A stretch of 54,523 nucleotides of DNA, from sequence record SRR31156797_8021. One strand, given 5' to 3'. Position 1 is the stretch's first letter; each line of letters starts with the position of its first letter. This document shows, piece after piece, positions 1 through 54,523 of this stretch. Below the pieces are notes generated by a model. It worked only from the letters and a program-made list of their open reading frames with translations, did no database searches and was not told where the DNA came from. The translations under genes and the position numbers were made by a program.

Positions 1-1
1 A

Positions 2-1918
2 ATTGGGATTGATGAAGATTTGGTAATTCCCAACAAAACAACAAGTATTTACGATGATGCCGTGGTTTGCTGGAAGGGTGAAAAAATGCAGGAATGGAAA
101 AACAAATTAATTTATGCGGCGGATAAATTTGATTTTCCTATTCATCGACCATACTTTGAGCTGAGTGAAGAACACAAACTTTTATTGTGGACAGGAAATA
201 AGCATTTTAAAGGCTTAAACGCTTTTTTCAAATATCTGGAATCGAAACAATACAAAATACAATACAGGGTAATGCTTTCCCGATATAGAGGAAAAACAAC
301 TTGCCCTGATTGTAGAGGAACCCGATTGAAAAAAGAGGCAGGATACGTTAAAATTCAAGATAAAAACATTCAGGATTTGGTCTTAATGCCTATTAGCGAA
401 TTAAACGACTTTTTTATCCATCTTGAATTAACAGAAACTGATGCTCAAATAGCAAAGCGTTTACTTACGGATATTAATAACAGATTGCAATTCCTATCAG
501 ATGTTGGTTTAGGTTACCTTACTTTAAACCGACTCTCAAGTAGTTTATCTGGTGGTGAATCGCAGCGAATCAATCTGGCAACTTCGCTCGGTAGTAGTTT
601 GGTTGGTTCCTTATATATTTTAGATGAGCCAAGTATCGGTCTTCACTCAAGAGATACCGATCTTTTAATAAAAGTACTTAAACAGCTTCGAGATCTGGGA
701 AATACCGTAATTGTTGTGGAACATGATGAAGATATTATACTTGCTGCCGATCATGTGATTGATATTGGTCCCCACGCTGGTAGATTAGGTGGTGAAGTTG
801 TTTTTGAAGGCAATTTAAATGAACTAAAAGAGTCCAATGAGAGTTTAACCTCGCAATACATTTCCCAGAAAAGAAGTATCCCTGTTCCTGAAAAACGAAA
901 AAAATGGAACAATTACATTGAAATTATTGGAGCTCGTGAAAATAACCTTAAAGGATTAAATATCAAATTCCCTTTAAACGTGATGAGCGTGATAACAGGT
1001 GTGAGTGGTTCCGGTAAATCCTCATTGGTAAAAACAATTCTTTACCCGGCACTAAAGAAACATTACGGCGGTTATTCCGATAAAAGTGGTCATTTCGATG
1101 CGCTAAAAGGAGATTTGCAACTGGTGAAAAATATTGAATTTGTCGATCAAAATCCAATTGGAAAATCTTCAAGATCGAATCCAGTAACCTATCTTAAGGC
1201 TTACGACGAAATCAGAAAACTATACGCTGACCAAAAAGCCGCTCAATACAGCGGTTTTAAAGCTTCGCACTTTTCTTTTAATATCGATGGAGGAAGATGT
1301 GATGAATGTCAGGGAGAAGGTATTATTAAGGTCGAGATGCAGTTTATGGCTGACATTTACCTGCAATGCGAAAGCTGCAAAGGCAAAAGATTTAAAGATG
1401 ATATACTAGACATTCGTTTTCAAGAAAAGAACATTCATGATGTTTTAGAAATGACTGTTAACGAAGCAACAGAATTTTTCAGTTTATCTAAAGGAAAAAC
1501 AGAAAAGAAGATTGTACAACGCCTTCAACCGCTTGTGGATGTAGGATTGGGATATGTAAAATTAGGTCAATCTTCGAGTACTCTAAGTGGTGGAGAAAGT
1601 CAACGTGTGAAACTTGCTTCGTTTTTAGCTAAAGAGAAAGCTGAGCCATGTTTGTTTATTTTCGATGAACCTACAACAGGATTGCATTTTCATGATATCC
1701 ATAAATTAATGGATGCTTTTAACGCATTAATTGCAAGAGGTCATACACTTATTATTATTGAACACAATATGGAAATAATAAAAAGTGCCGATTGGCTTAT
1801 CGACCTGGGTCCCGAAGGAGGAAATAAAGGAGGTGAAATTGTTTTTGAAGGTACACCAGAAGAAACAATACTTTGTAATGATTCGTTTACAGGTAAATAC
1901 TTAAAGGAAAAATTATAA
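2..1918 (+). CDS. uvrA: Excinuclease ABC subunit A (5'-truncated by window edge)
   Basis: Two ABC signatures LSGGESQR, Walker A GVSGSGKS, Walker B ILDEP/IFDEP and CxxC zinc fingers. Frame is open from base 2 (IGIDEDLVIP...). Confidence 0.97.
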   Translation: MGIDEDLVIPNKTTSIYDDAVVCWKGEKMQEWKNKLIYAADKFDFPIHRPYFELSEEHKLLLWTGNKHFKGLNAFFKYLESKQYKIQYRVMLSRYRGKTTCPDCRGTRLKKEAGYVKIQDKNIQDLVLMPISELNDFFIHLELTETDAQIAKRLLTDINNRLQFLSDVGLGYLTLNRLSSSLSGGESQRINLATSLGSSLVGSLYILDEPSIGLHSRDTDLLIKVLKQLRDLGNTVIVVEHDEDIILAADHVIDIGPHAGRLGGEVVFEGNLNELKESNESLTSQYISQKRSIPVPEKRKKWNNYIEIIGARENNLKGLNIKFPLNVMSVITGVSGSGKSSLVKTILYPALKKHYGGYSDKSGHFDALKGDLQLVKNIEFVDQNPIGKSSRSNPVTYLKAYDEIRKLYADQKAAQYSGFKASHFSFNIDGGRCDECQGEGIIKVEMQFMADIYLQCESCKGKRFKDDILDIRFQEKNIHDVLEMTVNEATEFFSLSKGKTEKKIVQRLQPLVDVGLGYVKLGQSSSTLSGGESQRVKLASFLAKEKAEPCLFIFDEPTTGLHFHDIHKLMDAFNALIARGHTLIIIEHNMEIIKSADWLIDLGPEGGNKGGEIVFEGTPEETILCNDSFTGKYLKEKL

Positions 1919-1922
1919 ATAG

Positions 1923-1950
1923 AAAAGGTTCTCATATTGGGAACCTTTTT
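1923..1950. terminator. Bidirectional intrinsic terminator
   Basis: AAAAGGTTCTCA-TAT-TGGGAACCTTTT between convergent stop codons. Confidence 0.8.
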
Positions 1951-2411
1951 TACATTTCTAATCCAAAAAGCATAGCCACACAGCCATTTATGCTTCTATC
2001 AAATTCTTTATCCTTCTCTTTTATAAACTTTAATGATATGATTAGTGTTGCCGATTTATCCAATTCAAAATCATAATATCCTACAAATCCCTCTTCCTTA
2101 TTATCGAAAATAACTTCCAAATCTGAATTCATTATTTTAAAATGCACCGGAGGTAGATGCTCTTCCGGACAAACAACCATTCTATATTTTTGTCCGCTAA
2201 AAAAAGCTTTATGCAACTCCACTTCCTCTCCTAGATTGAGAACTACACCGTTGTAATTTCCATCATGAATAAAGCTCTCTAGCTGTGGTTTACATTCAGT
2301 TTTTGCAAACCCTTTGCATTGCGAAAACCCGAAATTTACATTAAAAAATACGGTCAGAATAAAAAGTATAAATTTAAATCTCATAAATTGTACATTAGAA
2401 TAATTTGACAA
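1950..2411 (-). CDS. Hypothetical exported protein
   Basis: 153-aa ORF with signal-peptide-like segment (MRFKFILFILTVFF...SQC) and 4 Cys, 9 bp downstream of the lipoprotein gene. True start may be the second Met. Confidence 0.75.
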   Translation of the reverse strand: MSNYSNVQFMRFKFILFILTVFFNVNFGFSQCKGFAKTECKPQLESFIHDGNYNGVVLNLGEEVELHKAFFSGQKYRMVVCPEEHLPPVHFKIMNSDLEVIFDNKEEGFVGYYDFELDKSATLIISLKFIKEKDKEFDRSINGCVAMLFGLEM

Positions 2412-2420
2412 TGCAATTGA

Positions 2421-3272
2421 TCAATTAACCATATAGTTTCGTATATCTTTAATTTTTAAACATATTTGTTCAAAACCAATTAAATCGTAAAGCTCATAAA
2501 AATCTAAATTTTCATTATCTGACTTAATTGATTTCGTGAACAACCTTTCAAGTTCCATGATATCCTTATAAATTGGCTCAATAACAGCATCGGTCTGATT
2601 CTCACTCAATACATTTTTGATACTCTCAAGTGACAACTTTTGTTCTAAAACTCTCTTTATTAATATTTGATGCTTAACTTCATCCGTTTTAACACTTTGT
2701 GTTGCCAAATAAAGACTTTCTATCCATCCCGAAATCATCATTAAAGAAGCCAAAGTGTATCTATCCTGCTCTCTTAACTGTTCACTTGATTCCATGTAAA
2801 TTTCAGAAATGATATCTACAATTAATTCTTTATTGGTCAAGTTCTCTTCAAGTAGCTTAATTTTTGCCGGCTCTACAGTTCTTAATACACCTAAAGATTC
2901 TGCTAAATTTGTTGCAATATTTATATACTCCATCGAAATTTGATATTGCTCATTTAAACCTGCATAACTCAAGTCTGCGCAATATATTCCCAAAGCGATA
3001 GATCTGGATGCACTGGTAGAGTAACTTGGTAAGTTATCTGTACTGTTGAGTAAATCTTCTCTGAAATGTATTCCCGTTTTTTTAATCAATAAAGATGTCT
3101 CAATTGGACTTGGAAGCACAAAGAAAATTCTCTTCATTTTCTCTGTATTCTCTTTCATTAATTGCATCTCAATATTCTCCGAAGTTTGTTTATTATCATC
3201 ATTTTTTGATGAAATCCAATTGCATGCTCCTAAAAATCCCCCAATAAAAAATATCAATAAAATCTTTCTCAT
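2421..3272 (-). CDS. Hypothetical lipoprotein
   Basis: 283-aa ORF with N-terminal lipobox (FLGAC) and helical composition. Confidence 0.8.
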   Translation of the reverse strand: MRKILLIFFIGGFLGACNWISSKNDDNKQTSENIEMQLMKENTEKMKRIFFVLPSPIETSLLIKKTGIHFREDLLNSTDNLPSYSTSASRSIALGIYCADLSYAGLNEQYQISMEYINIATNLAESLGVLRTVEPAKIKLLEENLTNKELIVDIISEIYMESSEQLREQDRYTLASLMMISGWIESLYLATQSVKTDEVKHQILIKRVLEQKLSLESIKNVLSENQTDAVIEPIYKDIMELERLFTKSIKSDNENLDFYELYDLIGFEQICLKIKDIRNYMVN

Positions 3273-3448
3273 AGAAACGTAAATAGCTTAATAAATATCA
3301 ATGGAAATTAAATTACGATTTTTTATCAATAAAAACTCAATTATAAGCAGTTTTAAGTCAATAAATATTGCATTAAAATAATGATTCGTTTTAAATAAAC
3401 TTAAACCTGTTAAATTTCATTGAATGCGTTAGTAATAGTATATTTTAT

Positions 3449-3456
3449 TAATTTTG
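3449..3456 (+). promoter_or_regulatory. Bacteroidota sigma70 -7 box
   Basis: TAATTTTG matches TAnnTTTG, 23 nt upstream of ATG 3480. Confidence 0.55.
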
Positions 3457-3479
3457 CATTGATAATAAATGAGTGAATT

Positions 3480-4001
3480 ATGAGCGAGATAAACAAAAAA
3501 GAACTTCATAGCAAAATAATATCCGGACTTCAATCAAGCGATTCGAAAGTTGTAAGCGATTCAATCAATCAACTTCGCGAAGAAGGTCAGTTACAAGATA
3601 TTGTCATCTTATTTGATTTGCTGTTAAAGCAACCAAGCGAAGAAATTAAAGATACTATCTTAAAATTTCTGGCTGATGTTAAGGATAAAAAAGCCGATGA
3701 GATATTTGTTAAGGCAATAACAGAAGAAAAATATTCGAGTATTAGAAAAGAGATTACGGGTATTTGTTGGCAATCGAGTATTGATTTTACTCCTTACGTG
3801 TCTGTTTTTGTAGATATTTTAATCCAATCGGATTTTGAAACAGCTTTTGAGGCATTCACCGTAATTGAAAACTTCACCAGCAAAATTAATGAAGATGAAA
3901 AAATACTTCAACAAGATAAATTAAAAGATGCCATTCCAGTGGCAGCAGAAGAAGTGAAAGGTATGATTCATGAATGCATTCACATTCTGGATCAATTTTA
4001 A
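3480..4001 (+). CDS. Hypothetical HEAT/ARM-repeat-like protein
   Basis: 173-aa acidic ORF with amphipathic helical repeats, with its own promoter and terminator. Confidence 0.7.
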   Translation: MSEINKKELHSKIISGLQSSDSKVVSDSINQLREEGQLQDIVILFDLLLKQPSEEIKDTILKFLADVKDKKADEIFVKAITEEKYSSIRKEITGICWQSSIDFTPYVSVFVDILIQSDFETAFEAFTVIENFTSKINEDEKILQQDKLKDAIPVAAEEVKGMIHECIHILDQF

Positions 4002-4005
4002 AAAG

Positions 4006-4037
4006 AAAAGGCTGAATCAATTGATTCAGCCTTTTTT
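4006..4037. terminator. Bidirectional intrinsic terminator
   Basis: Perfect 30-bp palindrome AAAAGGCTGAATCAATTGATTCAGCCTTTT between convergent genes. Confidence 0.85.
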
Positions 4038-4041
4038 GTTT

Positions 4042-5046
4042 TTATATCATTACATCTTTTTCGTTATTCGAAAAATATTTCATGAATTGCGCTCTTTCAT
4101 ATAAAGCTGAATCAGGAATATTTCCATAACTCAACTTGCCTCTGAATTCATCAACTGATTTGAATTCCTTTTTATTCATCCAGGCAGTAATCTCCTCAAG
4201 TAGTTTTGTTACCTGATCGAATCCATGCTCATAAACGGTAGAACAAATCTGAACCGTTTTAGCTCCTGCTAATAATTGCTTAATTGCAGCTTCGCCACTA
4301 TGAATTCCCGTTGATGCAGAAATATCGATTCCTTTAATTTTATCAGATAACATACCAACCCAACGTAAAGATCTGCGAATATCACCAGCAGTACTTAATA
4401 CCTCTGCACTTGTGATTTTCATTTCATCAATATCGATATCTGGTTCGTAAAATCTATTAAACAATACCAAAGAATCGGCACCATCAGCATTCAAACGGTT
4501 TGCCAAAGAGAATAAGTTGGTAAAATAAATACCCAATTTCATTGATATCGGAATATTTACCTCTTTTTTAACCGCATTAAAAATATCGTAATATAACTGC
4601 TCATAATCAGTCGAACTCATATTTCTATCGTTAGGAACGATAAAAGCATTCAATTCAATTGCATCAGCACCAGCCTTTTCAATTTCCTTTGCAAATTGAG
4701 TCCAATCCGATGAAGAAACACAGTTAATACTAGCAATTACTGGAATCGAAACAGCTTCTTTAGCCTCTTTAATCAAAGCCAAATAATTTGAAACCGAATT
4801 GCCCTTAATGTAATTTTGAATGTAATCTTCTGCTTCAGGATAACCTACATTTGCAGGATCTTTTCCAATAAGGTGGCGAGCTTCGTTTGTAATTTGTTCT
4901 TCGAACAAAGATTTAAGAACAACTGCTCCTGCTCCCTTTTCTTCAATAATTTTGATTTTTCTTACCGAATTGGTAAGACCTGAACTACTGACAATTATAG
5001 GATTCTTCAATTGCAATCCCATATAAGTGGTTTCAAGATTTATCAT
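4042..5046 (-). CDS. Dihydroorotate dehydrogenase-like flavoprotein
   Basis: LKNPIIVSSS, GAVVLKSLFEEQI, ADAIELN and AGAKTVQIC motifs of the DHOD-like FMN TIM barrel family. Confidence 0.88.
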   Translation of the reverse strand: MINLETTYMGLQLKNPIIVSSSGLTNSVRKIKIIEEKGAGAVVLKSLFEEQITNEARHLIGKDPANVGYPEAEDYIQNYIKGNSVSNYLALIKEAKEAVSIPVIASINCVSSSDWTQFAKEIEKAGADAIELNAFIVPNDRNMSSTDYEQLYYDIFNAVKKEVNIPISMKLGIYFTNLFSLANRLNADGADSLVLFNRFYEPDIDIDEMKITSAEVLSTAGDIRRSLRWVGMLSDKIKGIDISASTGIHSGEAAIKQLLAGAKTVQICSTVYEHGFDQVTKLLEEITAWMNKKEFKSVDEFRGKLSYGNIPDSALYERAQFMKYFSNNEKDVMI

Positions 5047-5083
5047 AGTATTTTGATTTTATTGTATTTCAAACGTTGACGAA

Positions 5084-5091
5084 CAAATATA
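5084..5091 (-). promoter_or_regulatory. Bacteroidota -7 box
   Basis: TATATTTG on the minus strand upstream of the DHOD-like gene. Confidence 0.55.
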
Positions 5092-5133
5092 ATGATTTAA
5101 AATAGAAATTCGATCCGAACTAAAAAGTTTAGA

Positions 5134-5808
5134 TTATACAGTATAATTTCGAGCTCCAAAAATGGTACTTCCAACTCTCACCATAGTACTACCTTCTTCA
5201 ATAGCTAGTCTATAATCTCCTGACATACCCATCGAAATCTCCTTAAACTCATTAACATTCTGAAAATGTTTCGTCTTAAGTTGATCAAATATGAATTTAA
5301 GGTTTTGAAATTCCTTTTTTATTTGATCTTCATTATCCGTAAATGTAGCCATTCCCATAACTCCAGTTATTCGAATATTCTCGAATCCCTTAAAAGTTTC
5401 AGAATTTATTACTTCCTCTGCTTCGAGTAATGAAAATCCGAATTTTGTTTGTTCATCAGCAATATGAAACTGAAATAAACAATCAATAATTCGATCATTT
5501 TTTTCAGCTTGCTTATTTATTTCTTTCAAAAGCTTAATGCTATCAACTGCATGAATAAGACTCACAAAAGGGGCAATATATTTCACCTTATTGCTTTGCA
5601 AATGACCAATCATATGCCATTCAATATCCTTAGGAAGTTCATCATATTTCCTGGTAAGCTCCTGAGGTTTATTTTCTCCAAATATTCTGTATCCACCCTT
5701 ATATGCTTCCATGATATCTTCATTTGGTTTGGTTTTTGAAACCGCCACCAATTTTACATTTTGAGGAATCGAATTTACTATCTCTTTTATTTTTTGAGGT
5801 ATGCTCAT
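5134..5808 (-). CDS. yggS: PLP homeostasis protein, YggS family
   Basis: LVAVSKTK, FGEN, WHMIGHLQSNK, SMGMSGD and VRVGSTIFG motifs. Confidence 0.96.
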   Translation of the reverse strand: MSIPQKIKEIVNSIPQNVKLVAVSKTKPNEDIMEAYKGGYRIFGENKPQELTRKYDELPKDIEWHMIGHLQSNKVKYIAPFVSLIHAVDSIKLLKEINKQAEKNDRIIDCLFQFHIADEQTKFGFSLLEAEEVINSETFKGFENIRITGVMGMATFTDNEDQIKKEFQNLKFIFDQLKTKHFQNVNEFKEISMGMSGDYRLAIEEGSTMVRVGSTIFGARNYTV

Positions 5809-5880
5809 ACCAATACTAGTTTTTGAAATTTAAAACTCAAAATTACTATTTTCCTTTTGATCAAAAATTAAAAAAGAAAA

Positions 5881-6579
5881 TTAATTATCATCCGATAATA
5901 TAAATCCAACACCATGTACATTTTCAATTTTAACTTGAGGATCGGGCTTAAGGTGTTTGCGGAGTTTAGTAATGAACACATCTAAACTTCGTCCCATAAA
6001 ATAATCATTTTCGCCCCAAACTTTAACCAAAATATCCTCTCTTCGTAGTACATTATTTTTGCTTTGCAATAACAAATACAGCACTTCTCCCTCTTTTTGA
6101 GTGATACGTGATTCTTTACTATCAATAGTTAAAGTAAGATTGATGTGATTGTAATCGAATTTTCCCAACTTAAAATGCATTTCGGATGGCTCTGTCTGAA
6201 CTCCTGAACGTTTTAATACAGCATTAATCCTTCTCACCAATTCTTCCTCATCAAAAGGTTTGGTAATGTAATCATCACCTCCTAAATCAAACCCTTTTAG
6301 CTTGTCTTCCTTTAAGGATTTTGCTGTAAGGAAAATAATTGGAACATTTTCATTTAGTTTTCGAATCTTTCTTCCCAAAGAAAAACCATCGAGTTTAGGA
6401 AGCATAACATCCAAGAGACACAAATTAAACTCAGATTTTGCGAATTCATCAAACCCTTCTTCTCCATCTCTGGCAAGAGTTACAGTGAATCCTTCCATCT
6501 CTAAAAAATCATGTAATATTTGTCCAAGATTAGGGTCATCCTCGACTAGTAGTATATTTCTAAATAAATTTTTACTCAT
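5881..6579 (-). CDS. OmpR-family response regulator (RprY-like)
   Basis: Receiver domain (LLVEDD, LLDVMLP, FLTAK, YITKPF) plus winged-helix RSLDVFITKLRK. Confidence 0.95.
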   Translation of the reverse strand: MSKNLFRNILLVEDDPNLGQILHDFLEMEGFTVTLARDGEEGFDEFAKSEFNLCLLDVMLPKLDGFSLGRKIRKLNENVPIIFLTAKSLKEDKLKGFDLGGDDYITKPFDEEELVRRINAVLKRSGVQTEPSEMHFKLGKFDYNHINLTLTIDSKESRITQKEGEVLYLLLQSKNNVLRREDILVKVWGENDYFMGRSLDVFITKLRKHLKPDPQVKIENVHGVGFILSDDN

Positions 6580-6587
6580 ACTTAAAT

Positions 6588-7856
6588 TTACGCTTGAGGT
6601 AGAATTACTGTAAATGTACTTCCAAAATTTCGTTTACTCCAAACATTTATTGAACCTTTATGTGCATCAATTATCATCCGAGAATACGATAATCCTATTC
6701 CAAAGCCTTTTACATCGTGGCGATCACCAGTTGGAGCACGATAATATCTTTCAAATATTTGCTTCTGTTCTTCCTTAGTCATTCCAATTCCTTTATCGGA
6801 TACGAAAACTCGGAAATCTCCATTTATATTTTTAGTCTCTATTGTGATTTCAGGTTTTTCTGTAGAATATTTCATTGCATTATCCAATAAATTGAACATT
6901 ACGTTCTGAATTAACTCCTGATCTCCTTTAATTAAATCATTCTTGGCATTTTTGTTAAAAACCATAGTCCCTTCACGCTCCGAAATTCGAACCGAAAGCG
7001 CCTCTGAACACTCCTCCAAAATGGAATGCGCATGAAAAGAGTTCGAATTCATCTGCAATTCACCTCGCTCAATACAAGAAAGCTTAAGTAACTGATCTAT
7101 CTGTTTTTTTAATCTGTTATTCTCAGTAGAGATCATATTGGAATAATGAACAACCTGATTACGATCAGAATAAATTTTCTCACGCCCCAACATTTTTCCC
7201 GCCAAGGCAATGGTTGCCATAGGTGTTTTAAATTCGTGAGCAATATTATTAATTAAGTCTGTAGTACGCCCCAGTATTTTCTTATCCTTTATTAAGGAGA
7301 AAACTGTAATACTAAAAAAAGCAAACAAAATTAAAATCAATATCATTGATAAAATAAACATACTGCCCATGCTATCCATCAAACTTTGTTCACGCTTTTG
7401 AAAGTACACATTTAGAACAGCTTTATCATGACTCAAGGCTTTTCTTAAACTATAATAAAAACACTTACTCCTTGGTTGTTCATCAGCTGTAGTTAGAACC
7501 TCAATATTATATGGCGATTGAATCTGATAATTTTGAAATTGTTCTTTAATAATAGAATCTAACCGATCCACTTCAGACTCCAGCAAAGCACTATCATTGG
7601 CATCAAATTTTGATTTATTCATATAGGCTCGCATAGCTTCGCAACTTTGACGATCTTTCGTAAATTCGTCAACCGATTCATGCAATGCCATTCCTACTCT
7701 ATGATTAAACTGTTCTTCGTTTAAGCTTCTAGCTCTACTAATCCATCTTATTTGAATTAGAAGCAATAAAATGAGAACAATAACTGATACTCCAATGAAT
7801 ATCTGTATTCTATAAGTACTTATTTTGTCAATTATATTTCTAAATGAACCAATCAT
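6588..7856 (-). CDS. Sensor histidine kinase
   Basis: Two TM segments, H-box AHEFKTP, N-box NLLDNAMKY, G-boxes DKGIG and GFGIGL. Operonic with the response regulator. Confidence 0.95.
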   Translation of the reverse strand: MIGSFRNIIDKISTYRIQIFIGVSVIVLILLLLIQIRWISRARSLNEEQFNHRVGMALHESVDEFTKDRQSCEAMRAYMNKSKFDANDSALLESEVDRLDSIIKEQFQNYQIQSPYNIEVLTTADEQPRSKCFYYSLRKALSHDKAVLNVYFQKREQSLMDSMGSMFILSMILILILFAFFSITVFSLIKDKKILGRTTDLINNIAHEFKTPMATIALAGKMLGREKIYSDRNQVVHYSNMISTENNRLKKQIDQLLKLSCIERGELQMNSNSFHAHSILEECSEALSVRISEREGTMVFNKNAKNDLIKGDQELIQNVMFNLLDNAMKYSTEKPEITIETKNINGDFRVFVSDKGIGMTKEEQKQIFERYYRAPTGDRHDVKGFGIGLSYSRMIIDAHKGSINVWSKRNFGSTFTVILPQA

Positions 7857-7901
7857 GTATTATCGTCTGAATGTCTATGTTTTATGGTATTTTTAACAAT
7901 T

Positions 7902-7909
7902 CAAAGGTA
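7902..7909 (-). promoter_or_regulatory. Bacteroidota -7 box for the two-component operon
   Basis: TACCTTTG on the minus strand. Confidence 0.55.
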
Positions 7910-7936
7910 GCTTATTTTTTAAAAGTTAATTATGCT

Positions 7937-7956
7937 TTAACAATTCATTAACAAGA
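7937..7956 (+). promoter_or_regulatory. Direct-repeat operator (OmpR-type, 11-bp period)
   Basis: TTAACAA-TTCA-TTAACAA-GA. Extra half-sites at 7893-7903 and 7984-7994, and a near-identical copy at 20697-20716. Confidence 0.55.
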
Positions 7957-8037
7957 GATAAAAAGATCTTTTACGTTCTTTACTAAACAATTCAATAAAA
8001 AACTAAACGGATTAATTAACATTTAAAAATTACAACA

Positions 8038-8382
8038 ATGAAAAAATTATTATTTAGCCTTGTATTTGTTTTTGCGATTAGTGCAGTGAGTATTGCTATT
8101 CAACCTGTTACCATTACTACTGATAACGATATTGTTTTAACTCAGGATAACGACCAGGATCAAGAACAAAAGAAAGATAAAAAAGTAAAAAAAGAAACGA
8201 AAGCAGAAAAAAAAGCCTGCTGTAAAAAAGCAAAAAAAGATTGCTCGAAAAAGGAGTGTTCGAAAACTGCTAAAGCAAAAAAATGTGGTTCTGAGTGCAA
8301 AAAAGAAGCTTGTACTAAAGAAGCAAGTGCAAAGAAAAAATGTGACGTAAACTGTCAGAAAGAATGTTGCAAGAAATCATAA
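8038..8382 (+). CDS. Small secreted Cys/Lys-rich protein (metallothionein-like composition)
   Basis: Sec signal peptide MKKLLFSLVFVFAISAVSIA and 11 Cys in a Lys-rich C-terminal half, followed by a terminator. Confidence 0.8.
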   Translation: MKKLLFSLVFVFAISAVSIAIQPVTITTDNDIVLTQDNDQDQEQKKDKKVKKETKAEKKACCKKAKKDCSKKECSKTAKAKKCGSECKKEACTKEASAKKKCDVNCQKECCKKS

Positions 8383-8401
8383 GGATAACAAAATAACTTG
8401 C

Positions 8402-8435
8402 AAAACCCTTCGAATTTATATCGAAGGGTTTTTTT
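8402..8435 (+). terminator. Intrinsic terminator
   Basis: AAAACCCTTCGA-N7-TCGAAGGGTTTTTTT. Confidence 0.85.
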
Positions 8436-8495
8436 GTACACTTTTGGTACAATTTATGTGCACTCCTTATCGTTTAACAAGTAAATAATACACCA

Positions 8496-9071
8496 ATGAA
8501 AAAATCATTTCTATTCATATTCAGCCTGTTATTTTGTTACGCGATATTTGCACAAACTGTAGAGCGATACATGAAGTATCACGACAAAGGGAGAATGCTA
8601 ATTCTTGAAGGAAAATATGAACAAGCAATACCTCACTTAGATACTGCAATTTATATCATGCCATACTATCCTACAATTTTTCAGGATAGAGGTTACGCCA
8701 AAATGCAATTAAAAAAATACAACGATGCGATTCTGGATTTTAATCATGTATTAAATAAAAAACCATACTTAACTGAAGTACGTTTGCAACGAGGTATGGC
8801 ATATTATCACGTCAATCAACTGGATGCAGCAGAATACGACTTAGTAGAAGTTATGAACTCCAATCCATCTAAGAGCAGGGAAGCCATAATCTATCTCAAT
8901 AATATTCAAAGAGAGAGAGAGATTGTATTTGCAAGGAACCAGGAAAAACTGATGGAATTAAGATATCGTGTTGAAAATGAGAGAATGATGCGAGCACGTC
9001 ATAGAGAAGAGGTTATTTGGAATACAGTAGTTCCTTTAGCATTCTGGACCACTGTGTTTTTAACCTGGTGA
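8496..9071 (+). CDS. Exported tetratricopeptide-repeat protein
   Basis: Signal peptide, three TPR-like units (RGYAKMQLKKYNDAILDF, RGMAYYHVNQLDAA) and a hydrophobic C-terminal tail. Confidence 0.85.
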   Translation: MKKSFLFIFSLLFCYAIFAQTVERYMKYHDKGRMLILEGKYEQAIPHLDTAIYIMPYYPTIFQDRGYAKMQLKKYNDAILDFNHVLNKKPYLTEVRLQRGMAYYHVNQLDAAEYDLVEVMNSNPSKSREAIIYLNNIQREREIVFARNQEKLMELRYRVENERMMRARHREEVIWNTVVPLAFWTTVFLTW

Positions 9072-11078
9072 TTCTGAATCGGATTGAAATGGCTTTCGCT
9101 TAAAAGAAATTGTTTTACCCGCAAACCGTATTTTCTTGTAATCCGAAACCTCATTATTTTCCATTTTCAATCTAAACTTTTCGATACTAGAAATGGATCC
9201 AACAACAGTAAGAACATCTCCTAGTCGCAAACGGGTATATCCTGTTGAAATTAAAGTATTCTGATTTCTCTTTGTTGCTAAAATTATAAGATCTGTTGGA
9301 ATTTGTAAATCTCTAATCGCTGCGCCATGCAGTTCATGATTCTGCATTTCTACATCAATTGTATCCTGATTTTCTTCCATTCCTAAAAGTAATGATGTTG
9401 CTATTGGCGATCGAACCAAATGGTCCATTAGACTTACCATAACCGTAGAGGGCTCAACGATTAAAGCACCCAATTCATGAAATTTATTAATGAAATTACG
9501 CTCATTAACTCTTACAACAACATCTCTGGTTCCAAAATGTTCATAAGCCAATTCACAAATTTTTAAGTTATCCTCATCCTGATTTAAAAGCACCAGAGCA
9601 TCAGCATTTTCCGCACCAATTACTTGCAAATGTTTTAGCGAAAAATCCTCAATATGAATCACCCTAACACCTTGATATTCCAAATTGGCTTTATCTTTAC
9701 TCCGCGTTACCAACTTCACCTTCCAATCGTGATCTGTTAGTTGTCTGGCTAGTGCCAGCGACTGACCTTCCAATCCAAAAATCAATGCTTTTTTCACCCT
9801 GTTTTCGTGTTGCAACTCTCTTTGTTTATGACTCTCGCCCACCAGTAATATAGACCATTTAAATAAAGGTGGTCCAACAATTTCATTCAACACAATAACT
9901 GCAATTAAAATGGTAGAAAACTGAGCTCCCCAAACTGGATACTTTGCAGCAATAACGGATACCAATCCTATGGCAACCCCAGCTTGAGTTACAAATGGCA
10001 TCCAAAAAATCTTATTATAATAATTAGGATTACCTCCTAAAGCACCTCCTACATAGGCACCAATTGCAATACTTACAAGTCTTATTACAAAAAAGATTAA
10101 TGCAACTGCCCATGTATTTTGTAGAATATCTAATTTAACCGAAGCACCTGTTAAGGTATAGAACAAAACGTAAATTAAAGGGACTATCATTTCAATAATC
10201 TTATTGAATTCACGTCTGTTTTTTCCAAAATTCACGACAACAAAACTACCAAGAATACAAATTAAAAGAGGTTCAATATAAATATCAAAACTAAACCATA
10301 ACAAACTTTTATCGTGCACTAAAGCCGCTAGTAAATAGACACTGTAACCTGAAAGAACTATAAACAATGCCTTAAGTTTGGTAATCATATTTACAGCTAG
10401 AATAAAGTTCATCAGCTGACCTAATGCAAAACCTAAAAAAATAGATAAACAAAGTTCACCTATTAAAATAATAACCAACCAAACATCAAAAGGAACATTG
10501 GTTATCAGAGCATCGGCTACAGCAAAGCAAATGGTAAATAAAACGATAACCAGTACATCCTTAATCACAGTAACCCCAATTGCTGTTTGCGTAAATGGAC
10601 CTTTGGCTCTCAACTCATTGATAACCGCGATTGCCGAAGCCGGTGAACGAGTTACGAAAACAGTTCCCATTAACAATGCAATTGCCATTTTAAATTCAAA
10701 TGACATGTCAGACATAAACTGTATACGTTCCGAAATTAAAAGTACGACTGCAACACTTATACCAAATGTAAACACTAGCTGTCCTATTGTCATCCATTTA
10801 ATACTCCTCATTCTTCCCTTTAAATCTTTCAAATACAATTCAGCACCAGCTGCGAAAGCAATAAATGAAAGCGATATCTCATTTAAAAAATACAATTTGG
10901 GAATTGACTCCGATGGAATTAAATTCAAGACAAAAGGTCCCGATAAAATTCCGATAAAAAGCAATCCTGTAATAACAGGTAATTTCACTTTAGGAAAATA
11001 TGCAGCTATTCTATTGGCAGCAATAGCTACAATAATAAATCCAGTTAAAACCATCAATATTTCCATAGATTCACCCAT
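9060..11078 (-). CDS. Monovalent cation:proton antiporter (CPA) with TrkA-N/TrkA-C (RCK) domains
   Basis: About 12 TM segments with AFAAGAEL, TRSPAS and VIKD motifs. C-terminal RCK region (ADALVLL...EDNL; LRLGDVLTVVG). Confidence 0.88.
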   Translation of the reverse strand: MGESMEILMVLTGFIIVAIAANRIAAYFPKVKLPVITGLLFIGILSGPFVLNLIPSESIPKLYFLNEISLSFIAFAAGAELYLKDLKGRMRSIKWMTIGQLVFTFGISVAVVLLISERIQFMSDMSFEFKMAIALLMGTVFVTRSPASAIAVINELRAKGPFTQTAIGVTVIKDVLVIVLFTICFAVADALITNVPFDVWLVIILIGELCLSIFLGFALGQLMNFILAVNMITKLKALFIVLSGYSVYLLAALVHDKSLLWFSFDIYIEPLLICILGSFVVVNFGKNRREFNKIIEMIVPLIYVLFYTLTGASVKLDILQNTWAVALIFFVIRLVSIAIGAYVGGALGGNPNYYNKIFWMPFVTQAGVAIGLVSVIAAKYPVWGAQFSTILIAVIVLNEIVGPPLFKWSILLVGESHKQRELQHENRVKKALIFGLEGQSLALARQLTDHDWKVKLVTRSKDKANLEYQGVRVIHIEDFSLKHLQVIGAENADALVLLNQDEDNLKICELAYEHFGTRDVVVRVNERNFINKFHELGALIVEPSTVMVSLMDHLVRSPIATSLLLGMEENQDTIDVEMQNHELHGAAIRDLQIPTDLIILATKRNQNTLISTGYTRLRLGDVLTVVGSISSIEKFRLKMENNEVSDYKKIRFAGKTISFKRKPFQSDSESPG

Positions 11079-11271
11079 TCTTTTTCTGTGTATAGATTAT
11101 TCAATTTGGACAACATCATTTCGAATATTCATCATATTTAATAATGAATATATTTTAAGATACTGAATAATCTGAATTCTTGCAATATTCATACTTTTCA
11201 ATTACCAATTGCTTCTCCTGTTCACAAGCGAACACAAACTGTACGATACACAACAATAAAAACATCAAACA

Positions 11272-11297
11272 CCCAACCCACCCACCCAACAACCCCC
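11272..11297 (-). other. G-quadruplex-forming motif
   Basis: Minus strand GGGGG-TTGTT-GGG-T-GGG-T-GGG-TT-GGG: five G-tracts with short loops. Confidence 0.6.
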
Positions 11298-11320
11298 TCT
11301 ATATTAGCATCTTATATCTA

Positions 11321-11336
11321 TTGGCATGGAAACTGA
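11321..11336 (+). promoter_or_regulatory. Possible sigma54 (-24/-12) promoter
   Basis: TTGGCATGGAAACTGA = TGGCA with GG-N10-GA (non-canonical -12), about 90 nt upstream of ORF 11427. Confidence 0.35.
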
Positions 11337-11426
11337 TTATTAATCATTGAACCTACTAACAATATTACAAACGAGTGATTATAATCACAGATACGTGTAA
11401 AGAATTGAACTAATAACCAAAACGAG

Positions 11427-12392
11427 ATGAAGACCACAAAAAATTTGCTGATGATACTCTCTGTAATAATAGCGAGTATTCAAATGTCCATCGGAGCAAA
11501 TCAAACCTATACATCCGATGATATAAAAAAAATATTGGACGAAACCACGGAAATGTGCAACAATGACAATGGGCTACTTTGGGGATGTAGTTTGGATGTC
11601 CCAATACTTTTTGTTGATGAATTAAATGGAATTATCTATTCAAATAAAAATTCAACTTCCTTAAAACTTGAAATGGATAAGGATATTTTTAAAGGAAAAC
11701 TTCCAGAGTTTATACAAGTTAAAAAAGGACCTGTTAAAATTGGAAAACGAAACTGGGCTTTAATTCCTCTGCCACTTCCTGAAGATAAGATTGAAAGACA
11801 ATGTATCATACTTCATGAAGCGTTTCATTGCCTACAGCCTCAACTAGAACTGAAACCAATGCCATATCAAAACAACCATATGGATGAAATGGAAGCAAGA
11901 GTATGGTTGAAACTAGAATGGAGAGCTCTTAATTTAGCTCTTGAATCGGAAGGCGACAATCGCAAACAAGCTATTGTTGATGCAATTTGTTTTAGAAAAT
12001 ACAGAAGAGCCATTTTTTCCAATTGCGACGGTTGCGAAAATCGATTCGAGATTCATGAAGGAATGGCGGAATATACTGCAAATAAAATTTGCCGTAGCAA
12101 AACAAATTTCAAGGAACATTTACAAAGCAAATTAGATGGTCTTTGGAACTCACCATCATTTGTAAATTGTTTTGCCTATTATTCAGGTCCCGTATATGCC
12201 TACTTACTTGACGAGACTGATACAAGTTGGAGAAATCAATTAGGAGCTAAAGACGACATTGCCTTAATTGTACAATCTGCATACAACTTATCTCTTCCTT
12301 TTGATGTTTTTATGGAAGCTGAAGAAAGATCGGTACTGTATAGCGGTGCAAAAATTATGGGAGAAGAACTTGATAGAGAAATTGCATTATAA
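11427..12392 (+). CDS. Secreted protein with gluzincin-like Zn-peptidase motifs
   Basis: Signal peptide, HEAFH (HExxH) and downstream HEGMAEY (ExxA third-ligand motif). Confidence 0.75.
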   Translation: MKTTKNLLMILSVIIASIQMSIGANQTYTSDDIKKILDETTEMCNNDNGLLWGCSLDVPILFVDELNGIIYSNKNSTSLKLEMDKDIFKGKLPEFIQVKKGPVKIGKRNWALIPLPLPEDKIERQCIILHEAFHCLQPQLELKPMPYQNNHMDEMEARVWLKLEWRALNLALESEGDNRKQAIVDAICFRKYRRAIFSNCDGCENRFEIHEGMAEYTANKICRSKTNFKEHLQSKLDGLWNSPSFVNCFAYYSGPVYAYLLDETDTSWRNQLGAKDDIALIVQSAYNLSLPFDVFMEAEERSVLYSGAKIMGEELDREIAL

Positions 12393-12438
12393 GATTTTTC
12401 CATCCTGAATTCACTTCAAGTTTTGGAAATTTCACCCC

Positions 12439-12466
12439 GGGGCAACAATTATGTTGCCCCTTCTTT
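12439..12466 (+). terminator. Intrinsic terminator
   Basis: GGGGCAACA-ATTA-TGTTGCCCC-TTCTTT. Confidence 0.75.
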
Positions 12467-12520
12467 ATTATTTACTTTTCGCTTTTCTTTCCTTAACTTT
12501 AATATTAAAAATAAAAGAGA

Positions 12521-12784
12521 ATGAATATATTATTAGAACAAGGTTGGAGTGAAATAGACAGCAAACTGGTTAAAAATTATATTTTAACTAATTTTGTTGA
12601 AGCTGTTAATTTTATCAATTTAATTGCCAACGAAGCCGAAAAAGCTGATCATCATCCAGACATAAAGCTTTATAAATACAAAAATGTTCGGATTACGCTA
12701 ACCACACATTCCAAAAGAAGAATCACAAAAAAGGATATTTCTTTAGCCAAGCAGATTGATAAAATTTTCGATTCTATGAATTAG
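12521..12784 (+). CDS. Pterin-4-alpha-carbinolamine dehydratase (PhhB family)
   Basis: NFVEAVNFIN, ADHHPDI, LTTHS and ITKKDISLAKQID motifs. Confidence 0.92.
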   Translation: MNILLEQGWSEIDSKLVKNYILTNFVEAVNFINLIANEAEKADHHPDIKLYKYKNVRITLTTHSKRRITKKDISLAKQIDKIFDSMN

Positions 12785-13624
12785 TTATCGGATCATTAAA
12801 CCCTTATTGTAAGTTCCCAATATGGTCATTTCTTTAGCAGATTCTGATATTTTATTCATTACATTTTTAAATTGACTTGGCAACTCAAATTCTAAATCCA
12901 CATGAAAAAAATATTCCCAATTTACTCCAGGGATAGGTAACGATTGTATCTTAGATAAGTTTATTTTCTCTTTTGCAAAACAATCTAAAATATGTGATAA
13001 ACTTCCAGGTTTATGACTGGTACTAAAATAAAGTGAAGCTTTTGTAAATCCACCATTGGGTTTTACATCCTGGCTACGTTTTAAAAGAAAAAAACGTGTC
13101 TGATTATTCTTTATGCTCTCAATTTCGTGTGCAATTATTTGCAATCCATATAACTCAGCAGGCAAGTCACCAGCTATGGCTCCAATTCCCATCAAACCGT
13201 TTTCGCTAATATTCCTAGCACTTATTGCAGTATCCTCAGTTTCAACCAATTTAATATTAGGATAATCCCTAAAGAAAGCTCTACACTGATTAATTGCCAT
13301 TGGGTGAGAATGAACCTCCTTCAAATCTTCAATTTTCTGACCCGGTAAAACCATTAGATTCTGCTTGATGCGAAGATAAATTTCTCCTTCTATTACTAAA
13401 CCTGAATCTTGTAATAATCCGTAATTCTGCAAAATACTTCCGGCTATAGAATTTTCCATTGCCATAATACCTCCATCACAAACATTTTCATCTTGTACTA
13501 AATCTACCAATTTGGCAAAATTCTCTGCTGGAATAATTTCAACATCTTCGCCATAATAAGCATTTGCCGCAATGTGGTGAAAGCAACCTTCTACTCCTTG
13601 AATTACAATTTTTCTTTTGTCCAT
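12785..13624 (-). CDS. pheA: Prephenate dehydratase
   Basis: IQGVEGCFH, MENSIAGS, SHPMAINQC and NQTRF motifs, plus a C-terminal ACT domain (HKPGSL, NLSKIQSLP). Confidence 0.95.
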   Translation of the reverse strand: MDKRKIVIQGVEGCFHHIAANAYYGEDVEIIPAENFAKLVDLVQDENVCDGGIMAMENSIAGSILQNYGLLQDSGLVIEGEIYLRIKQNLMVLPGQKIEDLKEVHSHPMAINQCRAFFRDYPNIKLVETEDTAISARNISENGLMGIGAIAGDLPAELYGLQIIAHEIESIKNNQTRFFLLKRSQDVKPNGGFTKASLYFSTSHKPGSLSHILDCFAKEKINLSKIQSLPIPGVNWEYFFHVDLEFELPSQFKNVMNKISESAKEMTILGTYNKGLMIR

Positions 13625-13653
13625 GGTTATTTTGATTTTCGTTAGATTTTATC

Positions 13654-13682
13654 AAAAAAAAAGTCCTGTTAAAAACAGGACT
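13654..13682 (-). terminator. Attenuator terminator 2 (pheA-proximal)
   Basis: Minus strand AGTCCTGTT-TTT-AACAGGACT followed by a T8 tract, about 30 nt before the pheA ATG. Confidence 0.88.
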
Positions 13683-13702
13683 CTTTATTGTGTATTTTAA
13701 AT

Positions 13703-13783
13703 TTATACCGTTAGAATCCTGTCCTTCTCGTTACCAAAAAAGAAAAAGCTAAAAAAGAAGATATGGAAAAATACGGTTTGCAT
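13703..13783 (-). CDS. Phe-rich leader peptide 2 (pheL-like), MQTVFFHIFFFSFFFFGNEKDRILTV
   Basis: 26-aa ORF with 9 Phe codons. Contains GACAGGATTCT, complementary to the 5' arm of terminator 2. Confidence 0.85.
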   Translation of the reverse strand: MQTVFFHIFFFSFFFFGNEKDRILTV

Positions 13784-13789
13784 ATTATC

Positions 13790-13817
13790 AAAAAAAAAGA
13801 GCCTTTTTAAAAGGCTC
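13790..13817 (-). terminator. Attenuator terminator 1 (promoter-proximal)
   Basis: Minus strand inverted repeat GAGCCTTTT-A-AAAAGGCTC followed by T9. Confidence 0.85.
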
Positions 13818-13854
13818 AGTAAATATTTTATCACATACAAAACCCTTTCTAACA

Positions 13855-13902
13855 TTACATGCTAAAAAAGAAAAATCGCTTTGTATGAGTATTATTTGTC
13901 AT
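13855..13902 (-). CDS. Phe-rich leader peptide 1 (pheL-like), MTNNTHTKRFFFFSM
   Basis: 15-aa ORF with 4 consecutive Phe codons, 21 nt downstream of a -7 box and upstream of terminator 1. Confidence 0.8.
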   Translation of the reverse strand: MTNNTHTKRFFFFSM

Positions 13903-13923
13903 TGTTACTTAATTAAACTATTC

Positions 13924-13931
13924 CAAAGGTA
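13924..13931 (-). promoter_or_regulatory. Bacteroidota -7 box of the pheA leader transcript
   Basis: TACCTTTG on the minus strand directly upstream of leader 1. Confidence 0.65.
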
Positions 13932-14044
13932 AAAATTAATTTTAATAATTTACTCTTCTTTGTCTGAAGTCATATTAATTTCTAATAATTTCGTCGAATT
14001 TTAATATCTTGAAAATAAATTTGAAATCAACAATGCACCATTAT

Positions 14045-16399
14045 ATGAAAAACCTAATTTTAATACTTCTTATTCTTCTGGGCTTTAATATTACCCAGGC
14101 ACAATCCTCCAAGGAGTTTTCAGTAGCGATTTTGGCTGATAGAAACATTACCGATACAGAGCACATTTTAGAACGTCTCAAAAGTGAGATTAAGTCAGTC
14201 GTTGCACAAGAAGCTAAAATTGTATTCAGTTCAAAAAATTTATTACTAAATGATTTGGATATGAATAAAGCCAAATCTAATTTTCAAACTGTATTAAATG
14301 ACAATAATGTAGATTTGATACTTTCTTTTGGAGCTCTGAACAATTATGTAATTGCACAAAATAAAGAGTTTAGCAAACCCATTATTCTATTCGGGGTTAT
14401 TAATGATGATTTTATCTCATTTCCTGAAAACCAAACAACATCAGAATTTTCAAATCTTACCTATATTCTTACTCCTAAATCTTACGAAAAAGATTTAAAC
14501 GAATTTCGAGAACTGTATCCTTATAAAAAAATTGGTATTATAGTAGACCAATATCTCACAGAAATCTATCCTGTTAATTCAACATTAGATAGAATTTTCG
14601 ACAATATTAATGCTGATTACAAACTCATACCAATAACAACTCTTAGTGATATAAATGGTATGTTAGATGACATTGATGCTGTATACGTATCTGGAGGTAT
14701 GTTTCTTCCACAAAACGACCAAGAGCAATTAATTCAAAAAATAAATGATAAAAATCTTCCTTCATTCTCGTCTATTGATGAAAAATTTGCTGAATATGGA
14801 GTCTTAGCAACTTCGGTACCCGTAAATAATTTGGATCAGTTTTTTAGAAGAATTGCCCTAAATATTGAAGCAGCTGTAACTGGAAGTAATTTATCTGAAT
14901 TGCCAATATATTTAGATATTGATACTAAATTATTACTTAATATTGAAACTGCTTTTAGTATTGATTTCCCATTAAAATACAGTTCTCTTATTAATACCAA
15001 TATTATTGGAGATGCAGATAAAATTCCATTTCAAAAGAAATACTACATCAACGATGTGATATATCAGTTATTGGAAGAAAATATCAATTTAAAAGCCGAT
15101 AAATTAGATGTAAGCCTAGCAACTCAGGAAGTTAAATTAGCTAAAAGCGAGTATCTTCCAAATGTAACCACTTCGGTAAGTGGAACTCATATTGATCCTG
15201 ATTTGGCTGAGGTTTCAAATGGTTCTAATCCGGAATATTCAACGAGTGGCAATATAAATGTTGAACAAGTCTTATTCTCGGAGCAAGCAAGTGGCAATAT
15301 TAAAATTCAGAAAGAACTGGAAAATGCTAGTAAGGAAAATTACAATGCAGTTGAAAAAGACGCGATACTTGATGCGGGTGTCATTTTCTATAATTCCCTA
15401 ATTGCCAAAGCCAATTATCTCATTAATGATGAAAATCTTCGGGTTACCAGGAAGAATTACGAGATAGCTCAGCAAAATTATTCTGCAGGTGAAACAGGAA
15501 AGTCGGATGTTTTAAGATGGAAAAGTGAACTGGCTGTTGCTACCCAAAATCTTGTAAGTACGTTTACAAACTTTAAGCAAAGTATAAATTCTTTAAATCA
15601 AACCTTAAATAATCCTATCGAATATAAAATTGATATCAAACATTCTTTGGTAGATGAAAATGCCAAAGATGAGTTTAATTACAAAGGATTAATACAACTT
15701 ATAGACGACCCAATACTTAGAAGCAAACTTCTGAGCTACCTGGAAAAAATTGCTATTGAAAATGCACATGAATTGAAATCTTTACAATTCAATATTGCGG
15801 CAAGCGAGCGTACACAAAAGCTGTATCAGCGAAGTAAATTTCTTCCTACTGTTGCATTACAAGGTGGATACAATCACACATTTACTCGTGATGGAAAAGG
15901 TAGTTCCTATCCAACAGGTTTTGCAACACCACCCGATGGTTATTACAATATAGGATTGCAGGTAAGCCTTCCGATTTTTAATAAAAATCAAAGAAATTTA
16001 AATCGTCAAAAATCCTTTATACAAAAAGACCAACTTCTCAAGCGAAAAGAAAATACCGAAAGTGTAATTCGACAAAATGTAAATGACATTGTATACTCAT
16101 TATTGAGTTTATATACCAATATTGAATTGTCGAAACTATCGACCGAAGCAGCTAAGGAAAGTTTAGAATTGATGCAAATATCATATTCTAACGGAGCCAT
16201 AGGAATTACCAGTTTAATTGATGCTCAGCAAGCTTATTTTCAAGCTCAGCAACAACAAGCAAGTGCTGGATATAATTTCTACCTAACACTATTACAGATG
16301 GAAAGAATCCTTTCTTACTACTTCTTTTTGAATGCAGATATTGACAATCAAAATTTCATTTCAAATCTGCAAAACTATTTATTGAAACCAACTAATTAA
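14045..16399 (+). CDS. TolC-family outer membrane efflux protein with N-terminal ABC-substrate-binding-like domain
   Basis: Signal peptide from ATG 14045 (MKNLILILL...AQ). The C-terminal ~450 aa has TolC/OEP repeats (AKSEYLPNV, SKFLPTV, VSLPIF). The domain call for the N-terminal ~320 aa is inference. Confidence 0.85.
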   Translation: MKNLILILLILLGFNITQAQSSKEFSVAILADRNITDTEHILERLKSEIKSVVAQEAKIVFSSKNLLLNDLDMNKAKSNFQTVLNDNNVDLILSFGALNNYVIAQNKEFSKPIILFGVINDDFISFPENQTTSEFSNLTYILTPKSYEKDLNEFRELYPYKKIGIIVDQYLTEIYPVNSTLDRIFDNINADYKLIPITTLSDINGMLDDIDAVYVSGGMFLPQNDQEQLIQKINDKNLPSFSSIDEKFAEYGVLATSVPVNNLDQFFRRIALNIEAAVTGSNLSELPIYLDIDTKLLLNIETAFSIDFPLKYSSLINTNIIGDADKIPFQKKYYINDVIYQLLEENINLKADKLDVSLATQEVKLAKSEYLPNVTTSVSGTHIDPDLAEVSNGSNPEYSTSGNINVEQVLFSEQASGNIKIQKELENASKENYNAVEKDAILDAGVIFYNSLIAKANYLINDENLRVTRKNYEIAQQNYSAGETGKSDVLRWKSELAVATQNLVSTFTNFKQSINSLNQTLNNPIEYKIDIKHSLVDENAKDEFNYKGLIQLIDDPILRSKLLSYLEKIAIENAHELKSLQFNIAASERTQKLYQRSKFLPTVALQGGYNHTFTRDGKGSSYPTGFATPPDGYYNIGLQVSLPIFNKNQRNLNRQKSFIQKDQLLKRKENTESVIRQNVNDIVYSLLSLYTNIELSKLSTEAAKESLELMQISYSNGAIGITSLIDAQQAYFQAQQQQASAGYNFYLTLLQMERILSYYFFLNADIDNQNFISNLQNYLLKPTN

Positions 16400-16419
16400 G
16401 CATATAAAATCCGATAATT

Positions 16420-17502
16420 ATGAAACACATATATTTAATTACCTTAGTCTTATCCCTTTTGATTCTTTCTTCATGTGGCGATAAAGAGCAAAAAAAAGTA
16501 GAAAAATATCGACCTGTAAAATATCAAGCTGTTAATTATTCCGGAATTGGTCAAGTAAGATCATTTAATGGTACGGCAAGGTCTGATAAGGAGATCAACC
16601 TAAGTTTTAGAACCACAGGTATTCTGACAACATTAAATATTGCAACTGGACAAGCTGTTCATAAAGGCGATTTGCTAGCAAGAATTGACAATTCAGAAGC
16701 TCAACTTTCGCTGGAACAATCACTTTCATCCTTAAACAGTTCAAAAGCAAACTTAAATACAGCAACTTCAACACTTGAACGTACAAAAACTTTATTCGAA
16801 AAAGGAAGTGCATCATTAAGTGATTACGAAAATGCTAAATCATCCTTTGCTACCGCTGAAGCCAATTATGAATCAGCTAAAAGAAGTGTTGAAATTCAAC
16901 AAAAACAAGTTGGTTATGGAATCATTTATTCTCCAGCTGATGGTGTTATTGCAGCAAAAAATGTAGAAAACAATGAAAATGTTAGTGCAGGACAAATAAT
17001 TGCTGTCCTAAATGCTGGTAGCTTTATGGAGATTAGTCTTGGACTTCCGGAAAATGTAATCAATCGTGTCCATAAAGACATGAAAGTTGTTGCCAAATTT
17101 CCAGCTCTGCAAGGAGAAGCTTATGAAGGAATCGTAAATGAGATTTCACCTTCTGTTTTGGAAGGATCAGCAACCTATCCTGTTCGTATTAAATTATCTG
17201 GAGAGACTGCCAACATAAAATCTGGTATGGCGGCACATGTAACTTTTAAATTTTCAAAAACAGACAATCAGGAAAGTTTAATCGTTCCAATTTCAGCTGT
17301 AGGAGAAGATAGCAAAGGGAATTTTGTATTTGTAATTGAAAAGCAATCAGATAAAATCGGAATCATTAAAAAACAACATTTTGAAATTGGAGAATTATCC
17401 CCTATTGGCTTTGAAGTGATTAAAGGACTCAAACCAGGACAGTTAGTTGCAACAGCCGGTTTGCAAACCTTACTCGATGGACAAAAAGTTAGCTTTCAAT
17501 AA
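16420..17502 (+). CDS. RND efflux periplasmic adaptor (MFP) lipoprotein
   Basis: Lipobox LSSC, LSFRTTG, GQAVHKGDLLARID, IYSPADGVI, VPISAV and GLKPGQLV motifs. Confidence 0.95.
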   Translation: MKHIYLITLVLSLLILSSCGDKEQKKVEKYRPVKYQAVNYSGIGQVRSFNGTARSDKEINLSFRTTGILTTLNIATGQAVHKGDLLARIDNSEAQLSLEQSLSSLNSSKANLNTATSTLERTKTLFEKGSASLSDYENAKSSFATAEANYESAKRSVEIQQKQVGYGIIYSPADGVIAAKNVENNENVSAGQIIAVLNAGSFMEISLGLPENVINRVHKDMKVVAKFPALQGEAYEGIVNEISPSVLEGSATYPVRIKLSGETANIKSGMAAHVTFKFSKTDNQESLIVPISAVGEDSKGNFVFVIEKQSDKIGIIKKQHFEIGELSPIGFEVIKGLKPGQLVATAGLQTLLDGQKVSFQ

Positions 17503-17526
17503 TATTCACTCCATAATTCAACAGAT

Positions 17527-20500
17527 ATGAATCTTACAAAATTCGCAATAGAAAAAAGTCGAATTACTTTTACTTTGTTGGCTGTGATAGTAGTATTAGG
17601 ATTAGCTCTTTACGCTTCATTACCACGAGATAGTATGCCTCCTTACACTGTAAGAGTTGCTACAATTGTTTCATCATTTCCTGGTGCAGGTCCCGAACGA
17701 GTTGAACTTTTAGTAACAGATAAAATTGAAAAAAAAGCTCAGGAAATTCCTGAGGTAAAAGAGATAAATAGTACATCAAGAACCGGGTTATCGGTAGTTA
17801 CAGTTACGTTAAAGGATGAAGTAAATCCTGATGAACTTCAAGCCATTTGGGATAAATTAAGACGCAAACTAGATGGTTTAAGAGATCTACCTCAGGGAGT
17901 TGTTCCTGATTTGGATGATGATGACATTGGAGTTGTATATGGCATTATGGTTGGATTAATCAGTGATGGTTACTCTTATTCTGAAATGAAAGAGTTTGCT
18001 GATGATTTAAGAGATGCTTTAATTAAACTTGACGATGCTGCTAAGGTAGAACTTGGTGGTGTTCAGGATGAACGGGTATTTATTGAATTCGACGAATCGC
18101 AGCTTAAAGAGTATGGATTAACCTCATCAATGCTTCAAAATACCATTGCCTCAACTAATATTTTAGATTCAGGTGGCGAAGTAGATTTGGAATCCGAAAG
18201 AATAATTCTGGAACCAACTGGAAATTATGAATCTCTTGAAGATATCAGAAATACACTTATACCAATTGGAGATGGAAGTCAGGTGGTACAATTACGAGAT
18301 ATAACCAACATTAGAAAAGGATATATTGAACCAGCCAGTTCTATTGTTCATGTTAGCGGTAAACAAGCCATCTCTTTATCCATATCGTTAATGGATGGTG
18401 CCAACATTATTAAATTGGGTGAAGACGTTAATAAGGTTATAGAAGATTGGAACAGTCGACTACCCATTGGTTTAGAAGTAAAACGTCTAACATCGCTAGA
18501 TACCTATGTAGACAACAGTATCAGTAATTTTATTGGCAACCTTATTCAATCTATTGCTATTGTACTGGTTGTAATGCTTATTTTCCTTGGCTTACGAACT
18601 GGTTTAATTATCTCAAGCTTAATTCCGATAGTTACCATTATGACTCTAATGTTGATGGGACTTATAAATATGGGGTTGAATCAGGTAACTTTGGCTGCAT
18701 TGATTATGGCTTTGGGTATGATGGTGGATAATGCCATTGTAGTTTCCGAATCGATAATGGTAAAAATGGAAAAAGGCATGAATGTGAAAGATGCCGCAGT
18801 TTCTTCTTGTTCTGAATTAATTGTTCCATTACTGATATCCACCTTAACCACCTCGGTAGCATTCCTTTCATTTTACTTGGCAGAATCAACAATGGGTGAT
18901 ATTGTAGGTCCTATATTCGTGGTTATTACGCTTGCCTTAATCTCTTCCTGGATTGTTTCGCTAACCATAATAACTATGCTATGCTTCTACTTCTTAAAAA
19001 TAAAACCAAAAGAAGAAAAGAAACCAGGTTTAATGGATAAGATTTTCGATCAATTAAAAGTTTATTATAAATCGGTAATCCTTGCTGCCTTAAATGTAAA
19101 AGGATATGTGATTATTGGTATTTTGCTATTGTTCTTTATATCATTAAAAGGATTTGGCTTGATTCCATTTATCTTCTTCCCTGATAGTGATAGAAATATG
19201 ATTACGGTTGATATCAACTTACCATTAGGAACAAAAATTGAACAAACCGAAAATGTAGTTTTACAGATCGAAAAATACATCTCCGATGAATTACTCGTTA
19301 CTGAATCTCGCGATATAGGAATTGTTGACTGGTCATCATTTGTTGGTCAGGGGCCAAGTTCCTATGATTTGGGATATTCTCAGGATGAAGCAAACTCTGG
19401 TTATGCACATATATTAGTGAACACCAGTTCTTTCGAAGAAAACAATGAAATGGTTCGCCTTTTAGATAATTTTTGCTTCTCTAATTTTCCAAATGCGGAC
19501 ATTAAAGTGTCGTTATTGGGACAAGGAGGTTCAGGCACACCTATCGAAATTAAAGTTTCCGGAAATAATCCAGATATACTTTCTGAGTTGTCTGAGCAGA
19601 TAAAATCAAAATTAACAAATGTAGCTGGAACAAAAAATGTGAAAGATGACTGGGGTCCAAAAACCAAGAAGTTTGTTATTGATATCAATCAAAATAATGC
19701 ACAATTGGCTGGAATTACCAATCAAGATATTGCAACTTCTCTTAAAACAGTTTTAGATGGGTTTAAAACTGGTGAATATCGCGAAGATGACAAAAACATT
19801 CCAATGTTACTACGTAGCTTTACCAGTCAGGATCAAAGTTACGAGACTATAGAAACCATGAATGTTTTCTCGCAAAATTCTGGTAAAAGTGTTCCTCTAT
19901 CGCAGGTGGCTAACATTGTTCCTCAGTGGCAATATGCTAAAATAAAGCGATTGGATTTGGCTAGAAGTATTAATGTATCAAGCGAATTATCAGAAGAAGG
20001 AAATGCCTCTGAGATAATGAGTGAGGTACTACCATGGCTTGATGAACAAACTAAGAATTGGCCAGTTGGTTATACCTATGAGCTAGGTGGTGATGACAAA
20101 AACACAGCCGAAAACATGGGAGCCGTAATTGCTTATTTACCATTATCCGGATTTTTAATCCTTCTTTTATTAGTGATTCAATTCAATTCGTTTAGAAAAA
20201 CCATTATGGTGGTTAGTACTATTCCTTTGGGTGTGATTGGCGTAGTTATTGGATTAATTGTGCTTCGCTCCTATTTTGGTTTTATGGCTTTCTTAGGTGT
20301 AATTTCATTAGCCGGAATTGTAATTAACAATGCCATAGTCCTCATCGATCGGATAGAGATTGAACTCAACGAGTTGAAACGAACACCACAGGATGCTGTA
20401 ATTGCAGCCTGCTTACAACGTTTCAGACCAATATTGCTTACTACATTTACAACTTCATTGGGACTTCTACCACTTTACTTAGGCGGAGGATTAATGTGGG

Positions 20501-20640
20501 AGCCAATGGCTGCTTCAATCATGATTGGATTGCTATTTGGTACCATCATCACTTTGGTCTTTATTCCTGCATTGTACAGTGTTTTCTATAAAGTAAATTA
20601 CAAAGGTTATCAATTCAACGAAAGCTTACTCGAAGAATAA
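17527..20640 (+). CDS. RND efflux permease (AcrB/AcrD/AcrF family)
   Basis: 1037 aa with two large periplasmic loops, GMMVDNAIVV and RFRPILLTT motifs. Confidence 0.96.
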   Translation: MNLTKFAIEKSRITFTLLAVIVVLGLALYASLPRDSMPPYTVRVATIVSSFPGAGPERVELLVTDKIEKKAQEIPEVKEINSTSRTGLSVVTVTLKDEVNPDELQAIWDKLRRKLDGLRDLPQGVVPDLDDDDIGVVYGIMVGLISDGYSYSEMKEFADDLRDALIKLDDAAKVELGGVQDERVFIEFDESQLKEYGLTSSMLQNTIASTNILDSGGEVDLESERIILEPTGNYESLEDIRNTLIPIGDGSQVVQLRDITNIRKGYIEPASSIVHVSGKQAISLSISLMDGANIIKLGEDVNKVIEDWNSRLPIGLEVKRLTSLDTYVDNSISNFIGNLIQSIAIVLVVMLIFLGLRTGLIISSLIPIVTIMTLMLMGLINMGLNQVTLAALIMALGMMVDNAIVVSESIMVKMEKGMNVKDAAVSSCSELIVPLLISTLTTSVAFLSFYLAESTMGDIVGPIFVVITLALISSWIVSLTIITMLCFYFLKIKPKEEKKPGLMDKIFDQLKVYYKSVILAALNVKGYVIIGILLLFFISLKGFGLIPFIFFPDSDRNMITVDINLPLGTKIEQTENVVLQIEKYISDELLVTESRDIGIVDWSSFVGQGPSSYDLGYSQDEANSGYAHILVNTSSFEENNEMVRLLDNFCFSNFPNADIKVSLLGQGGSGTPIEIKVSGNNPDILSELSEQIKSKLTNVAGTKNVKDDWGPKTKKFVIDINQNNAQLAGITNQDIATSLKTVLDGFKTGEYREDDKNIPMLLRSFTSQDQSYETIETMNVFSQNSGKSVPLSQVANIVPQWQYAKIKRLDLARSINVSSELSEEGNASEIMSEVLPWLDEQTKNWPVGYTYELGGDDKNTAENMGAVIAYLPLSGFLILLLLVIQFNSFRKTIMVVSTIPLGVIGVVIGLIVLRSYFGFMAFLGVISLAGIVINNAIVLIDRIEIELNELKRTPQDAVIAACLQRFRPILLTTFTTSLGLLPLYLGGGLMWEPMAASIMIGLLFGTIITLVFIPALYSVFYKVNYKGYQFNESLLEE

Positions 20641-20658
20641 AAAATTACTTTCTTATTT

Positions 20659-20693
20659 AAAAGCGGAATACGATAGTCGTATTCCGCTTTTTT
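20659..20693 (+). terminator. Intrinsic terminator of the RND operon
   Basis: AAAAGCGGAATACGA-TAG-TCGTATTCCGCTTTTTT. Confidence 0.88.
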
Positions 20694-20696
20694 CAT

Positions 20697-20716
20697 TTAA
20701 CAAATCAATAACAAGA
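20697..20716 (+). promoter_or_regulatory. Direct-repeat operator, second copy
   Basis: TTAACAAATCAATAACAAGA, 18/20 identical to 7937-7956. Confidence 0.5.
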
Positions 20717-20781
20717 TCTTCATTCCTTTTTCGATCAATAGTGGTATATTTAATACTTATTAGTCTTTTATACACAACATC

Positions 20782-21264
20782 ATGATAGCAAAACGTTTAA
20801 TTGTACTTTTCCTTATATTATTCGTCTCGAAAATTCTATTTTCTCAGGAAATCGAAACTGTTGATTTTAAAGAATTAGAACCAAGGTTTCATTACTCAAA
20901 TGACTCAACTTACGTGATTAATTTTTGGGCAATGTGGTGTAAACCTTGCGTTGAAGAACTACCGGAATTTGAACACATTCGAAAAGCATATCAGAATAAA
21001 AAAGTAAAAATTTTATTGGTAAGCCTTGATTTTGGTTCGAATGTAGAGAAACGTTTGGCGAAATTCCTCAATAAAAAAGGGATACATGCCGAAGTATTAT
21101 TACTAGACGATCCTGACGCCAACAGTTGGATTGGTAAAGTGAACAAAGATTGGGATGGTGCTTTACCTGCTACTGTAATCTATAAGAAAGACAAAGAAAA
21201 ATTCTTTGCCCGCAAAATAAGCTATTCCGAACTTGCGGAAACTATTGATCAAATAAGTAATTAA
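20782..21264 (+). CDS. TlpA/ResA-like thiol-disulfide oxidoreductase
   Basis: Signal peptide, INFWAMWCKPCVEELP and GALPAT motifs. Confidence 0.92.
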   Translation: MIAKRLIVLFLILFVSKILFSQEIETVDFKELEPRFHYSNDSTYVINFWAMWCKPCVEELPEFEHIRKAYQNKKVKILLVSLDFGSNVEKRLAKFLNKKGIHAEVLLLDDPDANSWIGKVNKDWDGALPATVIYKKDKEKFFARKISYSELAETIDQISN

Positions 21265-21283
21265 ACCATTAAATTTAAAAAAG

Positions 21284-21883
21284 ATGAAAAAGTTATTCTC
21301 AATGGCATTTATAGTGCTAACAGTACTTGTAGTCCAGGCGCAAGGATACGAGGTGGGTGATGCAGCCACCGATTTTAATCTGAAAAATGTAGATGGTAAA
21401 CAAGTTTCATTGGCTAATTACAAAGATGCCAAAGGATTTGTAGTTATTTTTACCTGTAACCATTGTCCGTACGCTGTTGCCTATGAAGACAGAATTATTG
21501 CAATAGACAAGAAATACAAAAAATTAGGTTTTCCTGTAATCGCAATTAATCCAAACGATCCTGAAGTGGTTCCCGGCGATTCTTTTGATGGGATGAAAAA
21601 ACGTGCTGAAGAGAAAGGCTTCACGTTCCCATATCTTTTTGATGCAAAACAAGAAGTTTACAAAAACTTTGGAGCCACTAAAACTCCACATGTCTACATT
21701 TTAAGTAAAAAAGGTACTTATCTTACAGTAGAGTATATTGGTACGATTGATAACAATTACAAAGATGAATCGAAAGTAAGCACACGCTATGTTGAAGATG
21801 CAATTAAAGCCTTAATGAATAATAAAAAGCCTACAGTTACATATACTAAGGCAATTGGATGTTCAATTAAAACAAAAGGATAA
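21284..21883 (+). CDS. Exported thioredoxin/AhpC-TSA (PRX-like) family protein
   Basis: Signal peptide, FTCNHCPY, AINPND, GATKTP and AIGCSIK motifs. Confidence 0.92.
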   Translation: MKKLFSMAFIVLTVLVVQAQGYEVGDAATDFNLKNVDGKQVSLANYKDAKGFVVIFTCNHCPYAVAYEDRIIAIDKKYKKLGFPVIAINPNDPEVVPGDSFDGMKKRAEEKGFTFPYLFDAKQEVYKNFGATKTPHVYILSKKGTYLTVEYIGTIDNNYKDESKVSTRYVEDAIKALMNNKKPTVTYTKAIGCSIKTKG

Positions 21884-21898
21884 ATTAAATATCAAATT

Positions 21899-21934
21899 AA
21901 AAGCTCCAGAAATCAATTGATACCTGGAGCTTTT
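21899..21934. terminator. Bidirectional intrinsic terminator
   Basis: AAAAGCTCCAG...CTGGAGCTTTT between convergent genes. Confidence 0.8.
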
Positions 21935-21955
21935 GATTTATTAGATATACTATTA

Positions 21956-22903
21956 TCACTCAGCAATTTTTAAGGATAATTTTCCAACCACTCTACCCGA
22001 TTCACTATATTGATGAGCCTCTGCTACTTTAGCAATATCGTAGCTTTTATCAATATATGTTTTTATCAAACCGTCATCAACTAAATCAGCTAGAAATTCC
22101 AAATCTTTCTTACTCTCCTGAACAAATATTTTCTTCATTTTTCGGGAACTTACCATATTGTGTATCGATCCCAACAAAAGAATATTAAAAGATGGTAAAG
22201 TAGTAACATACACACCTCCTCGCTGCAACAAGTGCTTAACACTTGAATATTCAGAATTGCCTACCACATCGAAAAAAATATCAAATTCTTCCTGAATATC
22301 AAGAATGTTTTCCTTTTTATAATCAATTACTCTATCCGCACCCAATTCATTGGCAAACTCAATATTTCTTTCGCTGCAAACACCAGTTACTTTACACTCA
22401 AAAGCCTTAGCCAACTGTAAAGCGAAAGAGCCAACTCCACCAGAACATCCATTAATCATTATATTCATGCCCTTTTTTATCTGTCCCATATTTCGAAGAG
22501 CCTGTAAAGCAGTTAATCCTGCTAAAGGTAAAGTGGCAGCTTCCTCGAAATTCATTTTTTGTGGTTTTAAGGCAATGTGATCCTCCGAGGTAGCAACATA
22601 CTCGGCATAAGCGCCATTCTTTATAATATCAACCTTACCATATACCTCATCGCCAACACGGTAAAATTTAACTTTTTTTCCTACTTCGAGGATTCTACCC
22701 GAAATATCACCCCCTAAAACGCAAGGTAACTTCTTACGCATAAACAGCTTCAACATTCCTTTTCTGATTTTCCAATCAACAGGATTCACCGATGAAGCAT
22801 ACACTTCTACCAGAACTTGATTGTCTTTTATTTTAGGTCTATCCAAGTTGATCAACTCCAAAACATCCGGAGCGCCATATTTTCTCATTATAACTGCTTT
22901 CAT
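21956..22903 (-). CDS. NAD(P)-dependent medium-chain oxidoreductase (quinone oxidoreductase/ADH-like)
   Basis: SVNPVDWK, LPLAGLTALQAL and INGCSGGVG motifs. Confidence 0.92.
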   Translation of the reverse strand: MKAVIMRKYGAPDVLELINLDRPKIKDNQVLVEVYASSVNPVDWKIRKGMLKLFMRKKLPCVLGGDISGRILEVGKKVKFYRVGDEVYGKVDIIKNGAYAEYVATSEDHIALKPQKMNFEEAATLPLAGLTALQALRNMGQIKKGMNIMINGCSGGVGSFALQLAKAFECKVTGVCSERNIEFANELGADRVIDYKKENILDIQEEFDIFFDVVGNSEYSSVKHLLQRGGVYVTTLPSFNILLLGSIHNMVSSRKMKKIFVQESKKDLEFLADLVDDGLIKTYIDKSYDIAKVAEAHQYSESGRVVGKLSLKIAE

Positions 22904-23009
22904 AGTAGGTGCATTCTATTAGTTAAGGCTTATTCCTTTACTCATCCACTAATCAAGTTACAACAAGTTTAACTCAAATTCAAGCGATCGAAATTGCTAG
23001 TAAAATTAG

Positions 23010-23723
23010 TTATGGTTGTATTCTAAAGCTAATTTCAACGCTGTCATTCAATTCAATTGCATCAGGATTGGTAAAAGATTGATCTCCTCCTCTACCTGCT
23101 TTTGCAACGCGCATTTCGGTCATGTACTGTTTTGGTCCAGATACAAAATCAGAAGTCCCATAATTAATGTTCACAATCTGTCCCAACTTGCTTTCCGAAG
23201 CTTCTGTAATCATTATAGCTTTAGATTTGGCATCGGCAACTGCAGCTTTTATTAATTTACTTTCTACTGATTTAATCAATTCTGGACTTAATCCATAAGA
23301 TGCTTGATAATTTATTTCAACGTCGGCAGTTTTTAATATTTCCAGACATTCATGAATGATTTTAGGTTTGGCACTCAACTGAAGCTTTAAATTATACGTT
23401 GCACGATATCCATCAGGCACTGATTTACCCCCAGAATATGTTTTTTCTTCCTTTACTCTTTGACCTACATCCTGAATTTCCAGGCTTTGAATAGTAGCCA
23501 TTTTAAGAGCTTTTTTCAATCGATTAACAGCGTCCGAATTCTTTTCAATACAATCAGCATATTCCGATGCCTTATTACTAACTGTAATTGAAATATTCAT
23601 GATATCAGGCAACTGAAACAGTTTACTTTCACCTTTAACATTAAGACTTGCAGGTAAATTTTGTGCAAAAGTAGCAGTCACAACACTACACATTAGGAAT
23701 AGGATAAATACAATCTTCTTCAT
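23010..23723 (-). CDS. SIMPL/DUF541-family periplasmic protein
   Basis: Signal peptide, LNVKGES..PD and AAVADAKSKA...LGQIVNI motifs. Confidence 0.85.
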   Translation of the reverse strand: MKKIVFILFLMCSVVTATFAQNLPASLNVKGESKLFQLPDIMNISITVSNKASEYADCIEKNSDAVNRLKKALKMATIQSLEIQDVGQRVKEEKTYSGGKSVPDGYRATYNLKLQLSAKPKIIHECLEILKTADVEINYQASYGLSPELIKSVESKLIKAAVADAKSKAIMITEASESKLGQIVNINYGTSDFVSGPKQYMTEMRVAKAGRGGDQSFTNPDAIELNDSVEISFRIQP

Positions 23724-23795
23724 TGGTTTATTTTTTTCTTATTAGTCTAATTATTGAATCTCAACAGATTACTTTAGTAATAAAATGTGGTGATA

Positions 23796-23833
23796 AAAAA
23801 AGATACACAATAAAAGACTATTGTATCTTTTTT
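23796..23833. repeat. 12-bp inverted repeat (operator or weak terminator)
   Basis: AAAAAAGATACA-N14-TGTATCTTTTTT. Confidence 0.55.
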
Positions 23834-23846
23834 AATTATCTTGCGC

Positions 23847-23945
23847 CCTCTTTTAAACCATCACGTTAGTTTAAAAAAGATATCACAACTAGATTTCACG
23901 TTAATTATCAGAAAGAGGCTCTCATTACAACGGGAGCCTCTTTTA
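23847..23945 (+). ncRNA. Candidate small RNA
   Basis: -7-like TATCTTGC at 23837-23844, a hairpin with TCACGTTA in the loop, a second TCACGTTA, and a plus-strand-favoured terminator. No plus-strand gene here. Confidence 0.35.
23912..23945. terminator. Intrinsic terminator (better formed on the plus strand)
   Basis: AAAGAGGCTCTC-N8-GGGAGCCTCTTTTT. The G-U pair and longer U tail are on the plus strand. Confidence 0.8.
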
Positions 23946-23946
23946 T

Positions 23947-24522
23947 TTATTTCATCATTTTGTTCCAATCTCCGCAGAAAAGTAAGGAATCTAAATCTTT
24001 TCTATCTCGTACCGACGATTCCATTTCACGCATGCTTTCAGGCAATATTTCTGCATTCCCCTTATAACCAACTGCAATCATGGTAACAATATCAAATTCA
24101 TCGGGAACTTCAAATAACTCTCTAGCTTTGTCTGGCGAGAAACCCGCCATTTGGTGCAAGTACAAATTCATGCTTGCAGCTTGTGCCGACATATTTCCTA
24201 TAGCCAGACCTAAGTCATGTCTAGCATGTGCATTCGCTTTACCATTTTTTGCAAAATTCTTTGCTGCCAAAGTCAAAATAATCATTGGAGCAGTTTTCAC
24301 CCATATTTGGTTGAACTCACCAAGACAGGACATCAATTGCTCATAACGCTCGGGATAACTTTTTGTACCGTAAATAAAACGCCAGGGCTGTTCATTAAAA
24401 CAAGATGCCGCATATGATGCTGCCAAAAACAACTTCTCTACCTTCTCTTTTTCAATCTCTTTATCAGCAAAAGCTCTGGGACTCCATCTTTTTTCGATTA
24501 GTTCATGAATTTTTTCTGCCAT
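23947..24522 (-). CDS. Nitroreductase family protein
   Basis: RWSPRAF, SCFNEQPWRF, HQMAGF and AVGY motifs. ATG at 24522 is preferred over the upstream TTG. Confidence 0.93.
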   Translation of the reverse strand: MAEKIHELIEKRWSPRAFADKEIEKEKVEKLFLAASYAASCFNEQPWRFIYGTKSYPERYEQLMSCLGEFNQIWVKTAPMIILTLAAKNFAKNGKANAHARHDLGLAIGNMSAQAASMNLYLHQMAGFSPDKARELFEVPDEFDIVTMIAVGYKGNAEILPESMREMESSVRDRKDLDSLLFCGDWNKMMK

Positions 24523-24547
24523 ATGAATTGGTTTAAAGTATATAAGA

Positions 24548-24614
24548 CAAATATCAAATTCCAATCTCCAAAAATCAAATAATTTAAGTTTTGACTATTG
24601 CGATTTTGAGTTTG
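24548..24614. repeat. Degenerate 7-bp tandem repeats arranged as an imperfect inverted repeat
   Basis: CAAATAT CAAATTC CAATCTC CAAAAAT CAAATAA, then TTG recurring about every 7 nt. Confidence 0.5.
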
Positions 24615-24671
24615 CTAATGAATATAGCTTTTTTTTAACAATTATTAAGGACTAACTAGTATTTTATTCTA

Positions 24672-24679
24672 TATATTTG
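24672..24679 (+). promoter_or_regulatory. Bacteroidota -7 box
   Basis: TATATTTG, 41 nt upstream of ATG 24721. Confidence 0.55.
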
Positions 24680-24720
24680 GGGCTGATTCTAAATCAATTA
24701 TACAAAACTTAAAGATTAGA

Positions 24721-25986
24721 ATGAGAGCGAGTGTTTTTTTATTGATACCTCTGTTACTATTTATGTTGCTGGTAGACATTTATACCTATCGTGGCGTAAA
24801 ACCTCTGATTGCAAGAATTAAGAATTTTATTGCAAGACAATCATTAACAATTATATTTTGGGGAATATCTGCTTTTATATTTGCGGCTTTTGCTGTTTTC
24901 ATGTTTGGCATTAAGCACGTACAAAAATCGGATGCATACATCTATACCGGTTATCTGGTAGCAGGTTTTGCTTTATTTTATTTTCCAAAATTTGTATTCA
25001 TACTTTTCGTCTTAATAAGGGATATACAAGGGGCGATATTGAGAACCACAAAATGGTTCAGTGAGAGAAAGAACAAAAGTGTTCCACAATTTAATGCGAC
25101 AAGAAAAATGGAGAGATCCGAATTTTTGTATCAAATGGGTTTGTTCCTAGCAGCAATTCCATTTGCATCCATTTTATATGGAGTAACCAAAGGCAAGTTT
25201 AATTACAGGGTGATGCGTGAAAGTATACGTTTTGATCACCTACCAAAATCATTCAAAGGATTAAAAATTGTTCAAATATCAGATATGCATTTGGGCAGTT
25301 TCAATAAAAATTTCGAAAAAATAGAAAAGGCAGTCGAGCTGATAAATGAACAGAAACCAGACTTGATTCTGTTTACAGGCGATTTGGTAAATAACTTTGC
25401 CGAAGAAACCAATGGGTGGGCTCCTGTATTGGCAAAAATGAAAGCCAATATTGGTAAATATTCTGTTCTGGGCAATCATGATTACGGCGATTACTCTCAT
25501 TGGAAATCACCAGAGGATAAAGCTAAAAACCTTGCAGCTATAAAATATTTCCATAAAGAAATGGGTTTCCGCTTATTACTAAACGAAACAGAAACCATTA
25601 ACATTAATGGAGAAGAAATTGCGTTAGTTGGTGTTGAGAATTGGGGTAAACCTCCTTTTCCTCAGCATGGCGATCTAAATAAGGCTACTAATGGGGCAAA
25701 TCAGCCTTTTAAAATATTAATGAGTCACGATCCTTCGCACTGGGACGAAGAGGTGATCAAAAATAGTAATATTGATCTTACCTTTGCAGGGCACACGCAT
25801 GGTATGCAGTTCGGAATTGAGCGAGCTGGTATAAAATGGAGTCCGGTTCAGTACAAGTATCCACGCTGGGGCGGATTGTACCAGGAAGGTGAACAATACC
25901 TGTATGTAAACCGCGGATTTGGATACATTGGCTTTCCAGGCAGAATTGGAATGCCACCCGAAATCACGGTGGTGGAATTGGCATAA
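24721..25986 (+). CDS. Membrane-anchored metallophosphoesterase (YkuE-like)
   Basis: N-terminal TMs, then DMH, GDLVN, GNHD, SHDP and GHTHG calcineurin-like motifs. Confidence 0.93.
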   Translation: MRASVFLLIPLLLFMLLVDIYTYRGVKPLIARIKNFIARQSLTIIFWGISAFIFAAFAVFMFGIKHVQKSDAYIYTGYLVAGFALFYFPKFVFILFVLIRDIQGAILRTTKWFSERKNKSVPQFNATRKMERSEFLYQMGLFLAAIPFASILYGVTKGKFNYRVMRESIRFDHLPKSFKGLKIVQISDMHLGSFNKNFEKIEKAVELINEQKPDLILFTGDLVNNFAEETNGWAPVLAKMKANIGKYSVLGNHDYGDYSHWKSPEDKAKNLAAIKYFHKEMGFRLLLNETETININGEEIALVGVENWGKPPFPQHGDLNKATNGANQPFKILMSHDPSHWDEEVIKNSNIDLTFAGHTHGMQFGIERAGIKWSPVQYKYPRWGGLYQEGEQYLYVNRGFGYIGFPGRIGMPPEITVVELA

Positions 25987-26001
25987 ATAAAAACACATAT
26001 T

Positions 26002-26032
26002 GTAAGGACATGCCATGGCATGTCCTTTTTTT
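26002..26032 (+). repeat. REP-like palindrome doubling as terminator
   Basis: GT-AAGGACATGCCATGGCATGTCCTT-TTTTT, a perfect 24-bp palindrome resembling GTAG-type REP elements. Confidence 0.65.
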
Positions 26033-26143
26033 ATGAATGTGCACTGTAAAGTCACAAAATTTTGTGTCTCAACGATCAAAACATAGGAATGGTACTATAT
26101 TCTTGCATTCACAGTGCAGTATTATATCATGTTGATGCCACTA

Positions 26144-26353
26144 TATCACTCACAAGATTACCTCTCTCAATTTTGTAAGACATCAAATCACACGAAAGAA
26201 TACTTCTTGCAAAATTGTAAGGCACCAAATCATTCACAAAAATGCTTCTCGCAGATTTGCAAGACACCAAATCACTTGCAAGAATACCTCTCACACACTT
26301 GCGAGACACAAAATCACTCACAAAATTAACCCTATCAGACTTGCGAGAAGCTA
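26144..26353. repeat. Five degenerate 42-bp tandem repeats
   Basis: Units start at 26144, 26186, 26228, 26270 and 26312. Consensus is about AATCACTCRCAAGAATACYTCTCGCAGAYTTGCRAGACACCA. Confidence 0.9.
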
Positions 26354-26541
26354 GCTTGTGAAATACCTTCTTAAAATTAAAATTGTTATTTCAACTGCTT
26401 ATTTTTAAAGATGATCAATTAACATATCGTGTTTTACTGTTATGGTTTTATGATTATATTTAGGGTAATAAAAATATAATAGTTTACTAATGATATTTAT
26501 TTAAATGCATTCGAAACATCTAGATTTTAATAATAGAAATC

Positions 26542-27885
26542 ATGTTTGATACTATCTCAAGTTTTTTTTTAGAAATAATTGGAGCTTTCATATTTTGGAT
26601 CTTAAACGGTTTCAAAGGCAAACTATCCGATCAAATGTCGGGTCCATATGAAACAAATAAAAAAAGTTTGAGAAATGGAATTACATCAATAGCAGTCATA
26701 TTAATAATAATTACCATCTTATCATCCTGTTCTTCAAAAAAGGACAATTCGATCATACAATTTGAAGAATATATCGGAGAAACATATACCAACATACTTG
26801 ATTCGATGATAATTGCATTTAAACATGTAGTTGATCAACCAATTGGTTCAAATAATTTCGAATACTTTATAAATAAAACAATATCAGATTCCCTCTCCAG
26901 AAATGACTGGCTAAAAAATTCAATTGAGGCTGCTAAAATTAAGAGAAGAATTAAAGAATCTGGTCTTCGAGATGATATCTACTTCGATATTTACGACGTA
27001 AAATATATTGATGATGTATTAATCAGTACTTATAAATATTGGGACATTTATAATCGAGATAGTATAACTGTAATAGACTCCACATTTATTTTTCAGCCTA
27101 GAAAACTAAGAGATACATCTCAGTTTAGAGAAAAAATGGTAGTACCTTCAGATTTTAACATTCAAGAATACGTAAATAAAAGAAAGAATCAATTAGTTCT
27201 CAATGATAAAAGTAGGTTCTATAGAGGTCTAAAGTTATCTTGCAAAGATTCTATTATACAGGACTATATTACATATAAAGAAATGTCAAAATGGTGTGAC
27301 CTCGTTAGTTTAGCCAAAGGTTTTGAGTATGGAAACCCCAATTACAATAATTACTTTTTGCAAAGGGTAATAGCACTTGAATTATTTATACCTGAAACTT
27401 TATTGGACTTTGAAAATATAAAAACTGCTGACATTAATGCATCGATTAATTACAAACCTAAAGTAATAGCTCTTCCACCATACGACGAAATTTCCAACAG
27501 AGGTATTTCTCCTAAAATTCAAAAATATCTTGAAGAACAATTATTACAGAACACCAAGTTCACCCTTAATGCGTTTCCTCATAAAGACCTTCTCAATGTG
27601 CCCTATCAAAACATTTTTGATAAAATATTTTGTAAACCAATAACTGAAAATATTGATTGTGATATTATTACCATGAGCAAAATAGACCTCGTAAAAAAAA
27701 CTGGAAACATATCATCAGATTTATGGAATGCAAGATTTAAAATCTACAACGTAAATACTAACACTCAAATTAACTCCAAGGTCAAAATTGACAGTTTAAA
27801 TTCTCTTGAAATCAATTCTAAATTACAACAATCAAGTAAAGAATTAATTAAAGAGATTGAAAACACAATTATCAAACAAAATTAG
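26542..27885 (+). CDS. Hypothetical membrane-anchored protein, apparently multi-module
   Basis: 447-aa AT-rich ORF with two N-terminal hydrophobic segments and an internal lipobox-like ILSSC. Confidence 0.7.
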   Translation: MFDTISSFFLEIIGAFIFWILNGFKGKLSDQMSGPYETNKKSLRNGITSIAVILIIITILSSCSSKKDNSIIQFEEYIGETYTNILDSMIIAFKHVVDQPIGSNNFEYFINKTISDSLSRNDWLKNSIEAAKIKRRIKESGLRDDIYFDIYDVKYIDDVLISTYKYWDIYNRDSITVIDSTFIFQPRKLRDTSQFREKMVVPSDFNIQEYVNKRKNQLVLNDKSRFYRGLKLSCKDSIIQDYITYKEMSKWCDLVSLAKGFEYGNPNYNNYFLQRVIALELFIPETLLDFENIKTADINASINYKPKVIALPPYDEISNRGISPKIQKYLEEQLLQNTKFTLNAFPHKDLLNVPYQNIFDKIFCKPITENIDCDIITMSKIDLVKKTGNISSDLWNARFKIYNVNTNTQINSKVKIDSLNSLEINSKLQQSSKELIKEIENTIIKQN

Positions 27886-27912
27886 TTTCTAAATCATTAT
27901 AAAACTGAGTCC

Positions 27913-28368
27913 ATGAAAAACATCCTCTTAACTTTATTATTCATAGCGATTTCGTCTATTAGCTTTGGACAATTTGTCGCAACAATGGAAGTAAAAGAAG
28001 ACATCCCAGGTCTTTGTAATAAAAATGGAGTCTATGCTCTAATGTCAATACTCGATGGTCAGAAAGTTGCTGTCTGCCCTACTTTAAAAAGTGAAATTTT
28101 AAACCGTTTAAACTCGGAAGTTCAATTTCTGAAAGATAATCCTAATTATAAAGACAAGGGAATGATTGGAATTATCATTAATTGTAAAGGAAAAATTGTA
28201 AAGTGCGAAATGGATAATAACACTAAAGATGCCATACTAGACAAACAGATTGAAGCTGTATTTAACTCATTGGGAAATTGGAAGCCAGGCAAACTCAATG
28301 GTAAAAAAGTAGATAGCATCAAATTGTTCAGTTTTAAGATTCGTAAGGGTAAATTTTATTGGGATTAA
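27913..28368 (+). CDS. Hypothetical exported protein, TonB C-terminal-like
   Basis: Signal peptide. IINCKGKI and WKPGKLNGKKV resemble the TonB_C pattern. Confidence 0.7.
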   Translation: MKNILLTLLFIAISSISFGQFVATMEVKEDIPGLCNKNGVYALMSILDGQKVAVCPTLKSEILNRLNSEVQFLKDNPNYKDKGMIGIIINCKGKIVKCEMDNNTKDAILDKQIEAVFNSLGNWKPGKLNGKKVDSIKLFSFKIRKGKFYWD

Positions 28369-28391
28369 CCCTTCATACAATAAATGATTAA

Positions 28392-29036
28392 ATGAATTCT
28401 AACTTTTCAAAAATCAAATCTCTTGAAACTCTTGCCATCGTCCTAACAGTATTAGGCAAATTCCTGTTTATGGATTACCTAAACTGGCGTTTTCCCTTTG
28501 TATTATCAGCAAGTGCACTATGGTTGGCATATATTGTTTATCGCAGAAAGAAAACGCCATACATAATACAACACTGGGGTTTTAGGAAAGACAATTTTAG
28601 GAGAGTATTAAAAATGGTATTGCCTTTTGGTGCAACGGCAGTGATTGCATTTTTTACTGTGGGTGCCTGGCAAGAAACTTTAAATATTACCTGGCATATA
28701 CTTCCAGTTTTGCTCTTCTACCCTTTATGGGGCACAATTCAGCAATTTCTATTAATTGCTTTGGTAGCCGGTAATTTAAACGAAAGCAAAAACAAGCTCA
28801 ACAAACATCTTATTGTACTAATTACAGCCATTTTGTTTGCTGTGGTTCATTATCCCTCCTACTGGCTAATTGGAGGAACTTTTATATTGGCAATATTTTA
28901 TGGCTATATCTACTTAAAAGAGAAAAACCTTTATGTACTTGGAATTTTTCATGGTTGGCTGGGCGCGCTCTTCTATTACACGGTTTTAAATCGTGATCCG
29001 TTTTATGAAATATTTGGAAAATTGTTGAATCTGTAA
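28392..29036 (+). CDS. CPBP (CAAX/Abi) family intramembrane protein
   Basis: Multi-TM protein with FAVVHY and GIFHGWLG motifs. QQ occupies the position of the usual EE. Confidence 0.8.
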   Translation: MNSNFSKIKSLETLAIVLTVLGKFLFMDYLNWRFPFVLSASALWLAYIVYRRKKTPYIIQHWGFRKDNFRRVLKMVLPFGATAVIAFFTVGAWQETLNITWHILPVLLFYPLWGTIQQFLLIALVAGNLNESKNKLNKHLIVLITAILFAVVHYPSYWLIGGTFILAIFYGYIYLKEKNLYVLGIFHGWLGALFYYTVLNRDPFYEIFGKLLNL

Positions 29037-29094
29037 AAAATGAAGAACCGCAAAATCTTGTGGCTCTACAATTCTGTTATATATATATCTGATT

Positions 29095-32000
29095 TTAATA
29101 GCCAGTTAAAGAAAAAGAAATTAGAAAATCGGCAAACATGGCATTGGTTTTATTTTCGTACCCAACACGAACACCAAGATTTACCGGAGCCGAAAATCGT
29201 AAAACATGTAAATCACTTGTTAGTTCAATCCCTCCTGAGGTGTAGTTGTCCTTAAACTGAAAAACTCCCGTATCACTAACTGATCTTAAATCCTGATGAC
29301 CAAAATCTGCAAAAGCATTCAATTTAATTCTTTTGAAATAAGCCAATGGTCCCAGGTTCCAATCCGGATAAAATAATGGTAGAGCGTAATCTATACTCGA
29401 AGACATTACATGTCTGCCATACAAATCGCTCATTCCTCTCGGACTTTTAATCATGTTTGAGAACAACGAATTATTAAGTGATCGATACTGATAGCCAGCA
29501 TATAATTGTAATCCGTGGTGTTTAACGAATCCTGGGAAATACAGATCACCTTCAATCGAATAAGTTTCTCCCAATTCACTATCCCCAAATGGCGTATTTC
29601 TGTAATTAAATTCTAAAATTTGTGCCCATTGATACTGTACATCGCGTGGAACCGTTCTGGCAATATTGTAGACGAACAATTGATATTCCATAATCTCTTG
29701 TGAGATCGATTCATCGGCAAAATTATACTTCCCTAAACCCAAAGGATTGGTTTGTGTTGTTGCTAACGCTTTTGTTTTTAAATCAGTTAGCTTTGCAATG
29801 TTGTAGGTTACTTTAGGAATAATTTTTCGCGTATACTGTCCCGATGAGATATTAAATGGCAAACTAATACTATTCTCCCACTCCCATTGTCGCCAAGCTG
29901 TATTTACCAAAATGGTATCTTGTTGTTTAGGAAAAATTCTTTCTGCAATTGTTGCATATTCACTATCTCTATCGCCAACTGTTAGTTTTGAATCAATAAT
30001 AGGAAACCATCCACGATACGATAGGTTTGCATAGAACTGTCCGTTATCATAGCCTTCCTCTTTTTTGTATCCAACAGTAGTTAATAAAGTGCTTAACTTG
30101 TTCTGACTTGCAAATGATATTCCCACATCAGCTTTGCCATCAAGTCCATCTATAAAGGCAGGCGCCCATGAATGAAAATTAAACAAGTGTGTAAGCTTCG
30201 AGTAATTTTTCACAGGAAATCGATCCAAATTTGTGGTATCAGGCTCAATCTTCTCTCCCAATTGTTCTGATAAATCTTCTGCAAGTGGATAAGTAAAATT
30301 ATTTCCTTTCCATTCTACCCAATTCTTAGGATCTGTTTTCGTTCGAACCGGAAGATAACCATCGGAAGTATAATCTGAATAATACAATTCAAAATTCTTA
30401 TCAACATAGGCATCTCTTGCTCCAAAACGCGATGAAGTTACCTGATAAACTTTTTTCGTTTCCTTATCAAAAGCAAATAAATTGTCAATTCCAGTAAATG
30501 TTCCGTTAAAATAAATGTAATTGCCATTTGCAACTGGTCTCGAAATATCTTGAGGTCCTGAACTAAAAAGTACTTCCTGTTCATTTGTATCAATATTAAG
30601 ACGAACCAAGTGTTTTCCCTTTGTGTTCAAAAGAATCATTACAATTGAACTTTCATTTTCCCATCGGGGAGAAATATAATATTCTTGTTTCGATGCTGAA
30701 ATTTGTTTTAAAACTGTTCCACTAATTGCATCTAATACCACAAGTGCATTATCGCCTTTTTTATCTGTTTCGACAGCAACAATTTTCGAGGTATGCTTAT
30801 TAAAATCAGGAGCAAACAAAGATTGTTTGTGATGGTAAACTCTTCTTTTTTTTGTATTGATATTGTAAGATACAAGAATGTTTTTATCTCCTTTTTCCCA
30901 TCTCAGGTTTTCTTTCCTTTCAGACCATATCAATTTCCCTTCCTGATAATCGTAATCCAAATAGCTCATATAACCCGGCGTAAACAATTTTCTTTTTGTG
31001 CCATCCGGTTCAAGTAGTTCGAATTGCAATTTATCACCCAAACCTTGTTTCAGATATATTATTCTCCCATCTTCAATCTGCTGTGGTAATCTTTTATTGG
31101 TATAAAACTTTTCCCTTTCAGATAAATTCACAAATTCCGTTTTATTTGTTTTTGCATCTTCAACTTGCCATTCCCACAACAATTCCTTCATGCTATCGTA
31201 ATAAAGCAATAGTTTTCCATCGGAGTAATCATTCTTATTCTTCACCTCTTCCCAATCGATCTTCTCCACAACAATATTTGTTGAAATATGATCTTGTAAT
31301 TCGGACAAGTTCTTATAATGATTGTCTCTTTCTTGCTTCATGGCCGACTTAATTCCATCAGCAAAACTTGTGATTCCATATGGTTTTTGTGCTACCTTGT
31401 TCAAAGTCTCGTTCCAAAGCTCATTCCCATAATTCGCTCGTGCTTTGCCTACCAAATAGTATCCTAACTTGTATCTATCTGTAATAAAATCCTGATAAGA
31501 TCCATTCACAGCCTTATCGTAAGAAAAAATTCCCTTTTCGAGTAATTGAGCACGTAATTCCTGTTTAAATTCAGGATCACGCCCTCTACCCGATTCTCCT
31601 AAAGCTGTTTCCAAACAAACAGCATCACCTTCGAGAAACCAAGGTGGGATATATAACCCCACAACAACAGCAGTAGCTTGCTGTCCGAACACATAATTCA
31701 AAAAGCGTGTAAACCCTTGCTCTATTTTATCCAACTGAATTACATGTCGATACTCGTGAATACTAACATGATTCAACCACAATTGTGCATCATTATCCTG
31801 CCCCGAAGTAGTAAATAACTCCATACGCTTTGGAGCCCAGGCAACCATGCCGTTTGAAGTTGCACTATGTGAATGCAAAACGACTGAGAATTTTTTAGGA
31901 GTATGATTTAAATCTTTTCCTCCCTTTAACATTAAATCTTCGAATAAAGTTGCCAGATACTTAGCCTTAGTCTCTGTTTCAGCAGGAAAAATAATTTGAA

Positions 32001-32121
32001 ACTGATCGGTATTGATTTGTTTCCAGGAAATTGAAGCTGGATCTTGTCCTGTATTAAAATATTGTGAGTTGGCTGACAGGCATACAATCAGCAAAAGCAT
32101 AAAAACTAGGATTTTCTTCAT
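29095..32121 (-). CDS. Large outer-membrane protein: Zn-peptidase-like + beta-propeller + beta-barrel
   Basis: Signal peptide, HEYRH and WFLEGDAV motifs, TolB-like repeats (QVTSSRFGA) and aromatic beta-strand C-terminus. Confidence 0.8.
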   Translation of the reverse strand: MKKILVFMLLLIVCLSANSQYFNTGQDPASISWKQINTDQFQIIFPAETETKAKYLATLFEDLMLKGGKDLNHTPKKFSVVLHSHSATSNGMVAWAPKRMELFTTSGQDNDAQLWLNHVSIHEYRHVIQLDKIEQGFTRFLNYVFGQQATAVVVGLYIPPWFLEGDAVCLETALGESGRGRDPEFKQELRAQLLEKGIFSYDKAVNGSYQDFITDRYKLGYYLVGKARANYGNELWNETLNKVAQKPYGITSFADGIKSAMKQERDNHYKNLSELQDHISTNIVVEKIDWEEVKNKNDYSDGKLLLYYDSMKELLWEWQVEDAKTNKTEFVNLSEREKFYTNKRLPQQIEDGRIIYLKQGLGDKLQFELLEPDGTKRKLFTPGYMSYLDYDYQEGKLIWSERKENLRWEKGDKNILVSYNINTKKRRVYHHKQSLFAPDFNKHTSKIVAVETDKKGDNALVVLDAISGTVLKQISASKQEYYISPRWENESSIVMILLNTKGKHLVRLNIDTNEQEVLFSSGPQDISRPVANGNYIYFNGTFTGIDNLFAFDKETKKVYQVTSSRFGARDAYVDKNFELYYSDYTSDGYLPVRTKTDPKNWVEWKGNNFTYPLAEDLSEQLGEKIEPDTTNLDRFPVKNYSKLTHLFNFHSWAPAFIDGLDGKADVGISFASQNKLSTLLTTVGYKKEEGYDNGQFYANLSYRGWFPIIDSKLTVGDRDSEYATIAERIFPKQQDTILVNTAWRQWEWENSISLPFNISSGQYTRKIIPKVTYNIAKLTDLKTKALATTQTNPLGLGKYNFADESISQEIMEYQLFVYNIARTVPRDVQYQWAQILEFNYRNTPFGDSELGETYSIEGDLYFPGFVKHHGLQLYAGYQYRSLNNSLFSNMIKSPRGMSDLYGRHVMSSSIDYALPLFYPDWNLGPLAYFKRIKLNAFADFGHQDLRSVSDTGVFQFKDNYTSGGIELTSDLHVLRFSAPVNLGVRVGYENKTNAMFADFLISFSLTGY

Positions 32122-32331
32122 TTAGAACTAAATTTAGCTTATTGAACGCGTTAAATTACCAAACTATTATTTGCAGTGCAAAATTAATTTTTTCATAAAA
32201 TCAATTATTGAATGCATTTGATCATATTATATTCTTATAAGCTATCAATTTGGTTTGCAAAATTCAATTTCAATGCAGACCTTTGCCTCCTTAATATACA
32301 ACAGTAAATTATTTCTGAACAGCACACAATT

Positions 32332-33111
32332 ATGGGCAAAATAATTATCAAAACTCCAGAGCAAATCGAGGGAATCAGAAAAAGTTCTCAATTAGCCGGA
32401 AATACTTTAAAAAATATAAGCAACTACGTCAAAGAAGGCGTTTCTACTTTATATCTAGACAATTTAATTGAAGAGTACATGCGTGATAATGGTGCAATTC
32501 CTGCAACATTAGATTATCATGGTTATCCAAAATCAAGCTGTATTTCTTTAAACGATGTGATCTGTCATGGCATTCCAGATGAAAAAACCATATTAAAAGA
32601 AGGTGATATATTAAATATTGATGTTACCACTATTTTAGATGGTTATTTTGGCGATACCAGTACAATGTTCACAATTGGTGATGTTACAGATCAGGCGACT
32701 CGTTTGGTGGAAGATACGGAGCATGCATTGTATTTAGGTATTGAACAAGTTAGACCTGGTAACTATTTTGGAAATATTGGTTTTGCAATTGGACGATTTG
32801 CACAAGCAAAAAAATACAGTGTGGTTTATGAATTTTGTGGACATGGAATTGGATTGGAATTTCATGAAGATCCTCAAGTTGAACACATTGCACCTCGAAA
32901 CTCTGGTCCTAAAATGAAGGAGGGTATGATTTTCACTATCGAGCCAATGATTAACCTAGGTAAAGCACGTGCAGTAGTAGACGAAAATGATGGTTGGACA
33001 GCAAGAACTGTTGACAAAAAGTTATCTGCTCAATTTGAACATACTATATTGGTTACCAAAGATGGGTATGATATTTTAACTGATGTTGGAGATTACGAAA
33101 TCTTCAGATAG
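32332..33111 (+). CDS. map: Type I methionine aminopeptidase
   Basis: CISLNDVICHGIP, NIDVT, GHGIG..FHE, FTIEPMIN and SAQFEHT motifs. Confidence 0.98.
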   Translation: MGKIIIKTPEQIEGIRKSSQLAGNTLKNISNYVKEGVSTLYLDNLIEEYMRDNGAIPATLDYHGYPKSSCISLNDVICHGIPDEKTILKEGDILNIDVTTILDGYFGDTSTMFTIGDVTDQATRLVEDTEHALYLGIEQVRPGNYFGNIGFAIGRFAQAKKYSVVYEFCGHGIGLEFHEDPQVEHIAPRNSGPKMKEGMIFTIEPMINLGKARAVVDENDGWTARTVDKKLSAQFEHTILVTKDGYDILTDVGDYEIFR

Positions 33112-33137
33112 TAAATTCCCATTTATTAGAATATATG

Positions 33138-33174
33138 CCGTTTCAAATCGAATTTTGGAACGGTTATTTTTTTT
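33138..33174 (+). terminator. Intrinsic terminator after map
   Basis: CCGTTTCAAA-N6-TTTGGAACGG-TTATTTTTTTT. Confidence 0.75.
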
Positions 33175-33231
33175 CTCTTTTCTGTAGAGTTTATTTGTAT
33201 TACTTTAGCTTATCACTTTAAAAATTAAACC

Positions 33232-33927
33232 ATGAAGAATGTTGCTGTTCTACTTGCAGGTGGAAGCGGAAAAAGAATGGGAAGCAGTCTTCCTAAGCAA
33301 TTTCTGACCTTAGGATCTAAACCCATAATACAACATAGTATTGAAGCCTTCGAAAATCACAAGCAAATTGATGAAATCTGTGTTGTGATTAATGCCGATT
33401 ATCATTCCGAAATAAACGATCTAATTTCACTTAACAACATTAGTAAAGTTAAACATGTTCTTAGTGGTGGAAAAGAAAGAAGTGACTCGAGTTTAGCTGC
33501 AATAGATGCATATGAACGTGAACAAAACGTTTACCTTATATTTCATGATGCGGTTCGTCCATTTGTTTCGGAACGTATTATTAACGACGTTATTAAAGAG
33601 CTAGAAAATGGCAAAACAGTAGCTGTTGCGATACCAACAAGCGATACAATATTCTGTTTGAACGAGAATGATTCAATTGAGTCGGTTCCGCCAAGACAAA
33701 ATCTTAGACGTGCTCAAACACCACAAGCATTCAAATATTCAACCATTAAACAAGCCTACGATATAGCAATGGAAGATCCAAATTTTACTGCAACAGATGA
33801 TTGTGGTGTGGTTTTAAAATATCTTCCAAATGAGCCTATTTTTATTGTTGATGGGGATGAATCTAACATTAAAATTACCTTTGAGCAGGACCTAATGCAT
33901 GGCTCTCAAATATTGGACAGTAAGTAA
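33232..33927 (+). CDS. IspD/TarI-family cytidylyltransferase
   Basis: LLAGGSGKRMG, PKQFL, FHDAVRPF, AQTPQAF, TDDC and NIKIT motifs. Confidence 0.92.
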   Translation: MKNVAVLLAGGSGKRMGSSLPKQFLTLGSKPIIQHSIEAFENHKQIDEICVVINADYHSEINDLISLNNISKVKHVLSGGKERSDSSLAAIDAYEREQNVYLIFHDAVRPFVSERIINDVIKELENGKTVAVAIPTSDTIFCLNENDSIESVPPRQNLRRAQTPQAFKYSTIKQAYDIAMEDPNFTATDDCGVVLKYLPNEPIFIVDGDESNIKITFEQDLMHGSQILDSK

Positions 33928-33946
33928 TCTAAAAATTACTCAGGAG

Positions 33947-35035
33947 TTAAATTAGACTCCTGAATATATTTTCTATTTTCTCTCTATTTAAAATTGCCGG
34001 ATTATTCTTCAATCTTTCCAAATTACAATTGGATAATACAGCAATATCTTTTTCTAAAATACCAAGATCATTCAGTTTTAAACTCAAACCTATTTGATTC
34101 CAAAGCTTATCTATTTTCAGAACACCATCTGTAAGATTATCTGCATTAATCAGATTTAAAATCCTCTGAATATCTTCTTTAGCAAAATCACAATTAGCTT
34201 TCATAACATGAGTCAATGTAATCGCAACAGCATGCCCATGAGGCACATCAAATAGTGAGGTCATTTTGTAAGACAAGGCGTGGCTAGCCGTTGTTTTGGA
34301 AATATTTATTGCTCTCCCAGCCCAATATGCACCTACACTTACTTTATCCTTGGCTTGATAATCATTATCGACAACAGCTTTCTCGAGGTTATTCCATACC
34401 AACTGAATTGCTTTCTCTGCATATGCTTTGGATTCCGCATTTCCTCCTGTTGCCCACATAGATTCAATGGCTTGACAAAGAGCATCAGCTCCTGTGCAGG
34501 CCGTTAGGTAAGCAGGTGTCGAATAAGTAAATTGAGAATCTACAATAACGTTTTCAGGTAAAATATATTTGTGTGCGAAGGAGTATTTTTCACCATTAAT
34601 ATACATCACTGCAAAATGGGTTGCTTCACTTCCTGTTCCGGCTGTTGTTGGTATGGCAACAAATGGGTAAGGCTTCTGATCCAATCTATTTGCCTTAATG
34701 GTTTCTACCAGATTTTCCTTAACCTTCGATAAACTGTTAATCAACTTTGCGATATCAATGGCACTTCCTCCACCAATGGCAATTGTTAATTCACAGTTCT
34801 CCCGCTTGAACAGCTCAATTCCCTTCTCAACATCTTCCAATTTGGGATTCTCCTCAAAATCAGAAAACCTAAAATATGGAGTCCCTTGTAAAAGCGACTC
34901 CATTACTTTTTGAGCTCCGGATTTTTCGTACGAGGATTTACCCGTTACCAGAAATACCTTTTTGCCCGAATGTAATTTTAATATCTCCGATAAATTAGAG
35001 ATACTATCCTTACCTATGTATATATTCTCAATCAT
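33947..35035 (-). CDS. Phosphonoacetaldehyde reductase (Fe-containing ADH family)
   Basis: GGGSAID, PTTAGTGSEATHFA, DALCQAIES, HALSY and HGHAV motifs. Overlaps the decarboxylase stop codon (TAATG). Confidence 0.9.
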   Translation of the reverse strand: MIENIYIGKDSISNLSEILKLHSGKKVFLVTGKSSYEKSGAQKVMESLLQGTPYFRFSDFEENPKLEDVEKGIELFKRENCELTIAIGGGSAIDIAKLINSLSKVKENLVETIKANRLDQKPYPFVAIPTTAGTGSEATHFAVMYINGEKYSFAHKYILPENVIVDSQFTYSTPAYLTACTGADALCQAIESMWATGGNAESKAYAEKAIQLVWNNLEKAVVDNDYQAKDKVSVGAYWAGRAINISKTTASHALSYKMTSLFDVPHGHAVAITLTHVMKANCDFAKEDIQRILNLINADNLTDGVLKIDKLWNQIGLSLKLNDLGILEKDIAVLSNCNLERLKNNPAILNREKIENIFRSLI

Positions 35036-36156
35036 TATTTTAAGAAATCCATCAAATTTTCCTTATTCTCAACAGGAGTAGTCGTTGGTCGTCCCAAGTC
35101 ATTTCTTGCTCCTTTTTTCACTCGAATTTCTAAAATCGAAGGTCCGTCGCTTGCCAGCAATTTAGGTAGTACAGACTTTATAGATTCAATTGAATCAGCA
35201 AAAAAGGCTTCTTTATATCCAAAACCTTTAGCTATTTGACCAAAATCAATATCAAATCCAATAGTTGGCTGACCTCCTACTGAATCATGCGATCCATTAT
35301 TGAAAACAATATGCTTTAGATTCTTGCAATCTGCAGCTGCAATAATTCCAAACGATCCTGTGTGCATAATGATCGCTCCATCGCCATCGAAACAATACAC
35401 ATTTTTAGATGAATGCATAGCTACACCCATTGCAATTTGCGAAGCATGTCCCATAGAACCCACAGTAAGAAAATCTTTCTCGTGTCCGGTATTGTGCTTT
35501 TCTCTTATCTCAAAAAGTTCTCTGGAAATCTTACCTGTAGTAGAAACAACAACAGAATCTTCTTCTATCATCTCAACCACTTTTTCGATGGCTTCTTCTC
35601 TTTCCGGATAAGTATTTACAGCATCCTTTGCTGCAAGTTTATAAGTTTCAAAAGTTCCCTTTTTAACCAAAAACACATACGGGCTTGAATTCTCCTTACA
35701 AGTTGCAAGTGCTTTTTTCACTTGTTCATTTGCCTCTACTGTATCAGGACTCAATACTTCACTAGGAATCTGCATAGCATCAAAAAGATCTTTCGAAACT
35801 TTCCCTTGCTTTACATGCTGAGGCTCATCCTTCTTTCCAGGTTCTCCGCGCCATCCAACAAAAAGAATCATTGGAATTTTGTAAACATCCTCATCTGCCA
35901 AAGACAATAAAGGATTTACAGCATTACCAATTCCTGAATTTTGCATGTATACAACAGGAACTAAACCGGTTGCCAAATGGTAACCACTTGCTAGACCTAC
36001 CGATGCTCCTTCATTAGAAGCTATAATGTGCTTATCTGCTGGATAATTATCGAACATATAAGCAGAAAGTGAAGCCAAAAGAGAATCTGGAACTCCTGTA
36101 TAGAAGTTCACATCATTGCTCTCCAGATTTTTAAAAAATGATTTTAATTCTATCAT
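35035..36156 (-). CDS. aepY: Phosphonopyruvate decarboxylase
   Basis: TGVPDSLL, YMQNSGIGN, GWRGEPG..DEPQH, VGSMGH and TPP-binding DGDGA...NN motifs. Confidence 0.96.
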   Translation of the reverse strand: MIELKSFFKNLESNDVNFYTGVPDSLLASLSAYMFDNYPADKHIIASNEGASVGLASGYHLATGLVPVVYMQNSGIGNAVNPLLSLADEDVYKIPMILFVGWRGEPGKKDEPQHVKQGKVSKDLFDAMQIPSEVLSPDTVEANEQVKKALATCKENSSPYVFLVKKGTFETYKLAAKDAVNTYPEREEAIEKVVEMIEEDSVVVSTTGKISRELFEIREKHNTGHEKDFLTVGSMGHASQIAMGVAMHSSKNVYCFDGDGAIIMHTGSFGIIAAADCKNLKHIVFNNGSHDSVGGQPTIGFDIDFGQIAKGFGYKEAFFADSIESIKSVLPKLLASDGPSILEIRVKKGARNDLGRPTTTPVENKENLMDFLK

Positions 36157-36163
36157 TCTAATC

Positions 36164-37465
36164 TTATTTAGTACCTGGTATTAGTTCTAGAATTTCCTTA
36201 ATTGGCATGCATTTATCATTCGCATCCGACGAGCGTCCATTAGCTAAAATCGATTTTGCAACATCCATCATTGCTGGGTAAGAAGCACGTAACATGTGAT
36301 TTGCATAAATCACCACATTAACACCAACCTTACTAAATTCTTCTTCTGTAATGTGATTGAAAGTTGATGGAACAACTACAATAGGTGTATTTTTATTATC
36401 TTTTCTGAATCGTTCACAGAACTCAATAATATCTTCTCCTGTTTTCTCTTTACTGTGAATCATTACACCATCGGCACCAGCTTTAACATAGGCGTGTGCT
36501 CTTTCTAATGCATCTTCAACTGATTTTCCTAAAATTAAAGACTCTACACGAGCAATAACCATGAAATCCTCAGTAACCTGAGCCATTTTTCCAGCTTTAA
36601 TTTTAGCAGAAAAATCTTCAATTGTATCTTGAGTTTGTGGAACTGCAGTACCGAATAATGAATTCTTTTTAAGACCTGTCTTATCTTCGATAATTACAGC
36701 AGAAACACCATGACGCTCCAATGTTCTTACCGTAAATACAAAATGCTCTACTTTTCCACCAGTATCACCATCGTAAATAATCGGCTTGGTTGTACATTCT
36801 AAAGTATCATTCAAACCATGCATACGTGTTGTAATATCAACAGCTTCAATATCCGGCTTTCCTTTTGATGTAGAGTCAGTTAAACTACTTGACCACATAC
36901 CATCAAATTCCTGATTCATACCATTTACACTCACCTTAGCATTCTCAGCAATTAATCCTGTTAAACCACTATGTGATTCCAAAATACGTACCACCGGTTT
37001 AGCCTGAATTAATCGACGTAGGCGCTTCATTCTAATTTCAGGTGTAGTCCCAATTGACTTTACCTTCTCGTTTAATTTTGATGAAGAGATTCCTTGAGTA
37101 TAAGGAACATCGATAACCTTACCATTCCATTCTTTAATCGTGTCGATAACACGTTGTCTTGTTTCTTGCTGAATCCCCTCTTTCCAATCGTCTCCATGAA
37201 CTACAAAATCAGGCTTAACATTCATCAAATTAGGTACGTAATCAAGAGTATCCTGAGGTATAACTTTTTCAACTCCCTTTAGGTTTTCTACGATCATTTT
37301 TCTTTGCTCGTAATCCAAATAAGGTAAACGCTTATAGCTAGCAATTGCCTTATCTGTTAGAACACCAACTGTAACACTTCCCAATTTAGCACCTTCTTTA
37401 ATAATATTTAGATGCCCTGGATGAATGATGTCGGCACTCATTCCAATGTATACGCTCTTACTCAT
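36164..37465 (-). CDS. aepX: Phosphoenolpyruvate mutase with N-terminal cytidylyltransferase domain
   Basis: PepM signature [10 protein letters not shown] (EDKxxxxxNS) and DGDTG. N-terminal HPGH (HxGH) and HGDDW of TagD-like CTP transferases. Confidence 0.97.
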
Positions 37466-38549
37466 GTAATATATTTTTTAAATGTTTCACAATTCTATGG
37501 GCAACTTTTCCATCAACGTCGCCAACAACTTTTTTAACCAAACTCATTCGCTGGTCAAGCATTTTACTAGGATTCTCTAAATTTTCTTTTAAAAGCTCAA
37601 CCATCTGCTTATCATTATAAGCATTATCACCCACTTCCCAAAGATCAAAATTAAGCAGATCTAATCTGCCATTCAATTTATTAGGCATTAATTTATAATA
37701 CCATCTCGATTTTACAAATCGATTTACCACTACTGGTTTACCCATCGCTGCAAATTCATAAATGGCAGCTGAAAAATCTGAGACCAGAATATCAGCTACA
37801 AGCATAAATGGAATAAGAGAATTTTCCGATAGATCTGCAAAATACACATTATCGTACTTATTCCAATTCTTAATCAATTCAAATTCCTTTATATACCTCT
37901 TCCTCATATAAATATAAAAATGAGGTTTAATAAGGATGTTATACTCACTCAGCAATTCAGGAAAGTTTTCAGATATCTTTCTAATTGATGAAGGATAAAA
38001 GGTTGGCGCATAAAGAATAGTTTTCTTTTTAGGATCTAAACTGTATTTTTCTTTTAAATCCTGAATCTCTTTTGGATTTTCTTGTAGTAAAGAATCCAAT
38101 TTAGAATACCCTACTACAACAGTATTATCCCTTTTATCTGGATGAGCCCGAAGAATATTCTCACGAATAAATTCAGTCTCAACAAATCGAATATCAAATT
38201 CAGTATGAGTATCTCTTAAATAAACATTTTTACCTCCCCAACAACCATGAAAAATGGATACTGCTTTTTGATAATCTATATTTGTAGGTATTAATGCATT
38301 TCCAAATATTAAAAATTTACAAACTAAATCTTCTCTTGGTAATAAGTAATACTCAATGGAACGTTTCTTACAAAAAGCAATAGTGGTTTTATTTTGTTCC
38401 TGTATATTTCTTGATTTTTCCTCTGGAATTACAACAGCAAAACTTAAGGAGTTAGCATTCATCTCATCCATAACAGATATGAAATGAGGCAAGTAATAAT
38501 TATTCTCTAAATAAAATAAAGCAAAAAAAGAATTTAACTGACTCTGCAT
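37458..38549 (-). CDS. CDP-glycerol glycerophosphotransferase (TagB/TagF-like) family protein
   Basis: FHG, VGYSKLD, ILYAPTF, IKPH and ADILVSDFS motifs. Overlaps the aepX start. Confidence 0.88.
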
Positions 38550-38577
38550 ATCTAGTCTTTTTATAAAATTGAAGATC

Positions 38578-39960
38578 TTATTTAAAAATTCCGGACTTAG
38601 ACAATCTAATAAAAAATCCTAAGTTATCCTTTAAAAGTTCTCCCTTATCAACAGCACATGCTAAATCTATTTTAAAAGGAAGTTTCCTTGCAGGTATAGT
38701 CATTTCCATGACTCCAGAAAACTGATTTAAACTTGAAGTATACGGACTTGAATAGGTACCATAATTCTTACTGAAAGTAAAATATGTCTTGTATGGCAAT
38801 CCGAGTAAATGCCCCATAAGACCTATATGAACAGCTTTAAATCTGTTATTTTCAATTACAGTGTGACCATCTTTATATCCTGTTGTAAACAATGGTGATC
38901 CAATTGTTCTTCCATGATGAGTCCATCCCGAGCGATATTCGCTATGGTTAAAATAATTATCTCGTCCTCCAATAATATGGTCTCCTTTCTGAAAAACAGA
39001 TCCTCCCTGATCAGTTGTATGATAAAATTCAAATAGTGCAGATTGAATTAATGACTTTTCATTCTTATTATTTTTGAAATATAAACCGTACAATCCATCT
39101 GGTAAGTTATTCATTCTTTTACCCGACCCATCTTCAAAAACTGTTTGATAGTAAGCATTCAAACTAAAATTCTTGTCATTATAATATAAGTCGAAACGGT
39201 AACTTCCAATGTGATTACCTAAGCGATACTCATCGTTACCAAATGTTCCAGCATCATCCCCTTCGATTTTAAATATTTTCATATATTTTGAAAATGATCC
39301 TGAAATATCGCCGTTTATAGGGTGTGTTCCTGCCCACAAGGCATAATGCTCGATACCAGCACTTGCGCTAAATTTATAATCTTTAAATATTCTTAAATAA
39401 AAGTTTTTGTGATGTATCCTTGCATTATCAATATATCTATTGTCGGTTGTAATTCCATCAGACAACAAGCCTTTAAACGAAATTAATCCATTGGTATAAG
39501 GCACACCTGTCCAATCTGAAACACTTAATTCGTATTTAGGATAGGCACGTGAATTATTTGAATACATTAAATCCCCATTCGTTGATGATAGTCCATCCTT
39601 AAGTATAGAATTGTTTTTCTGTCCGATATATAAATTAAATATTTTCCATTTTAAACCAACATAAGCCTCATCCAAGATTAAATTTGATTCATGACCTGAG
39701 TACGCAACACCACTTGTTTTCCACATGAAATCAATTTCTCTTTCATTATTTTCGTTGTAATCCATCCCAAATGAAATATCTCCCATTATAAATCCTTTGT
39801 CTGGAACTCTTCCATTTTTGTTAGAATGTAACCAAAACGGTAAATTTTTATTTGTCCCTACAGCTGATGAAATCCCCACTTCATATTTGGTTTTCTTTTG
39901 TGCAAAGATCACAACACAAATCATCATCAAAGAAGCTAACAGAAAGGCTTTCAATTTCAT
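38578..39960 (-). CDS. Capsule assembly Wzi-family outer membrane protein
   Basis: Signal peptide, LPFWLHSN, HHKNFY, LGNHIGS and DNYFNH..YRSGWT..G.TIGSPLF motifs typical of Bacteroidota Wzi-like proteins. Confidence 0.85.
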   Translation of the reverse strand: MKLKAFLLASLMMICVVIFAQKKTKYEVGISSAVGTNKNLPFWLHSNKNGRVPDKGFIMGDISFGMDYNENNEREIDFMWKTSGVAYSGHESNLILDEAYVGLKWKIFNLYIGQKNNSILKDGLSSTNGDLMYSNNSRAYPKYELSVSDWTGVPYTNGLISFKGLLSDGITTDNRYIDNARIHHKNFYLRIFKDYKFSASAGIEHYALWAGTHPINGDISGSFSKYMKIFKIEGDDAGTFGNDEYRLGNHIGSYRFDLYYNDKNFSLNAYYQTVFEDGSGKRMNNLPDGLYGLYFKNNKNEKSLIQSALFEFYHTTDQGGSVFQKGDHIIGGRDNYFNHSEYRSGWTHHGRTIGSPLFTTGYKDGHTVIENNRFKAVHIGLMGHLLGLPYKTYFTFSKNYGTYSSPYTSSLNQFSGVMEMTIPARKLPFKIDLACAVDKGELLKDNLGFFIRLSKSGIFK

Positions 39961-39989
39961 TATTCTAATATTTAAATTTTAAAAGTGAA

Positions 39990-39997
39990 CAAAGATA
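39990..39997 (-). promoter_or_regulatory. Bacteroidota -7 box of the wzi-phosphonate operon
   Basis: TATCTTTG on the minus strand, 29 nt upstream of the ATG. Confidence 0.6.
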
Positions 39998-40110
39998 AGT
40001 ATTATAATCTGAGATACTCAGAACCTTGTTTAATTTATCATTTTTTTCAAACAAATACTTAAACGAAATGATTCATGTAATATTGAGTAAGAGTGTATTT
40101 TTTGTTTTCT

Positions 40111-40136
40111 TTGCATAAAATCTCAAGTTTATGCAA
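40111..40136. repeat. 9-bp perfect inverted repeat with 8-bp spacer
   Basis: TTGCATAAA-ATCTCAAG-TTTATGCAA in the divergent promoter region. Confidence 0.55.
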
Positions 40137-40301
40137 TTAGTTACAATCAACTCACTCATTATGCCAAAGGGAATTTATAATAATTTATCCATAGACAATA
40201 ATGATGTAATCGAATTGATGAATTAATTGATAACGTTCTATTTCCGTTAAAGGAAATAAAATTGTCTATAAGCATAATAAATAAAACATTATAAGAATTA
40301 T

Positions 40302-41336
40302 ATGAAAATTGTATTATTTTGTGAGCAGAAGTATACCATCTCAATGGTAAAACCAATACATGAACAAGCTATTTTAGAAGGTTGTCATGAAATATTGTGG
40401 TATATCCATAAAAATAATATTTCAGAATTTAGTTTGGATGTTCCTTGGACGAATAATATTAATGATATCTATGAATTCTCTCCTGATGCAATTTTTGTTC
40501 CATGTAATGTTGTTCCTTATGATTTACCTGGGGTAAAAATTCAAATTTCACATGGGTATGAATGTGGAGAAAAACGTTACTTTCGAATTCGGGATTATTT
40601 TGATTTGTACTTAACCCAAGGACCATATTTTACAGATGGATATAAAAAAGCACTTAAAAACAAACGCAAAGCTGAAGTAGTTGAAACTGGTTGGTCGCGA
40701 AGAGATGGAATTATTCGAGATTTAAATAAATACGATGATTATAAACAAGACCTTCTTACAAAATACAATAAAGAAAAAATTGTTTTATATGCTCCAACTT
40801 TTCCTCCGTCTATAACTTCTTTGCCTTACTTGCAAGAAGGAATTCAAAAATTCGTTGAAGAACGAGATGATGTTTTGCTAATTCTTAAATTTCATCCTTT
40901 AACAGATAAGAAATGGATGAAAGCATATGAAAATATTGCAAACAATAATAAAAATATGCTGTGGATGGCAGATGTGGATATCAACAAATTCTTATTAATT
41001 TCGGATGTAATGATTAGCGATTCATCGTCTGTTGTTTTTGAGTTTCTGTTTCTTAACAAGCCAGTAATAACCTTTAACAATGCTTCGAAAGTAAAATATT
41101 GGCGAAACATTAACAATCCATTACTTCTAGCTGATGCTTTTAATAAAGAAATTACACTGGATGAATTTGCCAATAAACGTAAAGAAGCAATTCTATACTT
41201 TGATCCCTATTCTGATGGAAACTCATGTAAGAGAATGTTAACTGCAGCTCAAAATTACATTGATCAATTTGGAGTTCCTGAAAAAAGAAATCTAGGTTAT
41301 TTCAGAAGAAAAAAATCCTTAAAAAGATTTAAATAA
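40302..41336 (+). CDS. CDP-glycerol glycerophosphotransferase (TagB/TagF-like) family protein
   Basis: QISHG, FDLYLTQGPYFT, VETGW, VLYAPTF, KFHPL and SDVMISDSSSV motifs. Confidence 0.9.
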   Translation: MKIVLFCEQKYTISMVKPIHEQAILEGCHEILWYIHKNNISEFSLDVPWTNNINDIYEFSPDAIFVPCNVVPYDLPGVKIQISHGYECGEKRYFRIRDYFDLYLTQGPYFTDGYKKALKNKRKAEVVETGWSRRDGIIRDLNKYDDYKQDLLTKYNKEKIVLYAPTFPPSITSLPYLQEGIQKFVEERDDVLLILKFHPLTDKKWMKAYENIANNNKNMLWMADVDINKFLLISDVMISDSSSVVFEFLFLNKPVITFNNASKVKYWRNINNPLLLADAFNKEITLDEFANKRKEAILYFDPYSDGNSCKRMLTAAQNYIDQFGVPEKRNLGYFRRKKSLKRFK

Positions 41337-42073
41337 TGCGATACGAAATAAATCCTTCCTACAGTCTTCTTGAAGAGAAGATACTTGACATTCCTCGTAT
41401 ATTTGAAAATGAAGGACAAGTGATTCAAGATGGTCGAAATCTAATTAAATCAATTAAAATAGATGATTTAATATTTAATATTAAATCATTTAAAACTCCT
41501 AACTTAATCAACAAGTATGCTTATCGTTACTTAAGAAAATCAAAGGCTAAAAGATCTTTTCAATATGGTTCTAAGTTGTTAAAATTAGGAGTTTCAACTC
41601 CAGATCCAGTAGCTTATATAGAGTACTCTAAACTTGGCGGATTGACCAGAAGTTATTATATTTCAATACAAGCTGAATATGATTACACATTCAGGGAACT
41701 AATTGGTCAAAACATTGAAAACATAAACGATGTGTTGATTGAATTCACCAGATTTACATACAACTTCCATAAGCAAGGAATTTATTTCATTGATCATTCT
41801 CCTGGGAATACACTAATAAAAGAAAACGATTCTGGTTTTAACTTTTATCTAGTCGATCTTAATCGAACCAAATTTACTTCTATTGATATAGATTTGGGCA
41901 TAAAAAACTTCTACAGGCTAGGCTCTACTAAAGAAATGGTAGAAGTAATGGCAAAAGAATATGCAAAACTTTGGAATACGGATGAAAATTCTGTTATTGA
42001 AAAAATGATGCAACTAACAATGTCTCATAATGAAGCAATTAAGAAAAGAAAAGCTAAAAAGAAGAAAGCATAA
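41336..42073 (+). CDS. Lipopolysaccharide kinase (Kdo/WaaP/InaA family)
   Basis: GRNLIK, IKSFK, RKSKAKRSF, TPDPVAY, DHSPGNTL and LVDLNR motifs. TAATG coupling with the upstream gene. Confidence 0.88.
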   Translation: MRYEINPSYSLLEEKILDIPRIFENEGQVIQDGRNLIKSIKIDDLIFNIKSFKTPNLINKYAYRYLRKSKAKRSFQYGSKLLKLGVSTPDPVAYIEYSKLGGLTRSYYISIQAEYDYTFRELIGQNIENINDVLIEFTRFTYNFHKQGIYFIDHSPGNTLIKENDSGFNFYLVDLNRTKFTSIDIDLGIKNFYRLGSTKEMVEVMAKEYAKLWNTDENSVIEKMMQLTMSHNEAIKKRKAKKKKA

Positions 42074-42103
42074 CCAGATATCTTACATGCAAAGAGAATT
42101 TAT

Positions 42104-42655
42104 TTAGTCTCTTTGCATTTTTATGTATTCACGAATAATTATAGGGATGGATCCTGAACAAACATTATCAAAATCAATCTCTGAAAACTTATAAAACTTA
42201 AATGCTGAAATATCATCCTTAGCGTGCATTTCACTAAAATTATTTACAGAACATATAAAAGCCAAATCAATTGTAAATACTGAAATTCCACCAAAAATAT
42301 ATTCATTTGGAAAAGACATAAAATACTTCATGCTTTTCACATGTAAATTCAACTCTTCCTTAATTTCTCTAGAGACAGCATTTTCTACAGTTTCCATCAC
42401 ATCCACAAAACCGCCTGGCAAATCGAGCATTCCTTTTTGAGGTTCAATGGCTCTTTGGGTGAGCAGTATTTCCCCTTTATCATTTACAATTAACGCAGCC
42501 ACAGCAGCCGCTGAATTTATATACAAATGAAACTTACAGTTTTCGCAAAGAAATGAGTTATCCTCTCGATATTTGAAATTTGCACTTCCACACTTCGGGC
42601 AAAAAGCAATAACATTTTCCGGATGTGTATTTTTATTAACAAGATTCATAAACAT
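42104..42655 (-). CDS. NUDIX hydrolase with N-terminal zinc ribbon
   Basis: CPKCG...CENC and Nudix box GGFVDVMETVENAVSREIKEEL. Confidence 0.92.
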   Translation of the reverse strand: MFMNLVNKNTHPENVIAFCPKCGSANFKYREDNSFLCENCKFHLYINSAAAVAALIVNDKGEILLTQRAIEPQKGMLDLPGGFVDVMETVENAVSREIKEELNLHVKSMKYFMSFPNEYIFGGISVFTIDLAFICSVNNFSEMHAKDDISAFKFYKFSEIDFDNVCSGSIPIIIREYIKMQRD

Positions 42656-42875
42656 TGATTTTTTTGAAGAATAACAAATCTAAAAGAATGATTTCTGTTA
42701 ACCAACAAACCGAATATTTTTTCATTGCAACAGTTCAATTCTTAATTTCGCGCATTTAAAACAAGAATTCTACTATTCCATTATGCTGGTAAGTTTCTTA
42801 TTTGGATTGAAATCAAACTAAGTAATCTATACTGTATTTGTAGTGATTATTTTAAAAAGTTACTACTTTTAGCAA

Positions 42876-43072
42876 GAAGCAAGTAACAAATGGGAACGGT
42901 CAACCTCATTTTTTTCACATCCTGATATTAATTTCGGGGTTGTATCTTATTCAAATTGAATGGTCGCTAATTTTAATTGGACAAGATATTCAGACCGCCC
43001 ATTATGTAAGCAACTAACCCAAATACCATAAACCCAAAAAAGGCAAAACTTCTTTAAAGTTCTGCCTTTTTT
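42876..43072 (+). ncRNA. Candidate structured small RNA (or structured small-peptide mRNA)
   Basis: -7-like TACTTTTA at 42864, long-range closing stem and two internal hairpins with plus-strand G-U pairs. Ends at a bidirectional terminator. Confidence 0.4.
43036..43072. terminator. Bidirectional intrinsic terminator downstream of ggt
   Basis: AAAAAAGGCAAAACTT-CTTTA-AAGTTCTGCCTTTTTT. Confidence 0.85.
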
Positions 43073-43077
43073 ACTTT

Positions 43078-44778
43078 CTAATAACCAATTGCTTTGCTGT
43101 CTTTATGCCTGATAGTATCCGCACAACCAATAACATCTCCATTCTCCTGAACGAAAATATTCGCCATCATTCCAATTTTACTCTGATCTATAATCACATG
43201 ACCCATATTCTCTAATTTCTTTCTGGTAAGATCATCAATTGCCTTTGGTTCAATATAAATTTCATCAGGAAGCCACTGAGAATGCATTCTTGGTGCATTT
43301 ACACACTCTTGGGGAGTCATTTCAAATTCCAGTGCATTAATCACATTTTGAAAAACTGATGTAATAATAGTAGATCCTCCTGGAGTACCTAAGATCATTA
43401 ATAATTTTCCATCTTTTTCCACAATGGTAGGTGTCATACTACTTAGCATTCTTTTCTCGGGCTGAATTGCATTTGCCATTCCTCCAACTAAACCAAACTG
43501 ATTTGGAACTCCGGGTTTAATGCTAAAATCATCCATCTCATTATTCAATAAGAATCCGGCTCCATCAACCACCACCTTACAACCATAGTTGCCATTCAGT
43601 GTTGTGGTGATAGCTATCGCATTCCCAGCTTTATCTGCTATAGAAAAATGTGTGGTTTCAAAACTCTCAATTACATTTACTTCTCCAGCTTTAATTTCCT
43701 GAGAATCTGATTTTTTATCTATACTAATATCTGAAAATCTCTCATCCAGGTATACATCGCTAATTAATCGGGATGTTGGAACATCATAAAAATCAGGATC
43801 ACCCAACCATGTTGCTCTATCGGCATACACTCTTCGTTCCAACTCTGTCATAATATGAAAATGCTCCATTGATGCAAATCCATAATTCCTCAAATCAAAT
43901 TTTTCTACGCCCTTTAACAATTGAATCAATGCAATTCCACCACTTGAAGGAGGTGGCATTGAAATAATTTTACAATCACGATATTTCCCAACAAGTGCCT
44001 CTCGCCAAATGGCTTTATACTTCTTTAAATCTTCATTTGTAATAATTCCATTTCCTCTTTGAATTTCATTTATTAACAACTCCGCAGTTTTACCACCGTA
44101 AAACCCCTCTCTTTTATCAAGCTGTATTCGCTTCAAAGTTTCCTTCAACTCCGGTTGCTTAAGAATATCTCCTTTTAAAAACAGAGTATCCTTTACATAT
44201 CTAATTTCTTTTTTTCCTGGATTCTGTGTTAATATTCTTTCGCGATAATCATTTAACTTATTCGCTTCAAGTTCAGTCAATTTAATTCCATTGCCTGCAA
44301 AATCAATAGCTGGTTGCAGTAATTTCTCCCATTGTATGCTTCCATATTTTTTATGCAATTCACACATTCCATCTACACTACCTGGAACACCAACAGCCAA
44401 ATGTCCCTTTTGACCAAGGCTTGTAAGCGCATTTCCAGAGCTATCAACATACATATTTTCATATGCCGCTAAGGGAGCCTTTTCGCGAAAATCAAGAGTA
44501 TTGTATTTTCCATCAGCAGTTCTAATAACTGCAAATCCTCCACCTGCAATGTTGCCAGCTCTAGGGTAAACAACCGCAAGAGCAAACTGAACAGCAACAG
44601 CAGCATCGAAAGCATTACCTCCCTGTTTTAAAATATCTGTACCTACTTCTGAAGCCAGAAAATGTGCTGTCACTACCATTCCATTACTGCCCTTTGAATT
44701 CGCTTCTTTTTGCCCACAAGAATATTGCCCAATTAATAAGCACAAAATTAACAGTATCGAATAAGCTTTTTTCATCAT
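43078..44778 (-). CDS. ggt: Gamma-glutamyltransferase (probable lipoprotein)
   Basis: GGNAFDAAVA, DFREKAP, PPPSSGG, autoprocessing ETTHFS, LNNEMDDF, SSMTPT and GTPGGSTI motifs. Confidence 0.97.
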   Translation of the reverse strand: MMKKAYSILLILCLLIGQYSCGQKEANSKGSNGMVVTAHFLASEVGTDILKQGGNAFDAAVAVQFALAVVYPRAGNIAGGGFAVIRTADGKYNTLDFREKAPLAAYENMYVDSSGNALTSLGQKGHLAVGVPGSVDGMCELHKKYGSIQWEKLLQPAIDFAGNGIKLTELEANKLNDYRERILTQNPGKKEIRYVKDTLFLKGDILKQPELKETLKRIQLDKREGFYGGKTAELLINEIQRGNGIITNEDLKKYKAIWREALVGKYRDCKIISMPPPSSGGIALIQLLKGVEKFDLRNYGFASMEHFHIMTELERRVYADRATWLGDPDFYDVPTSRLISDVYLDERFSDISIDKKSDSQEIKAGEVNVIESFETTHFSIADKAGNAIAITTTLNGNYGCKVVVDGAGFLLNNEMDDFSIKPGVPNQFGLVGGMANAIQPEKRMLSSMTPTIVEKDGKLLMILGTPGGSTIITSVFQNVINALEFEMTPQECVNAPRMHSQWLPDEIYIEPKAIDDLTRKKLENMGHVIIDQSKIGMMANIFVQENGDVIGCADTIRHKDSKAIGY

Positions 44779-44882
44779 TAAAATTGATTTTTTAGGTTGA
44801 ATTCCTAAAGATAATACTGTTTACTATTAACAAGAACTTGCTCAAAAAAAATAATCTAGAATTTCTCTCATTTATATTGAAT

Positions 44883-44914
44883 AAAAAGAGCTGCTACAAA
44901 TGCAACAGCTCTTT
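44883..44914 (-). terminator. Intrinsic terminator of the TonB-dependent receptor gene
   Basis: AAAAAGAGCTG...CAGCTCTTT hairpin. Confidence 0.7.
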
Positions 44915-44933
44915 CTTTTTTCACCTCTATTTA

Positions 44934-47900
44934 TTAATTAAAAATATAACGTAATCCTATTTGTAATTGCCATTTAGAATTTACTGATACATCATCAATA
45001 TATGATTCTTTTAAATTTGGATCAAACTGCAACCATGGCGTACCATTATTATCCACTCCGTTAACAGTTATTGGTCGCGTTGTTGTCGCAAACTGACGAA
45101 CTCCCCAATTTGAGCTAAACATATTCCCAATATTCAATACATCAATTGAAAATTGTAAGGTATTTTTCTTACCTCCCACTTCAAAATTATAATCTTGCAT
45201 AAATCTGAAGTCCATTTGACCGTACCATGGCAACATCGCTCCATTACGTTCCGCAAACTTACCTCTTCTGTCTTTCAGATAATCATCCTGACTTATGAAT
45301 GCATCTAAAGCAATCCACTGCTGAGCAGCATCGGCTGCAGCTATACCATTGCCACTGCCATCAACAGTACCAAAATTTATATCATTCGAATTTCTTGGCA
45401 CATAAATAAGATCATTATTGGCAATTGCATCTCCGTTTATATCACCGGTATATGAGTAGGAATAACGATTCCCTTTTCCTGCTTCGTAGAACATAGCAAA
45501 AGAAGAAGCAAATTTTCCATACTTAATTTTATAAAGTGCAGAAGCAATTACTCTATGCTTCAAACCATATCTGGACCATGAATATTCCGGGCTATTAGGA
45601 TTTCCTACAACTGGATTTCGTTGAAATGCATCAGCTGCAATTTCTGCTGGAATTGATGTTAAATCTTTAGCATTTAAATATGTATAAGCAATATCTGTAG
45701 TTAAACCACAATCCCATTTTTTAGCAAGTTTACCCGTTGCTGTAAACTGATATCCTTTACTTGTATTGTCCATTACAATTGCGCCAGCATCTAAAAATGC
45801 CTCGGATTCTGCAGAAGCAGAATAAATATTCACCTCATTAAATCCTGCAAATCTAGCTCTATTATCGCCAGTTCCAGACAATTGTCCCGATGGAGGTAAC
45901 ATATTATAATTTCTATGTACCACAGCATTTACATCTTTCGAATAAATACCCTCAACAGTTGCCAACCAACCATCACCAAACTTAATATCAAGTGCCAAAT
46001 TGTTTTTCCAGACTTGTGGAAATTTGAAATCGCCTGCTGTTGCATTTAACTGAAATTCATATCCTGCATCAATTCGTGCATTGGTTGATTGATTGCCTAG
46101 CCATACAAAAGGGATACGACCGGTAAAAATACCAGAACCTCCTCTAAGTTGCATTGTATTATCCCCTTTAATATCCCAATTAAAACCAAAACGAGGCGAC
46201 CACATTAATTTTGAATCTGGCCACTGAGCAGGATCAAGTCTCACAGAATTTCCTTTTTCGTCAACCCAGCCGTCAAAATCACGACCTCTATTAGTTGTTT
46301 CATCTTGCGGTATATTATTATAATACTTAGGAAAATCAATACGAAGACCAAAGGTAAGTTTTAAATCATCGTTAAACTGAAATTCATCCTGAGCATAAAA
46401 AGCGATCTGTGCAACATCAACATCAGACCATGCAAATGCATTTTGCTGAGCATCGGTCACGTCTTGATTTAAATCATTCGTAGCATTTCCTACAAAATAA
46501 GCAAAGTCATCATTTAAAAAATTCTGGACGCTAAAAGCGTTCACCCAAGGATAATAGAATAAATTGAATGAGTTTTCAAACTTGAATCGCTCATAGTTAA
46601 AACCAACAGTAATTGCATGGCGATCTGAATAATACGTTAAATTATCTGAGATCTGAAATACATCCTGATTTAAGCGATTATTAGTAGAGAACATTTCGGA
46701 ACCCGCCGTTAATGCAACATTACCGTTTAAATCCATAATATCAACAACTGGGAATGGCTTAGAATGTGGATTACGCTTATCACGAAATGCAGTATATCCC
46801 ACTAATAATTTATTAGAAATTTTGCTTGAGAACATGGAATGAAGCTCTCCTACAACAGAATGAATTTCATTAAAAATTCGGTAAGATGAATTTTGGAAAG
46901 GCAGACGAAAACTTGTTGGTCCGCGACCTCCGACTGCTTCCGGGTGAGGAAGAATATCTTTCCAGGCATCAAGCATATTGTAACGCAAGACTAAATTGTG
47001 ATTTCTAGAAAGATTTGCATCCAGCTTAATCAAAAATTTATCATTAGAGGTTTCATGATTGTATCCCTGATATTTTCCAGGATCGTAGCCCCATCGATTA
47101 ATTAAATGCTGCTGAACTGCCATTGCATCAGCTTCTGAAACACTTGTTGTATTCGAATTTCCAGTATTTGAACCATTATCTGCAACAAATCCATGAGCCA
47201 ACTGATCTCTTCTTTCCTGCTCATAGTTAATAAAGAAAAACAGCTTATTTTTTATAATCGGTCCACCAAGACTAATGCCATATTGCTTTGTACTAAAATC
47301 CAGATTCTTAACCTTAAGACCACTCACTTTATCACCAATCATATTTTCGTTTCGAAAATAGTAATAAGTGGATCCTTTAAAATCATTTGTACCCGATTTG
47401 GTAACTGCATTTACACCAGCTCCGGTAAACCCTCCCTCTCGAACATCAAAAGGTGCCAAAGATACTTGAATTTGATCGATTGCATCTAGTGACACAGGTT
47501 GTGCATCAGCCTGTCCTCCAGGAGTTGAAACATCCAGTCCAAATGAATTATTAAAAATAGAACCGTCAAGAGAAAAGTTATTATACAAATTGTTTCGTCC
47601 ACCAAAACTATTGCCATCAGATTCTGGAGTTAATCTTGTCATATCCGACTGACTTCTTGAAATTGTTGGCAAGGCAGCAATTCTCTCTCTATTTACATTA
47701 GTTTGAGCTCCCGTTCTATCCTGACTTATCACATCATTCTTATCGTAAACGACTGTAATCTCATCAATTTGCACATTATCTTCATGTAGGACCAGATTTA
47801 TTTCGGCAGATTTATTTAATTGCAAATAAATATTTTCCTGCTTAGATTCCTTATATCCAATAAAAGTAACGGTAACCGTATAAGGACCTCCAATTTTCAT

Positions 47901-48116
47901 ATTTCTAATGTCATAACGACCATCATCCTGAGTAATGGTTCCATATTGAGTTCCTGTTGGAGTGTGAGTAGCTACCACAGTGGCTGCAAAAACAGGAGTA
48001 TTGTTTGGATCTACAATTTTACCACGCATAGACGAGGTAGTAACCCCTTGTGAAAAAGCATCAGGCATTAAAAATGCCACAATTGCAAAGAGCAACAATA
48101 ATTTCAATTTGTTCAT
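44934..48116 (-). CDS. TonB-dependent receptor, Oar-like, with carboxypeptidase-regulatory-like N-domain
   Basis: Signal peptide, [13 protein letters not shown], plug motif [24 protein letters not shown] and C-terminal QIGLRYIFN. Confidence 0.92.
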   Translation of the reverse strand: [1060 protein letters not shown]

Positions 48117-48479
48117 AGTATAAAGATTAGATTATAATTAGGTGATATTAAAATACAAAAAAAACAAAAACAAACCCGCATGTCTTTATTTCAATTTCAC
48201 TATCTATCAACGCCTTACCATCATAATCAAATACTGATACTGTTAACTTATATTGAATTCAACAGAAATTATATATCCTCACAAGCTCTCAAAAACAAGA
48301 CCGACACAACTAATTGTTTATCATACTTTTACGATTCATATCTTTATTTATAATAAACTGTTTTTAAATAATCAAGTTGATAAAAAGCTTATACTATTTT
48401 TTTTGAGAGAAGATTACAGAATTGCGAAAAAATTATAATTTCACGAAGAATAAATTACCGTAGCGATAATCCCACAACA

Positions 48480-49313
48480 ATGGAAAATATAAACCAATTC
48501 ATAAATTATCCTTTAATTACCTCAAAATCAATCAACATCAATCTTTATCATCTATTGATAATAATTGCATTACTTTTTACCACTATTTTTATTCTTAGGT
48601 TAATTAAAAGGATCTTTAAAAGATTAGTAGCTGAAGATAAAATTGATCAGGGAAGTGGAACATCAATTTATCTAATCATTAAATACATAACATGGGTCTG
48701 TATTATTGCCTTTAGCCTTGATACTATTGGGGTTAAACTTACCTTGCTTATTGCGAGTTCGGCTGCCCTACTTGTAGGTGTTGGTTTAGGTATCCAACAA
48801 ATCTTTCATGATATTGCTTCCGGGATCATCTTACTTTTTGAAAGAAATCTTAAAGTGAATGATATTATTGAGTTAGAAAACGAAATTGTAGGAAAAGTTG
48901 CAGAAATTGGTCTTAGAACTTCAAAAATTCTGACACGTGATAACATTATCATGATTATACCTAACTCGAAATTAATTAGTGACAATGTAATTAATTGGAG
49001 TCACAATGAAACCATAACCCGGTTTAATGTACAAGTAGGTGTTGCTTATGGATCAAATGTAGAAATGGTTGAAAAGGTGCTTTTGAAAGTAGCAGAAGAA
49101 CATCCTGATATAGCTAAGAAAAGAAAACCATTTGTTCGATTTATCAATTTTGGAGATTCCTCTCTCGATTTTAAATTGTTTTTCTGGTCGAAAAAAAGCT
49201 TCATGGTTGAATTTATAAAAAGTGATTTGCGATTTGCAATCAATAAGGAATTTGAAAAAAATAACATCACCATACCTTTTCCACAAAGAGATGTTCACAT
49301 CAAAAATAATTAG
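48480..49313 (+). CDS. Small-conductance mechanosensitive channel (MscS family)
   Basis: VGVGLGIQ, IGLRTS, IPNSKL, VGVAYGS, FGDSSL and IPFPQRD motifs. Confidence 0.95.
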   Translation: MENINQFINYPLITSKSININLYHLLIIIALLFTTIFILRLIKRIFKRLVAEDKIDQGSGTSIYLIIKYITWVCIIAFSLDTIGVKLTLLIASSAALLVGVGLGIQQIFHDIASGIILLFERNLKVNDIIELENEIVGKVAEIGLRTSKILTRDNIIMIIPNSKLISDNVINWSHNETITRFNVQVGVAYGSNVEMVEKVLLKVAEEHPDIAKKRKPFVRFINFGDSSLDFKLFFWSKKSFMVEFIKSDLRFAINKEFEKNNITIPFPQRDVHIKNN

Positions 49314-49320
49314 GGCAATT

Positions 49321-49348
49321 AAAAAGGGTATCCTAATTGGATACCCTT
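49321..49348. terminator. Intrinsic terminator between convergent genes
   Basis: AAAAAGGGTATCC-TAATT-GGATACCCTT. Confidence 0.8.
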
Positions 49349-49369
49349 CATTAATAAAGTGAAATCTTC

Positions 49370-50392
49370 TTACTCACTCCATATTTTACTTTCCTGATTG
49401 ATATACCAAATCTTTCCTGATTTTCCCTTACCAAAAGCAATAAACTGTTTCGATGTTGTTTCGATGGTTATTCCATTAAAATTTAAGCTATTTGAATAAA
49501 TAAAATTCTTAGAATAGTATTGTTTTTGTTGATTGTACACTTTCATCAGTTCCATTTTTAAAGCAAAATCCAAATCCTTTTTAGGCAACAAATTTCCTTT
49601 AACTTTTTCAGAAAACTCAACAAATGCCCATGTTTCTGGTTGGTGCATAGCTATCACACCTTGAGGAGACCAAACCCAATTGCTTTCAGGAAATGCTTTA
49701 TTCGTTTTAGGGTTAATCTTTTTCTTGTATTTTCCATCCTTTACTTTCATTTTCCAATTGACTCTTGAAAAATTCACTCTCCATTGCTCACCATCTTTTG
49801 GCTTTCTTCCTTCAGGAGCACATTCCTTTAAAACCTGCCAAGGAAAAGCAATTTCCAGAGTCCATTTTTCATCCTCATCATTCGGATTGTTTAGTGTCCC
49901 ATAAATCTTAACTGCAGATTTTACCCCTTGTATATCCCATGCATTGATCGCTGGAGCGCCATCTCGGTATGGTTTTGCAATTAACAAATCCCACACCGTA
50001 TTTAAAGCATTCATTTCAAATTCATAATACCGATGATTATCTCCTTGCGGATCAATAAAGACCTCAAAATCGTTATCATAGAAGATCACCGTATCACGCT
50101 GTTTAAGTTTTGCCCAAATATGTGGCTCTTCAATTTCTGCTGCTACATAAAAATAATTTTCATCCCATAGCATTTTGGCGCGAGTCTTATATTCAGGTTT
50201 TGGTTTCTTATCTCCTTCTATATCCACAAAATAATTAGTCCAGGGAGCATTCTCCCACTCCTGCTCACTAATAATTCCATCAACATTTATCGATTCCGCT
50301 GATTTGTAACACATGTACGACTCGGGATAAGATTGAGCAAACAAATTCCCAAAGCAATATATTGCGATTAGTACCGTAAGTAATTTCTTCAT
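49370..50392 (-). CDS. Carbohydrate-binding family 9-like protein
   Basis: Signal peptide, KMLWDE..FY, DNDFEVFIDP, WTLEIAFPW, WRVNFSRV and WVWSPQG motifs. Confidence 0.88.
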   Translation of the reverse strand: MKKLLTVLIAIYCFGNLFAQSYPESYMCYKSAESINVDGIISEQEWENAPWTNYFVDIEGDKKPKPEYKTRAKMLWDENYFYVAAEIEEPHIWAKLKQRDTVIFYDNDFEVFIDPQGDNHRYYEFEMNALNTVWDLLIAKPYRDGAPAINAWDIQGVKSAVKIYGTLNNPNDEDEKWTLEIAFPWQVLKECAPEGRKPKDGEQWRVNFSRVNWKMKVKDGKYKKKINPKTNKAFPESNWVWSPQGVIAMHQPETWAFVEFSEKVKGNLLPKKDLDFALKMELMKVYNQQKQYYSKNFIYSNSLNFNGITIETTSKQFIAFGKGKSGKIWYINQESKIWSE

Positions 50393-50597
50393 TTTATTTA
50401 AAAATTGTTTGAGTTTCTATTTGGCTAATCTAATGATAAAATTTTGTAATATTTCACTCTAAAACCCTCGTAAGATGGGAGAAATACGAAGAAATTCTTT
50501 GAAAACATACTACTAAACAGGTTTAGTTCCTTCCTAAATAATTTAATAATTAATTGTATTGTTTTAATTTTAAAAGCTAATTCAAAATTCAACTATC

Positions 50598-51116
50598 ATG
50601 CTTGATATATTATTTAAGAGAAGAAGCGTAAGAAGATATACTAACACATCCATCGATCAGGATAAAATAGACAGAATACTAAAAGCTGGACTATTGGCTC
50701 CATCATCAAAAAGTAAATATCCTTGGGAATTTATTTTATGCAATAAGCCAGAACTTAATCAGAAACTATCCGAATGTAAACCTCATGGCGCCAGTTTTCT
50801 TAAACACGCCCCAGTGTCAATAGTGATTACCGGAGATGAATCGTTAAGTGATGTTTGGATAGAAGATTGCTCTATTGCAGCTGGATTCATGCTATTACAA
50901 GCAGAAAAAGAAGATATTGGAGCATGCTGGATTCAAGTACGAGAACGTCCGCACAATGATACAATAGATGCGGAGGAATACATTAAAAACCTTTTAGAGA
51001 TTCCTAAATCGCAACGAATTTTAGCAATTATAGCCTTAGGCAATAAAGACGGAACTAAAGATAGACGAGAAGAATCATTCCTCAAGAAAGATAAAATTCA
51101 CATTAATAAATTTTAA
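50598..51116 (+). CDS. Nitroreductase family protein
   Basis: RRSVRRY, APSSK..PWEF, WIEDCSIA and IGACWIQ motifs. Confidence 0.93.
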   Translation: MLDILFKRRSVRRYTNTSIDQDKIDRILKAGLLAPSSKSKYPWEFILCNKPELNQKLSECKPHGASFLKHAPVSIVITGDESLSDVWIEDCSIAAGFMLLQAEKEDIGACWIQVRERPHNDTIDAEEYIKNLLEIPKSQRILAIIALGNKDGTKDRREESFLKKDKIHINKF

Positions 51117-51154
51117 AATAAAACGGAAACTCAAAAGGTTTCCGTTTTATTTTT
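51115..51154 (+). terminator. Intrinsic terminator
   Basis: AAAATAAAACGGAAAC-N7-GTTTCCGTTTTATTTT. Confidence 0.85.
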
Positions 51155-51249
51155 CTCTCAAAATTAGTAACTTCTGCCTTCTTTAGAAATTATATCAACG
51201 AAAGTGTAAATACAGTACTCTTTTAGCTTATTCAAATTCATACTGTCCC

Positions 51250-52926
51250 ATGATACGAACAAGGTGGTTTTTAATATTTTTGCTCGCTCAATTGTTCATT
51301 CTGTCATGTGCTCCGAAAAATGAAGATATTTTAACCACAAAAGAAAAAGAATGGTTAAAAAAACATCCAAATATTAAGATTGCTGTAAGTACAACATTTG
51401 CTCCATTTCAATATCTTGATAAAAACAATAAATCAATTGGTATATCTGTTGATATTCTAAATCAGATAGAAGAAAATATCAATTATCAATTTGATAAAAT
51501 CTATTTCGACAATTGGTCTAACATACTAGAAGCTGGTAAAGCTGGCAAAGTAGATGCAATACTAGAAATTCAGGAGACAATGGATAGGAGGAAGTATTTT
51601 CATTTTACACATCCATTTATCACTCTTCCCCACTCCATTCTAATGAGAGATGATGCAGAAGATCATATTTCTTTAGATGAAATGGAAAATCTCAAAATTG
51701 GTGTTGTTCAAAACTACGCGGTTCATGAGCATATTAAACTTCTTTATCCTGAACTAAAATTAGTTGCATTAGCCGATGATTTGACCTGCCTTAGAGAGTT
51801 ATATTCTAAAAATATCGATGCTGTCATCACCCAACAAGGATATGCTATTTACCTAATTCACAAAGAAATAATTCCCAACCTTAAAATAGTTGGTGATGTA
51901 GGATATGATAATATTTTAGGAATAGGATCCAGAAAAGATTGGCCTATTTTGACCAGAATATTGGATAAAGGTCTTGCACAAATAAGTCCTAAAGAGCAAA
52001 ATGCAATTTACAATCAGTATATACCTATACAAGTACGTCCATTTTGGCAAAAAGCTGTATTTTGGATTGTACTTATTTCAGTAATGCTTGGTTTAGTACT
52101 AAGTATATTAGTAGTTTCTATCTGGAACAAAACGCTCAGAAAAAGAGTAAGTTTAAAAACCAAGGAATTAACCGAAGCGAAAAATAAAGCAGAAGAAAGC
52201 AATCAATTAAAAAGCTCTTTTCTAGCCAACATGTCTCACGAAATCAGAACTCCCTTAAATGCAATTCAAGGGTTTTCAGAACTTATAAGTTCCAAAGATT
52301 TAGATCTGACAAAAAAGGAGAAATTTGCCAATATCATAAATACCAACTGTCAATCCTTAACTCATTTAATTGATGAAATATTAGATTTATCAAAAATTGA
52401 ATCGGGGCAAATAAAACTAATTGATCAGAAATTTGATCTTATCACATCCATAAATGAGATAATAAGTATACAACAACAAAACATTCCTTCGCACAAAAAG
52501 ATTATCATTCAATTTGTAAATCAGTTACAGTCAAAATCCTTCCATTTGATATCTGATCCATTTCGATTCAAGCAAATTTTAAACAATCTAATCGAGAATT
52601 CCATAAAATTTACGGATAATGGATACATTCAAATTTACGCTAGTTTCAACAGTGATTCTGAAGTAATATTTTGTGTGGAAGACTCAGGAATTGGTATAGA
52701 GGAATCGGCCCTTAATTTTATTTTTGACCGATTCCGTAAGATCGAAATTGACAATACAGTTCTTTACCGAGGATCGGGACTTGGCTTAAATATTTGCAAA
52801 AAATTACTTCAATTAATGGATGGACAAATTTGGGTAAAATCGACTCCTGGTGAAGGATCCTCATTTTACTTTACCCTCCCAATTAAGCAAGAAACTAAAT
52901 GGCGTGACGCTGTTTCAACAAATTAA
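51250..52926 (+). CDS. Orphan sensor histidine kinase with periplasmic solute-binding (BvgS/EvgS-like) domain
   Basis: Lipobox-like ILSC, PBP domain (LTTKEKEWLKKHP, RKDWPIL), TM, FLANMSHEIRTPLN, DSGIGI and GSGLGL motifs. No receiver domain. Confidence 0.92.
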   Translation: MIRTRWFLIFLLAQLFILSCAPKNEDILTTKEKEWLKKHPNIKIAVSTTFAPFQYLDKNNKSIGISVDILNQIEENINYQFDKIYFDNWSNILEAGKAGKVDAILEIQETMDRRKYFHFTHPFITLPHSILMRDDAEDHISLDEMENLKIGVVQNYAVHEHIKLLYPELKLVALADDLTCLRELYSKNIDAVITQQGYAIYLIHKEIIPNLKIVGDVGYDNILGIGSRKDWPILTRILDKGLAQISPKEQNAIYNQYIPIQVRPFWQKAVFWIVLISVMLGLVLSILVVSIWNKTLRKRVSLKTKELTEAKNKAEESNQLKSSFLANMSHEIRTPLNAIQGFSELISSKDLDLTKKEKFANIINTNCQSLTHLIDEILDLSKIESGQIKLIDQKFDLITSINEIISIQQQNIPSHKKIIIQFVNQLQSKSFHLISDPFRFKQILNNLIENSIKFTDNGYIQIYASFNSDSEVIFCVEDSGIGIEESALNFIFDRFRKIEIDNTVLYRGSGLGLNICKKLLQLMDGQIWVKSTPGEGSSFYFTLPIKQETKWRDAVSTN

Positions 52927-53515
52927 CTACGTCCTCCAGAATATATCCTTTTGCCGACAATAGCACCAAATAATGGAACATCAAGTCGGCAGCTTCTCCC
53001 ATAAATAAATCTTTATTGTCATCTTTGGCTTCAATCACCAATTCAACAGCTTCCTCTCCTACCTTTTGTGCAATTTTATTCATTCCTTTTTGAAACAAAC
53101 TTGCCGTATACGATTTCTCTGATTGATTTTTCTTTCTTTCGGCAATAACCTGCTGCAATTGCAAAAGAAAATCAATTGAACCAGCCTTATTCTCCTCATT
53201 CCAACATGTGTCAGTTCCTTTATGACACACCGGACCAATTGGATCCACTTTTATCAAAAGAGTATCATTATCACAATCCAAGTTCAAATCTTTTAAGTTT
53301 AAAAAATTACCACTTTCTTCCCCTTTCGTCCATAACCTCTTCTTACTACGACTATAAAACGTCACTTTTCCACTTTCAATGGTTTTCTCGTAGGACTCTT
53401 TATTCATATATCCTAACATTAAAACCTTTTGTGTTTTCACATCTTGTATAATTGCAGGAACTAGTCCATCTCCTTTATTAAAATCAATTTGATTTGTTAG
53501 ATTTTTAAAATTCAT
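52895..53515 (-). CDS. hisIE: Bifunctional phosphoribosyl-AMP cyclohydrolase / phosphoribosyl-ATP pyrophosphatase
   Basis: GLVPAIIQD, LWTKGEESG, DCDNDTLL, CH.G..TC, KVGEEAVE and EAADL motifs. Confidence 0.97.
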   Translation of the reverse strand: MNFKNLTNQIDFNKGDGLVPAIIQDVKTQKVLMLGYMNKESYEKTIESGKVTFYSRSKKRLWTKGEESGNFLNLKDLNLDCDNDTLLIKVDPIGPVCHKGTDTCWNEENKAGSIDFLLQLQQVIAERKKNQSEKSYTASLFQKGMNKIAQKVGEEAVELVIEAKDDNKDLFMGEAADLMFHYLVLLSAKGYILEDVVNLLKQRHAI

Positions 53516-53537
53516 ATGTTTACTCTTATTGTGGTTA

Positions 53538-54293
53538 TTATATTCTTGTCGGTATTCCTTTATTTTTTAGATATTTCTTCAATTCGGGGATTTCAATTTC
53601 CTTAAAATGAAAAACACTTGCCGCCAGGGCTGCGTCTGCTTTTCCATGAATAAAGGTATCTGCAAAATGTTCCATATTTCCTGCTCCTCCCGAAGCTATA
53701 ACAGGAATGTTTACCATTTCGGATATCTTTGCCAAAGTTTCATTAGCAAATCCATTTTTGGTTCCATCGTGATTCATGGAAGTGAACAAAATCTCTCCTG
53801 CACCTAGTTTTTCTGCTTTCAAAATCCATTCAAACAAATCAATTCCTGTGGCAAGTCTTCCTCCATTTAAATACACTTCCCAATTGCCATTAACACATTT
53901 CGCATCTACTGCCAAGACAACACACTGGCTTCCAAAACGTGATGCCAAATCGGAAATTAACTTCGGATTGCGAACCGCCGAAGAATTAATCGAAACCTTA
54001 TCAGCTCCCGCATTCAATAACATTTCAACATCTTCGGGTGTAGAAATTCCACCTCCAACAGTAAAAGGAATGTTTAGTTCTTTAGCCACTTTCTGAACCA
54101 AATCAACTAAGGTTTTTCTTTTTTCATGTGTTGCCGTGATATCTAAAAGCACCAACTCATCAGCTCCTTGTTCTGCATAAAAAGCCGCCAGTTCAACGGC
54201 ATCTCCTGCATCTCTCAAATCAACAAAGTTTACTCCTTTTACAGTTCTTCCATCTTTTACATCCAAACAAGGAATTATTCTTTTTGATAGCAT
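53538..54293 (-). CDS. hisF: Imidazole glycerol phosphate synthase cyclase subunit
   Basis: [26 protein letters not shown] and PVIASGGAG motifs. Confidence 0.98.
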
Positions 54294-54295
54294 AA

Positions 54296-54523
54296 TTACA
54301 GTATAAATTCACGAACTAACTCCTTCATATCTATGCGTTTTTCATAAATAGCTTTGCCGATTATAACGCCCCAACAGCCAATCTCATTCAAAATTCGCAC
54401 ATCATTTATATCACCTACGCCTCCACTGGCAATCAGTTCCAATTCAGGAAATTCCTGCATTATACCATTGTACAATTCAACAGCCGGACCTTGCAACATT
54501 CCATCTTTTGAAATATCAGTACA
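54296..54523 (-). CDS. hisA: ProFAR isomerase (3' part; truncated by window edge)
   Basis: Frame is open to the edge: [13 protein letters not shown]...IASGGV...IIGKAIYE. Directly upstream of hisF. Confidence 0.95.

Follow-up and report, generated by a model that had tools for sequence, protein, structure and literature searches.

Does the pheA gene of this DNA stand behind two complete phenylalanine-sensing attenuators, and if so, do the two act in series on one transcript? The window analysed here is the whole stretch of 54,523 nt (sequence record SRR31156797_8021), in which a gap of 420 nt between pheA and a divergent TolC-like gene holds a promoter-like box and both putative attenuator units. 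Read on the minus strand, the order is the -7 box, leader 1, terminator 1, 6 nt, leader 2, terminator 2, 29 nt and the pheA ATG (Table 1). A preliminary description of the sequence had proposed two such units behind one promoter-like box, and every coordinate that it gave for the box, both leaders and both terminators was right. Its central claim, that these are two complete leader-peptide attenuators, is supported by the anatomy, the predicted folds, the conservation and the covariation described below. We suggest, with a probability of roughly 0.8, that the locus carries two independent ribosome-mediated transcription attenuators, both sensing Phe-tRNA and arranged in series behind one promoter ahead of pheA.

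Table 1. Positions of genes, leader ORFs and predicted RNA elements at the pheA locus of the window
Feature	Position	Strand	Remarks
TolC-like outer-membrane gene	from about 14046	+	PF02321; divergent from pheA
-7 box TACCTTTG (TAnnTTTG)	13924..13931	-	21 nt 5' of leader 1 ATG
Leader ORF 1 MTNNTHTKRFFFFSM	13855..13902	-	15 codons, 4 Phe; ATG 13902, TAA 13857-13855
Unit 1 region 1	13859..13887	-	5' arm of 1:2 hairpin; overlaps last Phe codons; MFE fold
Leader 1 Phe codons	13875-13864	-	overlap unit 1 region 1
Unit 1 region 2	13834..13855	-	alternative partners: region 1, or terminator 1 5' arm via AAAGGGUUU
Unit 1 antiterminator AAAGGGUUU:GAGCCUUUU	13848-13840:13817-13809	-	
Terminator 1	13790..13817	-	stem 13817-13799, U9 13798-13790; consensus scan
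Leader ORF 2 MQTVFFHIFFFSFFFFGNEKDRILTV	13703..13783	-	26 codons, 9 Phe; ATG 13783, TAA 13705-13703
Unit 2 region 1	13755..13777	-	5' arm of 1:2 structure; overlaps codons 3-10
Unit 2 region 2	13707..13729	-	inside leader ORF 2
Unit 2 antiterminator AAGGACAGGAUUCU:AGAGUCCUGUUUUU	13726-13713:13684-13671	-	
Terminator 2	13654..13686	-	stem 13686-13658, U run to 13654; consensus scan
pheA, prephenate dehydratase, 279 aa	12785..13624	-	PF00800, E 1e-51
Pterin-4a-carbinolamine dehydratase gene	12521-12784	+	PF01329; convergent on pheA, ends at adjacent bases (12784/12785)

The gene downstream of the two units makes the amino acid in which the leaders are rich, as is the case for classical attenuators, since pheA encodes prephenate dehydratase. 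The gene is monocistronic here, and no same-strand ORF follows it in any of the five clade loci checked (the clade is defined below). Pterin-4a-carbinolamine dehydratase, encoded on the far side of pheA, usually partners phenylalanine hydroxylase, so genes for the synthesis and the catabolism of Phe may be neighbours at this locus.

By folding, each unit offers the classical alternatives 1:2, 2:3 and 3:4, of which the antiterminator and the terminator are mutually exclusive. The whole leader folds with z -3.8, unit 1 with z -3.9 and unit 2 with z -4.1, and in both units the structure consists of a hairpin over the Phe codons (1:2) and a terminator (3:4). When the terminator 3' arm was removed in silico, region 2 paired with the terminator 5' arm in both units. 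The RNA folding that had been put forward as a check of the proposal thus comes out in its favour, as anti-antiterminator, antiterminator and terminator are all predicted in each unit. The unit 1 antiterminator has an energy of -10.4 kcal/mol and z -1.5, and judged in the window alone it is predicted to be weak. For unit 2 the pairing exists as had been claimed, although it extends over 14 bp and not over the 11 bp first reported (-16.9 kcal/mol, z -5.3).

The two units differ in how the leader lies relative to the antiterminator. Leader 1 stops at the 5' edge of region 2, before the antiterminator arm, and with the ribosome footprint of 12–15 nt past the A site described in PMC3641672, a ribosome on the leader 1 stop would cover that arm. 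In unit 2 the antiterminator arm coincides with codons 20–24 of leader 2, and the stop codon comes just after region 2. The leader 1 stop also overlaps an ATG (UAAUG, 13855) that opens a frame of 50 codons running through terminator 1 into leader 2. We rejected this frame (13855-13703, minus strand) as a real ORF; it is closed in a relative with 98% identity (L001), and because it is not kept there, it is probably due to chance.

How often such an arrangement would be met by chance was judged in several ways. A consensus terminator scan gave four matches in 3 kb against 1.1 expected, and called the hairpins of both units on the minus strand. A detector that required an ATG-started ORF of 6–45 codons with at least four Phe/Tyr in eight, followed within 110 nt by a terminator, found two units over the whole window on both strands, and these were exactly the two 5' of pheA. 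Its background, measured on loci outside pheA upstream regions, amounted to 13 units in 897,278 strand-bases (0.0087 per 600 nt), while at least one unit was detected in 94 of the 124 distinct pheA upstream regions. These 124 regions were left after dropping identical or short ones from 79 related pheA loci and 59 loci around the Ancylomarina longa genome. Leader peptides of other amino acids were also sought across the window in a generic scan, which gave nothing convincing. In the genomes of five relatives, a search for further Phe leaders with the motif common to both leaders, which is not a full census, led to 15 loci, of which 13 were without units and only two, both pheA loci, were positive.

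The clade of the window, which comprises Marinifilum and Labilibaculum, is represented by 21 distinct relatives whose pheA is 66–98% identical to that of the window, and the tandem layout is found in 20 of these marine bacteria, Marinifilum fragile and M. flexuosum (L004, L007) among them. Leader 1 is in frame with four to five consecutive Phe codons in all 21 sequences, the window included. Its N-terminus is variable (MTNNTHTKR, MNRVHTNR, MNNNIHIGR, MRQQLNSKR) and the Phe run is constant; in the Marinifilum fragile group this run is longer by exactly three T, an indel of 3 nt that keeps the frame. An ATG-started, Phe-rich frame for leader 2 is present in 20 of 22 sequences. In L010 leader 2 is degenerate, with four scattered Phe, and in L129 the ATG is replaced by ATA, leaving only a GTG in frame; the two terminators persist in each, and these changes may reflect either a relaxation of the second gate or sequencing errors in the metagenome-assembled genomes (MAGs). 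Terminator 1 lies at the matching place in 21 of 21 clade sequences and terminator 2 is present in the clade relatives, both judged sequence by sequence as MAFFT misaligned the 3' arm of terminator 1, the loop lengths of which differ. The possibility raised in the preliminary description, that relatives might keep the T-runs and lose the reading frame, is not what we see, as the frame persists in 21/21 sequences for unit 1 and 20/22 for unit 2. The same alignment of pheA upstream regions revealed conserved Phe runs and compensatory changes in both antiterminators, for which the preliminary description had proposed to look.

Two side observations concern insertions. Four Labilibaculum-like genomes (L114:1-3834, L115, L116, L118) have 94–215 nt inserted exactly at the leader 2 ATG, at offsets -270 to -155 upstream of pheA. 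ATGAAA is repeated at the two ends of the insertion, which has an internal hairpin (TCCCGAAAGCTTTCGGGA in L114) and is present in two copies in L116; it has the appearance of a small mobile repeat inserted between the attenuators, with both of them left intact. A Marinifilum MAG (L005:1290-1500) has about 200 nt extra between terminator 2 and the start of pheA.

The pairings were followed through the relatives with structures derived from the fold of the window itself, and this choice favours that fold in the controls with a slide of 1–3 columns. For the 1:2 stem of unit 1, 85.7% of the cells were paired against 48–57% when slid, and for the 2:3 pairing of the same unit 86.1% against 35–76%; the corresponding values for unit 2 were 73.5% against 43–54% and 84.9% against 37–57%. 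Both antiterminators had the highest pairing of all registers tried. The covariation score was reached by 0 of 500 shuffles for the 1:2 stem in both units and by 2 of 500 for the unit 1 antiterminator, and as the relatives are close kin these shuffle controls overstate the support. For the unit 2 antiterminator the score is unexceptional, as 218 of 500 shuffles attained it. Individual changes can be followed in both units: in the unit 1 antiterminator, columns 74/115 hold GC in 10, AU in 6 and GU in 5 sequences, and the unit 2 antiterminator has both-sided changes at four pairs. In unit 2 of L112 three substitutions come together, regions 2 and 4 each having G>A and region 3 having C>U, and L130 carries a re-matched GGGGCAGG:CCUGCCC. 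When the sequences were folded singly, all 21 formed the unit 1 antiterminator (-8.2 to -14.1 kcal/mol) and all 22 that of unit 2 (-8.9 to -19.5 kcal/mol).

These data bear on the best surviving rival to two working attenuators, namely that unit 2 alone regulates pheA and that unit 1 is a decaying duplicate of it, or a passive insulator terminator that lowers transcription. In Ancylomarina longa (L002) the only unit is of the unit 2 type and immediately follows TACCTTTG, it is the antiterminator of unit 1 that is weak in the window, and TTCTTTTTTAGC occurs in both leaders, a common word that would agree with a duplication. On the other hand, the frame, the Phe run, the stop position, the 1:2 stem and the antiterminator of unit 1 are all kept in 21 of 21 sequences, with compensatory change in addition, and they are kept even in L130, the pheA of which is only 66% identical. 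We take this to mean that unit 1 is not a decaying copy, and we regard regulation by unit 2 alone as improbable. That A. longa has a single unit and that leader 2 of L010 is degenerate does indicate that some lineages can do without the second gate. In the pheA gene tree the clade has a support of 100/100, the tandem-bearing L130 is sister to the rest, and L002 falls in an unresolved fork among tandem bearers. The simplest history is then a single loss of unit 1 in the L002 lineage, which this gene tree with its midpoint root weakly suggests. As an observation apart, the single leader of A. longa (L002:1332-1476) has a TGA stop before region 2, as has leader 1 of the window; leader 2 of all tandem genomes, unlike that of L002, would be translated through region 2 to a conserved TAA.

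Serial action of the two units presupposes a shared transcript. The box upstream of leader 1 fits TAnnTTTG, which we take to be the -7 promoter box of the Bacteroidota. On the minus strand of the intergenic region between pheA and the TolC-like gene, TANNTTTG occurs once, at 13931-13924; it is not enriched across the window (88 matches versus 81.7 expected), so the promoter call rests on conservation. A script placed the end of the TAnnTTTG box 18–24 nt before the leader 1 ATG in 20 of the 21 clade sequences, and in L010, where it had picked a farther ATG, the box was found by eye. Between the leader 1 ATG and pheA the motif is absent from all 21 clade sequences (L010 again read by eye), also where 94–215 nt are inserted between the units. 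A transcription start between the two units, which had been named as evidence that would speak against serial control, thus appears unlikely as far as this motif can tell. We also considered whether the U run ahead of leader 2 conceals a promoter (TTTG) and rejected this, the sequence being TTTAC in most Marinifilum relatives.

It follows from the same observations how unit 1 fares as a separate small gene, for either a peptide of 15 residues or a short RNA that has its own terminator, with unit 2 and pheA transcribed from a second promoter. The four relatives that tolerate the insertion show that the units need not adjoin, as such a gene would allow. However, the distance from the U run of terminator 1 to the second start codon is only 5–15 nt in 17 of 21 sequences, the TAnnTTTG motif is missing between the units throughout, and no conserved TTTG follows the U run. 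A contig from an RNA library of a close relative, corresponding to 13662-13811 and continuing into unit 1, also bridges terminator 1, which is only a hint since the contig could be DNA; the RNA contigs are short and of low depth, they leave unit 1 uncovered at 13834-13931, and such contigs cannot show 3' ends. We consider a separate gene with a second promoter highly improbable and favor two attenuators on one transcript.

We propose the following mechanism for these two attenuators. A single transcript would begin a few nucleotides 3' of the TACCTTTG box and meet both of them before pheA, and in each a ribosome would translate the short Phe-rich ORF. If Phe-tRNA is plentiful, the ribosome would reach the stop codon and cover region 2, the 3:4 hairpin would form and transcription would end. 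If Phe-tRNA is scarce, the ribosome would halt on the Phe codons and mask region 1, whereby the 2:3 antiterminator could form and the polymerase could read through. If the leader is not translated at all, both 1:2 and 3:4 would form and transcription would likewise end. In unit 1 the stalled ribosome would leave the antiterminator arm free and the terminating ribosome would cover it, and in unit 2 the arm would be covered by a ribosome that has moved past the Phe codons. As the units are in series behind one promoter, pheA would be made only upon read-through of both. Such serial gating should make basal expression lower and the response steeper, the read-through of the two gates would be expected to multiply, and the difference between 4 and 9 Phe codons could set different thresholds. 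The last point leads to the suggestion that the units are not equal gates and sense different states (e.g., Phe-tRNA versus general translation capacity) or have clearly different Phe thresholds, for which the codon counts speak, together with the fact that leader 1 stops before the antiterminator arm while leader 2 runs through it; as both leaders are enriched only in Phe and the sequence carries no sign of a second signal, we think there is very little chance that this is so, and it would in any case be a refinement of serial attenuation and not a true alternative to it.

Related units are also found beyond the clade. Single Phe/Tyr-rich units lie 5' of pheA in samples of Saprospiraceae, Flavobacteriaceae and Bacteroidales, and tandem units 5' of pheA were found in at least nine loci of Bacteroidota outside the clade (L049, L086, L090, L092, L098, L109, L132, L136 and L138). 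In these nine the distance from the first U run to the second ATG is 10–31 nt, and every unit folds as a 1:2 hairpin plus a terminator. In MAGs of Saprospiraceae/Chitinophagales (L032, L035, L037, L038, L048, L054–L059) we observed a conserved short ORF rich in Phe, Tyr and Trp, for example MKLNQSTFAAFYFWYFYFKIE, about 100–160 nt before pheA, with no terminator called by the detector; these ORFs may belong to a weaker terminator or to a translational mechanism.

The codon content of the leaders goes along with the content of the operon. In nine of nine loci checked, Phe/Tyr leaders precede pheA followed by a gene for an aminotransferase, a DAHP synthase-chorismate mutase or a prephenate dehydrogenase, and in five of five loci checked the Phe-only leaders of the window's clade precede a lone pheA. 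In L130 the gene next to pheA, 187 nt further on, encodes a methyltransferase. That leader codons track operon content across these loci (L013–L138) means that the regulatory logic could be used for predicting how a pathway is wired.

Taken further, the data suggest a more general reading. Serial leader-peptide attenuators for the same signal could be a selected and recurrent architecture, the translated counterpart of tandem riboswitches, which would have been ancestral to the Marinifilum/Labilibaculum clade, would have arisen or been kept in several other lineages of Bacteroidota, and would give pheA a two-stage, near-digital response to Phe-tRNA charging through gates of 4 and 9 Phe codons with different thresholds. 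We lean towards this reading, by a small margin over doubting it.

The units are readily compared with known systems. The E. coli pheL-pheA and pheM-pheST systems are single leader-peptide attenuators that combine a short ORF rich in Phe with alternative hairpins and an intrinsic terminator. The present units resemble pheL and pheM in having a Phe-rich short ORF, 1:2, 2:3 and 3:4 hairpins and an intrinsic terminator before a gene of the Phe pathway, and they differ from pheL in that two of them stand in series, that the host belongs to the Bacteroidota and that no Shine-Dalgarno-type signal is visible. Ribosome binding in the Bacteroidota is known to differ from the E. coli model. The Rfam model Phe_leader (RF01859) gave weak full-length matches, with 22.6 bits (E 0.63) for unit 2 and 19.5 bits (E 3) for unit 1, and since both are far below the gathering threshold of 55 bits there is no detectable homology to this family. 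We infer that both units work like pheL yet stand outside the Phe_leader family. To annotators the locus offers a pair of small ORFs and a pair of 5' terminators, all of them overlooked by gene callers and Rfam.

To our knowledge, leader-peptide attenuation is known almost entirely as single units in Proteobacteria, and the present locus would extend it to the Bacteroidota. A Flavobacterium transcriptome study reported "strong clues" pointing to leader-peptide attenuation in the upstream regions of amino-acid operons; in Flavobacteriaceae it also described, ahead of pheA, a conserved 5' element with no match in Rfam (PMC9723704). The Flavobacteriaceae MAGs in our sample have single Phe/Tyr units before pheA, and the part of PMC9723704 that we considered does not mention a doubled unit, in contrast to the two units found here.

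A parallel to the doubling is the Salmonella mgtCBR leader, which has been described as containing "tandem attenuators", mgtM and mgtP, two short translated ORFs that act independently, each on alternative stem-loops and on whether elongation proceeds into the coding region (PMC3641672). The two sense ATP and proline through stem-loops unlike intrinsic terminators, and the authors called the arrangement "a singular example" (PMC3641672). The likeness lies in two leader ORFs within one leader; here, however, Phe is the residue enriched in both ORFs and each of them is followed by an intrinsic terminator, and the pair is not of the mgtCBR type. The statement in the preliminary description that a serial pair of classical leader-peptide attenuators was not known to have been described must be narrowed accordingly: it stands for pairs sensing the same amino acid, of which our literature search found none, and falls for tandem leader-ORF attenuators as such, since mgtCBR is published. 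Our literature search, outside the scope of which lay the 2004 attenuator comparison by Vitreschak and co-workers, returned no paper on two leader-peptide attenuators for the same amino acid in series, and in the portion of Naville and Gautheret (2010) that we drew on, a tandem terminator is mentioned only for rimP (PMC2965389). The putative mechanism is thus a textbook one and the doubling is not; what is conserved is the pair, with a function that is putative as judged from comparative sequence data.

Same-ligand tandem riboswitches and tandem T-boxes are known, and the present arrangement resembles them in that two complete sensors, each controlling a terminator, stand in series in one 5' leader. 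In 13000-14600 there was no match to any riboswitch or T-box model at E up to 10, and whereas the sensors of those systems are RNA aptamers or tRNA-binding RNAs, those proposed here are translated ORFs. Tandem riboswitch sensors in one leader are exemplified by metE of B. clausii in the cited parts of PMC3641672. From a conserved doubling for a single amino acid it would follow that cells stack translated sensors as they do riboswitches and T-boxes, and tandem Phe leaders would offer a natural system for asking whether stacking sharpens or tightens the response.
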